From Lentimicrobiaceae bacterium (lineage in GTDB: Bacteria > Bacteroidota > Bacteroidia > Bacteroidales > UBA4417), in NCBI GenBank assembly GCA_031550085.1, contig JAVBOY010000004.1, positions 306 through 64,305 on the forward strand: a stretch of DNA of 64,000 bases, written 5' to 3'. Positions 1-64,000 of the stretch are shown here, piece by piece. The notes under the pieces were generated by a model. It was not told the DNA's origin. It saw only the letters and a list, made by a program, of their open reading frames with translations, and did not search any database. The stretch's first letter is position 1. Each line of letters starts with the position of its first letter. The position numbers were made by a program, and so were the translations under genes.

Positions 1-3
1 CTA

Positions 4-231
4 TCAAGCATCTTTCGGCAGCTTCCTTTTCTTTTTTTTGCCCAGGTATATCAACAAAAGGAAAAACAGGCCGAAGGCAAGCATGCCCAAGCCGGCCCAC
101 AAATTGACATTGATGCCCAAAGAGGCTTTGTAAAGCTCTGCATTCTGCAGGGTGGCCAATCCATAAATACTGATAATAATTCCCAAAAGGGTAAACATCA
201 AGCCGATCGGAAGTTTTATATCGAGTCCCAT
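4..231 (-). CDS. Small two-TM membrane protein, probable accessory of the upstream sodium:solute symporter
   Basis: 75 aa, two hydrophobic stretches and a Lys-rich tail; co-oriented downstream of the SSS gene. Confidence 0.7.
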   Translation of the reverse strand: MGLDIKLPIGLMFTLLGIIISIYGLATLQNAELYKASLGINVNLWAGLGMLAFGLFFLLLIYLGKKKKRKLPKDA

Positions 232-489
232 AATGTGTTTATTTGTTGAATTGTTGAATTGTTGAATCGTTTATTGGTGAAATAGGGAAAAATGGGGAAG
301 CCGGAGAAATAATGGGTACTTGTTTTTCTGTTACGATAATTTAATCTACTATTATTTCTATTCTAATCGCATAATGTGAAATGTGAAGCGTGAAGGGTGA
401 GTTGTTTGTTGAGTTGTTTTTTGTTGTTCGTTTACTCGTTACCCGTTGCTCATCATCAAACCCATTTTAATTCTTCATTTTCAACGGTT
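232..489. repeat. Intergenic micro-repeat mosaic, locus A
   Basis: TTGTTGAA octamers 244-270, G-rich GGGAAA units, 39-bp AT-rich box 335-373, GTGAAGCGTGAAGGGTGA 383-400 and CCCATTTT..TTTTCAA near 460-485; the same modules occur at 5947-7233 and 36672-37369. Confidence 0.85.
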
Positions 490-2190
490 CTACCAAAAAA
501 TAACGCTTAAAGCCAAAGCAATGACTCCGGCAATAACAGCCAATACTTGCGGGCGGTGGTACCAGTGCTTGGAATCATCCACGGCTTTGGGCGTGAGCGA
601 ATACACCAATCCTTTAAGCTCTTCATCGGTCTTGGTGCGTTTGGTCACTTTCGAAATCACCCAGGTAAGCACCAAACAAACGCCGAAGGCCCAAATGGCC
701 GTATAAAAGTTTTGCGCCATCTCGCTGGGATAGGTAACCAATACCTCCCCCAACCATCCGCCTTTGATCAACGAAGTGGCGCCCAGGGGTTGCGACAAAC
801 CATGATGTACGGCTGCCGCCAAAATTCCGGAAAGCAATCCCCAAAAGGCACCGTGCGCCGTGGTACGTTTCCAGAACATCCCCAGCAAAAAGGTGGCAAA
901 CAGGGGCGCATTGACAAAAGCGAAAATCAGCTGCAGGAAATCCATCACATTGTTGAATAAAGCTGCTACATAGGCCGCGCCAATGCTGACAATAATCCCG
1001 ACGACGGTAGTCAGCCTGCCAACCCTCAAATAGTGCTTGTCGCTTTGGCCGGGTTTTAAATAGCTCTGGTAAATATCGTAGGTAAATACCGTATTGAAGG
1101 CCGATACATTGCCGGCCATGCCGCTCATAAAGGAAGCCATCAAAGCCGTCAGGCCCAGCCCCAATACGCCGTTGGGCAGGTAATGGTTCAGCAGGGCGGG
1201 GATTACCTTGTCGTAATCGCGGACGCCCGAAGTACCCTCTTTAAAAGGAATGAATTCGGGATGTTGCGTGACCAAAGCAGCAGCAATCAATCCGGGCAAA
1301 ATCACCAGAAAGGGAATAAACATTTTGGGAATGGCGCCGATCAGCGGTGTACGGCGCGCGGCCGACATGCTGCCCGCTGCCATGGCGCGTTGTACCACCA
1401 GGAAATTAGTGCACCAATAGCCGAACGACAGCACAAAGCCCAATCCCATCAAAATACCCATCCACTCCACGCCCATCGGGTTTTGAGAAGCCGAAGCGCT
1501 GTATTTCCAGGTATGGATCATATCCGGGTTAGAGGCAAAAGCGGTTTGAAGACCTTCCCAGCCGCCGATGTTTATCAGGCCCAGGACGGCCAAAGGTAAA
1601 AAACCGGCGACAATTAAAAAGAACTGCAGCACTTCGTTGTAAATAGCAGACGTCAATCCGCCCAGATAAGTATAAACCAGCACAATCAGGGCCGAAACAA
1701 TCAAGCTCATGTTAAAATTCCATCCCAACAGAGTTTCCATCAACAACGCCAGCGCATACATGGAAATTCCGGAAGCAAACACCGTCATTACGGCAAAGGA
1801 AACGGCATTAAGCGCCCTCGTTTTCTCGTCGAAGCGCATTTTTAAGTATTCCGGCACCGACCGGGCTTTGGATCCGTAGTAAAACGGCATCATAAACAAA
1901 GCCAGGAAAATCATGGCCGGAATGGCGCCGATCCAATAAAAATGCACGGTCATCAATCCGTATTTGGCGCCCGAAGCCGCCATTCCGATCACTTCCAAAG
2001 CGCCCAGGTTTGCCGAAATAAACGCCAATCCCGTCACCCATGCCGGCAGGGAGCGCCCGGCTTCGAGGAAGGCGGAGGAGTTCTTCATGTATTTTTTCAG
2101 CGCCCAGCCGATTCCAAGTACAAATACAAAGTAAATCAGCATGATGGCGTAATCGACAAAATGAAGGTCAAATTTCAATTCCATATCCAT
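490..2190 (-). CDS. Sodium:solute symporter (SSS/SLC5 family), probable sugar transporter
   Basis: 566 aa with about 13 TM segments; SSS motifs FLEAGRSLP, GLAFISANLGALE, YLKMRFD, LVVQRAMAA, GLTALMASFMS. Confidence 0.92.
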   Translation of the reverse strand: MDMELKFDLHFVDYAIMLIYFVFVLGIGWALKKYMKNSSAFLEAGRSLPAWVTGLAFISANLGALEVIGMAASGAKYGLMTVHFYWIGAIPAMIFLALFMMPFYYGSKARSVPEYLKMRFDEKTRALNAVSFAVMTVFASGISMYALALLMETLLGWNFNMSLIVSALIVLVYTYLGGLTSAIYNEVLQFFLIVAGFLPLAVLGLINIGGWEGLQTAFASNPDMIHTWKYSASASQNPMGVEWMGILMGLGFVLSFGYWCTNFLVVQRAMAAGSMSAARRTPLIGAIPKMFIPFLVILPGLIAAALVTQHPEFIPFKEGTSGVRDYDKVIPALLNHYLPNGVLGLGLTALMASFMSGMAGNVSAFNTVFTYDIYQSYLKPGQSDKHYLRVGRLTTVVGIIVSIGAAYVAALFNNVMDFLQLIFAFVNAPLFATFLLGMFWKRTTAHGAFWGLLSGILAAAVHHGLSQPLGATSLIKGGWLGEVLVTYPSEMAQNFYTAIWAFGVCLVLTWVISKVTKRTKTDEELKGLVYSLTPKAVDDSKHWYHRPQVLAVIAGVIALALSVIFW

Positions 2191-2245
2191 TTTTGATGTT
2201 TGGTTATGATAGAATGAATGAGAAGGTAAAAGGTTTATTTCTTCA

Positions 2246-2253
2246 CAAATTTA
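2246..2253 (-). promoter_or_regulatory. Bacteroidota -7 promoter box TAAATTTG for the SSS gene
   Basis: Perfect TAnnTTTG on the minus strand about 55 nt before the ATG. Confidence 0.65.
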
Positions 2254-2698
2254 GGAGTTGTTTTACCAAAAATGGATTTTATTCTCTTCTTTTTTGGAAA
2301 AAAAATCAGCCGTCCGGCCTGCCGTCGCCAAAGGCGCTTGTTTAATTTGAAAAAACAGTAGGGCGATGACGGACGAGAATACCTCCTTTATAATTGTTGC
2401 CCAAGCCGGTAGCAAGGGGAATCGTCCGCAACGGCCGGGACGGGATAGCAGGCCCCGCCAAAGCAACCGGGAAGAAATAGGCATGAAATACGCCAGCCGC
2501 CAAAACATCTTTACGAGTCAGTTGTTGTACTACCAATTTGAAATTAATCCTTTAACAAATCAAAAAATAAATTATTGACAATGCCCTGCCCGGAATGCTA
2601 TTTTGACAAAACAGCCCTCTTACTTTTTAGCCGGCCCTCCGGTTTATCTGCAGCAGAAGCGCTTGAATTCTTATATTAATCCTTAAATAACCGAGAAA

Positions 2699-3442
2699 AT
2701 GAAAAAAACAGTTTTGGCTTTGGGCCTTGTTTTGTTCCTGACCTGTCCGAATCTTAAAGCCCAGAAACCCGAAATCGACACGGTTGCCCTCCAATTGCTG
2801 GAGCGCATGCAAATGTTGTTCTCGAACAACAACAATTTGTCGTTCACCATGAAAACCAGCTACGACATCGTCAGTGACGATCTGGGGCTGGTAAAGCATT
2901 CCGACGAAGTCACCCTGCTGGCAAGCCTTCCCAACAAACTGCTGGTGGAAAGCAACGGGGACAAAGGCCATTTGAAACTTTTTTACAACGGCAGCCGGCT
3001 GGTTTTGTACGATTTTGAGAAAAACCACTTTGCCATGCTCAATGTGCCTAAAACGATTGCCGAAATGGTCGACGAACTTCAGTTCTCGTACGGAATCGAA
3101 TTTCCGGCGGGCGACTTTTTTTATCCCGATTTTGTGAGCGATATCACGGGGTCGGTTCAAAAGCTTTCCTACCTGGGCATATCGGTTGTCGACGGAAAAG
3201 AATGTTACCACATTGCCGCCAAGACACCCGACAATACCTGGCAGTTGTGGATCGAGAAATCCATATACCATCTTCCCGTCCGGCTGGTGGTCGTTTACGA
3301 CGGAGTGCCGGAACATCCGCAGTACCAGGCCGATTTCGAAAACTGGAACCTGAACGCTTTTGTACACCGGGGCTTGTTCGAATTTATGCCGCCTCCCGGT
3401 TCCGATGAAATTAAAATGCTGAAAACAACAGCGAACAAATGA
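2699..3442 (+). CDS. DUF2092-like exported (periplasmic) protein
   Basis: Sec signal peptide; EFPAGDF and CYHIAAKTPDNTWQLWIE...LPVRLVVVY..PEHPQY match my recollection of DUF2092. Confidence 0.75.
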   Translation: MKKTVLALGLVLFLTCPNLKAQKPEIDTVALQLLERMQMLFSNNNNLSFTMKTSYDIVSDDLGLVKHSDEVTLLASLPNKLLVESNGDKGHLKLFYNGSRLVLYDFEKNHFAMLNVPKTIAEMVDELQFSYGIEFPAGDFFYPDFVSDITGSVQKLSYLGISVVDGKECYHIAAKTPDNTWQLWIEKSIYHLPVRLVVVYDGVPEHPQYQADFENWNLNAFVHRGLFEFMPPPGSDEIKMLKTTANK

Positions 3443-3483
3443 GGTATAAAGCAAACATAATTTTTATCAAAAACCACAACGAT

Positions 3484-4257
3484 ATGAAAACCCAACCTAT
3501 TCAATTATTTTTTCTCCCGGCTGTTCTCTTATTTTGTTTTCTTGCTTTTTCGGAAAATGCGCTGGCACAACGGATGGCACACCGCCCGGTAGGCGGCAGC
3601 GGCGGCGTGCGGGCTCCTGCCGCCACCCAGAATATCAACCGCAATGCCAACATTAACCGCAATGCCAATATCAACAACAATACAAACATCAACCGGAACG
3701 TCAATGTCAACAACAACGTCAACGTAAACCGGAATGTGAACGTCAACGTGAACAATGTGAATGTGGTACACACCAACGTATACCATACTTACGGTTACCG
3801 TCCGTATTATTACCATCCGTATCATCCTTATTACTGGGGCCCGGCCTGGCATCCGGTGGGCTGGTTTTGCGCCGCGCTGACCGCCACGGCCATTGCCGTA
3901 ACCGTTGCCAACGAGCATTACTATTACGATGCGGGCGTTTACTATACGAAAGCAAGCAGCGGGTATACGGTAATTGCCGCCCCGGCCGGAGCCGTCATCA
4001 CGGTACTGCCGTCGGGATATTCCACGGTGGTGGTGTCGAGCACGACCTATTATTATTATGGAGGCGCTTTTTACTCCAAATCGGGAAGCAGCTATACGGT
4101 CGTGAACCCTCCGGTGGGAGCCGTGGTTACACAACTACCCGAAGGCGCAAAGGAATCAGACGTCAGCGGACAAAAGCTTTATGTTTACAACAACACCTAT
4201 TACCAGCCGGTGATGCAAAACGGCACGGATGCGTACGAGGTGGTAACGGTGAAGTAG
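3484..4257 (+). CDS. DUF6515-like exported protein with Asn/Val/Arg low-complexity repeats
   Basis: Signal peptide from ATG 3484; NINRN/NVNV repeats, Tyr/His/Pro-rich linker, repeated YYYxxGxYY..GYxVVxxPxGAVVxxLP units. Confidence 0.75.
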   Translation: MKTQPIQLFFLPAVLLFCFLAFSENALAQRMAHRPVGGSGGVRAPAATQNINRNANINRNANINNNTNINRNVNVNNNVNVNRNVNVNVNNVNVVHTNVYHTYGYRPYYYHPYHPYYWGPAWHPVGWFCAALTATAIAVTVANEHYYYDAGVYYTKASSGYTVIAAPAGAVITVLPSGYSTVVVSSTTYYYYGGAFYSKSGSSYTVVNPPVGAVVTQLPEGAKESDVSGQKLYVYNNTYYQPVMQNGTDAYEVVTVK

Positions 4258-4264
4258 TTGTGCA

Positions 4265-4480
4265 ATTACGAATCAATTGAAAATTGAACTTAGCGAAGCG
4301 ATCTCATGAGGCGAAGCCGAGTAAAGTGGAGAATTGAAAATGATTTGTCGGTTTACCTTGCACCGTTTATCCATTATTACCAATTCAACACTTCAACAAC
4401 TCAACACTTCAACAACTCAACACTTCAACAACTCAACACTTCAACAACTCAACAATCCAACAATTCAACACCTCAACAAA
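4265..4480 (+). repeat. Micro-repeat mosaic, locus D, ending in 12 tandem TCAACA(A/C)N octamers
   Basis: AATTGAAAATTGAA heptamers 4275-4288 and 4325-4341 flank a 36-bp GCGAAG-containing insert; octamer array 4385-4480, first 8 units alternate TCAACACT/TCAACAAC perfectly. Confidence 0.9.
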
Positions 4481-5151
4481 TGAAACACTTTATTCCCTTT
4501 ATTCTATGCTGTTTTTTGATATCCCCGGTTCGTTCGCAGGTAGTGATCGGATTGATTTTCGGCGATAAACTGAATTCGCCCAAGATGGAAACGGGCGTGC
4601 ATGTAGGAGTGAATTTCAGCTCTTTAACCAACGTCAACCCGCAAAAGATGCTTTCGAATGTTTGTGTGGGCTTATACAACCAATACCATTTCAACGACAA
4701 GCTTTTCCTGGATTCCCGGCTTTATGCCCACTTCAGCGGAGGAGCAACGGGGTTGGACATCGTCGCTGCCGGCTATCCGCCGGAAAGCCTGATCGACTCG
4801 ACGGGAGTGCGGCGTGTGATCAATTATTTGGGTTTGGGAAGCGGATTGGGGTATCAGTTCTCCAAAAAATTCGGCGCTTCCGTCGGTTTCCTGGCGCTGT
4901 TGCGAAACGGGGTGAAGGATGTGCACAAAACAGAAAACGGGGACCGGCTGGTGATCAAAGATTTAAAATTTACCAACCCGATCGATTGCGGCATTACAGC
5001 AAATACTTACTACCGCCTGGGGCATCACAGCAACGGGCTGTTGCTCGGGCTGGGCTTTTATTACGGCTTTGCCAATGTGTACGAGAAACAAAGCATCCAC
5101 AACCTGGTGGGGCAGTTTATCGTGGGCATCCCGTTGGGCAAACGGGAATAG
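4480..5151 (+). CDS. Outer-membrane beta-barrel (porin/OmpA-like barrel) protein
   Basis: True start ATG 4480 gives a signal peptide (MKHFIPFILCCFLISPVRSQ); alternating amphipathic strands; SQVVIGLIFGDKLNS N-terminus. Confidence 0.65.
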   Translation: MKHFIPFILCCFLISPVRSQVVIGLIFGDKLNSPKMETGVHVGVNFSSLTNVNPQKMLSNVCVGLYNQYHFNDKLFLDSRLYAHFSGGATGLDIVAAGYPPESLIDSTGVRRVINYLGLGSGLGYQFSKKFGASVGFLALLRNGVKDVHKTENGDRLVIKDLKFTNPIDCGITANTYYRLGHHSNGLLLGLGFYYGFANVYEKQSIHNLVGQFIVGIPLGKRE

Positions 5152-5190
5152 GTTTATTTATGCAAACATCAATTCCACATACTGTTCTTT

Positions 5191-5946
5191 ATGAAAATAC
5201 GGCTACTTGTTTGGATTCCGGTCCTCCTTGGTTTTCCGGCTGCGGCACAAGCCCAGCAGCAGGATAAACCCGACACACTCTGGAGGCGCAATGTATTGAA
5301 GTTGAATCCCACGCAAATGCTGGCCTACAACAAGCGGAACGTGGTCATTGCCTGGGAACATGCCGTCAAAGCCCACCAGACCTTCGAAGCCAAAGTCGGC
5401 TTTTTCGGCTTGCCGCGCATTACCGGCGACACCATTTTGAACCTGGCTGCCATTACCAGCCGGCAATCGGCCGGTTTCCAGGTGGGCGGCTCGTACCGTT
5501 TTTACCTGAAGAACCGGAACGTCCATTATGCTCCCGAAGGGGTTTACCTGGGAGCTTTTGCCTGTTATTACTACAATCAGTTTCAGAACACCCTCAACCT
5601 CTACCATTCCACCAAAACCTATAGCGGCGTGGTGCTCAACAGCCAAACCAGCATTTTATCCGTCGGGTTCGAGTTGGGCTATCATTTTGTATTTAAAAAC
5701 CACCTGACGATCGATATGGTCCTGGCCGGTCCCGACATCACCTACCTGGCGGCTTCCCTAAAATTGCGCGGGAACTGGGACAACCAGTACAACGAAGAGT
5801 TTATGGGCGGCCTGTATTCACAATTGGTCGAACGCTATCCGCCTTTGGGACAAGTGATCCATCGGGGAGAATTTAAAACGTCCGGTATTGTCGACCATTG
5901 GCTGCCTTTTTACAAATACATCATCCAGATCGGCTGGAATTTTTGA
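5191..5946 (+). CDS. Outer-membrane beta-barrel protein (DUF3575-like)
   Basis: Signal peptide, NVLKLNP motif, YRFYLK, ELGYHFVF, terminal IQIGWNF (C-terminal Phe). Confidence 0.65.
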   Translation: MKIRLLVWIPVLLGFPAAAQAQQQDKPDTLWRRNVLKLNPTQMLAYNKRNVVIAWEHAVKAHQTFEAKVGFFGLPRITGDTILNLAAITSRQSAGFQVGGSYRFYLKNRNVHYAPEGVYLGAFACYYYNQFQNTLNLYHSTKTYSGVVLNSQTSILSVGFELGYHFVFKNHLTIDMVLAGPDITYLAASLKLRGNWDNQYNEEFMGGLYSQLVERYPPLGQVIHRGEFKTSGIVDHWLPFYKYIIQIGWNF

Positions 5947-7233
5947 GGATACACAAAAGAAGGGGAAAGGGGTTTATCGTGAACAGTGAAGGGAGAGTTG
6001 TTTGTTGAACTGTTGAATCGTTGAATCGTTGAATTGTTGAATTGTTTATTGTGAAGCGTGAACGGGTTCAAGGTAAAGGTTTAAACTGGGGAAATCGGGG
6101 AAGCAGGGGAAATAGGGAGGTGTTGCTCTTGATTTTAATCCACCATGATAATTAAATCTAATAATGTGATATTTTAATCGCATATCGTGAAGCGTGAACA
6201 GTGACGGATGAGTAGTTTGTTGAGTTGTTGAACTGTTGAATTGTTTATTTGTATCAAAAGCCTTTCTGCCTGCTTCTATTAGACCTTGTCTACTTGTACC
6301 TCGTCACCCGTTACCCGTCAACCGTTATTCGTCACCAATACGGTAATAGAGTTCATACGTCTTGAGAGTTTAGTGATTCCGATGAGAGCTATTAGCTTGC
6401 CGGAAAGCATACGGTAAACAATACCTTTCATTATACTACTAATAAGTCCTACATCTCACTCAAATAAACCCTACGACTTAAATAAGCAAGATGTAGGTCT
6501 TAAAAAAATGAGATGTAGGACACAGGATTAATCACTCCAATGGGAATATTTAAACTCTCAGGGGGAAAACTATTAATCTTCCTTGATGGCAGGCTTAAGA
6601 AGTAGAAAGGGTTCTAGCTTCGCAATGAAATGTGAAGCGTGAAATACCTGTTGAATTGTTGAATTGTTGAATTGTTTATTTAGTGAAGCGTGAACGGTAC
6701 AGGGTAAAACGGGGAAATGGGGGAAGGGATTTCTCCCTTTCATTTCCTTCCGTCGAAATGACTTGAGATTCATCTTTGAAAACCCATTTTCAACTTTCAA
6801 TTCTCAATTTTCAATTGAAAAGCCTTCTGCTTTTACCTTTCTGCACTAAAATGTGAAGCGTGAACAGTGAAGGGTGAGTTGTTTGTTGAACTGTTGAATT
6901 GCTGAGTTGTTTATTTAGTGAAGCGTGAAGGGTAAAATGGTGCAAGGTACCCCGTTAACTAAAAAATTCATTCGTAATTCGTAAATTTTAATTCGTAATT
7001 AATTTACTACTTGTATCTCGTCACCCGTTACTCGTCACTAAATCCCATTTTCAACTTTCAATTCTCAATTTTCAATTGAAAAGCCTCTGCTTTTTCCTTT
7101 CTACCCCAAATTAGTTACACGGAGAGCCACTGAGATTTCACAGAGTTACACAGAGATTCTTGTTTACCCGCAAACTCGTGGCTCACAAACTAACAAACCA
7201 CTTTCAATTCTCAATTTTCAATTTTCCACTGAA
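5947..7233. repeat. 1.3-kb non-coding micro-repeat mosaic, locus B
   Basis: Four octamer arrays (about 6003, 6220, 6650, 6885), AT-rich box 6147-6184, GATTTCTCC..GTCGAAATGAC arm 6726-6762, TTTTCAA..GCC(T)TCTGCTTTT twice, TTCGTAA and GTCACCC heptamers, CACAGAG module 7113-7159. Confidence 0.9.
6440..6527. repeat. Four-unit 22-bp-period array, two forward and two inverted units (core CCTACATCT)
   Basis: GTCCTACATCTCA 6446-6458 is a perfect inverted repeat of TGAGATGTAGGAC 6509-6521; degenerate copies start at 6468 and 6487. Confidence 0.8.
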
Positions 7234-7980
7234 TTACGTATTCATGCCACCGCAGACATTGATGACTTGTCCGGTAACATAATCCGATAAATCGCTGGCC
7301 AGATAGGCACAGGTTTTCGCCACGTCTTCGGGCGTGCCGCCACGGCGCAACGGAATTTTCTCGGCCCAGCCTTTGCGGATTTCTTCGGACAATGCATGGG
7401 TCATTTCGGTTTCGATAAATCCGGGGGCAATGGCGTTGCAACGGATGTTGCGCGAACCCAGCTCTTGTGCGATGGATTTGGTAAATCCGATCATCCCGGC
7501 TTTGGAGGCCGAATAATTGGATTGGCCGGCATTGCCGCTAACTCCCACCACCGAACTCATGTTGATGATGGATCCGCTGCGTTGTTTGAGCATATATTTT
7601 TGAACGGCTTTGGTCAGGTTAAAAACGCTTTTGAGGTTTACCTTTATAACCAGATCCCAATCGGTTTCGGGCATCCGCATCAGCAAATTATCGCGGGTAA
7701 TTCCGGCATTGTTTACCAATACGTCGATCCGGCCGAATTCTTTTGCAATTTCATCCACCACGCGTTCGCTGTCTTCGAACGAGCTGGCATCGGAAGCATA
7801 TCCAAGGGCTTTCACACCGAAAGCCGCCAGGTCTTTCTCGGTGTTTTCCATGGTTTCGTCACGGCGCATATCGGTAAACGCGATGTTGGCGCCCTGTTGA
7901 GCAAAAAATACGGCAATGGCTTTTCCGATTCCGCGCGAAGCGCCGGTAATTAAAGCATTTTTTCCTTCTAATAATTTCAT
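7234..7980 (-). CDS. fabG: 3-oxoacyl-[ACP] reductase
   Basis: SDR motifs TGASRGIG, NNAG, SSVVG..GNAGQSNYSASK, NAIAPGFI. Confidence 0.95.
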   Translation of the reverse strand: MKLLEGKNALITGASRGIGKAIAVFFAQQGANIAFTDMRRDETMENTEKDLAAFGVKALGYASDASSFEDSERVVDEIAKEFGRIDVLVNNAGITRDNLLMRMPETDWDLVIKVNLKSVFNLTKAVQKYMLKQRSGSIINMSSVVGVSGNAGQSNYSASKAGMIGFTKSIAQELGSRNIRCNAIAPGFIETEMTHALSEEIRKGWAEKIPLRRGGTPEDVAKTCAYLASDLSDYVTGQVINVCGGMNT

Positions 7981-8011
7981 AATCGAGTAAATAGTTAGTT
8001 AGATTTTGCGG

Positions 8012-8019
8012 CAAAAGTA
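8012..8019 (-). promoter_or_regulatory. -7 promoter box TACTTTTG for fabG
   Basis: Perfect TAnnTTTG about 30 nt upstream of the ATG. Confidence 0.65.
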
Positions 8020-8327
8020 AGCCTTATTTGCTTAGCAGGCAAGTTCCCGGAGCCGGGAAACCCGGATGGTGAGGCGTTATTTCCCGGGTAGCCGACCCTT
8101 TTATATTAATGCGTTTTGAATTGATCAACAAATAATTATTTTCATAAATTACCTCGTTAATCAATAGTTAAACAGTGAGTTACACAATTCATAAAATACC
8201 CTTTGCTTAACTTTTTTTATGGAGTATTTGCCGGAAAAGCGAAACCTTCAAATCGGAAATCTTGTTTTTTACTTTCATAACTCAAAAAGTATACGAAACC
8301 TATTTACTCACTAAAATCAAAACGACG

Positions 8328-11300
8328 ATGAAAAAAATTTTATTTTACTCGTTGTTGCTTTTCTATTCTACCACATCTTTTGCCCAATTTACCGGGAACA
8401 AATCCGTTCCGGGGGATTATGCATTGCTTCAGGCGGCTATGGCCGGCCTGAATGCGCAGGATGTTGGCACGGGAGGAGGAACTGATCCTTCTTCAAGGGG
8501 AATAGAGGCAACAAGCAAAACCGTTTCTGATCCTAACATTTCTTTTGGAAATGAAAATTCCTTCCAAACGTTAACCGAAAAAACGACCCAAACCTCTACC
8601 AACGATTTCGCATCACTTACCGAAATTGATTATCAAAAAAAAATTGAAACCACTTCAATGCCCCTTCATGAGCTTTATGCTCAATCATTACCTCCTGCAG
8701 CGCAATATGGTTCTTTAAACAAAAACAGCGCTTATGCAGAGGTAAACCTTTCTGAGGAAAAAAATTCAATTGAAAATTTATCTTCTCCTCGCACTTCGGA
8801 ATCTAAACACAGCATCCCCGCTCCTCTTGCTGCACCGTCCACAGCAACGACAAATGAAGCCACAAATATTACCACAACAGGGGCAACACTCAATGGAACC
8901 GTAGTTGATAACGGAATACCTGCCACGGTTACTTTTGAATATGGTTTGGACGATACTTACGGAACGGTTGTTACGGCAGCCGAAAGCCCGGTTACAGGAG
9001 GGGTTTCCACTCCGGTAAGCGCCGTAATCAGCGGACTGGTACCCAATACAACCTATCACTTCCGGGTAGTTGCGGAAGATACCGATGGGACTACCTCTGG
9101 TTTGGATCAAACTTTTACCACAGCATGTCCTATCATTATTGCTACCATTTCAGGGGAAGATACGCTTTGTGCAAATTCAACCGCTGTTGTATTCTCTACC
9201 GAAAGCGGTCAATCCAACTATGTTTGGTCAGTGATCGGGGATGCTACCATCGTTTCGGGCGACGGGAACGAAAGCATTACCGTTGATTTCGGAGCGGCTG
9301 GGAACGACACGATTTCCGTCACCTATGTGGATGAAAACGGTTGCGCTCCGGCCGAACCCGTTCAGTTTGCCGTCGTTATCAATCCCTTGCCGGTGGCTAC
9401 CATAAGCGGGGAAGATACGCTTTGTGCCAATTCAACCGCTGTTGTATTCTCTACCGAAAGCGGTCAATCCAACTATGTTTGGTCGGTCATCGGAGATGCA
9501 ACCATCGTTTCGGGTGACGGTACCGAAAGTATTACCGTCGACTTTGGCGCAGCAGGGAACGATACCCTTTCTGTCACCTATTTGGATGAAAACGGCTGCG
9601 CTCCGGCGGAACCCGTTCAGTTTGCCGTCGTTATCAATCCCTTGCCGGTGGCTACCATTAGCGGAGAAGATACGCTTTGTGCCAATTCAACCGCTGTTGT
9701 ATTCTCCACCGAAAGCGGCCAATCCAACTATGTGTGGTCGGTCATCGGAGATGCAACCATCGTTTCAGGCGACGGTACCGAAAGCATTACCGTTGATTTC
9801 GGAGCGGCGGGGAACGATACGCTTTCCGTCACGTATGTGGACGAAAACGGTTGTTCACCTCTCGAACCTGTTCTGTTTCCCATTTTGGTGAATCCGCTAC
9901 CGCTGGCTACCATAGCCGGGGAAGATACGCTTTGTGCCAATTCCACCGGCCTTGTATTCTCGACCGAGAGCGGGCAATCCAATTATGTTTGGTCCGTGAT
10001 CGGGGATGCTACGATTGTGTCGGGCGACGCTACCGAAAGTATTACCGTTGATTTCGGAGCGGCCGGGAACGATACGCTTTCCGTCACTTATGTGGACGAA
10101 AACGGTTGTTCGCCGCTCGAACCTGTTCTGTTTCCCATTTTGGTGAATCCGCTACCGCTGGCTACCATAGCCGGGGAAGATACGCTTTGTGCCAATTCCT
10201 CCGGTATTGTCTTCTCTACCGAAAGCGGGCAATCCAATTATGTTTGGTCCGTGATCGGGGATGCTACGATTGTGTCGGGCGACGGTACCGAAAGCATTAC
10301 CGTTGATTTCGGAGCGGCAGGGAACGATACCCTTTCCGTCACTTATGTGGATGAAAACGGTTGCTCGCCACTCGAACCCGCCCAGTTTGCCATTCTCGTC
10401 AGCCCGATCCCGGTGGCTACCATAAGCGGGGAAGATACGCTTTGTGCCAATTCAACCGGTCTTGTGTTCACGACTGAGAGCGGACAATCCAACTATGTTT
10501 GGTCGGTCATCGGAGATGCAACCATCGTTTCAGGCGACGGGACCGAAAGCATTACCGTTGATTTCGGAGCGGCAGGGAACGACACGATTTCTGTGACCTA
10601 CGTGGATGAAAACGGTTGCTCGCCACTCGAACCCGCCCAGTTTGCCATTCTCGTCAACCCGATCCCGTTGGCTACCATAAGCGGGGAAGATACGCTTTGT
10701 GCCAATTCCTCCGGTCTTGTGTTCACGACTGAGAGCGGACAATCCAACTATGTTTGGTCGGTTATCGGAGATGCTACCATCGTTTCGGGCGACGGAACCG
10801 AAAGTATTACGGTTGATTTCGGAGCTGCTGGAAACGATACGCTTTCTGTCACCTATGTGGATGAAAACGGTTGTTCGCCACTCGAACCCGCTCAGTTTGC
10901 CATTCTCGTCAGCCCGATCCCGGTGGCTACGATTACCGGTGAAGATACGCTTTGTGCAAATTCCTCCGGTCTTGTGTTCACGACTGAGAGCGGTCAATCC
11001 AACTATGTGTGGTCGGTCACCGGAGATGCAACCATCGTTTCGGGCGACGGAACCGAAAGTATTACTGTTGATTTCGGAGCAGCAGGAAACGATACGCTTT
11101 CCGTCACTTATGTGGATGAAAACGGTTGCTCGCCAGCCGAACCCGTTCTGTTTGCCATTTTGGTCAATCCGCTGCCCATCCCGGTTATTTCGGGTGAAAA
11201 CTCGATTTGTGAAAACTCAACCGGTATTGTATTCTCCACCGAAAGCGGACAATCCAACTATGTGTGGTCGGTCATCGGAGATGCTACCATCGTTTCAGGC

Positions 11301-13475
11301 GACGGTACCGAAAGCATTACCGTTGATTTCGGAGCGGCTGGAAACGATACGCTTTCCGTCACTTATGTGGATGAAAACGGTTGTGTTCCACTTGAACCTA
11401 CCCAATTTGCCATTTTGGTTAATCCGCTACCGGTGGCTACGATTACCGGTGAAGATACGCTTTGTGCAAATTCCACCGCTGTTGTCTTCTCCACCGAAAG
11501 CGGCCAAGCCAACTATGTTTGGTCGATCATTGGGGATGCAACTCTTGTTTCCGGCGACGGGACCGAAAGCATTACCGTCGACTTTGGCGCAGCAGGGAAC
11601 GATACGCTTTCCGTCACTTATGTAGATGAAAACGGTTGCTCGCCACTCGTGCCCGATCAACTTGCCGTCTTGGTCAATCCGCTGCCCGTACCGGTTATTT
11701 CGGGCGAGGATTCTCTTTGTGAAAATGCAACGGGGATTGTGTACACAACCGAAAGCGGACAATCCAACTATGTTTGGTCGGTTGCAGGAGATGCCAGCAT
11801 TGTTTCGGGTGACGGGACCGAAAGCATTACCGTCGACTTCGGGGCAGCCGGCAACGACACGATTTCGGTGACTTATACGGACGAAAACGGTTGCTCGCCG
11901 CTCGTACCCGCTCAATTTGCCGTTATTGTCGCACCTACCCTCACCACTGCAGGCGAAATTTCAGGGCCCGATTCCATTGATATTCCTTCAACAGGAAATG
12001 TATACTCGGTTTCACCTCTGGCAGGAGCTACCACCTATACCTGGACTGTTTTATCGGGAGGAACCATTACCAGCGGACAGGGGACATCGTCTATTACCGT
12101 TGATTTCCCGGCATCAACCGTTTTGGGAAGCATCAGCGTCATTGCCTCCAATGCTTGCAGCGAAACGGAAGCTTCAAGCCTGGAAATCAGCATCAATGCC
12201 CCGGTAGCAGCAGGGCTTATTTTCAGCCCGACCAACTCTTCGCAAGTTTGTATCGGATCGTCGGGGCACGTTTATAGCGTTGATCCTATTTTAAACGCGG
12301 CATCCTATGTGTGGAGCGTTCCGGAAGGAGCCATTATTGATAACGGGCAAGGAACGCCAAGTATTTCCGTAAGTTATCCCGAAGGTTCTGTTTCGGGTGA
12401 TGTGACGGTTTACGGCGTAAACAGTTCCGGAAATGGAGCGCCCTCATCGTTCGCGGTAGGTGTAAATGTCCTGCCCAATGCTCCGACCATCACAGGGAAC
12501 ACCGATGTCTGTCAGCAAGCTTATGAAATCTACGAAACGGAAGACAGCATGACAAACTACGACTGGGAAGTAACGGGCGGCTTGATCGTTTTCAATACCG
12601 GAAACCGGGTTACGGTTTGGTGGCAAGAAAGCGGTCTCCAATCCATTAGCGTGACGTATGCCAATGCAGGAGGTTGCACGGCAACCATACCGACGACCGT
12701 GGCTGTTACGGTCAGAGGGCTTCCTATTAGCGCCGGACCTGTGGTCGGTGAATCCAAAGTTTGTACTCCGGCAGAAGGTATTGCGTTCAGCACACAACCT
12801 ATTTTCGAAGCAACCAGTTATGAATGGATTCTTCCGGACGGCGCAACCATTGTGTCGGGAGCCGGCACCAATCAAATTGTCGTTGATTTTGCTGCCAATG
12901 CGCAAAGCGGTTCCATTTTGGTTCGTGGGGTTAATAGCTGCGGTGAAGGCGGATTCTCCCTGCCCTTTGTTCTAGAAGCAAGCGCAACACCGGAACCTCC
13001 CCTCATTTATATCAATGATGAAGGTTTGTTGGTGACCAATCTGACAGCGGGCACCTTCCAATGGTATCTGAACGGTAGTCCTTTATTGGGAGCTACGAAT
13101 CCGACACTGGCGGCATTGGTTTCCGGATTGTATCATCTGATTGTTATCGTCAACGGGTGCGAATCCGCGCCTTCGAATATTGTAGGCGTGACGGTGGGTG
13201 TCACAGACAAGCCGGTTTATACGCGAATCAACTTGTATCCGGTACCTAATACGGGTAAGTTTACTGTTTCTTTCGACTCGCAAAAGCAAGAAACGTACAC
13301 CATCCGGATTTTATCTGCCATCGGAGCGCAAGTGTACAAATCGGAATCCATCGTTGTAAACGGCAAGTTCGATAAACAAATCACGCTTCCGAGCGACATT
13401 CCTGCCGGAGTTTATACGGTCCGGATTGAAGGTTCGGGCGGAGAATTTACCAAAAAGATGATTATTACCAAATAA
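8328..13475 (+). CDS. Large T9SS-secreted surface protein/adhesin: FN3 domain, 11 near-identical and about 4 divergent PKD/Ig-like repeats, type A CTD
   Basis: Signal peptide from ATG 8328; FN3-like ATLNGTV..FEYG..GLVPNTTYHFRVVA; 85-aa repeats; CTD NLYPVPNTGKF..GVYTVRI..KKMIITK. Confidence 0.9.
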   Translation: MKKILFYSLLLFYSTTSFAQFTGNKSVPGDYALLQAAMAGLNAQDVGTGGGTDPSSRGIEATSKTVSDPNISFGNENSFQTLTEKTTQTSTNDFASLTEIDYQKKIETTSMPLHELYAQSLPPAAQYGSLNKNSAYAEVNLSEEKNSIENLSSPRTSESKHSIPAPLAAPSTATTNEATNITTTGATLNGTVVDNGIPATVTFEYGLDDTYGTVVTAAESPVTGGVSTPVSAVISGLVPNTTYHFRVVAEDTDGTTSGLDQTFTTACPIIIATISGEDTLCANSTAVVFSTESGQSNYVWSVIGDATIVSGDGNESITVDFGAAGNDTISVTYVDENGCAPAEPVQFAVVINPLPVATISGEDTLCANSTAVVFSTESGQSNYVWSVIGDATIVSGDGTESITVDFGAAGNDTLSVTYLDENGCAPAEPVQFAVVINPLPVATISGEDTLCANSTAVVFSTESGQSNYVWSVIGDATIVSGDGTESITVDFGAAGNDTLSVTYVDENGCSPLEPVLFPILVNPLPLATIAGEDTLCANSTGLVFSTESGQSNYVWSVIGDATIVSGDATESITVDFGAAGNDTLSVTYVDENGCSPLEPVLFPILVNPLPLATIAGEDTLCANSSGIVFSTESGQSNYVWSVIGDATIVSGDGTESITVDFGAAGNDTLSVTYVDENGCSPLEPAQFAILVSPIPVATISGEDTLCANSTGLVFTTESGQSNYVWSVIGDATIVSGDGTESITVDFGAAGNDTISVTYVDENGCSPLEPAQFAILVNPIPLATISGEDTLCANSSGLVFTTESGQSNYVWSVIGDATIVSGDGTESITVDFGAAGNDTLSVTYVDENGCSPLEPAQFAILVSPIPVATITGEDTLCANSSGLVFTTESGQSNYVWSVTGDATIVSGDGTESITVDFGAAGNDTLSVTYVDENGCSPAEPVLFAILVNPLPIPVISGENSICENSTGIVFSTESGQSNYVWSVIGDATIVSGDGTESITVDFGAAGNDTLSVTYVDENGCVPLEPTQFAILVNPLPVATITGEDTLCANSTAVVFSTESGQANYVWSIIGDATLVSGDGTESITVDFGAAGNDTLSVTYVDENGCSPLVPDQLAVLVNPLPVPVISGEDSLCENATGIVYTTESGQSNYVWSVAGDASIVSGDGTESITVDFGAAGNDTISVTYTDENGCSPLVPAQFAVIVAPTLTTAGEISGPDSIDIPSTGNVYSVSPLAGATTYTWTVLSGGTITSGQGTSSITVDFPASTVLGSISVIASNACSETEASSLEISINAPVAAGLIFSPTNSSQVCIGSSGHVYSVDPILNAASYVWSVPEGAIIDNGQGTPSISVSYPEGSVSGDVTVYGVNSSGNGAPSSFAVGVNVLPNAPTITGNTDVCQQAYEIYETEDSMTNYDWEVTGGLIVFNTGNRVTVWWQESGLQSISVTYANAGGCTATIPTTVAVTVRGLPISAGPVVGESKVCTPAEGIAFSTQPIFEATSYEWILPDGATIVSGAGTNQIVVDFAANAQSGSILVRGVNSCGEGGFSLPFVLEASATPEPPLIYINDEGLLVTNLTAGTFQWYLNGSPLLGATNPTLAALVSGLYHLIVIVNGCESAPSNIVGVTVGVTDKPVYTRINLYPVPNTGKFTVSFDSQKQETYTIRILSAIGAQVYKSESIVVNGKFDKQITLPSDIPAGVYTVRIEGSGGEFTKKMIITK
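9141..11945 (+). repeat. 11 tandem 255-bp intragenic repeats
   Basis: Units start at 9141, 9396 ... 11691 with an exact 255-bp period. Confidence 0.95.
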
Positions 13476-13488
13476 ACATCGGATTTGA

Positions 13489-13527
13489 GGAACCCTATTT
13501 AAATTACCCTCAAATGGGGTTCCTTTT
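13489..13527 (+). terminator. Intrinsic terminator after the adhesin gene
   Basis: GGAACCCTATTT / AAATGGGGTTCC stem followed by TTTT. Confidence 0.7.
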
Positions 13528-13697
13528 CAAAGAGAGTTGCAGGCATCCGTTTGTAACTCTCTTTTTATTTCTAGCACTTTTTAATGGTTTACCACGTTTG
13601 TCCGTTTTAAGCATCCCTGACTGTTTGGATATTGGATAAACAAAAAAGAGGCCGCCATATCGAAATACAGCAGCCCCTTTGTATTGACTGAAAGTGC

Positions 13698-14228
13698 TTA
13701 TCTTACTTGATTGAGCGCAAGCACTCTTTTTGAAATTACATAATAGCTTCCAAATAAAACGGTGCAAAAGAACAGATCTCCCATAATTCCATTCAGGAAG
13801 AAGGGCAATCCGGCTATGTATGCTTGCATCAGCCCGGCAACGTTCATGGGGTAAGGCATCATTTGGGTCATCCAGGTACCGAAATTCGTTACCAGGAAAA
13901 ACAACGTCGAGGATGCCAAGGACATAGCAACCACATTGACCACCTTTACATTCCGGCGTAAAACAAAACCCAAAGCAACGATTGCAATAAACGCAACATA
14001 AACCCAAATCATCGTTGCATGAAAGCCGATAAAAAGGTCGCTGACAAACATAGCGGCTATCGGAAGCAAAAACGCCAACTCTTTCCGTTTGATATAAGTT
14101 CCTCCAAACAATGCCATCGCTGCCAACGGGGTAAAGTTCGGCCAATGCGGGATGAATCTCAAAACAGCTGCCAATAGTACCAAAGCGGCGATAAAAAAGA
14201 ATTGCGATTTAAAGATTTTTGTATTCAT
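13698..14228 (-). CDS. DUF6580-like putative transport protein (solitary ECF S-component-like)
   Basis: 176 aa, hydrophobic; RFIPHWPNFTP..AMALFGG, SDLFIGF, LFFLVTNFG.W, YIAGLPFF motifs. Confidence 0.8.
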   Translation of the reverse strand: MNTKIFKSQFFFIAALVLLAAVLRFIPHWPNFTPLAAMALFGGTYIKRKELAFLLPIAAMFVSDLFIGFHATMIWVYVAFIAIVALGFVLRRNVKVVNVVAMSLASSTLFFLVTNFGTWMTQMMPYPMNVAGLMQAYIAGLPFFLNGIMGDLFFCTVLFGSYYVISKRVLALNQVR

Positions 14229-14256
14229 TTGGTTCGTTAAGTTTTTAATTAGGCGG

Positions 14257-14264
14257 CAAAGATA
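14257..14264 (-). promoter_or_regulatory. -7 promoter box TATCTTTG for the DUF6580 gene
   Basis: Perfect TAnnTTTG about 30 nt upstream of the ATG. Confidence 0.65.
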
Positions 14265-14466
14265 GTGAAATCCTTAGAAATTTATCCGTTATGCAAAAAT
14301 TTATTGGGAAAACAAACGAGTGAAATTTCGAACAATATGAGCGGGCCACAAAGATTTTGTCACGATCCGGTTTACAAAGCGGCATCCCCACGAAACTTTT
14401 TGGAGAAGATTTAGAATCTGTAAAAAAAAACAGAAAGAATTCTTTTTGACAAGATTAACAGGAAAG

Positions 14467-14618
14467 GAGGTATTCAAAAAGTCAAAAAACATCACCACAA
14501 GGAGCACAAAAAAATCTTGCAGAAAGGATACAATTGCATGAAAATAAAACTGTTAACTTTGTACTCTTTGTATAAACTTCGTGTTTTGTGGTAAAAAAAA
14601 CTCTTTTTGAGCAGCCTC
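14467..14618. mobile_element. Candidate 152-bp MITE-like element with imperfect terminal inverted repeats
   Basis: GAGGTATTCAAAAAG 14467-14481 vs CTTTTTGAGCAGCCTC 14603-14618; nested ACCACAA..CACAAA / TTCGTG..TTGTGGT; no clean target-site duplication. Confidence 0.45.
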
Positions 14619-14624
14619 AAAAAG
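14593..14624 (-). terminator. Terminator-like hairpin after the methyltransferase-DUF4256 genes
   Basis: CTTTTTGAG-CAGC-CTCAAAAAG 9-bp stem; the A8 tract at 14593-14600 gives a U-tract on the minus strand. Confidence 0.55.
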
Positions 14625-14664
14625 CAGTTGTACCAGCCATATAAAGATCAAGTTCTCAGGTTTT

Positions 14665-15234
14665 TCAAACTCTTAGCACCGCACGAAATGCCCTGACGCT
14701 ATAATAAGAAGGGGCGCTGTTGTGAAACACAAAAACCTGCCCGTAACGGTATTCGGCAAAGAGGGCGCCTCCAAGCTTCCGGATACCGGAAGGCGTTAGG
14801 ATCCAACTCGACGTTTTCGTATCGAACGTTCCCAATCGCTGCAACTCCCGGTATTGTTCTTCTGTCAGCAATTCGATCCCTATGGCCGCCGCCAGGTCTA
14901 TCGCATTGTTTTCCGGCGGATGTTCTTTCCGTGATTCCTGCGCTTCCCGGTCGTAACAAACATTCCGGCGTCCTTTGGGCGTCTCGGCCGAACAATCGAA
15001 AAAAAGATATTCCCCCGTCTTTTCATCATAGCCGGCCACATCGGGTTCTCCGCCGGTCCGTTCCATTTCGTTCAGCGACCACAGCTTTTCCGGATCCGCT
15101 TCCAACTTTGCTTGAATGCCGCTCCAGTCAAGATTGCTGTGGCGTCTTTTGTTTTTCTCAAAACGGGTTTTCAACGTTTTGAGCAGTTCCTCACGCTGAG
15201 CTGAAGTCAATATTTTAGGTTCATTATTCTGCAT
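14665..15234 (-). CDS. DUF4256 family protein
   Basis: LKTRFEKN..RH...W, EMERTGGEPDV, SAETPKGRR..CYDREA, FDTKTSSW, GGALF motifs. Confidence 0.85.
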   Translation of the reverse strand: MQNNEPKILTSAQREELLKTLKTRFEKNKRRHSNLDWSGIQAKLEADPEKLWSLNEMERTGGEPDVAGYDEKTGEYLFFDCSAETPKGRRNVCYDREAQESRKEHPPENNAIDLAAAIGIELLTEEQYRELQRLGTFDTKTSSWILTPSGIRKLGGALFAEYRYGQVFVFHNSAPSYYSVRAFRAVLRV

Positions 15235-15258
15235 TCCTTTTCATTGTATGCGTTTATT

Positions 15259-16074
15259 TCAGCTTTTCTTAGTCGCTACAAGGGAATAAACCATCGGAAT
15301 TTTATCATCCAAATGGGCAATCCGGTATTTTTTCGGTTCGATTTCGATCGTTTTTTCAAAACAGTTGTACGGAGAGTAATCAAATTCATCGAATGATTCT
15401 ATTTCAAGCCCGTTTTTCAGAAGGCTGTTGATTACTTCGCTCAGGCTGTGGTTCCACATCACATACTCCTGACTTATGCCGGCATTCCGGTCTGTATACG
15501 TCCCGCTTAAGGTTTCTACAATAGCTCCCGTATTGAAATAGTTGTACTTTATTTTTTCAAAATAATCATCGAACATCCAAACCACCGGATGAAATTCCAC
15601 AAACACAAACTTGCCGCCGGGCTTCAGGAAGCGGGAAACGATGTTTGCCCATTTATCCAAATCGGGCAACCAGCCAATTGTTCCGTAACTGGTGAACACC
15701 ACATCGAAGCTCTTGTCCAAATAATCGGGCAAATCGTAAAGATCACAGCAAATAAAGGTTGCTGCAGCATTTACGTTAGCTGCAAGTTCTTTCGCCTTCG
15801 CAATCGCCTGGTCCGATAAGTCCACGCCGGTAACCTCCGCTCCAAGCCAATGCAAGGATATGGTATCCTGTCCGAAATGGCATTGCAAATGCAAGACGGA
15901 TTTGCCATGGATGTCCCCTAATCGATTTAATTCGATGTCGTTTAAAGAAGTATTTCCTTTCACAAAATGATCCAGGTTATAGAACTCCGATTTTGCATGG
16001 ATTTCGGTCCGTTTGTTCCAGGATTGCCGGTTGATTTCAATGTAATTCAAGGCGGTGTTTGCTTTATTTTCCAT
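15259..16074 (-). CDS. Class I SAM-dependent methyltransferase
   Basis: VLHLQCHFGQD motif I, VTGVDLS, FDVVFTSYG, LKPGG. Confidence 0.9.
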   Translation of the reverse strand: MENKANTALNYIEINRQSWNKRTEIHAKSEFYNLDHFVKGNTSLNDIELNRLGDIHGKSVLHLQCHFGQDTISLHWLGAEVTGVDLSDQAIAKAKELAANVNAAATFICCDLYDLPDYLDKSFDVVFTSYGTIGWLPDLDKWANIVSRFLKPGGKFVFVEFHPVVWMFDDYFEKIKYNYFNTGAIVETLSGTYTDRNAGISQEYVMWNHSLSEVINSLLKNGLEIESFDEFDYSPYNCFEKTIEIEPKKYRIAHLDDKIPMVYSLVATKKS

Positions 16075-16408
16075 TATCGTTTTCTTTTGTGTTTCCCCAT
16101 TCGGGCTTACGCTGAGCCGGTGTCTGTTTTCGAAGCACTCAATGGTATGACTACAACAACCAAGACGAGATTTTAGCCCAGCGGAAGATCCAAAAAATTT
16201 AGTTGGTTTAAAAATGCGCGAATCAAAACAAAACTACAAAATTCCGGACGTTATGCAAATCGTGAAAAACCATTTTGAATTATCAGATAAAAACGGCAAC
16301 TTTGTACGAAAATATGAACCTTTTGAAAGGCCCCTTGTTACTTCGGTAACAATCCATTTTCCGTATCGGAATTTAATTTCAAAAAACAAATAAGCCCAAG
16401 GCAACTTC

Positions 16409-17719
16409 ATGAATAGCAATATTCCAAATACCGGACAAAAACGGGTAGTCATCGCAGGCGGCGGTTTTGCCGGCTTGAAACTGGCCCACAAACTTTCAAA
16501 AAGCAACTTCCAGGTTGTTCTTATTGACAAAAACAATTACCATCAATTTCAACCCCTTTATTATCAGGTAGCTACTGCAGGACTGGAACCCAGTTCCATT
16601 TCATTCCCCTTGCGGAAAGTTTTCCAGAACTCAAAAAATGTGTTCATCCGTTTGGCCGAAATCTTGTCGGTGGATCCCTTTGAAAAATTGATCCATACCA
16701 CCATCGGAAAAGTTTCTTACGACTATTTGGTGTTGGCCTTGGGGACCACGACCAATTTCTTTGGCAACCATCAATTGGAAGAGAATTCGATTCCCATGAA
16801 ATCGGTTGCAGAAGCTTTGGCTTTAAGAAACCAGATCCTGCAGAATTTCGAGGACGCCCTTACCTCCAATGACGACAAAGAGCTGGAGCAGTTGATCACG
16901 CTTGTTGTAGTAGGCGGCGGGCCGACAGGAGTCGAGGTTTCGGGTACCTTGGCCGAAATGCGGAAATACATTCTGCCGAAAGACTATCCCGAAATCGATT
17001 TTTCGAAAATGCAAATCCACTTATTGGAAGCAGGCGACCGCCTTCTGGCGGGAATGAGTGAAAAGTCTTCGAAAAAAGCGCACAAATACCTGAAGCGCTT
17101 GGGTGTTACGATTCATACGAATTGCCAGGTATTGGAATACGACGGCGAACGGGTTTTAATGAAAAACGATGATCCCATCCATTGTAAAATCTTGTTGTGG
17201 GCCGCCGGTGTTACCGGAAATCTTATTGAAGGATTGCCCAAAACGGTTTTCACCCGGGGCAACCGCTTGAAAGTAAACGCTTTTAATCAAGTAGAAGGCT
17301 TCGATGATATTTTTGCGCTGGGCGACATCGCATTCATGACCGAAAAAAAATATCCCAACGGGCACCCGCAAATGGCGCAACCGGCTATTCAACAGGCAAA
17401 GCTGTTGGCAAAAAATCTTCAACAGATCGAAAAGAAAAAGAGTTTAAAGCCTTTCCATTACACCAACAAAGGAACCATGGCTACCATCGGCCGGAATTTG
17501 GCTGTGGTCGACCTGCCGTTTATTCATTTCTACGGCTTCTTTGCCTGGGTTACCTGGATGTTTGTCCACCTGATGGCCATTGTCGGCGTAAAAAACCGGC
17601 TGATGATTTTTATCAATTGGTTCTGGAATTACGTCACCTACGACCAGTCGCTGCGGTTGATCATAAAACCGTTTCTCAGGAACAAGCTAAAGAAAGCAGA
17701 AGAGTTAAAGCATTCCTAA
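16409..17719 (+). CDS. ndh: Type II NADH dehydrogenase (NDH-2)
   Basis: GGGFAG FAD motif, FQPLYYQVATAGL, VVGGGPTGVE NADH motif, GD..AQPAIQQ, KGTMATIGR. Confidence 0.9.
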   Translation: MNSNIPNTGQKRVVIAGGGFAGLKLAHKLSKSNFQVVLIDKNNYHQFQPLYYQVATAGLEPSSISFPLRKVFQNSKNVFIRLAEILSVDPFEKLIHTTIGKVSYDYLVLALGTTTNFFGNHQLEENSIPMKSVAEALALRNQILQNFEDALTSNDDKELEQLITLVVVGGGPTGVEVSGTLAEMRKYILPKDYPEIDFSKMQIHLLEAGDRLLAGMSEKSSKKAHKYLKRLGVTIHTNCQVLEYDGERVLMKNDDPIHCKILLWAAGVTGNLIEGLPKTVFTRGNRLKVNAFNQVEGFDDIFALGDIAFMTEKKYPNGHPQMAQPAIQQAKLLAKNLQQIEKKKSLKPFHYTNKGTMATIGRNLAVVDLPFIHFYGFFAWVTWMFVHLMAIVGVKNRLMIFINWFWNYVTYDQSLRLIIKPFLRNKLKKAEELKHS

Positions 17720-17720
17720 A

Positions 17721-17752
17721 CAAAAAAGAGTGGGAAAACCCACTCTTTTTTG
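17721..17752. terminator. Bidirectional intrinsic terminator between convergent genes
   Basis: Perfect CAAAAAAGAGTGGG-AAAA-CCCACTCTTTTTTG. Confidence 0.9.
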
Positions 17753-17767
17753 TTTTTATCCTGTTCA

Positions 17768-20365
17768 TTATTTCGCAACCACGACTTTTTGGGAAACTTT
17801 CTCGTGTTTGGATTTATACACGACCGTGTAAACGCCGTTGGGGATGGATCCCAGATTGATCGGGATTTCCTCGGATGTGACAATCCGGCGTTCGGGTGTT
17901 TTGTATATGGTTTTTCCATTCAAATCGAGTACGGTAATGGTGTAATCGGTTGGTTTTTGGATTTTTATTTTGCAACTGAAATGTCCCGGATTGGGATTGG
18001 GAAGAACCACAAACGTCGATTCTTTCAACGGCAACGGTTTCACCGCAACAATGCTGTTGATTTGCGATTCCCACAATCCCCGGCCGTACGAGCAAGCACG
18101 GATGGCATCATCCTTAAGGGTCGCTCCATAATAAAAATCGATTTCCCGGATATCAATATTTGTGGGCAATCCGTTGGAATATAACTCCCATCCGGTAGAA
18201 TCCGTTCCTTGCCAAACACCTGCCGATGTGGCTAAAAATAATCGAGAATCTTCCCCCCGGTTGTAAAACGAAATATCGTTGATATAAATATCCGCCAGAT
18301 TTTGGGTAATATCCGTCCAGGTAACTCCCTTATCGCTTGATTTAAAAACCTGGTTTCCCCCGACAACATAAACTATATTCGAATCAATCGGATGGGTTTC
18401 GATTCCATTGATCGTGCTGAGTGACACATTGGCGGATAAATTTTCCCAAACCGGACTGGCGATCATGGCATTCGGCGTACGGAACAAATTGCCGCCCCGG
18501 GATGCATACAACATCGAAGGGCTTGACATGGACGTCTTAAGCACATCCATTTTAGCGTACGTCCGGATATCCGGAGAGATGTTCGTCCATTGAGGAGAAT
18601 AGGCTTTGACATTATTACACCTCCAAACGCTGTTGTAACCGATGAACATCACATTCGGATTGGTTGGATGCAACGTGTATGGAGTTACCCAGTTTCCTTC
18701 TTCGTCGATACCGCCGACATTCATACCGGCAACCATCCCATCATCCATGTTATAGTGAGTCCGGGTGATCCGGCCGTAATAAATGCTATAATAGGCATAA
18801 CTTTCGTCACTATAATCAATGATGCACTCCATGCCATCTCCCCCGCCGGTTGCCAGCCAGGTACCGTCCTGGTAGGTATAGGTTCCATTATCCTGAAAAC
18901 CGGTAATGACCTGTTCTTTCGATTGTTTGCTTTGGCTTAATTTGTACATCTGTCCGATTACCATGCCTTCCGTACGATCCGTCCAAGAAGCGCCTCCGTC
19001 GGTCGAAAAATGAAGCCCGCCATCGGTGCAAGCCCACAGCGTTCCATTGGGGGCATATGCCAAATAATGCCAGTCCGCATGTACCTCTGCCACGCCACAG
19101 TCACCATACCAATGTGCGATAATGTCCCAGTTTTTCCCGGCATCTGACGACATCCAGCAATCAACGCCACCCACGTACACCAAATTGGTATCCGCAGGAT
19201 CCACCGCCAGAGCTAAATCGTACCAGCCTTGCCCGCCGCTGCCGTTTCCGTAGCATGTCCAGTCCAAGATGTTGGGAGAAGCAGATTTTCGCACAAAAGA
19301 ATCACCCTGATTGTACGATTTGTACACACCGCCATAGCTTTGGTCGGATCTTGAGAATAAAATATACACACAAGACGGATCTTTAGGCGATACGGCCAAT
19401 ATGCTCCGGGATGTCGATGTCGGGAAATTAGATTGGACTATTCTCGTAAAATTTTCCCCTCCATCGATCGAACGGTAAAACTGGCTTTTCAAAGATGCAT
19501 AAACCACATCAGGATTGGCCGGGTTAAAGCAAATATCTTTGCATTGCACGCTGGATGAATTGGTCCAGGTAAGTCCTCCGTCGATGCTTTTAAAGATCCC
19601 TTTGTCGCTGGTAGCAATAAGTGTCGTCGGAACAGAAGGATGCTGAAGCATATCGAATATTTGCGCCTCCCCGATTCCGGAACTGCTCTGAGCCCAGGTC
19701 AACCCGCCGTCGGTACTTTTGTAAACACCCATTCCCGGAGCATCGCCGGCATCCCGGTCTCCGGTTCCGATATAGATGTTGTTGGGATTGGAATAGTCAA
19801 CGATAATGGCTGAAACACCCAACGACTCCAACCGGTCGGTATGCGTTTCCCATGAGAACCCCAAATCATCGGACACCCACAAACCGCCCGAAGGAGAACC
19901 TACATAAATTTTTTGCGGGTTGGTCGGATGGAAAGCGATGGTATTCAGGCGTCCCAATCCTTGGTAACCCGGATAGTCGGGAACCCGGTCGGGGCCTAAG
20001 CAGGTCCAATTGCCGCCTTGTTCTTTTGTCGATTTTGCAGAATTTGCAAAATAAGCTTTCATGGCATGCGCCGTCGCATTTTTATCGGGTTTTACCCCGT
20101 CTTTCGAAACGCGCTGACGCATAATATATTCCCAACGTTTAAAGGATTTCCAACCCGTGCCTTTCGTCATTTCCCGGTCTTTCCAATACAAATCGAATGC
20201 CCGTTGCGTAGCAAAAAAATTGGCATCCGGATCTTGCATCATATCCACCCAATAAGGGGTGTTGGCCGTATCGTTTACTTGCTTGTCGTTGGCTACCGGG
20301 CTTTGTGCAAAGCTCAGTGCGGCGAAACAAAGTAAAAACAGGCTTAGTAAAATAGTGCTTTTCAT
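17768..20365 (-). CDS. T9SS-secreted BNR/Asp-box (VPS10-like) beta-propeller protein
   Basis: Signal peptide, many S.DGG.TW Asp-boxes, CTD VLPNPNPGHF..GVYTVVY..KVVVAK. Confidence 0.85.
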   Translation of the reverse strand: MKSTILLSLFLLCFAALSFAQSPVANDKQVNDTANTPYWVDMMQDPDANFFATQRAFDLYWKDREMTKGTGWKSFKRWEYIMRQRVSKDGVKPDKNATAHAMKAYFANSAKSTKEQGGNWTCLGPDRVPDYPGYQGLGRLNTIAFHPTNPQKIYVGSPSGGLWVSDDLGFSWETHTDRLESLGVSAIIVDYSNPNNIYIGTGDRDAGDAPGMGVYKSTDGGLTWAQSSSGIGEAQIFDMLQHPSVPTTLIATSDKGIFKSIDGGLTWTNSSSVQCKDICFNPANPDVVYASLKSQFYRSIDGGENFTRIVQSNFPTSTSRSILAVSPKDPSCVYILFSRSDQSYGGVYKSYNQGDSFVRKSASPNILDWTCYGNGSGGQGWYDLALAVDPADTNLVYVGGVDCWMSSDAGKNWDIIAHWYGDCGVAEVHADWHYLAYAPNGTLWACTDGGLHFSTDGGASWTDRTEGMVIGQMYKLSQSKQSKEQVITGFQDNGTYTYQDGTWLATGGGDGMECIIDYSDESYAYYSIYYGRITRTHYNMDDGMVAGMNVGGIDEEGNWVTPYTLHPTNPNVMFIGYNSVWRCNNVKAYSPQWTNISPDIRTYAKMDVLKTSMSSPSMLYASRGGNLFRTPNAMIASPVWENLSANVSLSTINGIETHPIDSNIVYVVGGNQVFKSSDKGVTWTDITQNLADIYINDISFYNRGEDSRLFLATSAGVWQGTDSTGWELYSNGLPTNIDIREIDFYYGATLKDDAIRACSYGRGLWESQINSIVAVKPLPLKESTFVVLPNPNPGHFSCKIKIQKPTDYTITVLDLNGKTIYKTPERRIVTSEEIPINLGSIPNGVYTVVYKSKHEKVSQKVVVAK

Positions 20366-20554
20366 AATTAAAATAATTGAAGGGTTTTTTCTGCGATAAA
20401 AGTAGACAAAATAATTTGTATAAAAAAACGTTAAAAAGACGATTTTGCGTCTGTTTCAATGTTTTTACAGTTCATTTCTTACGTAAATCATATTTGTACC
20501 TTATTTTTGTTCTATCGTTTTCCATCGTTTTTATTTGACTTTTTATCCTGATTT

Positions 20555-21598
20555 ATGCAAAGTTCCCGACAAGAAATCAGCTATATCAACAGCATGAAAG
20601 CCATCGGCATGTTTTTGGTGGCCTTTGCCCACCTGGAAGTTCCCGCACTTTCTTCGCTGTTTATCAATAGCTTCAGCATGCCTTTGTTTTTTGCCGTTTC
20701 CGGTTTTTTGATTTCAACGAAAACGTATTCCTTCAAAACATTTCTGGGTAAAAAGGCGAAAACGCTTTTGATTCCTTATGTTTTCTTTGCGTCGGTGACC
20801 TTTTGTTTCTGGTTCTTTTTGGAACGGAAGTTTGGAAATGTGCCTTCGGATGTTCCTGTAACAAACTATTTGACCGGCATTGCCTTAGCCATTCCGGACA
20901 AGGCTTATTTAGGGTTCAACATTCCCATCTGGTTTTTGCCTTCGCTTTTTTGTGCCGAAATATTGTTTTTCCTTATCCACAAGTATCTTGGCAAGTATTC
21001 GATTGCCATCTGTGTCGTTTTTTTCGGAATCGGCATGGCGCTCAAGGCCTGGCTTCCGTTCCGTCTACCTTACGGACTGGATGTGGCCTGTTTCGCCTTG
21101 ATTTTTTTAGAAACGGGGTATTTCTTGCAAACCAAAAACAGCATTCAAAAATATATTTCCGGCCGCCCGTGGGCCGCCAATCTTTTTTACGGTTTGGCAT
21201 TCGCCGCGGTCACCTTTATCGTGGCATCCCTGAACGACGAAAACGGGCATGTGAACATGTATTTGTGTTCGTTCAACAACTACTTGCTATTCCTTGTAAC
21301 GGCCTTTGCCGGTGTGTTTAGCCTGTTTTTCCTGGGGAATTGCATTCCGAAAAACAAAATCAGCGATTTTTTCGGACGAAATACCCTGGTAATTTTAGGC
21401 TTTCACCTGATGATGTTCAGCCTGATCAAAGGCGTTTTGCATTTCCTGTTCAAAATGGATTTATCAATATTTTTCGACGCATTCTTTTTAAATTTGGCGT
21501 TAAATATCGCGGCCTTTATCTTGTTTATTCCGGTCATTATCGGACTCAACCGCTATGTACCGTTCCTGTTGGGACGCCCTTATAAAGCACGATCATGA
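20555..21598 (+). CDS. Acyltransferase family 3 (OafA-like membrane O-acyltransferase)
   Basis: KAIGMFLVAFAH, FSMPLFFAVSGF, WFLPSLF motifs; about 10 TM segments. Confidence 0.85.
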   Translation: MQSSRQEISYINSMKAIGMFLVAFAHLEVPALSSLFINSFSMPLFFAVSGFLISTKTYSFKTFLGKKAKTLLIPYVFFASVTFCFWFFLERKFGNVPSDVPVTNYLTGIALAIPDKAYLGFNIPIWFLPSLFCAEILFFLIHKYLGKYSIAICVVFFGIGMALKAWLPFRLPYGLDVACFALIFLETGYFLQTKNSIQKYISGRPWAANLFYGLAFAAVTFIVASLNDENGHVNMYLCSFNNYLLFLVTAFAGVFSLFFLGNCIPKNKISDFFGRNTLVILGFHLMMFSLIKGVLHFLFKMDLSIFFDAFFLNLALNIAAFILFIPVIIGLNRYVPFLLGRPYKARS

Positions 21599-23112
21599 AA
21601 ATCAAGCATATCCGTTACCCGCTTTTTGTACTTATTTCGAGCTTGTTTATCGGCCTGCTCAGTTCCAGTGATTTTATCACGACGCCGACCAAGACCGTGA
21701 AAGATATTTTCATTCTGGGAAGCCAATGGTTTATTATTTTCATCCATGTGGTCGCGTTGGTTTACCTGCTGTCAGTTAACAAGTTTGTGTATGCCGTGAC
21801 ATTTCCGCTGCTGAGTTTCTTTTGCGCCGTTCTGGCCTATTTCCGGTATACCATGAATGCGGTTTTTTCTTCTATGATCTTTGAAGCGGCCATCGACAAC
21901 GACACGCAGGTAACTACCCAGCTGATTACCTGGCAATTGGTTTGTTTCGTTTTGATTTGCGTGCTTGTTTCTGCCTTTTTTGTGTGGTACCGGTTCAAAA
22001 AGATCAAAGTTTCCAAAGGGCTTTTACAAGCGGTTATTGCCATAGCCGTCCTGGGAGGATTGTTGTGCATCCAAAGTTTTCGCCGCCCCGTTTCCGAACG
22101 GATTCCTTTCAACCTGTATTTTATTCCTAAACGCTATTTTGACGAGCGCACCATCATCAATACGCAACGGCCTCCGATTTCGGAAGGAGCCGAATACACC
22201 GCGCCCAATGACAGTTTAATTGTGGTTTTTGTACTGGGCGAATCGTTGCGTGCCGATCATCTGGCCTTCAACGGGTATCACCGGAATACAACGCCTTGCC
22301 TTTCGAAGGAAGACATTGTGTCGCTTCCGAATGTCTACTGTATTCAAACGTATACCAACAGCAGCCTTCCCTACATTCTGACGCGCGCCGACAGCCTGCA
22401 TCCGGAACGGGGCTACGAAGAGCGTTCTTTCATCGACTTGTTCAACGCTTGCGGGTTTTACACGGCCTGGCTGGCTAATCAGGAATCGGCCAACAGCTAT
22501 GTGTATTTTATGCACGAATGCGATACCCTGAAATACCTGAATGCCGACAAATCTCCTTATACTTTCGATAAATGGGTGGATGGCTCCATGTTTCCTGCTT
22601 ATGAGGCTCTTTTAAGACAGCCTTCACCCCGGAAAATGATTGTTTTGCATACCATCGGGTCGCATTGGTACTACAATTCGCATTTCACTGAGGATTTTCA
22701 GCGTTTCAACCCTATTACCAACAGCCGGATTATTTCCTCAAACACCACCGAAGAAATGATCAATTCGTACGACAATACGGTGCTTTATACCGATTCTTTC
22801 ATTCACCGTTTGATTGAAAAAATCCGTTCCCAAAATGCGATCCTGATTTACCTGTCCGACCACGGGGAAAGTTTGGGCGAAAACGGGAATTGGCTTCATG
22901 CCCTCGACGATACGCCGGTTCATTACCCGGCGGCATTTGTATGGATGTCGGACACGTACAAAAGCAAGTATCCGGAAAAGTACGAAATACTGAACCAGAA
23001 CCGCTTCCATTATTACAATACCGATTTTCTTTTCCATTCCATCCTGGATGCAGCCCATATTGAAACGCCCGTTTTAGAGGAAGGGAAAAGCGTCTTTCAA
23101 TTAAGGAAATAG
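21595..23112 (+). CDS. Phosphoethanolamine transferase (EptA/alkaline-phosphatase superfamily)
   Basis: N-terminal TMs; VLGESLRADH, T nucleophile in TYTNSSLP, HTIGSHWYY, YDNTVLYTD, YLSDHGESLGE; ATGA overlap with the upstream gene. Confidence 0.88.
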   Translation: MKIKHIRYPLFVLISSLFIGLLSSSDFITTPTKTVKDIFILGSQWFIIFIHVVALVYLLSVNKFVYAVTFPLLSFFCAVLAYFRYTMNAVFSSMIFEAAIDNDTQVTTQLITWQLVCFVLICVLVSAFFVWYRFKKIKVSKGLLQAVIAIAVLGGLLCIQSFRRPVSERIPFNLYFIPKRYFDERTIINTQRPPISEGAEYTAPNDSLIVVFVLGESLRADHLAFNGYHRNTTPCLSKEDIVSLPNVYCIQTYTNSSLPYILTRADSLHPERGYEERSFIDLFNACGFYTAWLANQESANSYVYFMHECDTLKYLNADKSPYTFDKWVDGSMFPAYEALLRQPSPRKMIVLHTIGSHWYYNSHFTEDFQRFNPITNSRIISSNTTEEMINSYDNTVLYTDSFIHRLIEKIRSQNAILIYLSDHGESLGENGNWLHALDDTPVHYPAAFVWMSDTYKSKYPEKYEILNQNRFHYYNTDFLFHSILDAAHIETPVLEEGKSVFQLRK

Positions 23113-23172
23113 AACCGGTTAAGTGCGGACATGGATTTCCGTCCGCCATTCGATTTTTCCGATACCAGGCGT

Positions 23173-23685
23173 TTAGGAGCCTTGCCGGATCAGCTTTTGT
23201 TTGATTTGCTCCAAGAGTAAAAATACGGCAGGACAAGTACTGCAATTCCGTTGCATGATATCGAGAATCTGGTGCATGCGGCGGCGGTCGGTATGCGGAT
23301 ATTCACGGCAGGCTTTGGGCCGGGATTCATAAATGGTACACTGATTTTCCGGATCCAGAAACGGACACGGCATCGTGCGGAACACATAATCCCCCTCTTC
23401 ATCCTGCCGGAAGTATTTTTCGAACAGAACAGACGGTTTCTGTTTCAGGTATTTTGCGATCCGGCCAACGTCCGTATCAGTCACCCTCGGCCCCAATGTG
23501 CGGCAGCAATTTGCGCAACTCAAACAATCATAGGTTTCAAAAACTTTCTCATGAGCCTCGTGAAACCAATCGTCCAACAGATGATTGTCGATCTTTTTCA
23601 ACTTCTTAAAAAGCAACTGAAGTTCGGCCCTGTTTGCTGTAGCCAACTTTGCTATATTTTCTGCGGTAACTTTATGCATATCCAT
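23173..23685 (-). CDS. YkgJ family CxxCxxCC cysteine-cluster protein
   Basis: CLSCANCC, PCPFL...CTIYESRPKACREYP; ATG 23685 preferred over GTG 23700. Confidence 0.85.
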   Translation of the reverse strand: MDMHKVTAENIAKLATANRAELQLLFKKLKKIDNHLLDDWFHEAHEKVFETYDCLSCANCCRTLGPRVTDTDVGRIAKYLKQKPSVLFEKYFRQDEEGDYVFRTMPCPFLDPENQCTIYESRPKACREYPHTDRRRMHQILDIMQRNCSTCPAVFLLLEQIKQKLIRQGS

Positions 23686-23692
23686 TAGCCAC

Positions 23693-23720
23693 TCTCCCAC
23701 TCTCCCTAAGGGGGAGAGAA
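23693..23720. repeat. REP-like palindrome CTCTCCC..GGGAGAG
   Basis: Hairpin; same layout as the copies at 32750-32785 and 50065-50093. Confidence 0.55.
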
Positions 23721-23736
23721 TTCAAATTCATTTTTC

Positions 23737-23870
23737 GTTCGGCAGCAGGTTACACCTGCGCCGCAATATTCAAACTGTTTTCATACAACTTTTACAGGCA
23801 AAGCCTGACTTTCATTGATAGCAACGGGGTGATGCTTCCACCCTTCCGAACAGGAACATCATTTTATGGG
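23737..23870 (-). ncRNA. Candidate structured leader RNA or sRNA, family unknown
   Basis: Promoter box at 23876-23883; closing stem GTTCGG/CCGAAC with three internal hairpins; about 185-nt leader before ykgJ. Confidence 0.35.
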
Positions 23871-23875
23871 ATCGG

Positions 23876-23883
23876 CAAATGTA
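23876..23883 (-). promoter_or_regulatory. -7 promoter box TACATTTG
   Basis: Perfect TAnnTTTG on the minus strand. Confidence 0.55.
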
Positions 23884-24104
23884 AACTTTTATCAAGGAAT
23901 ATAAAACGTTATTGGTTTTTCAAAAAAATACAATAAAAAAGATAACACACAATCACTTACAAAATTTCCAAAAAATAAAAAGCAGCCAATTTTATCGGAA
24001 GATCAACACCACTTTGCGGTATTTTTTCATTTTATCCTAATCGTTATGTGGTATTTTACTGTTTTTTTTAATCAATTGATTTTTGCTTTTCAGCACCGAA
24101 TTAG

Positions 24105-24112
24105 TAATTTTG
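24105..24112 (+). promoter_or_regulatory. -7 promoter box TAATTTTG for mtgA
   Basis: Perfect TAnnTTTG about 35 nt before the GTG start. Confidence 0.65.
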
Positions 24113-24146
24113 CACTTTCTTTTTACCCAATTAACCTTACCCGTTC

Positions 24147-24875
24147 GTGAGTAAACCCCAAAACCGGACTTTTTTCAAAAAGTGTTTGCGGATCCTGATG
24201 GTATCCGTTATCGGTTTTTTTGTATCCACCATCGCGGTGACCGTTCTCTACCGTTGGGTAAACCCGTTTGCCACACCTTTGATGCTGATCCGGATTGTCG
24301 ACCAGGTAGCTGCTGGTAAAAAGCCCGGTATGGATTACCGTTGGCGGGATTTGGATCAAATATCATCCAATTTGCAGTTATGTGTAATCGCCTCGGAAGA
24401 CAACCTGTTTGAATCGCATAATGGCATCGATATGAAAGCCATTGAGAAAGCCCAAAAAAGCAACGAAAAAGGAAAGAAATTACGCGGCGGAAGCACCATT
24501 TCACAACAAACAGCCAAGAATGTTTTTTTAACGCCCTCGCGAACCTGGTTGAGGAAAGGGCTGGAATTGTATTTTACCGGCCTGATCGAACTGTTTTGGG
24601 GCAAAGAGCGGATCATGGAGGTGTATTTGAATGTCATCGAAATGGGGGATGGAATTTATGGGGCTGAAGCGGCTTCGCAAACCTACTACAAGAAAAAGGC
24701 AAGCCAACTGAGCCGCGCCGAAGCAGCAGGAATTGCCGCTATTTTGCCGTCGCCGCGCCGTTGGCATCCGACCAAGTCAAGCAATTACATCCAGGGACGA
24801 AAAAGCCGCATCATCCAGAACTCGAATAATATCAATTATCCTGATTGGTTAAAAGAGAAAAAGGTAAAAAACTAA
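24147..24875 (+). CDS. mtgA: Monofunctional peptidoglycan transglycosylase
   Basis: GT51 motifs SEDNLFESHNG, RGGSTISQQTAKN, RKGLE, EVYLNVIEMG; no transpeptidase domain. Confidence 0.93.
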   Translation: MSKPQNRTFFKKCLRILMVSVIGFFVSTIAVTVLYRWVNPFATPLMLIRIVDQVAAGKKPGMDYRWRDLDQISSNLQLCVIASEDNLFESHNGIDMKAIEKAQKSNEKGKKLRGGSTISQQTAKNVFLTPSRTWLRKGLELYFTGLIELFWGKERIMEVYLNVIEMGDGIYGAEAASQTYYKKKASQLSRAEAAGIAAILPSPRRWHPTKSSNYIQGRKSRIIQNSNNINYPDWLKEKKVKN

Positions 24876-25594
24876 GTTTTCAGCAATTCTGCCAGCACTT
24901 TGTGCGATTTCATTTCACCCATAGACGGCAAATGCAATTTAAAATAGGCCAGCAACAGTTCGAGCAATTGTTGCCGCAAAGGGTATGATAAATTATGCGA
25001 CTGATCCGGTTTTCCTTCCAACAGTAGTGCAAAAAATTTCGATAACCCTTCGGATACATAATACGGATGATCGGGAAGCGATTCTACAAAACGGCCGTCC
25101 TGCATGTTGAAAATGGAATTGCGTTTCGAAAAATTATTATGCGGCATAAATCCGTATTCTTCCGCCAGGTTGATCATGAAGTACAAATGAAAATCGGCCA
25201 CATTGATTTCTTCGGAATCCAGTTCGAAAACGGTATTCCATAAAAAATGAAAAAGTTTGGGATCGGGCGCTTCATTTTGGATGGTTTTGTACAACAGCTC
25301 ATCGATAAACAATGCCAGCGTCGTTTTGCGGATATCAACACCAATCCCCGTTAATTGTTGGTAACAGCTTATTTCTTTTGCGACATGCAGCACAGAGGTG
25401 TTTTTCGGATGGGTAACAACCTCAACCAGCGAAAGCGGACTAAACAGGTTTTGTTTTACCGCCGGATTTTTTTTCCGGACACCTTTTACCAAATAGGATT
25501 GCAATCCGAACAATTCGGTATATATCTTTACAATAAGGCTTGTTTCGGAGTATTTTAGCTGATGCAGTACAATACCGCGGGTGGTAGCAAGCAT
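24872..25594 (-). CDS. recO: DNA repair protein RecO
   Basis: RGIVLHQLKYSETSLIVKIYTELFG; typical position downstream of porZ. Confidence 0.92.
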   Translation of the reverse strand: MLATTRGIVLHQLKYSETSLIVKIYTELFGLQSYLVKGVRKKNPAVKQNLFSPLSLVEVVTHPKNTSVLHVAKEISCYQQLTGIGVDIRKTTLALFIDELLYKTIQNEAPDPKLFHFLWNTVFELDSEEINVADFHLYFMINLAEEYGFMPHNNFSKRNSIFNMQDGRFVESLPDHPYYVSEGLSKFFALLLEGKPDQSHNLSYPLRQQLLELLLAYFKLHLPSMGEMKSHKVLAELLKT

Positions 25595-25647
25595 TGATTT
25601 ACCTTACGATTAAAGGGTATTTTGAGAATTCAAAAGCACTCAATGTA

Positions 25648-28047
25648 TTACTTAATAAACAACACCTTCGCTGTTTTCCGCTGTTCCCCGTTGGGATCCG
25701 TAGCAAAAATCAAATACACACCTGTAGAAACCCGGTCGCCGTTAAAATTGGTTCCGTCCCATTGGGCTTGACCGCCCGAAACCCGGATTTCTTTCACCAA
25801 TGTTCCGGAAATCGTTGTGATCTTGATGTTCGAATTTTGTACCAACCCCCGGATATAAACGTCGCCACGGTAGGTTTCCCGAACCGGATTGGGATATACG
25901 ATTAAACTATCATACGTAGGCGATGGGGGAATTTTGTAATCCCTGAAAGCCACAATACCTTCCGAGGTAGCAAAATAAATCATGCCGTCGCTGTCAATTT
26001 TTATGCTGTTGACGCTATTGGAAAGCAAAGGGGAATTTTCAGCTGTAAAATGGTAAACTTGTTTACTTCCATCCTCCGACATCAAATAAACGCCCGATTT
26101 TTCGGTACCGAACCATTTTTCATTATCGCCATTCACGGCAATCGCCTGAACCCGTTCGCCATCAAGCAATGTATGGAGGAAGCCGTCTTCTTCGACCTGA
26201 ACCGGCTGTGCATCCGCCCGGATCGAATCGGTCGTGAAGACACTTTCGGGTGAATAAATCACATACACTCCTTTGTTGCTCCCCAGCCATATTTGCCCGC
26301 TTTGATCCAGCGCCATCGTCGAAATCGGACTATCGGGCAAATTGCCGTACCCCACTCCGATCGTATACATCTTCATTTTATCATCCGTTTTGTTGGGGAT
26401 GGTTCCGTTTTCCGAAAACACCAGGATTCCCCGCTTGTTTTCCCGGAGTTCAACCCATTTCTGATTGGCCTGGTCAATGATAATATTCCCGATGTCGGTC
26501 ATTCTCAGGCCGATCTTTCCAAAATCGAACGACGTCCAGGCGCCCGAAAGTGTCTTTACGGATAAAGAATTGGTTGCCAAACGATTGCTTGCCCACAAAT
26601 TCCGGTCCGAATCAAAAGCGACTCCGGCAACAAACGTACAGGTGTCTTTCCCTACAACATAATATTGCAACGAACTGTTTTCCCAATCGTATTGTTTCAC
26701 AATTTGGCCGTTGTTGCACTCAAAAATCCCGCGACTATACGTTGCCACAAGAGCATGAGTAGGATTATTCGGCTCAATCGCTACGGCCAACAAATCGGTA
26801 ACGCCATCCAATATCGGGTAATTTTGTTTTGAAAACTGCTTCCACGAGGAATTTGAATAGCAGTTGAATTCAGCTTGGTTGTAGAGCGGGACATAAGAGA
26901 TATTTTTACCTCCGGCAACCGTCCACAAGGTTTTTCCGCTTACCTCCATAGCATATACCTTTGTGGACAAAGGTCCGTTGATCAGGTATTGTGTCCCTGT
27001 TTTTTCAAGATTTGAAGCATTCGATGCATCCAAGCGCCAAAGCCCTTTGTTGTAATCGGCAATCCAAAGATTTTGATCGGAATCGAGATATGCATCACGC
27101 GTCCAAATGGTATTTCCATCCGGCTCCACCGGATCGGGGCGGTTGTACGAATAAAAAGAATACTTGAAATTTCCATTGGCATCGAACACCTCTCCGCCAA
27201 ACATATCACTGATCACCAAAAGATTACCGCAAACCCGTAAATTTTGGCAGAGCGATTTAAAGTTTCCGCGAAACTGCGTCCAGGTATCGCCGGATTTTGC
27301 AAAAAGCCGGTCCTGGTCATAGACTCCGTTTGTGTAATTCGCCACGATCTTTCCGCCAAAAGACACAATGAAATTATAGGTTGAATCCGCATATTGAAGC
27401 CCGGTTTCTTTTTCCCAATTGGCAAAATACGCCAAATTGGAATTAGCATTCGCTTTCAAGATGCCTTCATCTGTGGCAGCGTAAAACATATTGGTCGCTT
27501 CGTCAAACGCCAAATCGTTTACGTTGATTTGTGCGCCGTTGGGGCCGATAAAATAAGTATCTTTGGTTTCCTCCTTATCCAGATCGATGACCACAATTCC
27601 AAAACCGCAAAGCAAGTAAGCATATTTATCTTTCAAAAAAATCCGGTTGATTATTTTGTTGCCCATCATGTCCTTGATTTTGATATCAGGAATATTTACG
27701 ACCGTATTCCCTTTAATCAAATCGATATTTGAGTTCGTGTAGGCTACCACCAACGTTTGCGAGGAGTTGCTGTAAGCGATATCGCTGATTCCGATATCGG
27801 AAAGCATCAGGTTCGGAGTCGCTTTGTTGATACGGTTGTTAAAACTATGGTCACTTTTGTCGTAATAGAAAATCCCATAATCGGTGGCGCAATACACTTT
27901 ATCATTGCCCAACGCTAATACATTGGTCCGGTGATACGGCAAATGGTCGATCCATTGTCCGGTACGGGATGTTTGCGCAAGCAACGGATTACCAAAAATT
28001 GAAAGAATTCCTAAAAGAAAGAAAGTGTAAAAACGTGTGGATATCAT
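25648..28047 (-). CDS. porZ: T9SS component PorZ (two beta-propellers plus CTD)
   Basis: WIDHLPY N-terminus, Reg_prop-like repeats (NEKWFGT, QIWLGS), CTD VYPNPVRETY..WDG..GVYL; adjacent to recO. Confidence 0.8.
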   Translation of the reverse strand: MISTRFYTFFLLGILSIFGNPLLAQTSRTGQWIDHLPYHRTNVLALGNDKVYCATDYGIFYYDKSDHSFNNRINKATPNLMLSDIGISDIAYSNSSQTLVVAYTNSNIDLIKGNTVVNIPDIKIKDMMGNKIINRIFLKDKYAYLLCGFGIVVIDLDKEETKDTYFIGPNGAQINVNDLAFDEATNMFYAATDEGILKANANSNLAYFANWEKETGLQYADSTYNFIVSFGGKIVANYTNGVYDQDRLFAKSGDTWTQFRGNFKSLCQNLRVCGNLLVISDMFGGEVFDANGNFKYSFYSYNRPDPVEPDGNTIWTRDAYLDSDQNLWIADYNKGLWRLDASNASNLEKTGTQYLINGPLSTKVYAMEVSGKTLWTVAGGKNISYVPLYNQAEFNCYSNSSWKQFSKQNYPILDGVTDLLAVAIEPNNPTHALVATYSRGIFECNNGQIVKQYDWENSSLQYYVVGKDTCTFVAGVAFDSDRNLWASNRLATNSLSVKTLSGAWTSFDFGKIGLRMTDIGNIIIDQANQKWVELRENKRGILVFSENGTIPNKTDDKMKMYTIGVGYGNLPDSPISTMALDQSGQIWLGSNKGVYVIYSPESVFTTDSIRADAQPVQVEEDGFLHTLLDGERVQAIAVNGDNEKWFGTEKSGVYLMSEDGSKQVYHFTAENSPLLSNSVNSIKIDSDGMIYFATSEGIVAFRDYKIPPSPTYDSLIVYPNPVRETYRGDVYIRGLVQNSNIKITTISGTLVKEIRVSGGQAQWDGTNFNGDRVSTGVYLIFATDPNGEQRKTAKVLFIK

Positions 28048-28158
28048 GTATTCTTTTTTTATGACTAAAAAACTCGAAAACAACCGTTTTATTGCTTAAC
28101 AAATAAAAATATAAACCAAAGATCGCAATACTTTTACTCCTTTGGATAACACTTCGGC

Positions 28159-29454
28159 TTAAGCAAGCACTCCGAATAAATCGAAGTTGTCGGAGGATGT
28201 AATTTTGATGTCCGAAAATTCGCCGATCCGGCAATTTTCGGTAAGCGGAACCAGCACCTCGCCATCTACTTCGGGCGAATCAAATTCGGTGCGCCCGACA
28301 AAGTACTCGCCGTCGATCCGGTCCACCAATACCTTAAACGTTTTTCCGATTTTTTGCTGATCCAACTGGTCGGCAATGTGTTGCTGCACTTCCATCAACT
28401 CGGCGGCGCGTTCATTCTTCAATTCGTCCGGAACGTTGTCGTCCAGTTTGCAAGCCGGCGTATTTTCTTCTTCCGAATAGGTAAACACGCCCACCCGGTC
28501 AAATTTTACTTCCCGGATAAAATCGAGCAATTCGCCGAATTCCTGCTCCGTTTCACCGGGATAACCGACGATAAAAGCCGTACGAAGCGCAGCTCCGGGC
28601 AACTTTTTACGGAATTTTTCAATCAACCGGACAGTTTCCTCTTTGGTTACGCCCCGCCGCATGGATTTCAAAATCCGGTCGCTGATGTGTTGCAATGGAA
28701 TATCAATGTAGTTGCATACGTCGGAATGCGAGGTGATGATTTCGAAAAGCTCTTCGGGAAAATTGTTCGGATACAAATAATGCAAGCGGATCCAGTCGAA
28801 TCGCTTTAATGCACTGAGTTTTTCGACCAATTGCGGCAACATCTTTTTTTGATCCGAATCGATTCCGTAATACGTCAGATCTTGCGCCACCAGCAGCAAT
28901 TCTTTCACACCGCCTTGGGCCAGCAGTTCTGCTTCCTGTAAAATGGCTTCCATGGGACGTGACACATGGGGGCCGCGAATTTTCGGAATGGCGCAAAACG
29001 AGCAACTCCGGTCGCAGCCTTCAGCAATTTTCAGGTAGGCGTAGTGTGGCGGAGTCGTCAATACCCGTTCGCAAAGCAATTTGGAGCGGTATTCCCCGCC
29101 TATTTTTTTTACAATAAACTCCAAATCGTTTACGCCAAAAAATTGCCCGACTTCGGGAATCTCTTTTGCCAACTGCTCCTTGTAACGTTCCGACAAACAT
29201 CCCATCACATAAACCTCCTTGATTTTTCCCCGCTTTTTTTCTTCAACATACGAAAGGATGGTGTCTATGGATTCCTCTTTGGCATCGTGGATAAATCCGC
29301 AAGTATTGATAACGACCGTATCGGCCTTGCCTTTGTCTTGTTCTTTCAGTATTTTGATGTTGTTTAATTTCAGTTGTCCCATCAAAACCTCGCTGTCTAC
29401 CATATTTTTGGCGCAGCCCAGGGTAACGATGCGCACGCTTTGGCTATCTCTCAT
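28159..29454 (-). CDS. rimO: Ribosomal protein S12 methylthiotransferase
   Basis: TLGCAKNMVDSE, INTCGFI, radical SAM CDRSCSFC, C-terminal TRAM with DSPEVDG. Confidence 0.96.
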   Translation of the reverse strand: MRDSQSVRIVTLGCAKNMVDSEVLMGQLKLNNIKILKEQDKGKADTVVINTCGFIHDAKEESIDTILSYVEEKKRGKIKEVYVMGCLSERYKEQLAKEIPEVGQFFGVNDLEFIVKKIGGEYRSKLLCERVLTTPPHYAYLKIAEGCDRSCSFCAIPKIRGPHVSRPMEAILQEAELLAQGGVKELLLVAQDLTYYGIDSDQKKMLPQLVEKLSALKRFDWIRLHYLYPNNFPEELFEIITSHSDVCNYIDIPLQHISDRILKSMRRGVTKEETVRLIEKFRKKLPGAALRTAFIVGYPGETEQEFGELLDFIREVKFDRVGVFTYSEEENTPACKLDDNVPDELKNERAAELMEVQQHIADQLDQQKIGKTFKVLVDRIDGEYFVGRTEFDSPEVDGEVLVPLTENCRIGEFSDIKITSSDNFDLFGVLA

Positions 29455-29488
29455 TTCTTTTTATTTATCCTTTTCAATATTTGGAGCG

Positions 29489-29496
29489 CAAAATTA
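29489..29496 (-). promoter_or_regulatory. -7 promoter box TAATTTTG for rimO
   Basis: Perfect TAnnTTTG about 35 nt upstream of the ATG. Confidence 0.6.
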
Positions 29497-29611
29497 TCGG
29501 ATTACAAAGAGTTGCGCAAATTTTTTACAATCATTTAATTTTTAATACATTGAAATTGGGATACAATAAAATTTGTTAATTCCTTGTTATCAAGGAAAAA
29601 GTATTCTTCCC

Positions 29612-31165
29612 ATGAACAAAAACCAAAACCTGTTAATCGTCTTTCTTGCCGGCATCGTGTTTACCGCAGTATTTTATCATCAAATGCTGGGATTCAATTT
29701 GTTTTTATACAACATTTTAATTCTTTTTCTATTACTTTTTGTTTACAAAAGCATTCATTTAAAAAACAAAGCCCATTTGGTACTGGCAGCGGGTACGTTT
29801 TTAACGGCCGTGGGAACATTGGTTCATGCATCGGCTTTTGTCATTACCCTGAATATCCTGTCGCTTATCGCTTTGTTCGGCACGACCAACAACGGCAAAC
29901 TGAAAAATCTGGTAAATGTCGCTTTTGCAGGAGTGATTCAATTTTTTCTGGGAATTATTTTTGTTTTTCAAAACAACCAACCGATTTCCCGTAAAGAAAC
30001 CAAATCGTATCCTTCGTTTGTCAAGTGGCTGACGTATGGGTTGATTCCTTTGGCGTTGGTGATTCTTTTCGCGCTCCTGTACGTCAATGCCAGTTCAAAA
30101 TTCCGGGAAATGTTCCGTTTTGTTCCCGACTTCTTCGATTACGTATTCAAGCAGATCAATTTTCCGATGTGCCTGTTGTTCCTTTTCGGATTTATGATTG
30201 CGGCGGCATTTTTCACGAAAACCCAAGTTATCCAACTGTTCGGCGAACCCGAAACCGATGCCCTACGTCGCAAACGAAACCCAAACTACTTAGGAAAAAT
30301 AACCGGATTGACATCCGAATTCCGGATTGCCGTGCTTAGCTTCATTGCATTGAATGTGTTGTTGTTTATTTTCAATTGTGTGGATATTTGGACGGTGTGG
30401 ATCAACTTTAGCTGGGATGGCGCTTTGCTCAAGGAATTTGTTCACGAAGGAACGTATACCCTTATTTTCACGCTGGGGCTTTCCCTCCTTTTGGTTTTGA
30501 TTTTCTTCCGCAAGAATCTGAATTTTTATTCCAAAAACAAATCGTTGAAAATACTTGCAAATACCTGGATCATCCAAAACGCCATCTTAGCCGTTTCGGT
30601 GCTGATCCGCAATTTGCATTATATCAACTATTACAATCTGGCTTATTTACGTATTGGCGTTCTGATGTTCCTAATCCTTGTGTTTGTGGGACTGATAAGT
30701 GTATTTTTGAAAATAAATTGCACTAAAAATTTTGCTTACCTGATGCGTATCAACGCATTGGCTGCCTATCTCGTGTTGGCCGGATTTTCGTTACCGGATT
30801 GGGATGTGATCATTGCCAAATTCAATTTCAGCCGTTCCGACAAGGCTCTGGTGCATTTGAGTTTCCTGTCCGGCTTGGATCAAAAAGCGCTTCCCTATTT
30901 AATCAAAACCGAGGCCGAGTTAGCCGAAAACGATCCCGTCGTGGAACGCATCGGCCGCAAAGATGCCCGCATGAGCCAGCCGGAGTATATCGAATGTATT
31001 GAAAAGCGAATACAGAATTTTCTACTCGCTTATCCCCAACGAACTTTTTTGGAATGGAATTATGCTGATTGGAAAGCCTATCAAAAACTACGGACAAAAA
31101 TAAAACCGGCTGAGAATAAGCCGGTTCCGTTAAATTCAAACGATACGGCGGTTTCTCCTCAGTGA
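29612..31165 (+). CDS. DUF4153/DUF4173 family polytopic membrane protein
   Basis: About 12 TMs; LFALLYVNASSKF, VHEGTYTLIF, RNLHYI..YNLAYLRIG, WDVIIAKFN, YLxxL-like C-terminus. Confidence 0.8.
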   Translation: MNKNQNLLIVFLAGIVFTAVFYHQMLGFNLFLYNILILFLLLFVYKSIHLKNKAHLVLAAGTFLTAVGTLVHASAFVITLNILSLIALFGTTNNGKLKNLVNVAFAGVIQFFLGIIFVFQNNQPISRKETKSYPSFVKWLTYGLIPLALVILFALLYVNASSKFREMFRFVPDFFDYVFKQINFPMCLLFLFGFMIAAAFFTKTQVIQLFGEPETDALRRKRNPNYLGKITGLTSEFRIAVLSFIALNVLLFIFNCVDIWTVWINFSWDGALLKEFVHEGTYTLIFTLGLSLLLVLIFFRKNLNFYSKNKSLKILANTWIIQNAILAVSVLIRNLHYINYYNLAYLRIGVLMFLILVFVGLISVFLKINCTKNFAYLMRINALAAYLVLAGFSLPDWDVIIAKFNFSRSDKALVHLSFLSGLDQKALPYLIKTEAELAENDPVVERIGRKDARMSQPEYIECIEKRIQNFLLAYPQRTFLEWNYADWKAYQKLRTKIKPAENKPVPLNSNDTAVSPQ

Positions 31166-32112
31166 AACAGCGAATCCACAAATTCGTTTTTATCGAACAA
31201 TTGTAAGTCGGTCATTTTTTCGCCCAAGCCAATGTAGCGCACCGGTACTTTAAACTGGTCGCTGATCCCGATTACCACACCGCCCTTTGCCGTTCCGTCG
31301 AGTTTGGTCAATGCCAAGCCCGTTACATCGGTGACTGCCGTAAATTGTTTGGCTTGTTCTATGGCATTTTGCCCGGTGGAAGCATCGAGTACCAAAAGTA
31401 CTTCGTGGGGTGCATCGGGCAATACTTTCTGCATGACATTCTTAATCTTGCCCAGCTCGTTCATCAGGTTGACTTTGTTGTGCAAGCGTCCAGCCGTGTC
31501 GATAATAACGACATCCGCATTGCGGGATACGGCTGATTTTAACGTATCAAAAGCTACGGAAGCAGGATCGGAACCCATTTGCTGCTTGATAATTGGCACC
31601 TGGGTCCGTTCGGCCCAGATGGTAAGCTGGTCGATGGCCGCCGCACGAAACGTGTCGGCTGCGCCCAACAACACGCTTTTTCCGGCTTCTTTAAATTGAT
31701 AAGCCAACTTGCCGATGGTGGTGGTTTTTCCCACGCCATTCACCCCCACAACCAAAATAACATAGGGGGTTTCCCGTTTGGGAAAATCAAAAGGCAGGAA
31801 ATTACCCGAATCCTGTTCGGCCAACAAAGTGGCTATTTCTTCACGCAAAATGGCATTCAGTTCACTGGTACCCAAAAACTTATCGCGGGCTACACGTTGC
31901 TGGATGCGTTCAATGATTTTCAAAGTTGTGGAAACACCCACATCGGAAGTGACCAATATTTCTTCCAGGTTATCGAGCACTTCGTCATCGACCTTCGATT
32001 TGCCGACGATGGCTTTCGAAATCCGTGAGAACAAACCGGAGCGGGTTTTTTCCAAGCCTTGCTCCAAAGTGTCCTTATCTTCTTTCTTTTTAAAAAAGGA
32101 AAAAACGCTCAT
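31159..32112 (-). CDS. ftsY: Signal recognition particle receptor FtsY
   Basis: GVNGVGKTTT, DTFRAAA, DTAGRL, TKLDGTAKGG. Confidence 0.97.
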   Translation of the reverse strand: MSVFSFFKKKEDKDTLEQGLEKTRSGLFSRISKAIVGKSKVDDEVLDNLEEILVTSDVGVSTTLKIIERIQQRVARDKFLGTSELNAILREEIATLLAEQDSGNFLPFDFPKRETPYVILVVGVNGVGKTTTIGKLAYQFKEAGKSVLLGAADTFRAAAIDQLTIWAERTQVPIIKQQMGSDPASVAFDTLKSAVSRNADVVIIDTAGRLHNKVNLMNELGKIKNVMQKVLPDAPHEVLLVLDASTGQNAIEQAKQFTAVTDVTGLALTKLDGTAKGGVVIGISDQFKVPVRYIGLGEKMTDLQLFDKNEFVDSLFH

Positions 32113-32157
32113 TTCAGTTTGGTATTTGGTAGTACTGGCTAAATTACAACATTCTGC

Positions 32158-32192
32158 AAAAAAAAACGGCTTTTTCTAAAAAAGAAAAAGCC
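32158..32192 (-). terminator. Intrinsic terminator after rpmG-DUF4295
   Basis: GGCTTTTTCT/AGAAAAAGCC stem plus an A-tract at 32158-32166. Confidence 0.65.
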
Positions 32193-32215
32193 TTGCAATA
32201 CGATATTCAGAGCAA

Positions 32216-32371
32216 TTATTTCTTTGCTAAATAATCTTTTACTTGATCGTTCGGAACAATTTTTTCTTCGAATGCATAAGCCCCGGTTTTGGGCGAACGC
32301 ACCATACGGATTACTTTCGCAAAGTCTTTACCGGTCGAAGTACGCAGGGTTGCAACAGTTTTTTTTGCCAT
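32216..32371 (-). CDS. DUF4295 family small protein (51 aa; missing from the ORF track)
   Basis: Manual translation MAKKTVATLRTSTGKDFAKVIRMVRSPKTGAYAFEEKIVPNDQVKDYLAKK; usual position between rpmG and ftsY. Confidence 0.9.
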   Translation of the reverse strand: MAKKTVATLRTSTGKDFAKVIRMVRSPKTGAYAFEEKIVPNDQVKDYLAKK

Positions 32372-32382
32372 GGTTTAAAGGA

Positions 32383-32571
32383 TTATTTAATTTCGCGGTG
32401 AACGGTTACTTTTTTCAAAATGGGGTTGTATTTTTTCAACTCCAAACGTTCGGGCGTATTCTTTTTATTTTTAACGGTGATATAGCGCGATGTGCCGGGC
32501 ATACCACTTGTTTTATGTTCGGTGCACTCCATGATCACCTGGATGCGTGCTTCTTTGGTTTTCTTTGCCAT
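32383..32571 (-). CDS. rpmG: 50S ribosomal protein L33 (non-zinc type)
   Basis: [47 protein letters not shown]. Confidence 0.96.
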
Positions 32572-32601
32572 TTTTACCGGATCTTTTTTATTTCAGGGGT
32601 G

Positions 32602-32609
32602 CAAAGTTA
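32602..32609 (-). promoter_or_regulatory. -7 promoter box TAACTTTG for rpmG
   Basis: Perfect TAnnTTTG 30 nt upstream of the ATG. Confidence 0.7.
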
Positions 32610-32690
32610 GAGTTTCTTTTTGAATCTGCAAAGAGTCATGGAAAATATTTTCAAAAATCGTTTTTAGTTTCCGGAAAACACGCCTTCTCG

Positions 32691-32822
32691 TTGTTTTCCC
32701 CTCCGAAATGTATTTTGTTTGTTTTCCCCTCTGGAAAGCACGCTGTTTGTTTTCTCCTTTGGGAGGGGGTTCGGAGGAGTAAAAACACCCCCGCCCTTCG
32801 GGCACCCCTGAAAGCGGGGGAC
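32691..32822. repeat. REP-like GC-rich palindromes plus three decayed 28-bp tandem units just downstream of the DUF559 remnant
   Basis: TTGTTTT(C/T)CC units at 32691, 32719 and 32747; CTCCTTTGGGAG; GCCC-TTC-GGGC; CCCC-TGAAAGC-GGGG. Confidence 0.7.
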
Positions 32823-32824
32823 AG

Positions 32825-33124
32825 TTAGCTGCAATTCTTTTCGAGTTCCTGCATCGTTTGTTCGATAATGCCGATTACTTGATCTATATGTCTCAAAACT
32901 TCTTCATCCTTAAAGCGTAATACCGTATATCCCAAACCTTGCAAATAGGCTTCTTTTTTCTGGTCTTTGAGTTGAGTTTCTTCAAACAAGTGTGTATACG
33001 CATCCACTTCAATAACAAGCATTAATTCGAGACACACAAAGCCAACGATATACCAACCGATCGGACGTTGCCGCCGAAATCCATATCCCTGCATTCTTTT
33101 GGCTCGTAATGCATATTTCCATAA
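32825..33124 (-). pseudogene. 5'-truncated DUF559 (Vsr-like) endonuclease
   Basis: LWKYALRA..GYGFRRQRPI..IVGFVC..LVIEVDA.TH..GYTVLRF; lacks the N-terminal helix and a plausible start; the expected DF and EVDG motifs read GF and EVDA. Confidence 0.7.
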
Positions 33125-33190
33125 ACAGGATTTGTCGTTGGCGCAACACACCAAATCGGAGAAGACACCCCTGCTAGGGAAAATAATCAT

Positions 33191-33198
33191 TATCTTTG
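33191..33198 (+). promoter_or_regulatory. -7 promoter box TATCTTTG for the ATPase operon
   Basis: Perfect TAnnTTTG 20 nt upstream of ATG 33219. Confidence 0.65.
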
Positions 33199-33218
33199 CA
33201 GTTTAATTGGGAAAGCTT

Positions 33219-34496
33219 ATGGCTCATTTGATAATTCAAAATCTAGGTGCAATTAGCAATATTGATATTGTTTTAAACAAGGTCAATATATTTATTGGGC
33301 CTCAAAGTAGTGGAAAAAGTACCATTGCCAAAGTCATTAGTTATTGTCAATGGGTGGAAAAACGCTGCATATTGGATGGCGAATACAATGAAGATTTTGC
33401 AGAAAAATTCATGGAATTTCATAGGATAAGTGACTCTTACTTCCATGATGATTCTTACATAAAATACGAAAGTGATAGTATTTTTATTGAATACAAAGGA
33501 CGTTCGCATAAACAAACTATTGAAAAAACAAATGATGGTTTATCCTATAAAAATTCTAAAAATATTTATATACCAGCAGAACGTAACTTTGTGTCTGCGA
33601 TTGATAATCTTAGAAAGTACAAAAGAACTAATGACAATATTATGAACTTTGTCTATGATTGGGCAGAAGTTCGAGATAATTATCCATCTGAAAATAAATA
33701 TTCTGTTTTAGATTTAAATGTTTCATATTACTACATCCTAGATTCTGATACAGACATGTTACTTCTAAACGAAGGACAAAAAGAACTAAAGTTAAATTAT
33801 GCATCCAGTGGTTTGCAATCATTAATTCCATTATTATTGCCATTGGAATATATGACGGGAAAATTGTTTGATATAAAAAATACAGAATCTGTTGATGAAA
33901 AATCAGAAATACTAAATATATTCTCTAAATATTTCAGCCAAGTTTTTGATGAAACTAGAAGAAAGGAAATAAGTGAACAATTACAAGAAGAAGCCAAAAC
34001 AAATAGAAAAAGTTTTAGCATTAGTTTAAAAAATGAAGAGACTGAAAAACTATACGATATTCTAAGAAGACGTAGAGAGTATCACTTTTCTCAATTTATT
34101 TTTGAAGAACCTGAACAAAACCTATTTCCTAAAACACAAAGGGATTTGGTATATTACATGCTTCAAAAAATAACAGCTGAAAGTCGAGACCACAGGCTGT
34201 TACTTACTACTCATAGCCCTTTTATTTTACAGGCTTTCAACAATTGCATGATGGGCTATTTGGTAAAAGATAAAATGCCACAGGATGAGCAAAAAGAATT
34301 GCTCAATAATATTTCATATATAAATCCATCATTGGTTTCAGCGTACGAAATTACAAAAGAAGGGACATTAAAATCCATCCAAAACGAAAAAACAGGAACA
34401 ATCGGAAAACATTATTTCAACAGAATGACAAACGAAATAATGAATGAATATTATGACATGTTGAATTATTTGGATATTGATGACAATGAAAAGTAA
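33219..34496 (+). CDS. ABC-type (AAA_15/AAA_21-like) soluble ATPase, putative defence component
   Basis: Walker A GPQSSGKS, signature ASSGLQS, Walker B FIFEEPEQNL, H-loop TTHSPF; no TM segments; AT-rich. Confidence 0.85.
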   Translation: MAHLIIQNLGAISNIDIVLNKVNIFIGPQSSGKSTIAKVISYCQWVEKRCILDGEYNEDFAEKFMEFHRISDSYFHDDSYIKYESDSIFIEYKGRSHKQTIEKTNDGLSYKNSKNIYIPAERNFVSAIDNLRKYKRTNDNIMNFVYDWAEVRDNYPSENKYSVLDLNVSYYYILDSDTDMLLLNEGQKELKLNYASSGLQSLIPLLLPLEYMTGKLFDIKNTESVDEKSEILNIFSKYFSQVFDETRRKEISEQLQEEAKTNRKSFSISLKNEETEKLYDILRRRREYHFSQFIFEEPEQNLFPKTQRDLVYYMLQKITAESRDHRLLLTTHSPFILQAFNNCMMGYLVKDKMPQDEQKELLNNISYINPSLVSAYEITKEGTLKSIQNEKTGTIGKHYFNRMTNEIMNEYYDMLNYLDIDDNEK

Positions 34497-35103
34497 AATT
34501 GAGACTCAATTACCCAAAGATAAACATAATCTATGCGAAATTTCTTTTGAAAAAATATATGTTGCCGATTGGAAAAACACAGATAATACACGTGGCGTTG
34601 AAGTCTCAGAAGAACACCCCACGATAGGTTGCGTTTGTATTTCCAATGAAAATAAAATCTCTATTATTTTTGACGGATTTGGTGAAAATGCCTTACCAGT
34701 AAAGAAAGGAACACAATGTAAACAGTGTGAGTGTGTGTTATTTCCTTCTTCGAACGATAATCATTGGATTTTATTTATTGAAACAAAATATGCAGAAGAT
34801 ACAGTTCTTGCATTTAGAAAAGAAAGTGATTATCCTTATTGTATGGTATCTCAAATCATAGATACTATTGCTTACTTTCGCAGTAAGAGTATTATCGAGA
34901 TTAATCGTAACGTGCATGCAATAGTTTCATTTCCTAATCTGAAAGAAAATTATCATGAAGTATTTTTTGCAGCCCTTCAGGAATCCGAATTACCCATTAG
35001 TGTAGAAGATATTAGATTGAAACATAAAATCACTATTCGGGCGTGCAATACTGCAACCGTTATCTCTGAAAAAAGATTACGACTACCTGTTCCTAGTGAA
35101 TAG
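34480..35103 (+). CDS. Hypothetical protein with a PD-(D/E)xK-like motif, partner of the ATPase
   Basis: Start overlaps the ATPase stop; KQCECVL...WILFIETKY followed by an SQIIDTI helix; AT-rich. Confidence 0.6.
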   Translation: MTMKSKIETQLPKDKHNLCEISFEKIYVADWKNTDNTRGVEVSEEHPTIGCVCISNENKISIIFDGFGENALPVKKGTQCKQCECVLFPSSNDNHWILFIETKYAEDTVLAFRKESDYPYCMVSQIIDTIAYFRSKSIIEINRNVHAIVSFPNLKENYHEVFFAALQESELPISVEDIRLKHKITIRACNTATVISEKRLRLPVPSE

Positions 35104-35266
35104 CATGTTAAACACAAATACCTTTACGTTACTACAATCAACAATTTGTAACTCTGTTCCAACGCTGATCAACATTTATGGAGTCTTGGCTTAAACATCG
35201 GTTGTTATTTCAGCCTAAAATAAGCGCACTTCTTGTAATCCTGCTGAAGGGTAACACCCTATTCTG

Positions 35267-35557
35267 CTACAACAGCACCATTTCCTTTACGACCTCCTTC
35301 CCTACTGCTTTATTTAACTTGCGGATCAGGTCGGTTTTGTGGTAGGAAAGTTCGTGTTTCAGGGCGGCATTGTCGGCTTTTACATAAAGGGCCTGATCTT
35401 TGACATAGATTTTTTCGGTATGGCGGGCGATCAGTTTTCCGGCTACCTGCGTCCAGGCCGAAACCACGCGGGCCTCATCGACCTTGCGGCTGATGCGGTA
35501 GTCGCTGAACATTTGCTCCAACGCTTCTTTGATTGTGATTTCGGAGGAGTTACGCAT
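35267..35557 (-). CDS. DUF721 / DciA-like protein
   Basis: 96 aa; VVSAW..VAG..IA..T....VKD..LYV....AALKHEL; overlaps the recF stop. Confidence 0.85.
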   Translation of the reverse strand: MRNSSEITIKEALEQMFSDYRISRKVDEARVVSAWTQVAGKLIARHTEKIYVKDQALYVKADNAALKHELSYHKTDLIRKLNKAVGKEVVKEMVLL

Positions 35558-36671
35558 GGGTAGTAGGGGATTCGGTTACGGTTCCCGAAACGGTTTTAAA
35601 TATACGGTACTGTAGATTCAGGGACTCGAAAATTGTGGAAATGCGTTGCAAATGGGTATCGGTGATAAAAACCTGGCCGAATTGCTCACTGCTTACCAAC
35701 GCAAGCAGTTGTCCGATCCGTTGTTCGTCCAGCTTGTCAAAAATATCATCCAGCAGCAAAATGGGACAAAATCCCACCCGCAACTTGGTAAATTCGTACT
35801 GCGCCAGCTTTAACGCGACCACAAAGGATTTTTGCTGTCCTTGCGAGCCGTATTTTTTGATGGGGAATCCGCCGATTTCAAAAAGCAGGTCGTCTTTGTG
35901 GATTCCTTTGCCCGTGTAACGTTGCAGTAAATCTTTTTCGAACGATTCTTTCATCAGTTCCAAAAAGGAATTTTGATACAAATGGGATTCGTACCGGATA
36001 TCGGGAATTTCATTTCGCGAACTGATGGACTGGTAAAAGCGGGTAAAAATGGGTAAAAAATCATTTATAAATTGTTGCCGCTTTCCTGAGATAATTGTGG
36101 CCAGAGGCTGCATTTGTTCGTCCAACAACGAAAACATATCCGTCAACGAGCCGCTCACAGTGGCCGCCTGCTTGAGCAGGGCATTGCGTTGTTCGAGCAG
36201 GTGGTTGTAGCGGATGAGTTGTTCCAAATACGTTTTATCGAACTGCGATACCACCGAATCCAGGAATTTCCGCCGGAAATCGCTTCCTTCGTTAATCAAA
36301 TCACGGTCGTAAGGGGAAATCATCACACAAGGAAACTGCCCGATGTGGTCGGACAGGCGGTCGTATTCCTTTTGGTTGATTTTAAATTGTTTCTTATGCC
36401 CCAGCTTTTGGATACAACTTACAGGATCTATTGCTCCACCGGGCTGTGAATAGAATCCGTGGATGGCAAAAAAATCGGCTCCGTGACGGATGTTTTGGGC
36501 ATCGATGTTGTTGAAATAGCTTTTGGTAAACGAAAGGTAATAAATGGCGTCGAGCAGGTTGGTTTTCCCAGCACCATTATTGCCTACAAAGCAATTGATA
36601 TTGGAATCGAACTCCAGCTCGGCTTCCGCGTAGTTTTTAAAATGGATAATATGGATTTTGGATAGGAACAA
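35550..36671 (-). CDS. recF: DNA replication and repair protein RecF
   Basis: FKNY, GNNGAGKTNLLDAIY, RRKFLD, GSQGQQKS, LLLDDIFDKLD; TTG start. Confidence 0.95.
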   Translation of the reverse strand: MFLSKIHIIHFKNYAEAELEFDSNINCFVGNNGAGKTNLLDAIYYLSFTKSYFNNIDAQNIRHGADFFAIHGFYSQPGGAIDPVSCIQKLGHKKQFKINQKEYDRLSDHIGQFPCVMISPYDRDLINEGSDFRRKFLDSVVSQFDKTYLEQLIRYNHLLEQRNALLKQAATVSGSLTDMFSLLDEQMQPLATIISGKRQQFINDFLPIFTRFYQSISSRNEIPDIRYESHLYQNSFLELMKESFEKDLLQRYTGKGIHKDDLLFEIGGFPIKKYGSQGQQKSFVVALKLAQYEFTKLRVGFCPILLLDDIFDKLDEQRIGQLLALVSSEQFGQVFITDTHLQRISTIFESLNLQYRIFKTVSGTVTESPTTHA

Positions 36672-37369
36672 GGGGGTATAAGTGAAGTGTGAAACGTGAA
36701 GGGTGAAAGGTGAAAGGTTTTTTGTTGAGTTGTTGAATCGTTGAATTGTTTATTTTTAAAAGGTGAAATAGGGGAAACTGGGGAAATGGTTGTTGTGTTA
36801 GTTTGAACTGAATAGGATAATTTAATCTAATAGTATTCTATTTTAATTGCACAATGTATTTAAGTGAGATGTGAAGCGTGAAGGGTGGAATGCTTGTTTG
36901 TTGAACTGTTGAATCGTTGAGTTGTTTATTGATGAAATTCAATTTTTCACTTTTAATTCTTAATTTAGAGGGGAAAGGGATTTCTCCATTTCGCTTCGCT
37001 CCAGTCGAAATGACTCGGAATTCATCATTAAAACATTCACTTTCCATTTTCAATTCTCCATTTTCAATTGAAATGCCTTCTGCTTTTTCCTTTCTGCTAT
37101 CATAAGGTTACACAGAGTATCGCAGAGAATTCACAGAGTCACACAGAGATTCGTTGTAAACTCGTTAACTAAAAGCTTATTCGTAATTTTCCACTTTCCA
37201 TTTTCAATTCTCCATTTTCAATTGAAATGCCTTCTGATTTTTTCTTTATGCTAAAAAGAGTTACACAGAGATCACTGAGAATTCACAGAGTCTCACAGAG
37301 ATTCGTTGTAAACTCGTTAACTAAAAGCTTATTCGTAATTTTCAACTTTCCACTTTCAATTTTCAATTA
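36672..37369. repeat. Micro-repeat mosaic, locus C, including a tandem duplication of about 153 bp
   Basis: GTGAA heptamers, TGTTGAA octamers, AT-rich box 36816-36853, GATTTCTCC..GTCGAAATGAC 36977-37014, duplicated units starting at 37041 and 37195. Confidence 0.9.
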
Positions 37370-40183
37370 TTAGTGCGCTTCCAGCCAGTTGCTTCCGGTA
37401 TTTACATCTACTTCTACGGGTACTTGCAGCGGCAAAGCATTCATCATCCTGTTTTTTACCAAAGTTTTTACCGTTTCCAATTCGGGTTTGTAAACGTCAA
37501 ATACCAATTCGTCGTGCACCTGCAAAATCATGCGGCTTTTCAGGTTTTTGTCCAAAATATCGTTGTGAATGTCGATCATGGCCAGCTTGATCATATCGGC
37601 AGCCGATCCCTGAATGGGTGCATTGATGGCGTTGCGTTCTGCAAAGCCGCGTACCATCGAGTTGGCGGAATTGATGTCGTTAATGTAACGGCGGCGTCCT
37701 TTAATAGTTTCCACATAGCCTTTTTGGCGTGCCGAGGCAATGGTGGTTTCCATGTATTGCTTGATTTTAGGAAACTTCAAAAAATACTGATCGATCATTT
37801 CCTGGGCTTCCTTGCGGGCAATGCCGAGCTGTTCACCCAACCCGAATGCTGAAATTCCGTAGATAATGCCGAAATTCACGCTTTTGGCATGGCGGCGCTG
37901 GTCTTTGGTGACTTCTTCAGGTGCAATGCCGAAAATATTGGCTGCCGTAGCCGTATGAATATCCATACCCGACGTAAAAGCATTCATCATCCCCTCATCG
38001 CCGCTTACCGAAGCAATAATGCGTAATTCGATCTGCGAATAATCGGCGGCCAGAAGCGTAAATTCTTCGCTGCGGGGAACAAAAGCCTTGCGTATTTCGC
38101 GCCCTTTTTCGGTACGGATGGGAATATTCTGCAAATTGGGGTTGTTGGAACTCAAACGTCCGGTTGCAGCCACCGCCTGGTTGTACGAAGTATGGACGTG
38201 CCCGGTTTGCTTGTTGACCAAAGCCGGCAAAGCATCCACATACGTGGATTTCAGTTTCACCAGCGAGCGGTAATCCAGAATAAGCTGTACAATGGGGTGT
38301 TTGTGCGCCAGCTTGGTCAACACATCTTCAGCCGTGGAATATTGCTTGGTTGCTGTTTTTTTCGCGGTATCGCTGATTTTCAAATGTTCGAACAAAATCT
38401 TGCCCAATTGCTGGGGGGAATTGATGTTGAAATGCGTTCCGGCCTGTTCCCAGATTTGATCCTGAATTTGAATGATTTCTTTCCCCAATCCGTCCGAAAA
38501 ATCGGCCAGCGCTTGGGTATCAAGGCGGATTCCTTCGTTTTCCATACCTGCTAACACGGGAACCAAAGGCATTTCGATGGTTTCGAAAACGGGTCTGGCG
38601 CCCATCTCTACCAGTTTAGGGGCAAAGGTTTGTTGCAATTGCAACGTGATGTCGGCATCTTCCGCTGCATATTCCGCTACCAGCTCCACGGGAACGTTGC
38701 GGATGGGCAGTTGTTGCTTGCCTTTTTTGCCCACCAGTTCGTCGTACGAAATGGGACGGTACCCCAAATAGCTTTCCGACAGCAAATCCATGTTGTGGCG
38801 CATATCCGGTTGCAGCAGGTAATGTGCGAGCATGGTATCGAAGGTTTTGCCTTTTACTTCGATGCCGTATTTTTTCAAAATCGCCAGATCGTATTTCAGG
38901 TTTTGGGCTACTTTTTCGCTCTTTTCATTTTCAAATACCTCACGGAAGCGGGAAAGCAGTTGCTGTGCTTCGGCCTGATTTTCGGAAACGGGAATGTAAT
39001 AGGCTTCGTGCGGTTTGACGGCAAACGAAAAGCCCACAATTTCGGCATTCAGCACATCCAGGTCGGTGGTTTCGGTATCGAAACAAAACAACGGCGCTTT
39101 TGCCAATACTTGGAGCAAGCCGGTTAGTTTTTCTTCGGTATCCACCAAAATATACTGATGTTCCGTGTTTTTAACGGTTCTCAGGTTTTCGGAAAAATCA
39201 AAACCCGGCGCTGCGTTTTCCTGAACCTGGGAAAATAAATCTACCTGCGTGTTGTTGCTTTGCGATTTCGAAGTTTCGGCTTTTTGCGGAAGCTCGCCTG
39301 CTTTCAGGCTCAGATCGGTAAACACCCGTTTGGCGAACGTCCGGAATTCCAATTCATCGAGCAATTCCTTGAGTTCGTCTTTTTTGGGTTCGCCCAAATG
39401 CAGGTTTTCTTCATGAAATTCAATGGGAACATCCAAAATGATGGTTGCCAGCATTTTAGATTGAATGGCCGATTCCCGCCCCTGCTCCACTTTTTCGCGA
39501 AGTTTTTCGTTTTTGATCTCCAAAGTGTTTTTTAAAACATTGTCAAGGGTTCCGAATTGACGGAGCAAATCGCGGGCGCCTTTTGGGCCCACTCCTTTGA
39601 TGCCGGGGAAATTGTCGGCCGAATCTCCGCAAATGGCCAATACGTCAATCACCTGGATCGGATTGTCGATGCCGAATTTTTCGCATACTTCGGCAACGCC
39701 CAGAATCTCGGCTTTCTCGCCGTTCTTTGCGGGTTTATAAATGCGGATGTTTTCCGAAACCAACTGCCCGAAATCTTTATCCGGCGTCACCATATAAACC
39801 TGATAGCCGCTTTCTTCGGCTTCTTTTGCCAGCGTGCCGATCACATCGTCGGCTTCGTATCCGTCGACTTCCAGAATAGGAATGTCAAACGCCCGGATCA
39901 GCCGCTTGATATAAGGAATGGATGCCGAAAGGTCTTCGGGCATTTTTTCACGGTTGGCTTTGTATTCGGAAAATTCTTCGTGCCGCGCCGTGGGGGCATG
40001 CGTATCAAAAGCCACGCCCAAGTGGGTGGGATTTTCGTTTTTGATTAAATCGTACAACGTATTGGCAAAGCCTAAAATAGCCGAAGTATTCAGGCCTTTT
40101 GAGGTGAAACGCGGATTGCGCTGCATGGCGAAAAAGGCACGGTACACCAGCGCCATTCCATCGAGTAGAAAGAGTTTCTTCAC
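37370..40183 (-). CDS. polA: DNA polymerase I
   Basis: 5'-3' exonuclease (LLDGMAL, YKANR, EADD), 3'-5' exonuclease (FDTETT), polymerase motifs DYSQIELR, KSVNFGIIYG, QVHDEL; GTG 40183 preferred as start. Confidence 0.97.
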   Translation of the reverse strand: MKKLFLLDGMALVYRAFFAMQRNPRFTSKGLNTSAILGFANTLYDLIKNENPTHLGVAFDTHAPTARHEEFSEYKANREKMPEDLSASIPYIKRLIRAFDIPILEVDGYEADDVIGTLAKEAEESGYQVYMVTPDKDFGQLVSENIRIYKPAKNGEKAEILGVAEVCEKFGIDNPIQVIDVLAICGDSADNFPGIKGVGPKGARDLLRQFGTLDNVLKNTLEIKNEKLREKVEQGRESAIQSKMLATIILDVPIEFHEENLHLGEPKKDELKELLDELEFRTFAKRVFTDLSLKAGELPQKAETSKSQSNNTQVDLFSQVQENAAPGFDFSENLRTVKNTEHQYILVDTEEKLTGLLQVLAKAPLFCFDTETTDLDVLNAEIVGFSFAVKPHEAYYIPVSENQAEAQQLLSRFREVFENEKSEKVAQNLKYDLAILKKYGIEVKGKTFDTMLAHYLLQPDMRHNMDLLSESYLGYRPISYDELVGKKGKQQLPIRNVPVELVAEYAAEDADITLQLQQTFAPKLVEMGARPVFETIEMPLVPVLAGMENEGIRLDTQALADFSDGLGKEIIQIQDQIWEQAGTHFNINSPQQLGKILFEHLKISDTAKKTATKQYSTAEDVLTKLAHKHPIVQLILDYRSLVKLKSTYVDALPALVNKQTGHVHTSYNQAVAATGRLSSNNPNLQNIPIRTEKGREIRKAFVPRSEEFTLLAADYSQIELRIIASVSGDEGMMNAFTSGMDIHTATAANIFGIAPEEVTKDQRRHAKSVNFGIIYGISAFGLGEQLGIARKEAQEMIDQYFLKFPKIKQYMETTIASARQKGYVETIKGRRRYINDINSANSMVRGFAERNAINAPIQGSAADMIKLAMIDIHNDILDKNLKSRMILQVHDELVFDVYKPELETVKTLVKNRMMNALPLQVPVEVDVNTGSNWLEAH

Positions 40184-40213
40184 GGTATGTTGTATTTTTT
40201 GAAAATCGGGCTC

Positions 40214-40221
40214 CAAAGGTA
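40214..40221 (-). promoter_or_regulatory. -7 promoter box TACCTTTG for polA
   Basis: Perfect TAnnTTTG; it overlaps the ORF-track TTG start, which supports the downstream GTG. Confidence 0.6.
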
Positions 40222-40254
40222 GCTAAAATCAGGCATGATGAAAAGCCGAAAAGC

Positions 40255-41916
40255 CTATTCCAATGCCAATTTATTCATATAGAACACGGTGCGTTTGTCC
40301 TGATCCAAATGGTTGTTGCGGATGGTTTGATAACCATAGGCTAAAAAATATTTCCCGTACCAGGGTACAATGCTTCCCAAATATTCGTTGACTACCTGAT
40401 CGGTTCCGCGTTTGGCGGCAAGGTTCAGATAGGATGTTTTTTCCAATACATCGTCGTTGCTGACCACTTTCATGGATATTTTGCCGTTTACATTGGCAAA
40501 GATGGAAACCACATCGTCTTCCTGGACAAAATTCATTTTTTGATTGATAAAACTTGTGGTTATTCCGCGTATTTCGGCGCCGTTATCCCAAAGCAAATCT
40601 CCTTTTTTGTCGAATCCGAGTAAAAAACCGCCGTCGTATTTGTATCCGTCGAAAACGGGATAAGATGTCGGATAAGCCCGTCCGTAATAATCATAATTCA
40701 TGGTGGTTGCCATATGGTATTGAGCCGAATAAAGTTCCGAGAATAAAAAAACAGTATCATCCTGCATTTGAGGACTGTGCATCAAAACGCGGTAGTTGAG
40801 CGAGTTTTTGGATCCTTCATCTTTCGCTGTCAGCGTGTCCCGCTCGGTTTTGCCCCGTTTTGAAACCACTTTCCGGGAACCTAACTGTGAAACAGCCCGC
40901 AAGGCCGTATTGAGAGAAATCAGGCTGCTGTACTTTACCGGTGATTGGTTGGCCGTACCGATCACTGCCGTAAAGAAGCCATCGGTAACGGGACGCAAAT
41001 CGGGATCCTGGATAATTTGTTGCTGGCGATTGTACCAACTGTTATAATAATAGGGATTGTAATAATTGTAATTGTCGTAATAACTGTCTTCGCGGCGGTT
41101 ACTCGAAGCATATCCGTATGTTCCAACCAAAATACCCTGGCTGAATCCATGAGGAACAAACTGGGCTTCGTTTACAATACGCCGTTCGTCTTCGTAGCCC
41201 AATTGAATGGCTCGCTGCAAGGAAAATACAGGCGAATATTCGTTGATAAACAGGCTGTTTTTATTAGCGGTTTTTTGCGTTTTGTAAGTAACAAAAATTT
41301 GAGGGTGGACGGTATCCACTGCAATATCCAAAATCGTTGCATCATTTCTGGCAGCAAGATCTAAATTCACTTTTTCGCCTGTTTGCAAGGAAACGCCAAT
41401 CACTCCGGCATCGCCTTTCCGGACATTATACCCAACCAGCGCCGCGTTTTTGTAAATCTTGAAATCCGCTACCTGCACTTTTTGTGGAAGCGCCGATTGC
41501 CGCTCTATCAACGTTTTTTTATCTAATCTATAACTAAGAATGCTTAGGTTGTTTTTTTCTTTATCGGCTTTGGTATCGTGAAACAGGATGTAAGCCGTCC
41601 TATCGATATAAATTCCTTTGATAAAACTGGCATTATCGGATAAAATAATCTTTTTCTGTCCGGCTTCTTTTAAATTGCGGTCGTACTGGAAAAGAACCCA
41701 TACCAGGCTGTCTTTGGCGCAAGGTTCCTGGGTCGGATAAATCAACAGGATGCCTTCATCGTTACACGACAGCGTGTTGAACGGGGCTGCTCCCATTCTT
41801 ACGGGAAGTTCTACACGAATGGGCTCGCTGCTTTGCGCAACGGAATGTAACGACAAGCTTAGCAGGCAAACGAATATAGCCAACAGACAGTAACGCATGT
41901 TCAATTTCCTTACCAT
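40255..41916 (-). CDS. Exported hypothetical protein
   Basis: 553 aa, signal peptide, internal Tyr/Asn-rich segment, WYGKYFLAYGYQTI C-terminal motif. Confidence 0.7.
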   Translation of the reverse strand: MVRKLNMRYCLLAIFVCLLSLSLHSVAQSSEPIRVELPVRMGAAPFNTLSCNDEGILLIYPTQEPCAKDSLVWVLFQYDRNLKEAGQKKIILSDNASFIKGIYIDRTAYILFHDTKADKEKNNLSILSYRLDKKTLIERQSALPQKVQVADFKIYKNAALVGYNVRKGDAGVIGVSLQTGEKVNLDLAARNDATILDIAVDTVHPQIFVTYKTQKTANKNSLFINEYSPVFSLQRAIQLGYEDERRIVNEAQFVPHGFSQGILVGTYGYASSNRREDSYYDNYNYYNPYYYNSWYNRQQQIIQDPDLRPVTDGFFTAVIGTANQSPVKYSSLISLNTALRAVSQLGSRKVVSKRGKTERDTLTAKDEGSKNSLNYRVLMHSPQMQDDTVFLFSELYSAQYHMATTMNYDYYGRAYPTSYPVFDGYKYDGGFLLGFDKKGDLLWDNGAEIRGITTSFINQKMNFVQEDDVVSIFANVNGKISMKVVSNDDVLEKTSYLNLAAKRGTDQVVNEYLGSIVPWYGKYFLAYGYQTIRNNHLDQDKRTVFYMNKLALE

Positions 41917-41992
41917 ATAAAAAACACAAGAAGGGTTTTGCCCTTTGAACCTTCAAAAATAAGCAATTTCCGGTTTATGGGTTTATCTAAAC

Positions 41993-42023
41993 AAAAAAAG
42001 CAGCCGCAAGGGCTGCCGTTTTT
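41993..42023 (-). terminator. Intrinsic terminator
   Basis: GCAGCC/GGCTGC stem flanked by A7 and T-rich tracts. Confidence 0.65.
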
Positions 42024-42036
42024 GTGTTAAAATAAT

Positions 42037-43566
42037 TTATTTTATCACGATCCTGGATGTTGATCTTGAACCCGTAACCTGATTTTGGAGCTCCACCATA
42101 TAAATTCCAGGTTTGAAATCGGTTACCTCCACTTGCTTGACCCGTTCGGCCATATCGGTACGCAGCATCACCAAGCCCTGCAAATTGTAAACGGTTAGTT
42201 TGCACGGCAGGAAGTCGTCCTTTTCGATCGAAAAACGGTCAACGCAAGGATTGGGGTAAACCGAACAGTTTGCTTCCAATTGTTTGGGTGCATCAAGAAT
42301 TCCAAATCCCATCAACGTAATGTTGTCCAAGCGCCAAAGCGATCCATTGAGATTGGTAGAAGTGTATTGAAATGCCAAACGGTAAACTTTTCCGGCTTCC
42401 CCTGTAAATTTCACATCGCCCGAATTCGTCCAGATCAAATTTCCGGGGCTTGCGGTAAAGGAAAGCGGATACCAGGTAGTGGTAGCCGGGTTTCCGGTAT
42501 AGTTATCGGTAATAAACAGTTTCAACATGTCGCCGGAATAATTATAGGCATTATCAAACCGCAGGGTCAAGTCGTGCGTAGACTCCGGAATAAAGTCCGG
42601 CGAGATCAGCCAGTCTTCATTGGCGTTATTCACTCCTTGAAAGCCGTTCATCTGAACACAGGGAGATCCGTCTGGCCCCCCAGCCGAATTTACCATCCAT
42701 TTTTGATCTCCAAGCAAGCTAACGGCAAACCAGCCCCGCCAATCGGAAGTGGACCAATCCTGGAATAAAATGAAATCACCGATGGTGATGTAAGTAGTTT
42801 TGGTCATATCATCCGTGGCCGTACCATTGGAAACAGCCAGGGTCACGTCATAAGCTCCCTGCATGGTAAAGGTAAATGAAGGGTTTTGTGCTGCGGAATG
42901 AAACGTTTCAGGACCGGTAACTGTCCATTCCCATGAAACAGGATGTCCCGAAGAAACATCGGTAAAGTGAATTTCCATACCCGAGGTTCCGAATGTCTTA
43001 TCGGCCACAAAATCAGCCGTAAGCGCCGGTTCCCCGGCAGCTACCATTTCCACATCATCAATTACAACGTTTTCGCCGGAGGTGGCTTTGATGGAAAAAA
43101 TAAGCTCGGCATTGTTCACCGTTTGCGGAGCAACCACTGTTTGTTGGTGTTGCATCCATGTGCTTGTTGCCTGAACGTAAGTATTGTAAATATAATTATT
43201 CGCATCCGTGCCTAATCCGTCCCAAAGTCCGGTGCGGACCTCGCCCGACCCGCGAAGCCAAAATTTCACCCTGTAGGTTTGTCCTCCTTGTACGCTTAAC
43301 GATGCAGAGGTAAAGCGTTTGTGATTGGTTGTTGCATTGATCAACTGGCACGCAGAGGTACCGCCATGGACATTGGTTGTATATTGCAAAACTGACCCGG
43401 CATCCAAATTGGTTTTTGATCCGGACCAGGCATCCGGTTTACCGGCCGTCCAGGTTTCAAAACCCGGATTATCCAATCTATTTTGCGATATCGCCGGAAT
43501 GGAAAAGCTAAACAACAAAAAGCTAAACCATGTAATAAAAAGAGGTTTCCGTGTAAAATTCTTCAT
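42037..43566 (-). CDS. T9SS-secreted protein: CBM4/9-like domain, PKD domain, cleaved-adhesin/DUF5017-like domain, CTD
   Basis: NPGFETW; ADF.AD..G..IHFTD.S.G.P.SWEW PKD motif; ANEDWLISP; CTD VYPNPCVD..GIYMV. Confidence 0.75.
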   Translation of the reverse strand: MKNFTRKPLFITWFSFLLFSFSIPAISQNRLDNPGFETWTAGKPDAWSGSKTNLDAGSVLQYTTNVHGGTSACQLINATTNHKRFTSASLSVQGGQTYRVKFWLRGSGEVRTGLWDGLGTDANNYIYNTYVQATSTWMQHQQTVVAPQTVNNAELIFSIKATSGENVVIDDVEMVAAGEPALTADFVADKTFGTSGMEIHFTDVSSGHPVSWEWTVTGPETFHSAAQNPSFTFTMQGAYDVTLAVSNGTATDDMTKTTYITIGDFILFQDWSTSDWRGWFAVSLLGDQKWMVNSAGGPDGSPCVQMNGFQGVNNANEDWLISPDFIPESTHDLTLRFDNAYNYSGDMLKLFITDNYTGNPATTTWYPLSFTASPGNLIWTNSGDVKFTGEAGKVYRLAFQYTSTNLNGSLWRLDNITLMGFGILDAPKQLEANCSVYPNPCVDRFSIEKDDFLPCKLTVYNLQGLVMLRTDMAERVKQVEVTDFKPGIYMVELQNQVTGSRSTSRIVIK

Positions 43567-43882
43567 GATGTTTCTTTTTAATGGTTATTCAAAACAGGTT
43601 ATATAAAATAGCTCGTAAAGTTACAGATATTATTTTTTTCGTGTTCCAAAAATTTTCTCAAGATATTTATCTTTTAGGGAATTTATTCCTTCCAAGGCAG
43701 TATTCTATTTTCAGGAATTATTTCATCAGCCCGGAAAGGCAAAGAATCACTTCAATGTTTTCCTGTTGTAGGAAAAGAATAAATGACTTCCCTTGGGTTA
43801 ATTAAGCGAATATCGTGCCAATATCAAATGGCGGGAAAAGGTTTTTAAACAATAAAGCTCCGAAATACCGATTAGCAAAGCG

Positions 43883-44374
43883 CTAGTAAAGATCTAAAAA
43901 TTCATAGGTATTGGTGGTCCAATCCATAAACCGCATAAAACCGGTATTTGATACGATTAAGGAGGCCGTGTTGACCAAAGGATGGAAACTCAGTCTGGGA
44001 GATTTTTTTAACTGGTCATCCAAAAAAACATGTACATGGTGTTCCGCATCGTTGATCAGGCCGAAAGGCGTAACGGAACCGGGTTTCACGCCCAAATATT
44101 TTTCCATGCGCTGTTCGGAGGCAAAGCTGATTTTACCCTGTTTCAGGCGTTTTTCCAAATCATGAATATCCAGGTTTTGCAACGCATTCAAGATCACCAA
44201 ATAATGCCGGTTCCCTTTGTGGTTCCGAAAAAACAAATTCTTGCAGTGCGTCGCCTCTTCGGGATTCCAAAATTTCATAACGTCCTCAATAGTGGGCGCC
44301 GGCGGGTGTTCCACATATTTAAAAGGAACCTGTAATTGTTCCAACAGTTCATACAGGCGAGGGTTTCCTTGCAT
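43883..44374 (-). CDS. YbaK/ProX-family aminoacyl-tRNA deacylase (PrdX-like)
   Basis: VEHPPAPT, HCKNLFFRN, LSFAS, LGVKPGSVTPFGL, FHPLVNTAS. Confidence 0.88.
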   Translation of the reverse strand: MQGNPRLYELLEQLQVPFKYVEHPPAPTIEDVMKFWNPEEATHCKNLFFRNHKGNRHYLVILNALQNLDIHDLEKRLKQGKISFASEQRMEKYLGVKPGSVTPFGLINDAEHHVHVFLDDQLKKSPRLSFHPLVNTASLIVSNTGFMRFMDWTTNTYEFLDLY

Positions 44375-44447
44375 TTTTTCTTTATTTACCAAAATCAAAA
44401 AGTGAAACGCAAACGGTTTTACGGATCACGTTTCACTTTCCGGGATG

Positions 44448-44455
44448 CAAAGCTA
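44448..44455 (-). promoter_or_regulatory. -7 promoter box TAGCTTTG upstream of the ProX gene
   Basis: Perfect TAnnTTTG immediately after the TBDR stop codon. Confidence 0.45.
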
Positions 44456-46867
44456 CTAATTTCCAAAATTACTCCGCAGCGAAACGGTTATATTCCGTCC
44501 CGGAGCGCTGATGCCGCTCGCAAAAACCCGGTAATGGGTATCCAGAATGTTTTCGATTCCTGCCTGCACGGAAAGCAAGCGGTGCAAACGCATGCCGGCA
44601 CGAAGGTTCAACGTCATCCAGGCCGGCGTTCCGTCAGCCGTAGCATAAGTCAGGTTGTCCTCGCCCGACGGGCTGTAATCTTTCAGGCGTTTCCAGCCGT
44701 TGTAACGCATATAAAGTTCGCTCCAAAATTTCTTTTGTTCAAACTTTACGGAAGTCAGTCCGATAACGGGAGGAATGTGGTCCATCGGAACATCCGATGA
44801 AGTGACCCTGCCGTAAGTATACGTCAGATTGCTGCAAACGCTCCATGCCGGCGTAATTTGTGCGGCCAGTCCGGCCTGAATTCCGGTTGTATAAGCTTTG
44901 GCTGCATTTACATTGGCTTGCACGGCACACAATGTTCCGTTGTATACAATGGAATCTTGCCCGTTAAACGTAAAAGGAGCCGTCACAATGGCTTGGTCCA
45001 AATAACAATAAAATCCGGTGCATTCGATTTTTAAAAAGTCGGAGAATGCTTTTCCGATCGTTATTTCTCCACTATAAGCATTTTCCGGTTTCAAATCAGG
45101 ATTGGGAACCATCACGGCTCCGGTAACGGTTTCGTTCAGTTTCCCCAAATCATCCACATTGGGCGCCCGGAAACCCGATGCCAAATTAAACGCCAGATGC
45201 CATTTGTTTTCCGTATTGTAAACCAATCCCAGGCTTCCGTTCAGCGCCGTGTTTTTCTCAATGATTTGCTTATCGAAAGGGAATTCCATCATGGCCATCA
45301 TTTCGTCCGAGTAATTGGCATTCAAATAGATGTAACTAAGCCGTATCCCCTGCAAAAACGTAAGCCGCGGTGTCAGTTGCCAGTTGTTTGTAGCGTAAGC
45401 AGCCAAATTGCTCATGTGATCGCCCCCATCGGGATACCGGGTAATGCCGGGTGTAATCGCGCCCGTGTTGATGTTTTCACTATACGCTTTTGACCTGACA
45501 TAATTGTACACGGCTTCCGCTCCATAGTGCAGCACATCATTTTTCCGTATGTTTTTCTCCAGGTCTAAATTCATGGAGAAGACATCCACGGTTTCTTCCT
45601 GATGGTCGCGTCCCGATTTTTGGAACTTGCGCTGGATGCGGTCTTCCGATATGTTTTGCCATGCAACGGTTGCTGTAAATTTGTCGTAAAGCAATGTCGG
45701 ATCGGTAAGGACACTTTGCAGGGAAACCAAACTCCGGAATTGCGGCCCGTAATACCATTCGGCAAATTTGGGCAGGTTTCCGCTGAGTAATGTCAGGCGG
45801 TCATAGCGCGGAATATCGCTGCTGTTGGATAGTTGCATGTTCAGCAGGAACGAATAGCCGGCTTTGGGTTTAAAAAGGAATTTCCCCAACAAATCGTATT
45901 GCGAATAGCCCGTATTTTTTTGGATCAACGGATCGGGATTGGCAAACATGCTGTCTCTGCCGTTTACCCGCTCAGTGTAGAACAAACATTTTCCCCAGTC
46001 GCCGTATTTCGACGGGCGGTTGGCGCCTTCGCGCAAATCGCCGATGTTTTTATAGGACGCGCTTACAAAAGCGGCCCATTTCTGCATTCCATAGTTCAAC
46101 GATACATTGCCCGCCATTTCATGGGCTGCCGAAGCATATTTTACCGAAGCATTGCCCCCGATCGCTGCTTTTGAATCAGCGCTCAAGCGGGGCGAACGGG
46201 TATAAAAGTGCATGACTCCACCCAAGGCATCGCTTCCATATACCACGGAACCGGGGCCATACGCCACTTCCACCCGCTCCAGATTGCCCGGATCGAGCGT
46301 GATGCTGTTTTGCAAATGCCCGGCCCGGTAAATGGCGTTGTTCATCCGCACGCCATCCACGACCAATAGGACACGGTTGCTTTCCATGCCGCGAAGCACC
46401 GGGCTTCCTCCGCCAAGCTGGCTGGTCTGCACAAATACATTGCCGGTTTGGGCCAATAATTCGGCAGCATTCTGAGGTGTTGCTTCTTCAATTTGGGTCT
46501 TCGAAAGAATATCAACACGCGAAGCGAGCTTGGTTTTGTCTTCTTCCGTCCGGTTTACCGAAAGCACCATTTCATCAAGCGTGATGACCGAGCGGATCAA
46601 GTATATTTTAGGTGTTTGCCGCAAATCGCCGGCTGCAACGTGGAGGGTTTTATATCCCAGATGGGAAATGGTTAATTGATCGGCCGGATTGAAAACGCTT
46701 AGTTCAAAGTACCCTTTGGAGTCCGTTACCACTTGTTTGGTTAAGGTTTGGTTTTTAACCGAAACGTTGGCCAGCGGTTGTTTTTGAGCTTGGTCGACAA
46801 TTTCTATCTTTTGGGAAAAAGAAAGGAGGGAAAGGAGCGAAAAGATCAGTGATAAAAATGTTTTCAT
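44456..46867 (-). CDS. TonB-dependent receptor (haem/iron-complex-receptor-like)
   Basis: Signal peptide, N-terminal extension, plug (GGGSPVLRG..NRVLLVVDGVR, RVEV..GPGSV.YGSDALGG), NPDLKPE, barrel C-terminus. Confidence 0.88.
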   Translation of the reverse strand: MKTFLSLIFSLLSLLSFSQKIEIVDQAQKQPLANVSVKNQTLTKQVVTDSKGYFELSVFNPADQLTISHLGYKTLHVAAGDLRQTPKIYLIRSVITLDEMVLSVNRTEEDKTKLASRVDILSKTQIEEATPQNAAELLAQTGNVFVQTSQLGGGSPVLRGMESNRVLLVVDGVRMNNAIYRAGHLQNSITLDPGNLERVEVAYGPGSVVYGSDALGGVMHFYTRSPRLSADSKAAIGGNASVKYASAAHEMAGNVSLNYGMQKWAAFVSASYKNIGDLREGANRPSKYGDWGKCLFYTERVNGRDSMFANPDPLIQKNTGYSQYDLLGKFLFKPKAGYSFLLNMQLSNSSDIPRYDRLTLLSGNLPKFAEWYYGPQFRSLVSLQSVLTDPTLLYDKFTATVAWQNISEDRIQRKFQKSGRDHQEETVDVFSMNLDLEKNIRKNDVLHYGAEAVYNYVRSKAYSENINTGAITPGITRYPDGGDHMSNLAAYATNNWQLTPRLTFLQGIRLSYIYLNANYSDEMMAMMEFPFDKQIIEKNTALNGSLGLVYNTENKWHLAFNLASGFRAPNVDDLGKLNETVTGAVMVPNPDLKPENAYSGEITIGKAFSDFLKIECTGFYCYLDQAIVTAPFTFNGQDSIVYNGTLCAVQANVNAAKAYTTGIQAGLAAQITPAWSVCSNLTYTYGRVTSSDVPMDHIPPVIGLTSVKFEQKKFWSELYMRYNGWKRLKDYSPSGEDNLTYATADGTPAWMTLNLRAGMRLHRLLSVQAGIENILDTHYRVFASGISAPGRNITVSLRSNFGN

Positions 46868-46886
46868 AATTATATTTTGAAGTTGC

Positions 46887-46894
46887 CAAATGTA
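46887..46894 (-). promoter_or_regulatory. -7 promoter box TACATTTG for the TBDR
   Basis: Perfect TAnnTTTG 20 nt upstream of the ATG. Confidence 0.6.
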
Positions 46895-47114
46895 AAAAAA
46901 GTTTAATTCTTTGATTCTTCCCTTCCGTTTGTTTTCGGGATTGAAGGATCGTTTTTAAGAAATTTTCTTTTTTGTAAACGGATACGTTTCGATAGCCGGA
47001 TTTATTAGTTTACTCAAAATATCATTTATGGATTGATACTTTTGTCTTTGTCCGCCTTGCCTGGCCTTTTCCCATTCTCTGCTTTTCAGGCATAAATTAT
47101 CCGGTATCATTTTT

Positions 47115-47122
47115 TATCTTTG
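47115..47122 (+). promoter_or_regulatory. -7 promoter box TATCTTTG for gcvP
   Basis: Perfect TAnnTTTG about 58 nt upstream of the ATG. Confidence 0.65.
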
Positions 47123-47180
47123 TGCGGAATTTCAAACCGGTGTAAACCGTAAATTATTAAACTATAAATCTTTAAGATAC

Positions 47181-50060
47181 ATGATTTCCAATAACTTTAT
47201 CAAACGCCACAACGGGCCTTCGGCTTCCGATTTGGATAAAATGTTTAAAACCATCGGGGTTAATTCTTTGGATCAATTGATTGATGAAACGGTACCTGCT
47301 TCCATCCGTTTGAAAAAGCCTTTGAATTTATCCAAAGGCATGAACGAACTGGAATTTTTTACCCACCTCAAAGCCCTGGCTTCAAAAAATAAACTGTACA
47401 AAACCTTTATCGGACAAGGTTATTACCATACGATCACACCGGGCGTGATTACCCGCAATATATTGGAAAATCCGGGCTGGTACACTTCGTACACGCCTTA
47501 TCAGGCCGAGATTTCACAAGGGCGTTTGGAAGCGTTGCTGATTTACCAAACTGCCGTTAGCGATCTCACAGGAATGCCCATTGCCAACGCATCGCTTTTG
47601 GATGAAGCTACCGCCGCTTCCGAAGCCATGATTATGTTGTTCAATGCCCGCAACCGCGACCAGGTAAAAAACAATGCGAATTGTTTCCTGGTATCAGAAA
47701 ATGTATTTGCCCAAACTTGCGATGTGCTAAAAACCCGCGCTGTTCCGCTGGGAATTGAGTTAAAATTTGTTCCGAACAATGAATTTGTATTGGATGATAA
47801 AGCTTTTGGCTTGCTGGTACAATATCCGGACAATAAAGGACAAGTCAACGATTTTGCTTCGCTTACCGCAAAAGCGCACGAAAAAAGTATTGGCGTTGCC
47901 GTGGCATCCGATTTGATGAGTTTGGCGATGCTGACTCCTCCAGGCGAATGGGGCGCCGATGTGGTATTGGGTTCATCACAACGTTTTGGCGTACCGATGG
48001 CTTGGGGCGGCCCTCATGCCGGTTTCTTCGCCACCAAGGAAGATTACAAACGCTTTATTCCCGGACGCATCATCGGCGTTTCGCAAGATGCCGCCGGAAA
48101 CCGTGCCTTGCGTATGGCTTTGCAAACCCGCGAACAACATATCAAACGCGAACGCGCTACATCCAACATCTGTACGGCTCAAGCCTTGTTAGCCATTATG
48201 GCCGGTATGTATGCCGTGTATCATGGTCCCGAAGGTATTAAAGCCATTGCCCGAAATATCAATATTTTAACCGGCGTTCTGGCGCAAGAAGTGGTAAAAT
48301 ACGGGTACAAACAACTAAATGCAAACTTCTTCGATACGGTTTGCATTGAAATTCCCAATACAACTTCCGTTGAAAAGATCAAAGCGTTGGCGTTGGAAAG
48401 TCAGGTAAATTTCAACTATATCGATTCCAAAACCATCGGTATCAGCATCGACGAAACCACGCCATTGGAAGATGTCAATTTGATCCTTAGCATTTTTGCA
48501 AAAGCAAACAACCAAAACTTTACCACTTTTGTGTGTGATAAAGAAAAATACGGGCAAATCAAAACCTTTTCTGATTCGTTTGTACGCAAATCGCCCTTTA
48601 TGACCGAGCAGGTTTTCAATACCTACCATTCGGAAACGGAAATGATGCGTTTCTTAACCAAACTGGAAAACCGCGATTTGGCCTTGAACCGTTCCATGAT
48701 CCCGTTGGGTTCCTGCACCATGAAACTGAATGCCGCCACCGAATTGTTCCATTTAAGCTGGCCCGAATTCGGCGCTTTGCATCCGTTTGTTCCCGCAGAT
48801 CAAGCACAAGGTTATTACGAATTGATTGAAGGGCTGGAAAAAGACCTTTGTGAAATCACCGGATTCTCGGCAATTTCGTTCCAACCCAATTCGGGCGCTT
48901 CGGGCGAATACGCCGGTTTGCTGGTGATTCGCGCTTACCACGAAAGCAAAGGCAACGCCAACCGCAATATTTGTTTGATTCCGGCTTCGGCCCACGGAAC
49001 CAATCCGGCTTCGGCAGCGATGGCAGGCATGCAAGTGGTGGTCGTGAAAACCGATGAAAACGGCAACATCGATACCAACGACCTGAACGAGAAAGCCATA
49101 AAGCACCGCGACAACCTGGCTTGCTTGATGGTTACCTACCCGTCAACCCATGGAATTTTTGAAGAAAATATCCTGGAAGTGGTGAAAATTGTGCACGACA
49201 ACGGCGGACAGGTTTATATGGACGGCGCCAATATGAACGCGCAAGTGGGTTTGACCAATCCGGCTACGATTTTTGCGGATGTTTGCCACTTGAATTTGCA
49301 CAAAACTTTTGCCATTCCTCATGGCGGCGGCGGCCCCGGCGTAGGCCCCATCGGCGTGGCCGGACATTTGAAACCGTTCCTGCCCGGACACAGCGTGGTA
49401 AAATGTGGCGGCGAAAAAGCGATTCATGCCGTTTCGGCAGCGCCGTTCGGCAGCCCGTTTATTTTGCCCATTTCGTATGCTTACATTAAATTGTTGGGCG
49501 GCGAAGGGTTGACTGAAGCGACCCGATATGCCATTTTGAATGCTAACTACTTGAAATCCGCTTTAGAAGGGCATTACAAAATTTTGTATGCCGGCAGCAA
49601 AGGCCGCGTGGCACACGAAATGATTCTGGATTGCAACCAGTTTTTGAAAACGGTGAATTTGCCTGTGATCGAATTGGCTAAACGTTTGATGGATTATGGT
49701 TTCCATGCTCCTACGGTGGCATTTCCCGTTATCGGCACCTTGATGGTAGAACCTACCGAAAGCGAGCCGCTAAATGAACTTGACCGTTTTATTACTGCGA
49801 TGATTTCCATCCGGGCCGAAATTGCCGATATCGAAAACGGCAAAGCCGATAAAGATATCAATGTGATTAAAAAAGCGCCTCATACCATTGAAATGCTTAC
49901 GGCTGGGGAATGGAGCTTGCCGTATTCGCGCGAAAAAGCGGCGTTCCCGGTTCCCATGAGCAAAGCCGATAAGTATTGGCCGAGCGTAACCCGCATTGAC
50001 GATGCTTACGGCGACCGTAATTTGATTTGTACCTGCGGGTCGACGGCGGATTGTATGTAA
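47181..50060 (+). CDS. gcvP: Glycine dehydrogenase (decarboxylating), single-chain P protein
   Basis: YTSYTPYQAEISQGRLE, REQHIKRERATSNICTAQ, PLP lysine in HLNLHKTF, PHGGGGPG, EPTESE. Confidence 0.97.
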   Translation: MISNNFIKRHNGPSASDLDKMFKTIGVNSLDQLIDETVPASIRLKKPLNLSKGMNELEFFTHLKALASKNKLYKTFIGQGYYHTITPGVITRNILENPGWYTSYTPYQAEISQGRLEALLIYQTAVSDLTGMPIANASLLDEATAASEAMIMLFNARNRDQVKNNANCFLVSENVFAQTCDVLKTRAVPLGIELKFVPNNEFVLDDKAFGLLVQYPDNKGQVNDFASLTAKAHEKSIGVAVASDLMSLAMLTPPGEWGADVVLGSSQRFGVPMAWGGPHAGFFATKEDYKRFIPGRIIGVSQDAAGNRALRMALQTREQHIKRERATSNICTAQALLAIMAGMYAVYHGPEGIKAIARNINILTGVLAQEVVKYGYKQLNANFFDTVCIEIPNTTSVEKIKALALESQVNFNYIDSKTIGISIDETTPLEDVNLILSIFAKANNQNFTTFVCDKEKYGQIKTFSDSFVRKSPFMTEQVFNTYHSETEMMRFLTKLENRDLALNRSMIPLGSCTMKLNAATELFHLSWPEFGALHPFVPADQAQGYYELIEGLEKDLCEITGFSAISFQPNSGASGEYAGLLVIRAYHESKGNANRNICLIPASAHGTNPASAAMAGMQVVVVKTDENGNIDTNDLNEKAIKHRDNLACLMVTYPSTHGIFEENILEVVKIVHDNGGQVYMDGANMNAQVGLTNPATIFADVCHLNLHKTFAIPHGGGGPGVGPIGVAGHLKPFLPGHSVVKCGGEKAIHAVSAAPFGSPFILPISYAYIKLLGGEGLTEATRYAILNANYLKSALEGHYKILYAGSKGRVAHEMILDCNQFLKTVNLPVIELAKRLMDYGFHAPTVAFPVIGTLMVEPTESEPLNELDRFITAMISIRAEIADIENGKADKDINVIKKAPHTIEMLTAGEWSLPYSREKAAFPVPMSKADKYWPSVTRIDDAYGDRNLICTCGSTADCM

Positions 50061-50064
50061 AGGG

Positions 50065-50093
50065 CCTCCCCTAACCCCTCCAAAGGAGGGGAA
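50065..50093. repeat. REP-like palindrome CTCCCCTAACCCCTCC-AAA-GGAGGGGAAC
   Basis: 7-bp hairpin 4 nt after the gcvP stop; same family as 32750-32785 (opposite strand). Confidence 0.7.
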
Positions 50094-50152
50094 CTTGCCA
50101 ACCATAGAATAATTATAAGACGAAGAGGGGGGACCAAACAAAAAAGAACGTT

Positions 50153-50182
50153 CGACGGCGGCAAAGCCGCCGTCGTTTTTTT
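50153..50182 (+). terminator. Intrinsic terminator after gcvP
   Basis: CGACGGCGGC-AAA-GCCGCCGTCG followed by T7. Confidence 0.9.
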
Positions 50183-50292
50183 ATTTTAGCAAGTTCAACT
50201 TGTCAGTGATAAAACGCTTAAGGTAAAACCTTAACCTGACGTTTTTTTTTATTGCCGTTATTTTATTCCGGTAAATTCTATTTGTCCATTGG

Positions 50293-50376
50293 AAAAGATC
50301 TGTTCCTTTTACCAAAAAGGGGCTGATCTTTTGTGCAAAAGGGGCTGATCTTTTTCCAAAAAGATCAGCCCCTTTT
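50293..50376. repeat. Four 18-bp boxes (AAAAGGGGCTGATCTTTT) at an exact 22-bp period in mixed orientation
   Basis: Boxes at 50293 (inverted, 15/18 match), 50315, 50337 and 50359 (inverted); 4-bp spacers. Confidence 0.9.
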
Positions 50377-50577
50377 CAAGTGCCTCTGTAACGCTTATTT
50401 CATAGGCATTACAGGGCAGCACTATTTTATTGTTTTAAGCTGTGTTTTTACCTTAGGTTTGTATTGTTTTGCAAGCTTCGCTTGTTTCAATATAAGGGTT
50501 GAGAGAAAACCGTTTCCGAACAGGGCGTTTTAAATCCGGGTCATTTTTGTGTGTATCTTTACTTTTTTATATCCCGT

Positions 50578-51399
50578 ATGAAAACAACTTTTGTAAGTTT
50601 TGCCCTTTTATTTGTCTTGTTGATAAATTCATTTGCTCAAGACGCACCCAAACATACGGCGAGCAAGAATGTCCGGATTATTTCGGAAGATTTTTATATG
50701 CCGCAATTGGGAAAAAACCGCCGGATTTGGGCGTACCTCCCGGAAGATTACCGAACGAATACGTCAAAAAAATATCCGGTGTTGTATATGCACGACGGAC
50801 AAAACTTGTTCGATGCCGCGACTGCCCCGTTCGGGGAATGGGGAATCGACGAACTATTAGATTCCATTGGCTTGGGAAAAATGGAGTTGATTGTCATCGG
50901 TATTGATCACGGTGGCGACAGCCGCCTGACGGAATACAATGCGTACGACAATGAGCAGTTTGGGAAAGGGCTAGGAAATTTGTATTCCGATTTTTTAGTA
51001 AAAACCTTAAAGCCCTATATTGACCTGAATTACCGGACGCTGCCTGGTGCGAAGCATACGTTTATCGCCGGTAGTTCGATGGGCGGATTGATTTCGTTGA
51101 CGACCGTGATGCGTTATCCCAAAACATTCGGTGTGGCCGGTATCTTCTCTCCTGCTTTTTGGACAGCTCCCGGTTTAAGCGAGGATGTAAAAAAGCTTCC
51201 CAAATCGTTAAAGATCCGCTTATTTTTCTATATGGGCGGAACCGAAGGAGCGCAAATGGTTCAGGATATGTACACGATTGAAAAATTGATCACCCGGCGA
51301 ACGCATTGCAACACCAACGTCGTTTTTTGGCAAGATGGCAAACACAATGAAGCGACCTGGCACAAAGTTTTTCCCTTATTTTTGGAATATCTTTTTTGA
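50578..51399 (+). CDS. Exported alpha/beta-hydrolase (esterase, Fes/IroE-like)
   Basis: Signal peptide, YPVLYMHDGQNLF, nucleophile elbow GSSMGG, FSPAFW, GKHNE. Confidence 0.88.
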   Translation: MKTTFVSFALLFVLLINSFAQDAPKHTASKNVRIISEDFYMPQLGKNRRIWAYLPEDYRTNTSKKYPVLYMHDGQNLFDAATAPFGEWGIDELLDSIGLGKMELIVIGIDHGGDSRLTEYNAYDNEQFGKGLGNLYSDFLVKTLKPYIDLNYRTLPGAKHTFIAGSSMGGLISLTTVMRYPKTFGVAGIFSPAFWTAPGLSEDVKKLPKSLKIRLFFYMGGTEGAQMVQDMYTIEKLITRRTHCNTNVVFWQDGKHNEATWHKVFPLFLEYLF

Positions 51400-51411
51400 A
51401 TGGCTTCCATC

Positions 51412-51434
51412 AAAAAAGCCCCATAAAGGGGCTT
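51412..51434. terminator. Terminator between the convergent esterase and HIT genes
   Basis: AAGCCCC/GGGGCTT stem with an A-tract on the left. Confidence 0.6.
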
Positions 51435-51469
51435 GAGGATCAAAAGATACTGCTGTCGAAGCAGATTCT

Positions 51470-51868
51470 TTACACAAATTCTTTGGCAATCTTCCGGGCA
51501 ACTGATTGCAATACTTCGGGTTGCAACTTGAGTTTTTCCTTTTGAAAATCAATGTCCTTCATGGTATTCATCGGAACCAAATGGATGTGGGCATGAGGAA
51601 CTTCAAGGCCGATCACGGCAACTCCCACTTTGCCACAGGGAATCGCCTTTTTCAAGGCAATGGCAACCTTTTGAGAGAATGCCCAAAATGCTTTAAACAT
51701 TTCGGGGTCCATATCAAAGATGTAATCGACCTCCCGTTTGGGTATCACCAACACATGCCCGATGGCAATGGGATTGATATCCAGGAATGCAAAAAAATCT
51801 TCCGACTCGGCTACTTTATAGGATGGGATTTCTCCGGAAGCTATTCGTGAAAATATCGAAGCCATCAT
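51470..51868 (-). CDS. HIT family nucleotide hydrolase
   Basis: IFSRI..GEIP, FLDINP..GHVLVIPK, VPHAHIHL histidine triad. Confidence 0.95.
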   Translation of the reverse strand: MMASIFSRIASGEIPSYKVAESEDFFAFLDINPIAIGHVLVIPKREVDYIFDMDPEMFKAFWAFSQKVAIALKKAIPCGKVGVAVIGLEVPHAHIHLVPMNTMKDIDFQKEKLKLQPEVLQSVARKIAKEFV

Positions 51869-51873
51869 TTTAT

Positions 51874-52350
51874 TTATTTAAAAGAAATTTCGAGGATTTC
51901 CAGCGCGATCTTCCCGGCAGGAATTGTAATTTCAACCGCTTCCCCCACAGACCTGCCCAATATGCCTTGTGCGATGGGAGATGTTACGGATATTTTCCCG
52001 GCTTTCAGATCCGCTTCATTTTCAGGCACTAATTTATAAGTAACAACCGCTTGGGTTTTCAAGTTTTTCAGCTTGACCGTCGATAATATAAGAACCTTGG
52101 AGGTATCGAGTTTCGACTCATCAATCAGGCGCGCACTCTGAATTACTTCTTGAAGCTTCGAAATGCGCAATTCCAATAACCCCTGAGCTGTTTTTGCCGC
52201 ATCATATTCGGCATTTTCCGAAAGATCCCCTTTGTCTCGAGCTTCGGCTATCTGTTGCGAAATATGCGGACGTTCAACCGAAATTAATTGCTGTAATTCT
52301 TTTTTCAGTTGTTCCAGACCTTCTTTGGTGTAATAACGTTTCTCTGCCAT
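51874..52350 (-). CDS. greA: Transcription elongation factor GreA
   Basis: ARDKGDLSENAEYDAAK, ISVTSPIA. Confidence 0.96.
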   Translation of the reverse strand: MAEKRYYTKEGLEQLKKELQQLISVERPHISQQIAEARDKGDLSENAEYDAAKTAQGLLELRISKLQEVIQSARLIDESKLDTSKVLILSTVKLKNLKTQAVVTYKLVPENEADLKAGKISVTSPIAQGILGRSVGEAVEITIPAGKIALEILEISFK

Positions 52351-52379
52351 GGCTTATTTAATTTTAGACAAATAAAGAG

Positions 52380-52409
52380 AAAAGAACCTTCCCAAAGGAA
52401 GGTCCTTTT
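52380..52409 (-). terminator. Intrinsic terminator between the PorV-like gene and greA, downstream of the greA promoter box
   Basis: Minus-strand AAAAGGACCTTCC-TTTG-GGAAGGTTCTTTT; one G.U pair valid only on the minus strand; U-rich tail. Confidence 0.7.
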
Positions 52410-52419
52410 CTGTTATACG

Positions 52420-52427
52420 CAAATTTA
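52420..52427 (-). promoter_or_regulatory. -7 promoter box TAAATTTG upstream of greA
   Basis: Perfect TAnnTTTG 70 nt upstream of the ATG. Confidence 0.55.
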
Positions 52428-52446
52428 CAATTTTATGCTGCTTCTG

Positions 52447-53484
52447 CTAAAAGTTTACACGCACGCCCACTTGATGGGTTCCTTTGTAAGGATTGGTGTC
52501 CCTGTATGCATAATCAATAGCAAACATTGTGCCACTTTCTTTATTTATCGGAATTTGGATGGAAGCTCCTCCATTAAAACCGGTAAAAACAGTGGTACGG
52601 GTATCCTTGCTCGTGATGCCGTCTTCGTAGCTATATCCGACACGCAACCTTAAATAATCCATCAGTCCGTACTCCAATCCCAAAATGTACAAATCTTTAC
52701 AGAAAGCATTGGAAGTGAAAGCGCCTGCAACCGTTAATTTATTATGCTCGTCAAAATCATAGGCATACGAAAGGCCGATGTTTAACTGGGAAGGCAATTC
52801 AAAATCAGCCGGAATACTGGATACCGATGTTGAACTATTGCCTGGTTTATATTTCAGGCCATCTCCTTTAAATTTCAGAGTGGGTCCAATGTTCTTCAAA
52901 GAAATACCGAATTTGATGTTATCGGTTTCCCCGGTTACATATTGGATCCCGGCATCAATGGCTACACCTTGGGCTCCCAAATCACTGGTATTTTCGGAGA
53001 TAATTTTCAAATTGAATCCTCCATAAATACTATTCGAAAAAGCCCGGGAATAGGCAAGGTTGATATTGATAAACTTCGGGGAAAAGGTTTCTGTCCCATC
53101 CTCCGGATTATTTACGGTGGTTACCTGAATATCTCCAAAACCCATTGCCATCACATAAGCGCCCAATACGGTTTCCTCATTGATGCGTTGGCCTAAGCCA
53201 AACGTGTTTATGGAAACGCCGGAGCCGGATAACCATTGCGTATTGGTATAACCTACTTCGGTTTTAGGGGTAAAAGCCAGTCCGGCAACATTACTAAACA
53301 TGGATTCCAACCCCACACAATTCGAAATATTTACACCGGCCCAACCTGCACTACGAGCCCACGGATTCACCAGTAACTCGGGAGCTCCTGCTTGGCCTAC
53401 ACGGTCTTTATTCCCCGAAATACATGGCAAGGCCATGATTCCTAAAAGGGTTGAAAGTAAAATAAATCTATATATATTTTTCAT
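52447..53484 (-). CDS. PorV/PorQ-family outer-membrane beta-barrel
   Basis: Signal peptide; ELLVNPWARSAG motif like the PorV/FadL-type N-terminus; GVAIDAG, FGISLKNIG, terminal VRVNF. Confidence 0.8.
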   Translation of the reverse strand: MKNIYRFILLSTLLGIMALPCISGNKDRVGQAGAPELLVNPWARSAGWAGVNISNCVGLESMFSNVAGLAFTPKTEVGYTNTQWLSGSGVSINTFGLGQRINEETVLGAYVMAMGFGDIQVTTVNNPEDGTETFSPKFININLAYSRAFSNSIYGGFNLKIISENTSDLGAQGVAIDAGIQYVTGETDNIKFGISLKNIGPTLKFKGDGLKYKPGNSSTSVSSIPADFELPSQLNIGLSYAYDFDEHNKLTVAGAFTSNAFCKDLYILGLEYGLMDYLRLRVGYSYEDGITSKDTRTTVFTGFNGGASIQIPINKESGTMFAIDYAYRDTNPYKGTHQVGVRVNF

Positions 53485-53521
53485 AATCTTCTTATTATTA
53501 CGTTTTCTTTATATTTACCGA

Positions 53522-56500
53522 CTAAAAACCTGAGAAGTCAACGGCACGTGTTACCCCAAACCATTTAACGGTTTTTTCACCGACTCCATCTACTTTCACA
53601 TGGACCAAATACATACCACTGGCGATCGGGATCCCGGCTTGGTTTTTCAAATCCCAGTCAATGGATGCGCCACTGGAATCTTTCTTGTACTCCCTGATCA
53701 AATTTCCATCAACCGAATAGATCTTCACAACACATTTTTGCGGAAGGTTGATGATCCGTACCCGGTTATCAACATTCGATGTTTCGTAAGTTGAACCTGC
53801 TTTGTAAGGATTCGGTACCACGTTGATCTTGTCCAGATCGCTTACTTTCTTCGGCTTATTGGTAAAATCAGCCGGAACATCATTGGTAGTAAAGCGGTAT
53901 TTCGGCCAATAATCGTTCTCGGATGTCGGGATTCCTGCAAGGGCTTGCGGTATCGAAGCATACCGAGCATACGGTTTTCCAACGTTCAATTTGATGGTAA
54001 CATCACAGGCTAAAAAGTTCACATTCGGCATGGCCATCGGAATGGCTGTCCACATACAGTTAGACCACTGTACTTCGTGAACCCGCCAGGGCAATGTGGT
54101 CATCATCAGTTTCTTCCGCAGGGTAGCGCCGTAATCGTAGGCCGGGTTGTCATAATCCGGATTGGTTCTGGACATATAAGCTTTGTTTTCGACATGCGCC
54201 ATGACATAAATATAATGCTGTCCTCCCAATATCGGAGTACCATCCTGACTATTCAAATAATTGGAAGTCGGGTTAAACAGCATATCCCGGCCATTATCCT
54301 CTGTTAAGGATGAGTTTTCGCCAAACATGATGTTCAAGCGTTCTCCGGTTTCCATGTTGATGGCATATCCCGGGAACCAGCCCATACCCGTCGAGTCAAT
54401 AAAATTCGAATTTAAGGATGGGTCGGAACTTTCCTTATCGGTTTCACCGTTTATATTGACCGATTTATGGGCCCGCGGGAAAAACGCCCGGCCTCCGTTT
54501 TCTGCTTTAAGCACATCCGGGCATAATTCAATCACGACACAACGGGTCCACTTGGTTTTATCGGATGTTAAAACGACGTAAACGCTCGCCAAATCAACCG
54601 GGTTGAACCCCTTTTTCGAACCGTTGGTATTCGTCGGATCAGCCGGACCGCATTTTTGCGGATCATCATTGGCGGAAGCCGCTAAATTGTAAGGTGACCA
54701 CCAACCTCCCAACACTTTTTCATAGTATTTATCCGGATCGTAAGGCGTTTTAGCCAGCATATTCCAATCGCTTTTGGTCCCGGCCGCATCACTATAGGAT
54801 CCCGAACGGATCCAATTGAAACCGTATTGATACTCATCCAGATAGTAGGGCGCATCCTGAATTCCCGTCAACCATATTTTGGTTGAATCCGCAAAACTCA
54901 TTTCGGAAGAGATATAGCCATTTTGGAAGGCCAAGGTTTCTACCAACGGATCGGTAGTACCCGTGACAGTTCCCGTGACTTTCGATTCCGGATAGAATAC
55001 TTGCTCTATGGTAATTGCAATCCCATACTTCAAAAATACTTGCTCGTTAAATACCGTTAACGCCGCAGCTGCCTGAATTGTATCTCCTCTTTCCGTATTC
55101 GATGTTTTGATTAACGTCCAATTTCCATCCTGTATGGTCGTTTTTCCTCCTTTGGGAGTGGTTATTTCTTTGGTAACCAAGGAATCAAAGGTAAGTTCAA
55201 AGGTCGCCCCGATTACATTCAACGGGTCGACCACGCGCACATTGATAGGGCCCTTACCGGCTTTGTAGGTCGGATAATACGTGATCGGGTAATTTGCCGT
55301 ATCGCTAAATTGAGTCCCCCCTACAGGAGGCTTCTTCCTCATCACATCCGCAACAGTTGCATCCGTCAAATCCAATGCATTTCCTCCGTTTCCTTGCCCT
55401 GCAATGCGAGTCACTTCCACACCCGTACCAAAACCACTATGCAGCAAAACCCCAACCGGAGCATGCGGAATTCCCACCGCTACCTTCAGGTTTTTCCGTC
55501 CTTGCAAATAGGGTTCTTTTTGTCCGTCATAAGCCGGAGTTTGGGGCTCGCCCGGAACAGGAGCAGCGTCTTGTTTATAGGGTTTAAAACAGTTATACCC
55601 ATAAGCAACCGCCATATAGTAATATTGCTTGTGGTTCACCAACCTCGTGTTTTCAAAAGCGTCCAGTTTAAGCGAAACCGCATGGTGTATGCCGGCATCG
55701 GTTGCATCCCTGACATATTTTTTTGCTATCAACCCCTGTAAGTCCGCATCGTAAACATAATTGATCAGATCGGTAACTCCATTTTTCACATCGCACTGAT
55801 AAACCAAACGGGCCAAGTTTAGATTATCCAAATCAGCCGCCGAAACACTGGAATTCAAAAGTTGGAAAATCTTATAACCTTCAAAGCGATATGCCGAGTC
55901 TCCTTCGATAATCCGGGGGTCGTACTCCACGTACGATTCGTTGTAGTTGTTCCCGGCATCCGGAGTTTCCCGGTTCGACAGGAGAATAATAATTTCTTTG
56001 TCCAGTTCCCGGATGGTCATATCGGGTGCATTGGGGCCGGAAATAACTTTGAAACAATTGTCAAACAGCATCTGGCATTTATCGTCGGCCTGCTTCAACA
56101 ATTCAACCGAAGCATAAGGCCCTCCCGATGTAGCTCGAGCCCAGGGAATTCCCACGGTAATGTAATTTACAGCACCCGGCTTCAAGGTAAATGGACCGGC
56201 TGATTGCATAAAACGCCGGTCACTCGGAGCATTTTTTTCTTTCTCTTCCGTCCAATTTGCATAATTCGGATTCACACCGCCGGTTCCCCAATGGCAAAAA
56301 TCATCAGTAGTACCGGGGAACATAAAATCGCATTTGATGCCCGTGACTCCGTTTCCGGAATGTCCATTTCCGCCATATTGCATGGGGGTTCCGTCTTTCC
56401 AGATTCCGATCAAGTAATTATAGTACTGTTGGGCGGTTCCGGGATCTCCCATTCCTCCCGAGGAATTATTGTGGTATAAGAACTTGCGCATTCCAAAACG

Positions 56501-57775
56501 TTCGTCATCCACAATGCCGTTTGCAAAGTTCACCCCATTGATGCTTTCGTCGCAAATGGTTTGCGGGTTATAGTAAACCCACGCCCCGTTTTGCCAAACC
56601 GAATCGTAGGTTTTGTTTTCATCAAATTTCATATTATCCAACCCATCCGGATCCATATAAGGCCCCTGAAAAAAGTCGACTCCAATGGCCGGCGGATTTT
56701 CACCATACGCATAAATCTGGTTGTCTCCGTCAACCGGATCTCCGTTATAGCAATAGCCCAGCCCTCTTCTTACATCGCAACCCACATAATCATCCCAACC
56801 ATCTCCCAAGTCAGTATCCACCCATTGGCAAAAGTAGGTCTCCGTTAACGTATAGGTCGAACGGTTGATCAACTCAAACGAATAGAACGTCATGTTGTTG
56901 ATCTCATCGGCCGTCGTAAATCCAAAGGCTTGCGCGCGGATTTCCATCCCGATCTGGTTGGCGGCTCCACCTCCCGATTCATTATGGAGATTGCCCCGGT
57001 CGTTAAACACCCACCACAAGGTTTCATCCCCTTTCAATACCTGGTCTACCAAAATCCCATTTCCTTCCATCGTCGGTATTTGCGTATGACACAAGTCATT
57101 CGCTAAATCGTAATAAGGATAATCTCCGCTTGCCGGATTATAGGTACCGTCGCCATCCGCATCAAAGAACGGAGCCATATAATAGCTTTGACGTTTAGCC
57201 GTATTCCCGTGTGCCGGATAGTCCGTGATAGCTGAGGGTATTTGATAGTTTGGAATGGAGCTGTTATCCGCATACCAGGTAATAAAATCATCCACCTGGG
57301 CCCGGGTAATGGCATGCAACTTATCCCATTCCTGGCAGGTTTCAACATCGATCGAAGCAGTATTGTCTACCGTTAGGGGACCCGGATAAAAGTCGACCAG
57401 GGATCCTGCCGCACGGTTAGATCCACCAGGACCCGAACGGTAACGCTGGGCGGCCACTTTAAGCTGGCCGGCCACATCCTTCCCTCCAATCCACAAGGCC
57501 GAGGAGAACATGGAAGTTTTTTTCGAATTCTTGGGAACTTCATATTGTGCGGTTTCAAAATCCCACCACATATCGCCCCCGGAATTGATCCGTGCACGCA
57601 CATTGTTCAGCTCAAGCCATTTAAATGCCCGGCCCGGCAAACATCCTGCCGCTGTTGATTTTATTTCATCTGATGATTTTGGTTCCGATTTGTAGCCCAC
57701 CCACTTCTCAGCATACATGGGGCCAGCCAATAAAAAGGACAAAACCAATAAAGTAAATCGAGTGATATTTTTCAT
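53522..57775 (-). CDS. 1417-aa T9SS cargo of unknown function with a PorZ/PorU-like CTD
   Basis: Signal peptide; LELNNVRARI..GDMWWD, LWIGG, WVFNDRG, WVDTDLG..DDYVGCD; CTD INVVPNPY..WDLKN..GIPIASGMYLVHV. Confidence 0.8.
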   Translation of the reverse strand: MKNITRFTLLVLSFLLAGPMYAEKWVGYKSEPKSSDEIKSTAAGCLPGRAFKWLELNNVRARINSGGDMWWDFETAQYEVPKNSKKTSMFSSALWIGGKDVAGQLKVAAQRYRSGPGGSNRAAGSLVDFYPGPLTVDNTASIDVETCQEWDKLHAITRAQVDDFITWYADNSSIPNYQIPSAITDYPAHGNTAKRQSYYMAPFFDADGDGTYNPASGDYPYYDLANDLCHTQIPTMEGNGILVDQVLKGDETLWWVFNDRGNLHNESGGGAANQIGMEIRAQAFGFTTADEINNMTFYSFELINRSTYTLTETYFCQWVDTDLGDGWDDYVGCDVRRGLGYCYNGDPVDGDNQIYAYGENPPAIGVDFFQGPYMDPDGLDNMKFDENKTYDSVWQNGAWVYYNPQTICDESINGVNFANGIVDDERFGMRKFLYHNNSSGGMGDPGTAQQYYNYLIGIWKDGTPMQYGGNGHSGNGVTGIKCDFMFPGTTDDFCHWGTGGVNPNYANWTEEKEKNAPSDRRFMQSAGPFTLKPGAVNYITVGIPWARATSGGPYASVELLKQADDKCQMLFDNCFKVISGPNAPDMTIRELDKEIIILLSNRETPDAGNNYNESYVEYDPRIIEGDSAYRFEGYKIFQLLNSSVSAADLDNLNLARLVYQCDVKNGVTDLINYVYDADLQGLIAKKYVRDATDAGIHHAVSLKLDAFENTRLVNHKQYYYMAVAYGYNCFKPYKQDAAPVPGEPQTPAYDGQKEPYLQGRKNLKVAVGIPHAPVGVLLHSGFGTGVEVTRIAGQGNGGNALDLTDATVADVMRKKPPVGGTQFSDTANYPITYYPTYKAGKGPINVRVVDPLNVIGATFELTFDSLVTKEITTPKGGKTTIQDGNWTLIKTSNTERGDTIQAAAALTVFNEQVFLKYGIAITIEQVFYPESKVTGTVTGTTDPLVETLAFQNGYISSEMSFADSTKIWLTGIQDAPYYLDEYQYGFNWIRSGSYSDAAGTKSDWNMLAKTPYDPDKYYEKVLGGWWSPYNLAASANDDPQKCGPADPTNTNGSKKGFNPVDLASVYVVLTSDKTKWTRCVVIELCPDVLKAENGGRAFFPRAHKSVNINGETDKESSDPSLNSNFIDSTGMGWFPGYAINMETGERLNIMFGENSSLTEDNGRDMLFNPTSNYLNSQDGTPILGGQHYIYVMAHVENKAYMSRTNPDYDNPAYDYGATLRKKLMMTTLPWRVHEVQWSNCMWTAIPMAMPNVNFLACDVTIKLNVGKPYARYASIPQALAGIPTSENDYWPKYRFTTNDVPADFTNKPKKVSDLDKINVVPNPYKAGSTYETSNVDNRVRIINLPQKCVVKIYSVDGNLIREYKKDSSGASIDWDLKNQAGIPIASGMYLVHVKVDGVGEKTVKWFGVTRAVDFSGF

Positions 57776-57807
57776 TTTTTTATTTGTTATGTTGCAAATT
57801 CGTTTTT

Positions 57808-60800
57808 CTAAAAGTTTAGCGACAGGCCCACCCGGATGCGCCGCGGAGCTGCATAATTATAGGGGTTATCGATGTAAATGGCATACAAATCGCGGTAAGA
57901 TGCCGCCGATGTCTGGCTATTGATCAGGTCTTGGTATTCGGGAGATACCAAATATCCATCATCATCCGGATTCCCGGTAGCCGCATATACATTGGTTACA
58001 TTCAGCGTATTCAAAATATTCAGGATCTGGAAATACACATTGATTGAATACATTTTGGGTTGTCCGTTTCTATCCTTTCCGGAAGCAATGATAAAGTCCT
58101 TATCGATCCGGCCGTCAAACGTATAAGTCCACGGCATGCTCGAACCATTCACCGATCCTACGATAAGTCCCCCACCGCCGGGTTTTGTCCTCCGGGTGTA
58201 AGGAGTTCCCGATCCGGCATTGGCCGTGATGTTCACTCCAAAGTTTTTCAAGATTTGTTTGTCTCCGACCATCGGACCGTTGTAGTCATTTCCTTCGCCG
58301 TAACGGAAATCGACATTGGCACTAAATGCATGCCGTTGGTCAAAATTTAAGGGGATCAAGGTTCTCAAATTGGGTTGTCCGGAACGAATCAAAGCACCGG
58401 CAATTCCATCATCCGAATTGGATCCCGTTCCATTGGCGAATTGTAAGGTATATTGCGCCCTCATACGCAAATTAGACGTACGGCGCAAATCAAAAGATAG
58501 CGTAAGCCCTTTTACTGTTCCAAAATCGATGTTGTTAAAGGAATAATAGGTTCTCGGATAAGCGGCCGTATAACGGTAGTTTTGAACCATATTCCGCATT
58601 TCACGGTAAAATGCTGAAATATTTAAGGATGAAGTATTTGAAAGCCGTTGTTGATAGCCCAATTCGTAGTCAATCGTCTTCTCGGGTTTCAGATTGGGAT
58701 TTGGAATAGCATCCGATCCGGTAAACTTTCCGGTTGAAAGGAATAAATAATCTTGCGGATCAAATACATTGAATGATTTGGGGCGTTGGGTAAGCACATC
58801 GTAGTGTGCATAAAACAAAGCCTCATCCGAAATCGGAAATGAAAACGCAATCCGGGGCATTAGGGAAATTTGGGGTTGGTAATCTTCAAAAGACTTACTA
58901 TTTAGGACATCATTTCCGGGCTGAACCAAAAACGGAATAACGCCGTTTCCTGCATCCAAACCACTTTTTTCAGGATCACTTACCACATTCCCCGCACGGT
59001 CAAACCAAGTGTTTCCACTTCTAAATCCCGTAATTACGGAAGGTTTGTCACTTTTATCGCTCACATAAACCACATAGTCATTCCCCATGTTGCTTGGGAT
59101 CTCATTCCAATAATTGGATAGTTCCGAATTGGATAAAACATCCGCCACCGTTCTTGCCGGGTATAAGGTATAGGGGTCTTTCAACACCGGTTGATTGGCA
59201 TCGAAGCGATCAATACGCAGCCCTACCGTAACCACGATATCATCGAAAGAGAATTTATCTTGAATATAGCCCGCCATATAAATGGGTTGGTAAGGGGCTA
59301 CCGACCTCAAATAATTCCCATTTTCCTGATTGGTAAAATAATCATCCAAAGAAGGTTTGGATTTTAACTTATTTCCATAATAATCGTATCCTCTTGCTGC
59401 CGCTAACCCATTATTAATCAACTCATCCGGGCTAAACATATCCACAGAGAGTTTGCCATTCAATTTGACATTTTGATGCCAAACGTAATCCTTATCATAA
59501 TAAGACATGGTATTGGCTACCGGATCGTAAGAATCTATATCGATCCAATCCGTTCCGTCAACCGCCAAACCCAGCAATTTTCGGAGGTTCTTATCGAAAT
59601 AATATTGGGAAGCGCCATCGTATTTCCGGTAGTAAACCGTATAGTCCGTATTATTCTGTGTGATTATATGCCCGGATTCAAGATCCAACTCGGCAATGTG
59701 CGCATTGGCATAGTTGTACATCGTTGTCCAAAATGAAGCAGCGGCATAACCGTAGGAACTCGACGTGGATTGCTCATAGACAAAGCCCAATTTTATTTCG
59801 TGGTTCCCGATATCTGCCGACCCGTTTACATTAACTGTAAACTGGGTTTGATCCACAATTTGATAAATCGACTGAGGATTTCCCGGCAAACTCCATAAAC
59901 TGCCATCCGGTCCGCTATACACGCCCCCATAAGCTCCGTTAGGCGTTTGGCTGTTAAACAATCCCCCCCCAAAACGGATAATATCTCTGTTGCTATACAT
60001 CCCTGTAGCGGAATCATACAAATTATAATAACTTTTCGTGTAATTGGTCCAGACAGGATTCAAATCGGACGGGGTAAAGCCAATATAGTAATCATACACC
60101 GCCTCCATTGTTCTCGTTGTGTCAAACTGTATCGCTTTATAAGTATCAAATTTTCCGACATACCCATAATTAAAGAGGTTTTCTTTATGCTTCTGATCTT
60201 GTGTTTTGTTGTAAACTTTAGTATAATCCGCCTGTACCGTATAATACACGTTTTTCACCAAAGAAGTACTTTCTTTATCTTGAGGGAAGCGTTGCGTAAA
60301 ACGCCCAAACACACGCCAGGTATTGTTGATGGTGTTGGCGTTGGTGTTGTAATTAAACATGGAGTTATAGCGGCTAAAATTGGTGTTATCGCTGTAATTG
60401 AAGGTTCCTCCGAAGGATAAATTCACATTCTTTCCTGCTTTCACGTCAATCTTTGCCGTCGTGCTATTAGTTAAATGGTGCGTATTATAAGTATACTTGG
60501 ATTGGTCCAAATCGCTGGCCCGGGCATATTCCGCTTGCAAACGATAGCCTTGGTTCAGCGAATAACGCAAAGGATTGGTTTCCAAAACATGTAGGAGGGA
60601 GTCGTTTGCATAGAACGATTTCAATGGCAGCACATCGCTGTTATCCAAATTAAAGTCGCTGGCAATAAAAAAGCCCAACAAGGAGTTTTTCTTTTCTTTA
60701 TCCCAGAATAAGGGGCCTTGTAAATTAAAGGATGCACGGTTGTGTTTGTAAGGATCCAAAAACTCCGAAGTTTCCAGTTCCACTCCTCCGCCAAACTGAC

Positions 60801-61479
60801 GCGACGGACCACGGGTCGTAATGCTGATAATCCCTCCGGTAGCATCCCCGTATTGAGCCGGTGTTCCTCCTAGAATTACAGCCACTTGCTCAATAGCTGA
60901 TTCAGGCAAGGCGCTGGCACCTCTCACTTTGATCCCGTCGATATAGGTAACCGTACCATCCGAACGTTGTCCCCTCATGTTAAAGGTTCCATCCGTATTC
61001 GCATGCACACCACCCACTGTTGCAACTACTGCATTGGCCGAACGGCTTGCCATCTTCGCAATTTCATCTTTGGTTACCGTGGCTCCTGAAACCGTTTTAT
61101 CCTTGTCAATGAGGGGTACCTTATAATCAAATACCTCAACCCCCGTCAAAACAGTCGCCTCGGATTCCACCTCAAACGTATAGCTTTCAATTTTATCCGC
61201 CCGGATCACAAAATCCTTAACCACTATGGTATTATAACCCACAAAACTGACTGTGATGTCGTACTTACCGGGGTCCAACGGTTTGATCCTGAATTTTCCA
61301 TCATCGTCAGAATACGCACCGTTGACAACGGATCCTCCGGCGCTAACTGATACGGTTGCAAATGCAATCGGTTCCTTCGTTTTCTTGTCGATGACTTTGC
61401 CTTCCAACGTTCCTTGACCAAATGCGGCAGAACTTGCCACAAAAAGCCAAGCAAAAGCAATGAGTAATTGTTTCATCAT
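57808..61479 (-). CDS. Large TonB-dependent receptor with an N-terminal carboxypeptidase-regulatory-like domain
   Basis: Signal peptide, G.LEGKVID..GKF.I..L.PG.Y, plug MRGQRSDGTVTYIDG, NPNLKPEKT, terminal RVGLSLNF. Confidence 0.85.
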   Translation of the reverse strand: MMKQLLIAFAWLFVASSAAFGQGTLEGKVIDKKTKEPIAFATVSVSAGGSVVNGAYSDDDGKFRIKPLDPGKYDITVSFVGYNTIVVKDFVIRADKIESYTFEVESEATVLTGVEVFDYKVPLIDKDKTVSGATVTKDEIAKMASRSANAVVATVGGVHANTDGTFNMRGQRSDGTVTYIDGIKVRGASALPESAIEQVAVILGGTPAQYGDATGGIISITTRGPSRQFGGGVELETSEFLDPYKHNRASFNLQGPLFWDKEKKNSLLGFFIASDFNLDNSDVLPLKSFYANDSLLHVLETNPLRYSLNQGYRLQAEYARASDLDQSKYTYNTHHLTNSTTAKIDVKAGKNVNLSFGGTFNYSDNTNFSRYNSMFNYNTNANTINNTWRVFGRFTQRFPQDKESTSLVKNVYYTVQADYTKVYNKTQDQKHKENLFNYGYVGKFDTYKAIQFDTTRTMEAVYDYYIGFTPSDLNPVWTNYTKSYYNLYDSATGMYSNRDIIRFGGGLFNSQTPNGAYGGVYSGPDGSLWSLPGNPQSIYQIVDQTQFTVNVNGSADIGNHEIKLGFVYEQSTSSSYGYAAASFWTTMYNYANAHIAELDLESGHIITQNNTDYTVYYRKYDGASQYYFDKNLRKLLGLAVDGTDWIDIDSYDPVANTMSYYDKDYVWHQNVKLNGKLSVDMFSPDELINNGLAAARGYDYYGNKLKSKPSLDDYFTNQENGNYLRSVAPYQPIYMAGYIQDKFSFDDIVVTVGLRIDRFDANQPVLKDPYTLYPARTVADVLSNSELSNYWNEIPSNMGNDYVVYVSDKSDKPSVITGFRSGNTWFDRAGNVVSDPEKSGLDAGNGVIPFLVQPGNDVLNSKSFEDYQPQISLMPRIAFSFPISDEALFYAHYDVLTQRPKSFNVFDPQDYLFLSTGKFTGSDAIPNPNLKPEKTIDYELGYQQRLSNTSSLNISAFYREMRNMVQNYRYTAAYPRTYYSFNNIDFGTVKGLTLSFDLRRTSNLRMRAQYTLQFANGTGSNSDDGIAGALIRSGQPNLRTLIPLNFDQRHAFSANVDFRYGEGNDYNGPMVGDKQILKNFGVNITANAGSGTPYTRRTKPGGGGLIVGSVNGSSMPWTYTFDGRIDKDFIIASGKDRNGQPKMYSINVYFQILNILNTLNVTNVYAATGNPDDDGYLVSPEYQDLINSQTSAASYRDLYAIYIDNPYNYAAPRRIRVGLSLNF

Positions 61480-61715
61480 GTTAAGTTAATATTTAGTTAA
61501 TCATTTAATAAAATTTTCAATAAAAAAAAGCAATCCTTTTAAAAGATTAAAAAGATGCATGTATTTTTGAGATTTTAAGGGCGTAAAAGTAGAAAATAAA
61601 AACTAGTTTCCAAGAAGCCGCTTTCGTTTTTTTTTCTTTTTTTTTAACAATTAAAGCCCTTTTTTTTAAATCTTTTTGAGTTTAAAGTTTTTACACGACT
61701 CAAAACGTCCAAAAT

Positions 61716-62150
61716 TTACTCATACCTCCGGTTTAAAATTTCGGAAGCGATCACCGCTTTTCGAAGGTCAAAATCAAAGAGCGGTTCATCCTGTGCTTTC
61801 TCCGGAAGAACTTTATTTTTCAGGTTTAAACCCTGAGGCTTTACCGGCCTACCCGGTGCAATCTCACTCACAATTTCTTCCAACGAAGCATTTTCTTCTT
61901 CGATTTGTTCCAAACTCCCCATTGCCGATAAAACCGGGGTATACTCTTTCTGGAGTTCTTTGGGATATTGCGTCACAGGCTCATCCAACGACAAAAAACG
62001 GCGTAAGATTTCGGGTATCTCTTCACCACTTCCTTGAGCTACCGGTCTCGGCGGAGCGGCTTGATTTTTCTTTTGAGACTTTTTTACCGATGCATAAATT
62101 GAATAGCCAACCCATGCTACGCCGATTAAAATATAAATGATATCATCCAT
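61716..62150 (-). CDS. Hypothetical protein with an N-terminal membrane anchor
   Basis: 144 aa, N-terminal TM, conserved-looking FDLRKAVIASEILNRRY terminus. Confidence 0.75.
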   Translation of the reverse strand: MDDIIYILIGVAWVGYSIYASVKKSQKKNQAAPPRPVAQGSGEEIPEILRRFLSLDEPVTQYPKELQKEYTPVLSAMGSLEQIEEENASLEEIVSEIAPGRPVKPQGLNLKNKVLPEKAQDEPLFDFDLRKAVIASEILNRRYE

Positions 62151-62186
62151 TTCAAATTCAATTAACTAATTTGTAAAAATGAGGAA

Positions 62187-62441
62187 TTAACCGAACATTC
62201 GTTTATTTGCCTTGTTTGCGTTTTTCTTCGTCTTTCGCATTTGCCTCTTTGTTTTGATTGTCTGCCTATCGTGTTTTTTTCGAACGTCCCGCCGGTATTC
62301 CCGTTCCAGCGCCCGATATTGTTTTTCTTCTTTCTTTTCTGCCTTATCGACCCGGCTGGGCTTAAGCAACGAACAACTCCCAAACGACAGAATGATTGAT
62401 CCTAAAATAAAAATTGTAAAAATCTGTTTTATCTTCGCCAT
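62187..62441 (-). CDS. Small basic lipoprotein
   Basis: Lipobox SFGSC followed by a Lys/Arg-rich helix. Confidence 0.6.
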   Translation of the reverse strand: MAKIKQIFTIFILGSIILSFGSCSLLKPSRVDKAEKKEEKQYRALEREYRRDVRKKHDRQTIKTKRQMRKTKKNANKANKRMFG

Positions 62442-62552
62442 AAATCTGAATACTCTTGCAATTTTTACACCGATTTACGGTTATAGTAATGAAGCTGCCT
62501 AGATTTCTTTTGTATAAAAAAAGAGGGGTGGTAAAAGTATAAATTAAAGTTC

Positions 62553-62560
62553 TAATTTTG
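62553..62560 (+). promoter_or_regulatory. -7 promoter box TAATTTTG
   Basis: Perfect TAnnTTTG 20 nt before ATG 62580. Confidence 0.6.
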
Positions 62561-62579
62561 GGAAAATTTTCCTCAAACG

Positions 62580-63023
62580 ATGAAAAAAATCTTTGTATTC
62601 GCTTGCCTGTTGGTTTTCATTCCCTTGTTTTTTTACGGTTGTAAAAAAGACTACCATTCCTCAATCCCTTACATGCCGGTAGATTGCCGGCTTTATCCCA
62701 ATTTATTTGCACATGACTACTGCCCCATTGGCACCTCAATATTGATTAACGACCGTACGGCCTGCGGCTATAAGGGGCTACTCGTGTTCCGGATTTCGGA
62801 CAGTTATTTTTTAGCATTTGATGCCTGCTGCCCGCTCGATGTGGAAAAAAGTAAACCTGCTTTGGTTATTGATGCCGGGAAATCAACAGCTCATTGCCCG
62901 ACCTGCAATACCAAATACCGGTTACTCGACGGAAATCCGGCCGGAGGAGCCACAAGCGAGTCGCTTTTACAATACAATTGTGACTGGAACGGTTCAACAG
63001 GAGAATTACGCATTTACAACTAA
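62580..63023 (+). CDS. Lipoprotein with a Rieske-like fold (atypical ligands)
   Basis: Lipobox FYGC; GYKGLLV..FLAFDACCP..AHCPTCNTKY.L.DG.P. Confidence 0.65.
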   Translation: MKKIFVFACLLVFIPLFFYGCKKDYHSSIPYMPVDCRLYPNLFAHDYCPIGTSILINDRTACGYKGLLVFRISDSYFLAFDACCPLDVEKSKPALVIDAGKSTAHCPTCNTKYRLLDGNPAGGATSESLLQYNCDWNGSTGELRIYN

Positions 63024-63068
63024 ATCCGGTAAATTATTCTCGCTTTTTAATCGCATATCCTAGACTGA

Positions 63069-63986
63069 ATGCTTCCGTTCACCCTTACCATACTTGGATC
63101 CAGTTCTGCTTCGCCCACAAGCAAGCGTAATCCGACTGCCCAACTGCTAAAATACAACGAAAATCTTTTTTTAGTAGATTGTGGAGAGGGAACGCAGGTT
63201 GCTTTGAGAAAAGCAAAAGCGAACTTGCACAAGTTGAAATATATTTTTATCAGCCATTTACATGGAGATCATTATTTCGGATTAATCGGCTTGCTTTCAA
63301 CACTTCATTTGCTGGGCAGAAAGCAGGAACTTCATGTTTTCGGGCCACCGGAATTGAAACAGATTATCGACTTGCAGCTTCATGCATCAGCAACAACATT
63401 GGTATATTCGTTGGTATTCCATCCAACACAGGCAGAATTTCCTGAAACCATATTGGAAACAAAGTGGTTACAAGTTACTTCCTTCCCACTGGTACACCGC
63501 ATTCCAACCACCGGATTTTTGTTTACGGAAAAACCCGGATTGCGCCGCATAAACAAAGAAGCGACAACCTTACTAAATCTATCACCCAAAGCATTTCAGC
63601 TTCTACAAAATGGCGATGATTGCCTGGATTCCGACGGTAATCTGCACAAAAATCCGGATTTGACTTACGATCCGCATCCGGTTCGAAGTTATGCTTTTGT
63701 TTCGGATACGGCTTTCACCGAAAGTATCGTTCCCGTTATTCAAAACGTGAATCTATTGTACCATGAAACGACCTTCTTGCATGAATTGGTTGCCGTTGCC
63801 AAAGAAAAATTTCATTCCACCACCCTGGAAGCTGCCAGCATTGCAAAAAAGGCAAACGCTAAGAAATTAATCATCGGGCACTTTTCTGCCCGGTACGAGG
63901 ATGTAATGCCTTTATTAAAAGAAGCTCAATCGGTATTTGAAAATACGTTCCTGGCCGAAGATTTTACTATTTTTGATATTGACTAA
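63069..63986 (+). CDS. rnz: Ribonuclease Z
   Basis: LGSSSASPT, DCGEGTQ, FISHLHGDH metallo-beta-lactamase motif, SDTAF, YHETTF, HST, GHFSARY. Confidence 0.96.
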   Translation: MLPFTLTILGSSSASPTSKRNPTAQLLKYNENLFLVDCGEGTQVALRKAKANLHKLKYIFISHLHGDHYFGLIGLLSTLHLLGRKQELHVFGPPELKQIIDLQLHASATTLVYSLVFHPTQAEFPETILETKWLQVTSFPLVHRIPTTGFLFTEKPGLRRINKEATTLLNLSPKAFQLLQNGDDCLDSDGNLHKNPDLTYDPHPVRSYAFVSDTAFTESIVPVIQNVNLLYHETTFLHELVAVAKEKFHSTTLEAASIAKKANAKKLIIGHFSARYEDVMPLLKEAQSVFENTFLAEDFTIFDID

Positions 63987-64000
63987 TTTTCTCAAGTTAT

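Follow-up and report, generated by a model that had tools for sequence, protein, structure and literature searches.

The 1.3-kb gap downstream of fabG (positions 5947-7233 of the window, the 64,000-nt stretch of a Lentimicrobiaceae genome analyzed here) is gene-free and holds three consecutive copies of a repeat mosaic, read on the fabG sense strand. Mosaics of this kind, with modules in a strict order and a strong bias toward the direction of transcription, are found in 141 intergenic gaps of the genome. We conclude that this gap, hereafter referred to as locus B, may well be a resident non-coding repeat spacer, with which a small set of single-gene cassettes shares array families.

The ORFs present in 5947-7233 are repeat-derived, none is longer than 75 aa, and the five that we tested returned zero Pfam matches, in agreement with the first-pass annotation, which had judged no ORF here to be credible. 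Rfam 15 gave no gathering-level match in the window and only chance-level matches (E of at least 0.14) in 5900-7300. Compared to expectation, the repeats are strongly enriched. The sequence GTGAAGCGTGAA (at most one mismatch) occurs 11 times in the window vs 0.33 expected, always at loci A, B, and C, and TTGTTGAANTGTTGAA occurs 18 times vs 0.02 expected, always at loci A-D. The four loci and the parts of locus B, in sense order, are as follows.

7202-7229, minus strand: module a, an ATTGAAA-type heptamer array, the first module after the fabG stop (7234), opening mosaic copy 1.
7113-7160, minus strand: module x, a CTCTGTG array (CACAGAG on the plus strand).
7047-7110, minus strand: modules k and a, AAAAGCAGAGGC.., then TTTTCAATTGAAAA and an ATTGAAA array; second copy of repeat family D2/D6.
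6962-7040, minus strand: modules v and t, a GTAACGGGTGACG array (7010-7040) and a TTACGAA array (6962-7000).
6853-6945, minus strand: right half of copy 1, CCTTCAC/TTCACGCTTCAC arrays flanking a TTCAACAA octamer array, joined by AAATAAACA; family D1.
6786-6850, minus strand: left half of copy 2, modules k and a (D2, D6).
6719-6762, minus strand: module h, a short hairpin GTCATTTCGAC..GGAGAAATCCC, common to locus C (36977-37014).
6632-6726, minus strand: right half of copy 2, a ATTTCCCC array (6707-6726), then CCTTCAC, TTCAACAA, and CCTTCAC arrays.
6363-6560, unstranded: a 198-bp segment with inverted-repeat bounds, unrelated to the arrays, between copies 2 and 3.
6297-6334, minus strand: left half of copy 3, module v, a GTAACGGGTGACG array (D3).
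6187-6250, minus strand: part of the right half of copy 3, a TTCAACAA octamer array and a CCGTCACTGTTCACGCTTCAC array.
6128-6186, minus strand: box b, a conserved core, rich in AT and not tandem-repeated (sense TATGCGATTAAAATATCACATTATTAGATTTAATTATC..).
5975-6120, minus strand: end of copy 3, a ATTTCCCC array (6088-6120), then CCTTCAC, TTCAACAA (6002-6049), and CCTTCAC arrays.
243-489, minus strand: locus A, one mosaic between the symporter gene (490-2190, minus strand) and a small ORF (4-231, minus strand).
4258-4479, plus strand: locus D, ATTGAAA units 18 nt past the stop at 4257, then 12 TTCAACAA-type octamers up to the ATG at 4480.
36672-37369, minus strand: locus C, a mosaic between polA (37370-40216, minus strand) and recF (35550-36671, minus strand).

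Copy 3 ends approximately 30 nt from the stop of the plus-strand gene at 5191-5946. The 198-bp segment has one other copy in the genome (window 6339-6536 vs C8:123293-123492, 76%). Module h has a terminator-like score on the plus strand, and its GTCGAAATGAC sequence has 34 genome copies. On the sense strand, locus A runs from a-like through v, CCTTCAC, box b, ATTTCCCC, and TTCAACAA to the start codon, and locus C reads a x k a x k a h c g b p c g.

The annotation had described heptamers close to the upstream stop at all four loci, and we confirmed that ATTGAAA-type units begin 0-18 nt past that stop at loci A-D. It had also placed TCAACAA octamers just before the next start codon at A, C, and D; this holds for A (11 nt before the start) and D (0 nt) and only roughly for C, where a CCTTCAC array intervenes. 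Its pairing of B with C was correct, as GGGATTTCTCC..GTCGAAATGAC and TTTCAAT/GCCTTCTGCTTTT lie in segments (6719-6844 and 36970-37097) that are 84% identical over 129 nt, and CACAGAG arrays are also common to the two loci.

To describe the mosaics genome-wide, we placed genes with a crude custom ORF and hexamer caller and counted as a mosaic gap any intergenic region with at least three modules; it is on this definition that the 3.19-Mb genome has 141. Non-overlapping period-7/8 arrays number 983 (186 inside called genes, about 800 outside), with classes such as AAAATTG (139 arrays) and AACAATTC (117), and 14-mers with at least six copies cover 15% of intergenic bases. A 2.9-kb repeat block at C13:1684-4585 is a separate repeat family.

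Purine-rich left modules (ATTGAAA, TTACGAA, AAAGCAG, CTCTGTG, and GTAACGG arrays, sometimes with the GTCATTTCGAC hairpin) are followed on the sense strand by G-poor right modules, namely TTCAACAA octamers plus heptamers of the CCTTCAC and ATTTCCCC types; the 55-nt AT-rich box b may be present or absent. This left-before-right order is kept in 1718/1819 module pairs; 62 mosaics open with module a, 78 close with c, and 42 close with g. Where the neighboring genes point the same way, sense mosaics number 86 and antisense ones 17, so that the ordered, co-oriented grammar proposed from four loci is a genome-wide one. The bias is present on both strands (25:4 for genes on the G-rich strand, 20:8 on the C-rich strand), and mosaic orientation shows no relation to GC skew in convergent or divergent gaps. 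Polarity therefore follows transcription, and replication strand is unsupported as its source. Where the flanking genes converge or diverge, the mosaics show no clear anchoring at the gene end where they would be expected.

The individual arrays behave likewise. Of the sense ATTGAAA arrays, 46% start no more than 25 nt past the upstream stop, AAAGCAG arrays are sense 21 times and antisense once, and TTCAACAA arrays are sense 157 times and antisense 30 times, with 22% of the sense ones ending within 25 nt of the start. Within the units, cores of 5-6 nt are conserved and recur at a fixed distance, the filler between them being variable (TCAAC+3, TTCAC+2, TTCCCC+2-3). Blocks of up to 266 nt are common to different loci, and mosaic copies are 74-86% identical, with no near-identical copies; module content and copy number vary freely from locus to locus.

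Base composition changes along the mosaic sense strand, G falling from 23% to 8% and C rising from 10% to 28%, and the 120 nt immediately ahead of the next start contain 28.5% C and 7.8% G. ATG, GTG, and TTG triplets in these 120 nt amount to 9.8/kb, compared to 41.4/kb in other gaps and 117.9/kb on the mosaic antisense strand. The Bacteroidota -7 promoter motif TAnnTTTG is scarce in mosaic gaps (0.55/kb vs 2.05/kb), which fits a location inside transcription units. Box b has 115 copies by nhmmer (66 sense, 16 antisense), at a median of 149 nt upstream of the next start (interquartile range 109-225 nt). We rejected it as a canonical Bacteroidota promoter since its consensus contains neither TAnnTTTG nor TTTG on either strand and mosaic gaps are poor in the motif.

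Conserved RNA structure was likewise rejected where we looked for it. Locus C folds no better than shuffles on its two strands (z +0.76 and +0.83), box b has no consensus RNA structure, and mosaic ends pair with each other no better than shuffled ends (duplex z median 0.03, n=81 mosaics). The mosaic DNA matches no known RNA family at the gathering or the permissive Rfam threshold.

As far as sampled, the mosaic is confined to one species. TTCAACAA arrays give 357 matches here vs 0-16 in 18 same-genus genomes, other genomes of the order have variants of their own (TTTAACAA, ATCAACAA, TTCGACAA), and full-length box b is found in this genome only, among 201 of the order. At the junction downstream of polA, 18 relatives showed neither synteny nor modules. 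The nearest genomes have 50-78% protein identity, and their intergenic gaps are not alignable with those here; no mosaic locus yielded a contrast of filled and empty states. Searches for closer strains with the exact fabG protein, with a fabG 28-mer plus the box-b pattern in metagenome contigs, and among plasmids gave no match.

We propose that arrays lengthen and shorten through replication slippage and that whole blocks may be copied from gap to gap. The mosaic would be transcribed together with its neighbor genes, and its polarity would be kept for that reason: sense orientation alone would give the next gene an A/C-rich leader almost free of G and of start codons. Bacteroidota are a phylum largely without Shine-Dalgarno-guided initiation, and leader quality should matter where such guidance is largely missing. 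Cassettes may borrow the resident arrays, or become homogenized to them, which makes it improbable that the mosaics are cassette debris. The copies are old, as their 74-86% identity indicates. Selection on the leader fits the right half well; it does not account for the left modules, which are equally polar (e.g., AAAGCAG, 21:1). In addition, a C-rich, G-poor untranslated stretch resembles a Rho loading site, which should be counter-selected if the sense orientation is simply the harmless one. We found no enzyme or terminal repeat behind the spread of blocks to 141 sites.

The cassettes came from a family search of the whole genome, which found six TIGR02436 (four-helix-bundle) genes and two TIGR04256 (GxxExxY) genes, all outside locus B. 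Inverted arrays bracket all six of the former and one of the two latter, a GxxExxY gene (G000:C16:24531-24902) with inverted arms of the CTCTGTG/CACAGAG unit of module x. The annotation had expected such repeats beside small standalone genes; this was right for the four-helix-bundle family and for one GxxExxY gene and wrong for the GIY-YIG and DUF559 genes, which lack such flanks here. The arms of the seven cassettes consist of unit families a, c, g, p, x, S, and GATGAAC, and these arms and the modules of locus B have tandem 7-8-nt unit families in common. Five of the genes fall in the top 1% of 2402 genes by flank complementarity, and duplex z lies between -2.6 and -6.6 in 7/7 cassettes. The arm in the orientation usual for orphan arrays is also on their usual side in 6/6 informative cassettes, with a, x, and S beside the stop and c, g, and p beside the start.

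Like mosaics, cassettes occupy precisely the interval between a stop codon and the following start. Those at serC-serA and nuoH-nuoI are insertions of approximately 0.5 kb, missing at the same junctions in 19/19 relatives with the junction recovered. The architecture of the cassettes resembles that of the intervening sequences (IVS) of 23S rRNA. Across phyla, inverted flanks scoring at least 30 are found at 37/71 four-helix-bundle loci vs 2/71 in the reversed control, and the arms are tandem heptamers; the search for these loci was built from four of our six four-helix-bundle proteins, the six together being too diverse. The arm unit of a Pseudoalteromonas cassette, CCTAGAA, is also a many-locus array family in four genomes.

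Such findings lend some weight to the original proposal that these are empty cassette sites, in which the modules would be solo arms of lost single-gene cassettes inserted in fixed orientation past stop codons, with an RNA or single-stranded-DNA intermediate as a pure conjecture, and locus B their stacked borders. The shared unit families around seven genes, the rank of five of these by flank complementarity, the inverted flanks across phyla, the two insertions missing from relatives, and the exact stop-to-start fit all speak for it. We nevertheless consider it unlikely. Gene loss should leave paired arms, whereas mosaic ends are unpaired and a strict unit-match criterion gives 10 inverted array pairs among approximately 980 arrays, four of them without a gene; many hidden pairs are ruled out by that count. 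Inverted pairs inside locus B are weak only (71-76% complementary). The family search gave the eight intact genes and no stop-containing TIGR02436 or TIGR04256 matches. Some 800 intergenic arrays stand against seven array-armed cassettes, a ratio of about 100:1, and two features of the mosaics, box b with its 115 copies and a fixed junction (..TTCAC-AAATAAACA-ATTCAACA..), occur in no cassette. The strict left/right order would also need a rule for which arm survives. Finally, the arms are species-specific, whereas the genes are anciently diverged (18-52% mutual identity among the six four-helix-bundle proteins), which argues that the arms derive from resident arrays and not the reverse. Locus B itself was rejected as an IVS-like cassette, as it has, despite its tandem units, neither a TIGR02436/PF05635 or TIGR04256 ORF nor complementary arms.

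It is also doubtful that the mosaics are cis-acting, multi-site platforms on operon RNA that serve Rho or a protein binding single-stranded RNA, setting expression ratios or decoupling cistrons, with box b as the putative protein site. Several of the properties above are consistent with such a role, including the strong polarity with transcription, the 5-6-nt cores at fixed spacing, the lack of structure, the resemblance of the right half, with its C and G content, to a Rho loading site, and the conservation of box b at a limited distance from the next start. A similar role has been proposed for TAACTGA repeats forward of start codons (PMC4679880). However, the family is missing from all sampled relatives, so that any function would be very recent, copy number and module content are free to vary between loci, and the genes served (a symporter, polA-recF, fabG, an envelope operon) share no theme.

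A further reading, which we regard as quite unlikely, takes the arrays as primary and the small genes as guests docking on them, so that mosaics would be landing pads, perhaps substrates, and not scars. A polar array system would colonize gene junctions, and a four-helix-bundle or GxxExxY gene would then settle beside a resident array, with the second arm made locally as an inverted copy of the array or homogenized to it. Such a history would account for the differing arms of cassettes within one genome, the match of these arms to that genome's own orphan arrays, and the lack of a conserved transposon end.

A non-autonomous, MITE-like composite element moved in trans, with IS200/RAYT-like enzymes among the candidates and polarity arising from a single-stranded-DNA mechanism, would fit the shared blocks of up to 266 nt, the fixed internal order, the two IS200/RAYT-like genes of the genome (C41:54660-55106 and C60:21747-22208, family from sequence motifs only), and the strand-polar insertion established for single-strand transposons such as IS608 and REP elements, but is very unlikely, since no copies are near-identical, mosaic ends belong to different unit classes, are unpaired, and lack terminal inverted repeats (which argues against a MITE), the RAYT-like genes carry quite different, GC-rich REP hairpins while mosaic units are direct repeats (on which we rejected a REP/RAYT link), and mosaic polarity tracks transcription and not GC skew, whereas IS200/IS605-type polarity follows replication.

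Dispersed heptamer arrays have, to our knowledge, lacked an assigned function ever since they became known around 1990, and the four-helix-bundle "IVS protein" family, as far as we know, is large and uncharacterized. The resident, transcription-polar spacers described here provide an extreme and clean case, with approximately 800 intergenic arrays in a 3.2-Mb genome, strict module order, and orientation with transcription. It also has the G-to-C gradient and almost no start codons ahead of the following gene, and such properties suggest leader quality, Rho loading, or protein binding as hypotheses. Cassette arms that are the host's species-specific array families, under the same placement rule, suggest an origin for the arms of IVS-like cassettes, and the findings argue against calling every gene-less array a cassette scar.

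Several known systems resemble parts of what we describe. The bacterial interspersed mosaic elements (BIMEs) of enterobacteria combine REP units with accessory motifs in a regular order and are extragenic and transcribed. The mosaic, which is probably transcribed too, similarly places several short motif types in regular order, and some BIMEs carry an AT-rich protein-binding motif, to which box b is a possible analogue. BIMEs differ in being built from palindromic REP units of alternating orientation and in being RAYT-linked, whereas the units here are direct tandem repeats and the sole short hairpin is module h.

The GxxExxY protein is of the PD-(D/E)XK type, a putative nuclease. In REP/RAYT and Ssn/NTS (PMC11893778), a small nuclease is bounded by its own target repeats. 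Similarly, our GxxExxY gene is bracketed by a repeat of which hundreds of gene-less copies are dispersed in the genome. The GIY-YIG gene of this genome is without repeat flanks, and the scattered copies here are ordered polar mosaics and not single hairpins.

IVS of 23S rRNA with an S23p/four-helix-bundle ORF are found in Coxiella burnetii and Leptospira, and the Coxiella IVS has tandem GACAGAT heptamers, strain-variable in number, at the RNase III cut site (PMC4990558). The cassettes here have the same layout, a four-helix-bundle ORF in the loop of a terminal-inverted-repeat stem. They are located between protein genes and not in rRNA, and locus B has neither ORF nor stem.

Among heptamer arrays, the STRR sequences are tandem heptamers of heterocystous cyanobacteria. 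Dispersed arrays include the TAACTGA repeats of marine Beggiatoaceae, cyanobacteria, and Bacteroidetes (PMC4679880) and elements of four or five heptanucleotide units in Geobacter metallireducens (PMC2700814). All three share with our arrays 7-nt tandem units, many intergenic loci, and a lineage-specific sequence, and the mosaic agrees with STRR and TAACTGA in its tandem unit of 5-11 nt, its mainly intergenic location, and its many loci. Mixed heptamer arrays in one gap, as here, have been reported for Gramella, Aequorivita, and Elizabethkingia. TAACTGA sets are mostly 'forward' and just before start codons (PMC4679880); the TTCAACAA arrays are likewise mostly forward (157:30), 22% of the sense ones lying within 25 nt of a start. 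What sets our mosaics apart from these systems is that ten or more unit families are combined with a non-repeat box and a hairpin in one fixed order, with a G-to-C gradient along the transcript, whole-mosaic polarity genome-wide (86:17), some families at stop codons and not at starts, and arrays tied to four-helix-bundle and GxxExxY cassettes.

Locus B (5947-7233) consists of three stacked, resident mosaic spacers that are non-coding, unstructured, old, ordered and transcription-polar, a mosaic being an ordered set of short tandem-repeat arrays that fills an intergenic gap. The locus lies between the stop codon of the plus-strand gene 5191-5946, which has no Pfam family, and that of the minus-strand gene 7234-7980, a short-chain dehydrogenase of the FabG type. 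No ORF in it exceeds 75 aa, its ORFs are translated repeats, and the five that we tested had no Pfam match, in agreement with the first-pass annotation, which held no ORF in B to be credible. An Rfam search of the whole window returned no match at the gathering level and, at 5947-7233, chance-level matches only. Short-period tandem arrays, interspersed with a few non-repeated pieces, make up the interval, and on the minus strand, the fabG sense, it reads as three consecutive mosaic copies:

7229 down to 6853, minus strand: mosaic copy 1, with ATTGAAA; CTCTGTG; an AAAGCAG/TTTTCAATTGAAAA/ATTGAAA block; GTAACGG; TTACGAA; CCTTCAC-TTCAACAA-CCTTCAC arrays
6850 down to 6632, minus strand: mosaic copy 2, with an AAAGCAG/ATTGAAA block; the GTCATTTCGAC hairpin; a ATTTCCCC array; CCTTCAC-TTCAACAA-CCTTCAC arrays
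6625-6335: mostly unique stretch between copies 2 and 3
6334 down to 5975, minus strand: mosaic copy 3, with GTAACGG; TTCAACAA and CCTTCAC arrays; the 55-nt box b; ATTTCCCC; CCTTCAC-TTCAACAA-CCTTCAC arrays

Mosaic copies are 74-86% identical. Between two of those in B lies a 198-bp segment (6363-6560), unrelated to the arrays, with inverted-repeat ends (TGAGAGTTTA.. and ..TAAACTCTCA) and GTCCTACATCTCA-type repeats inside. With one other copy in this genome (G000:C8:123293-123492, 76% identity), the segment resembles a small, independent insertion.

The four repeat loci of the window (A; B; C, in the polA-recF gap; and D, after the stop at 4257) sit beside genes for a sodium:solute symporter, a DUF6515 protein, FabG, PolA and RecF. 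That they have modules in common is borne out by counts far over expectation: GTGAAGCGTGAA, with at most one mismatch, occurs 11 times in the window, always at A, B or C (0.33 expected), and the double octamer 18 times, always at loci A-D (0.02 expected). B and C also have 129 nt in common at 84% identity, spanning the hairpin and the next ATTGAAA block. At all four loci ATTGAAA-type units start 0-18 nt past the upstream stop, within the distance of about 20 nt first described. Octamers had further been said to end just before the following start codon at loci A, C and D; an array edge does lie 0-11 nt ahead of that start, but the array is of either TTCAACAA or CCTTCAC.

In three same-genus genomes (L007 in G003:C24, 298-1837; G008:C190; G016:C517), a second copy of the final 30-59 codons of polA lies about 1.4 kb downstream of the gene. 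The L007 gap carries an opposite-strand AAA_14 + DUF4143 ATPase gene, and ORFs comparable in length (413 and 382 aa) occupy the other two. The arrangement looks like an insertion into the 3′ end of polA that supplies a replacement for the gene end.

The genome comprises 3.19 Mb in 60 contigs, the window being contig C37; a simple and crude ORF-plus-hexamer model called 2435 genes in it (86% coding). Of 983 non-overlapping TRF arrays with a period of 7 or 8, about 800 lie outside called genes, and 14-mers with at least six copies cover 15% of intergenic bases. Three or more of eleven modules are present in 141 intergenic regions (regions of at least 120 bp considered). The left class (ATTGAAA, TTACGAA, GTAACGG, AAAGCAG, CTCTGTG, module S and the hairpin) stands ahead of the right class (TTCAACAA, CCTTCAC, box b and ATTTCCCC) in 1718 of 1819 pairs; 62 mosaics open with ATTGAAA, whereas 78 close with TTCAACAA and 42 with CCTTCAC. 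Between co-directional genes, 86 mosaics are sense versus 17 antisense. Both the module order and the co-orientation with transcription noticed in the window thus hold genome-wide.

A rule that 5′-type modules come first and 3′-type last is trivially symmetric under reverse complement, a concern that disappears when specific families are tested in co-directional gene pairs. Sense-to-antisense counts are 113:23 for ATTGAAA, 157:30 for TTCAACAA and 21:1 for AAAGCAG; GTGAAGG gives 17:47, making CCTTCAC the sense form. Sense ATTGAAA arrays begin within 25 nt of the upstream stop in 46% of cases, and right-class arrays lie toward the next start. The bias is present both for genes on the G-rich strand (25:4) and for those on the C-rich strand (20:8), and in convergent and divergent gaps mosaic orientation shows no relation to skew. 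Polarity therefore tracks transcription, and the data do not support the replication strand as its source.

The genome's largest repeat region belongs to a different family, a 2.9-kb gene-free block (G000:C13:1684-4585) with 1847 bases in high-copy 14-mers. Two genes that resemble IS200/RAYT-type transposases, judged by sequence motifs only (G000:C41:54660-55106 and G000:C60:21747-22208), are flanked by their own GC-rich REP-type hairpins, distinct from the heptamer mosaics; upstream of the second, a 50-nt unit with the hairpin GCCACGTAGTGGC is repeated in tandem at least five times.

Along sense mosaics, from 5′ to 3′, G content drops from 23% to 8% and C content climbs from 10% to 28%. Over the final 120 nt ahead of the following start codon, ATG/GTG/TTG occur at 9.8 per kb in mosaics, 41.4 in other gaps and 117.9 on the mosaic antisense strand. 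TAnnTTTG promoter motifs are scarce in mosaic gaps (0.55 versus 2.05 per kb), which fits a location inside transcription units. We hypothesize, with about even confidence, that B consists of resident, transcription-polar mosaic spacers shaped by slippage, block copying and orientation under transcript selection. Arrays would arise via slippage, blocks would be copied from gap to gap, and selection on the transcript would hold orientation; the sense orientation alone would give a leader almost free of G and of start codons ahead of the next gene. The transcript-selection argument leaves the polarity of the left half unexplained, and a weak point of the resident-spacer reading is that the C-rich half resembles a Rho loading site. 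We note that the mosaic family is carried by one genome only, whose nearest relatives are distant (50-78% protein identity), and that this reading and the three alternatives below are partly compatible rather than fully exclusive.

That mosaics are scars of cassettes, and B an empty cassette site as first proposed, seems unlikely. Cassettes themselves are real: small genes between inverted arrays. The genome has six TIGR02436 four-helix-bundle genes and two TIGR04256 GxxExxY genes, and inverted arrays, one unit family per gene, bracket all six of the former, as predicted, and one of the latter. The arm families are TTGTTGAA/TTCAACAA; GTGAAGG/CCTTCAC; ATTGAAA/TTTCAAT; GGGGAAAT/ATTTCCCC; AGTAAACTAG/CTAGTTTACT; GATGAAC/GTTCATC; and CTCTGTG/CACAGAG. 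The other GxxExxY gene (G000:C31:47125-47790) has no heptamer arrays; it has a unit of about 100 nt with CCTGTC..GACAGGATTACAAGATTTTCAGGAT, in one upstream and three to four tandem downstream copies. Neither the GIY-YIG nor the DUF559 genes found here have such flanking repeats. Ranked by flank complementarity among 2402 genes, five cassette genes fall in the top 1%, and end-to-end duplex z-scores, against shuffles keeping mononucleotide composition only, run from -2.6 to -6.6 for all seven array-flanked cassettes. Across many phyla, 37 of 71 four-helix-bundle loci have inverted flanks scoring at least 30 (reversed control, 2), with tandem heptamer arms whose unit is particular to each locus; this build is general across phyla.

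Cassettes occupy the entire stop-to-start gap within operons (serC-serA, nuoH-nuoI, an efflux adaptor-pump pair and others). Since the serC-serA spacer in 11 relatives (7-130 nt) and the nuoH-nuoI spacer in eight (4-151 nt) have neither gene nor arrays, the comparison identifies these two cassettes as lineage-specific insertions of about 0.5 kb each. The anticipated contrast of filled and empty states is thus seen, as filled versus naive, for two cassettes, but does not extend to mosaics. Gene loss between inverted arms should leave paired arms, so unpaired mosaic ends and few inverted array pairs (10 in the genome, four of them empty) lean against empty sites, as does the array excess of about 100 to 1 over cassettes. 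A family search of the genome found no stop-containing TIGR02436 or TIGR04256 match, and cassettes lack two mosaic parts, box b and the fixed TTCAC-AAATAAACA-ATTCAACA junction.

Descent more likely ran from resident arrays to cassette arms. The six four-helix-bundle proteins (18-52% mutual identity) are by sequence as close to foreign homologues (53-58%) as to one another. TTCAACAA arrays are species-specific, with 357 matches here versus 0-16 in 18 same-genus genomes; elsewhere in the order TTTAACAA, ATCAACAA or TTCGACAA takes the place of TTCAACAA, and full-length box b occurs in this genome only among 201 of the order. That genes so old and unrelated have arms that are young and species-specific implies that these arms were taken from, or homogenised to, resident arrays. 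The arm in the orientation usual for orphan arrays is also on the usual side in six of six informative cassettes (chance p about 0.016), and in Pseudoalteromonas one cassette's arm unit, CCTAGAA, likewise forms arrays at many loci in four genomes. In G025, G026 and G013, genomes from the same order or genus, octamer arrays of ATCAACAA, TTTAACAA and TTCGACAA, each one base off TTCAACAA, are abundant, many at contig ends, which suggests parallel, lineage-specific array families.

Box b has 115 genome copies (66 sense versus 16 antisense) at a median of 149 nt upstream of the next start; no consensus structure was found in it. On neither strand does locus C fold better than its shuffles, and when the 120-nt ends of 81 mosaics were paired with each other, the duplexes did not surpass those of shuffled ends of the same mononucleotide composition (median z 0.03), which rules out mosaics as structured RNAs. 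Left and right module cores are approximately complementary in mirrored order, both in B (5975-7229) and genome-wide: ATTGAAA (TTGAA) with TTCAACAA (TTCAA), and GTGACGG/GTAACGG with CCTTCAC/GTTCAC. Because periods differ (7 versus 8) or each unit has one mismatch, no stable stem forms, and the complementarity could have arisen by chance or mark a degenerate hairpin that has been disarmed. We regard as doubtful the idea that mosaics are a working RNA or protein-binding element. A MITE-like transposon is the least probable account of the mosaics, and B lacks the terminal repeats that define a MITE.

We found in print no description of a fixed multi-family grammar, of genome-wide transcription polarity of such a grammar with a base-composition gradient, or of cassette arms that derive from array families of the host itself. 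For the ordered motif combinations, BIME-type mosaics offer the closest parallel; B lacks the defining features of a REP/BIME, having neither a palindromic unit nor a cognate RAYT. For the cassettes, the nearest analogue is the ORF-bearing 23S rRNA intervening sequence, which in Coxiella carries the four-helix-bundle protein family and has tandem GACAGAT heptamers at the RNase III site (PMC4990558); with neither ORF nor stem, B lacks the defining features of such a cassette. Locus B falls within the dispersed simple-sequence arrays, and the closest described systems are dispersed heptamer arrays: STRR sequences, the TAACTGA repeats, which face start codons (PMC4679880), and the heptanucleotide elements that form dispersed arrays in Geobacter (PMC2700814).
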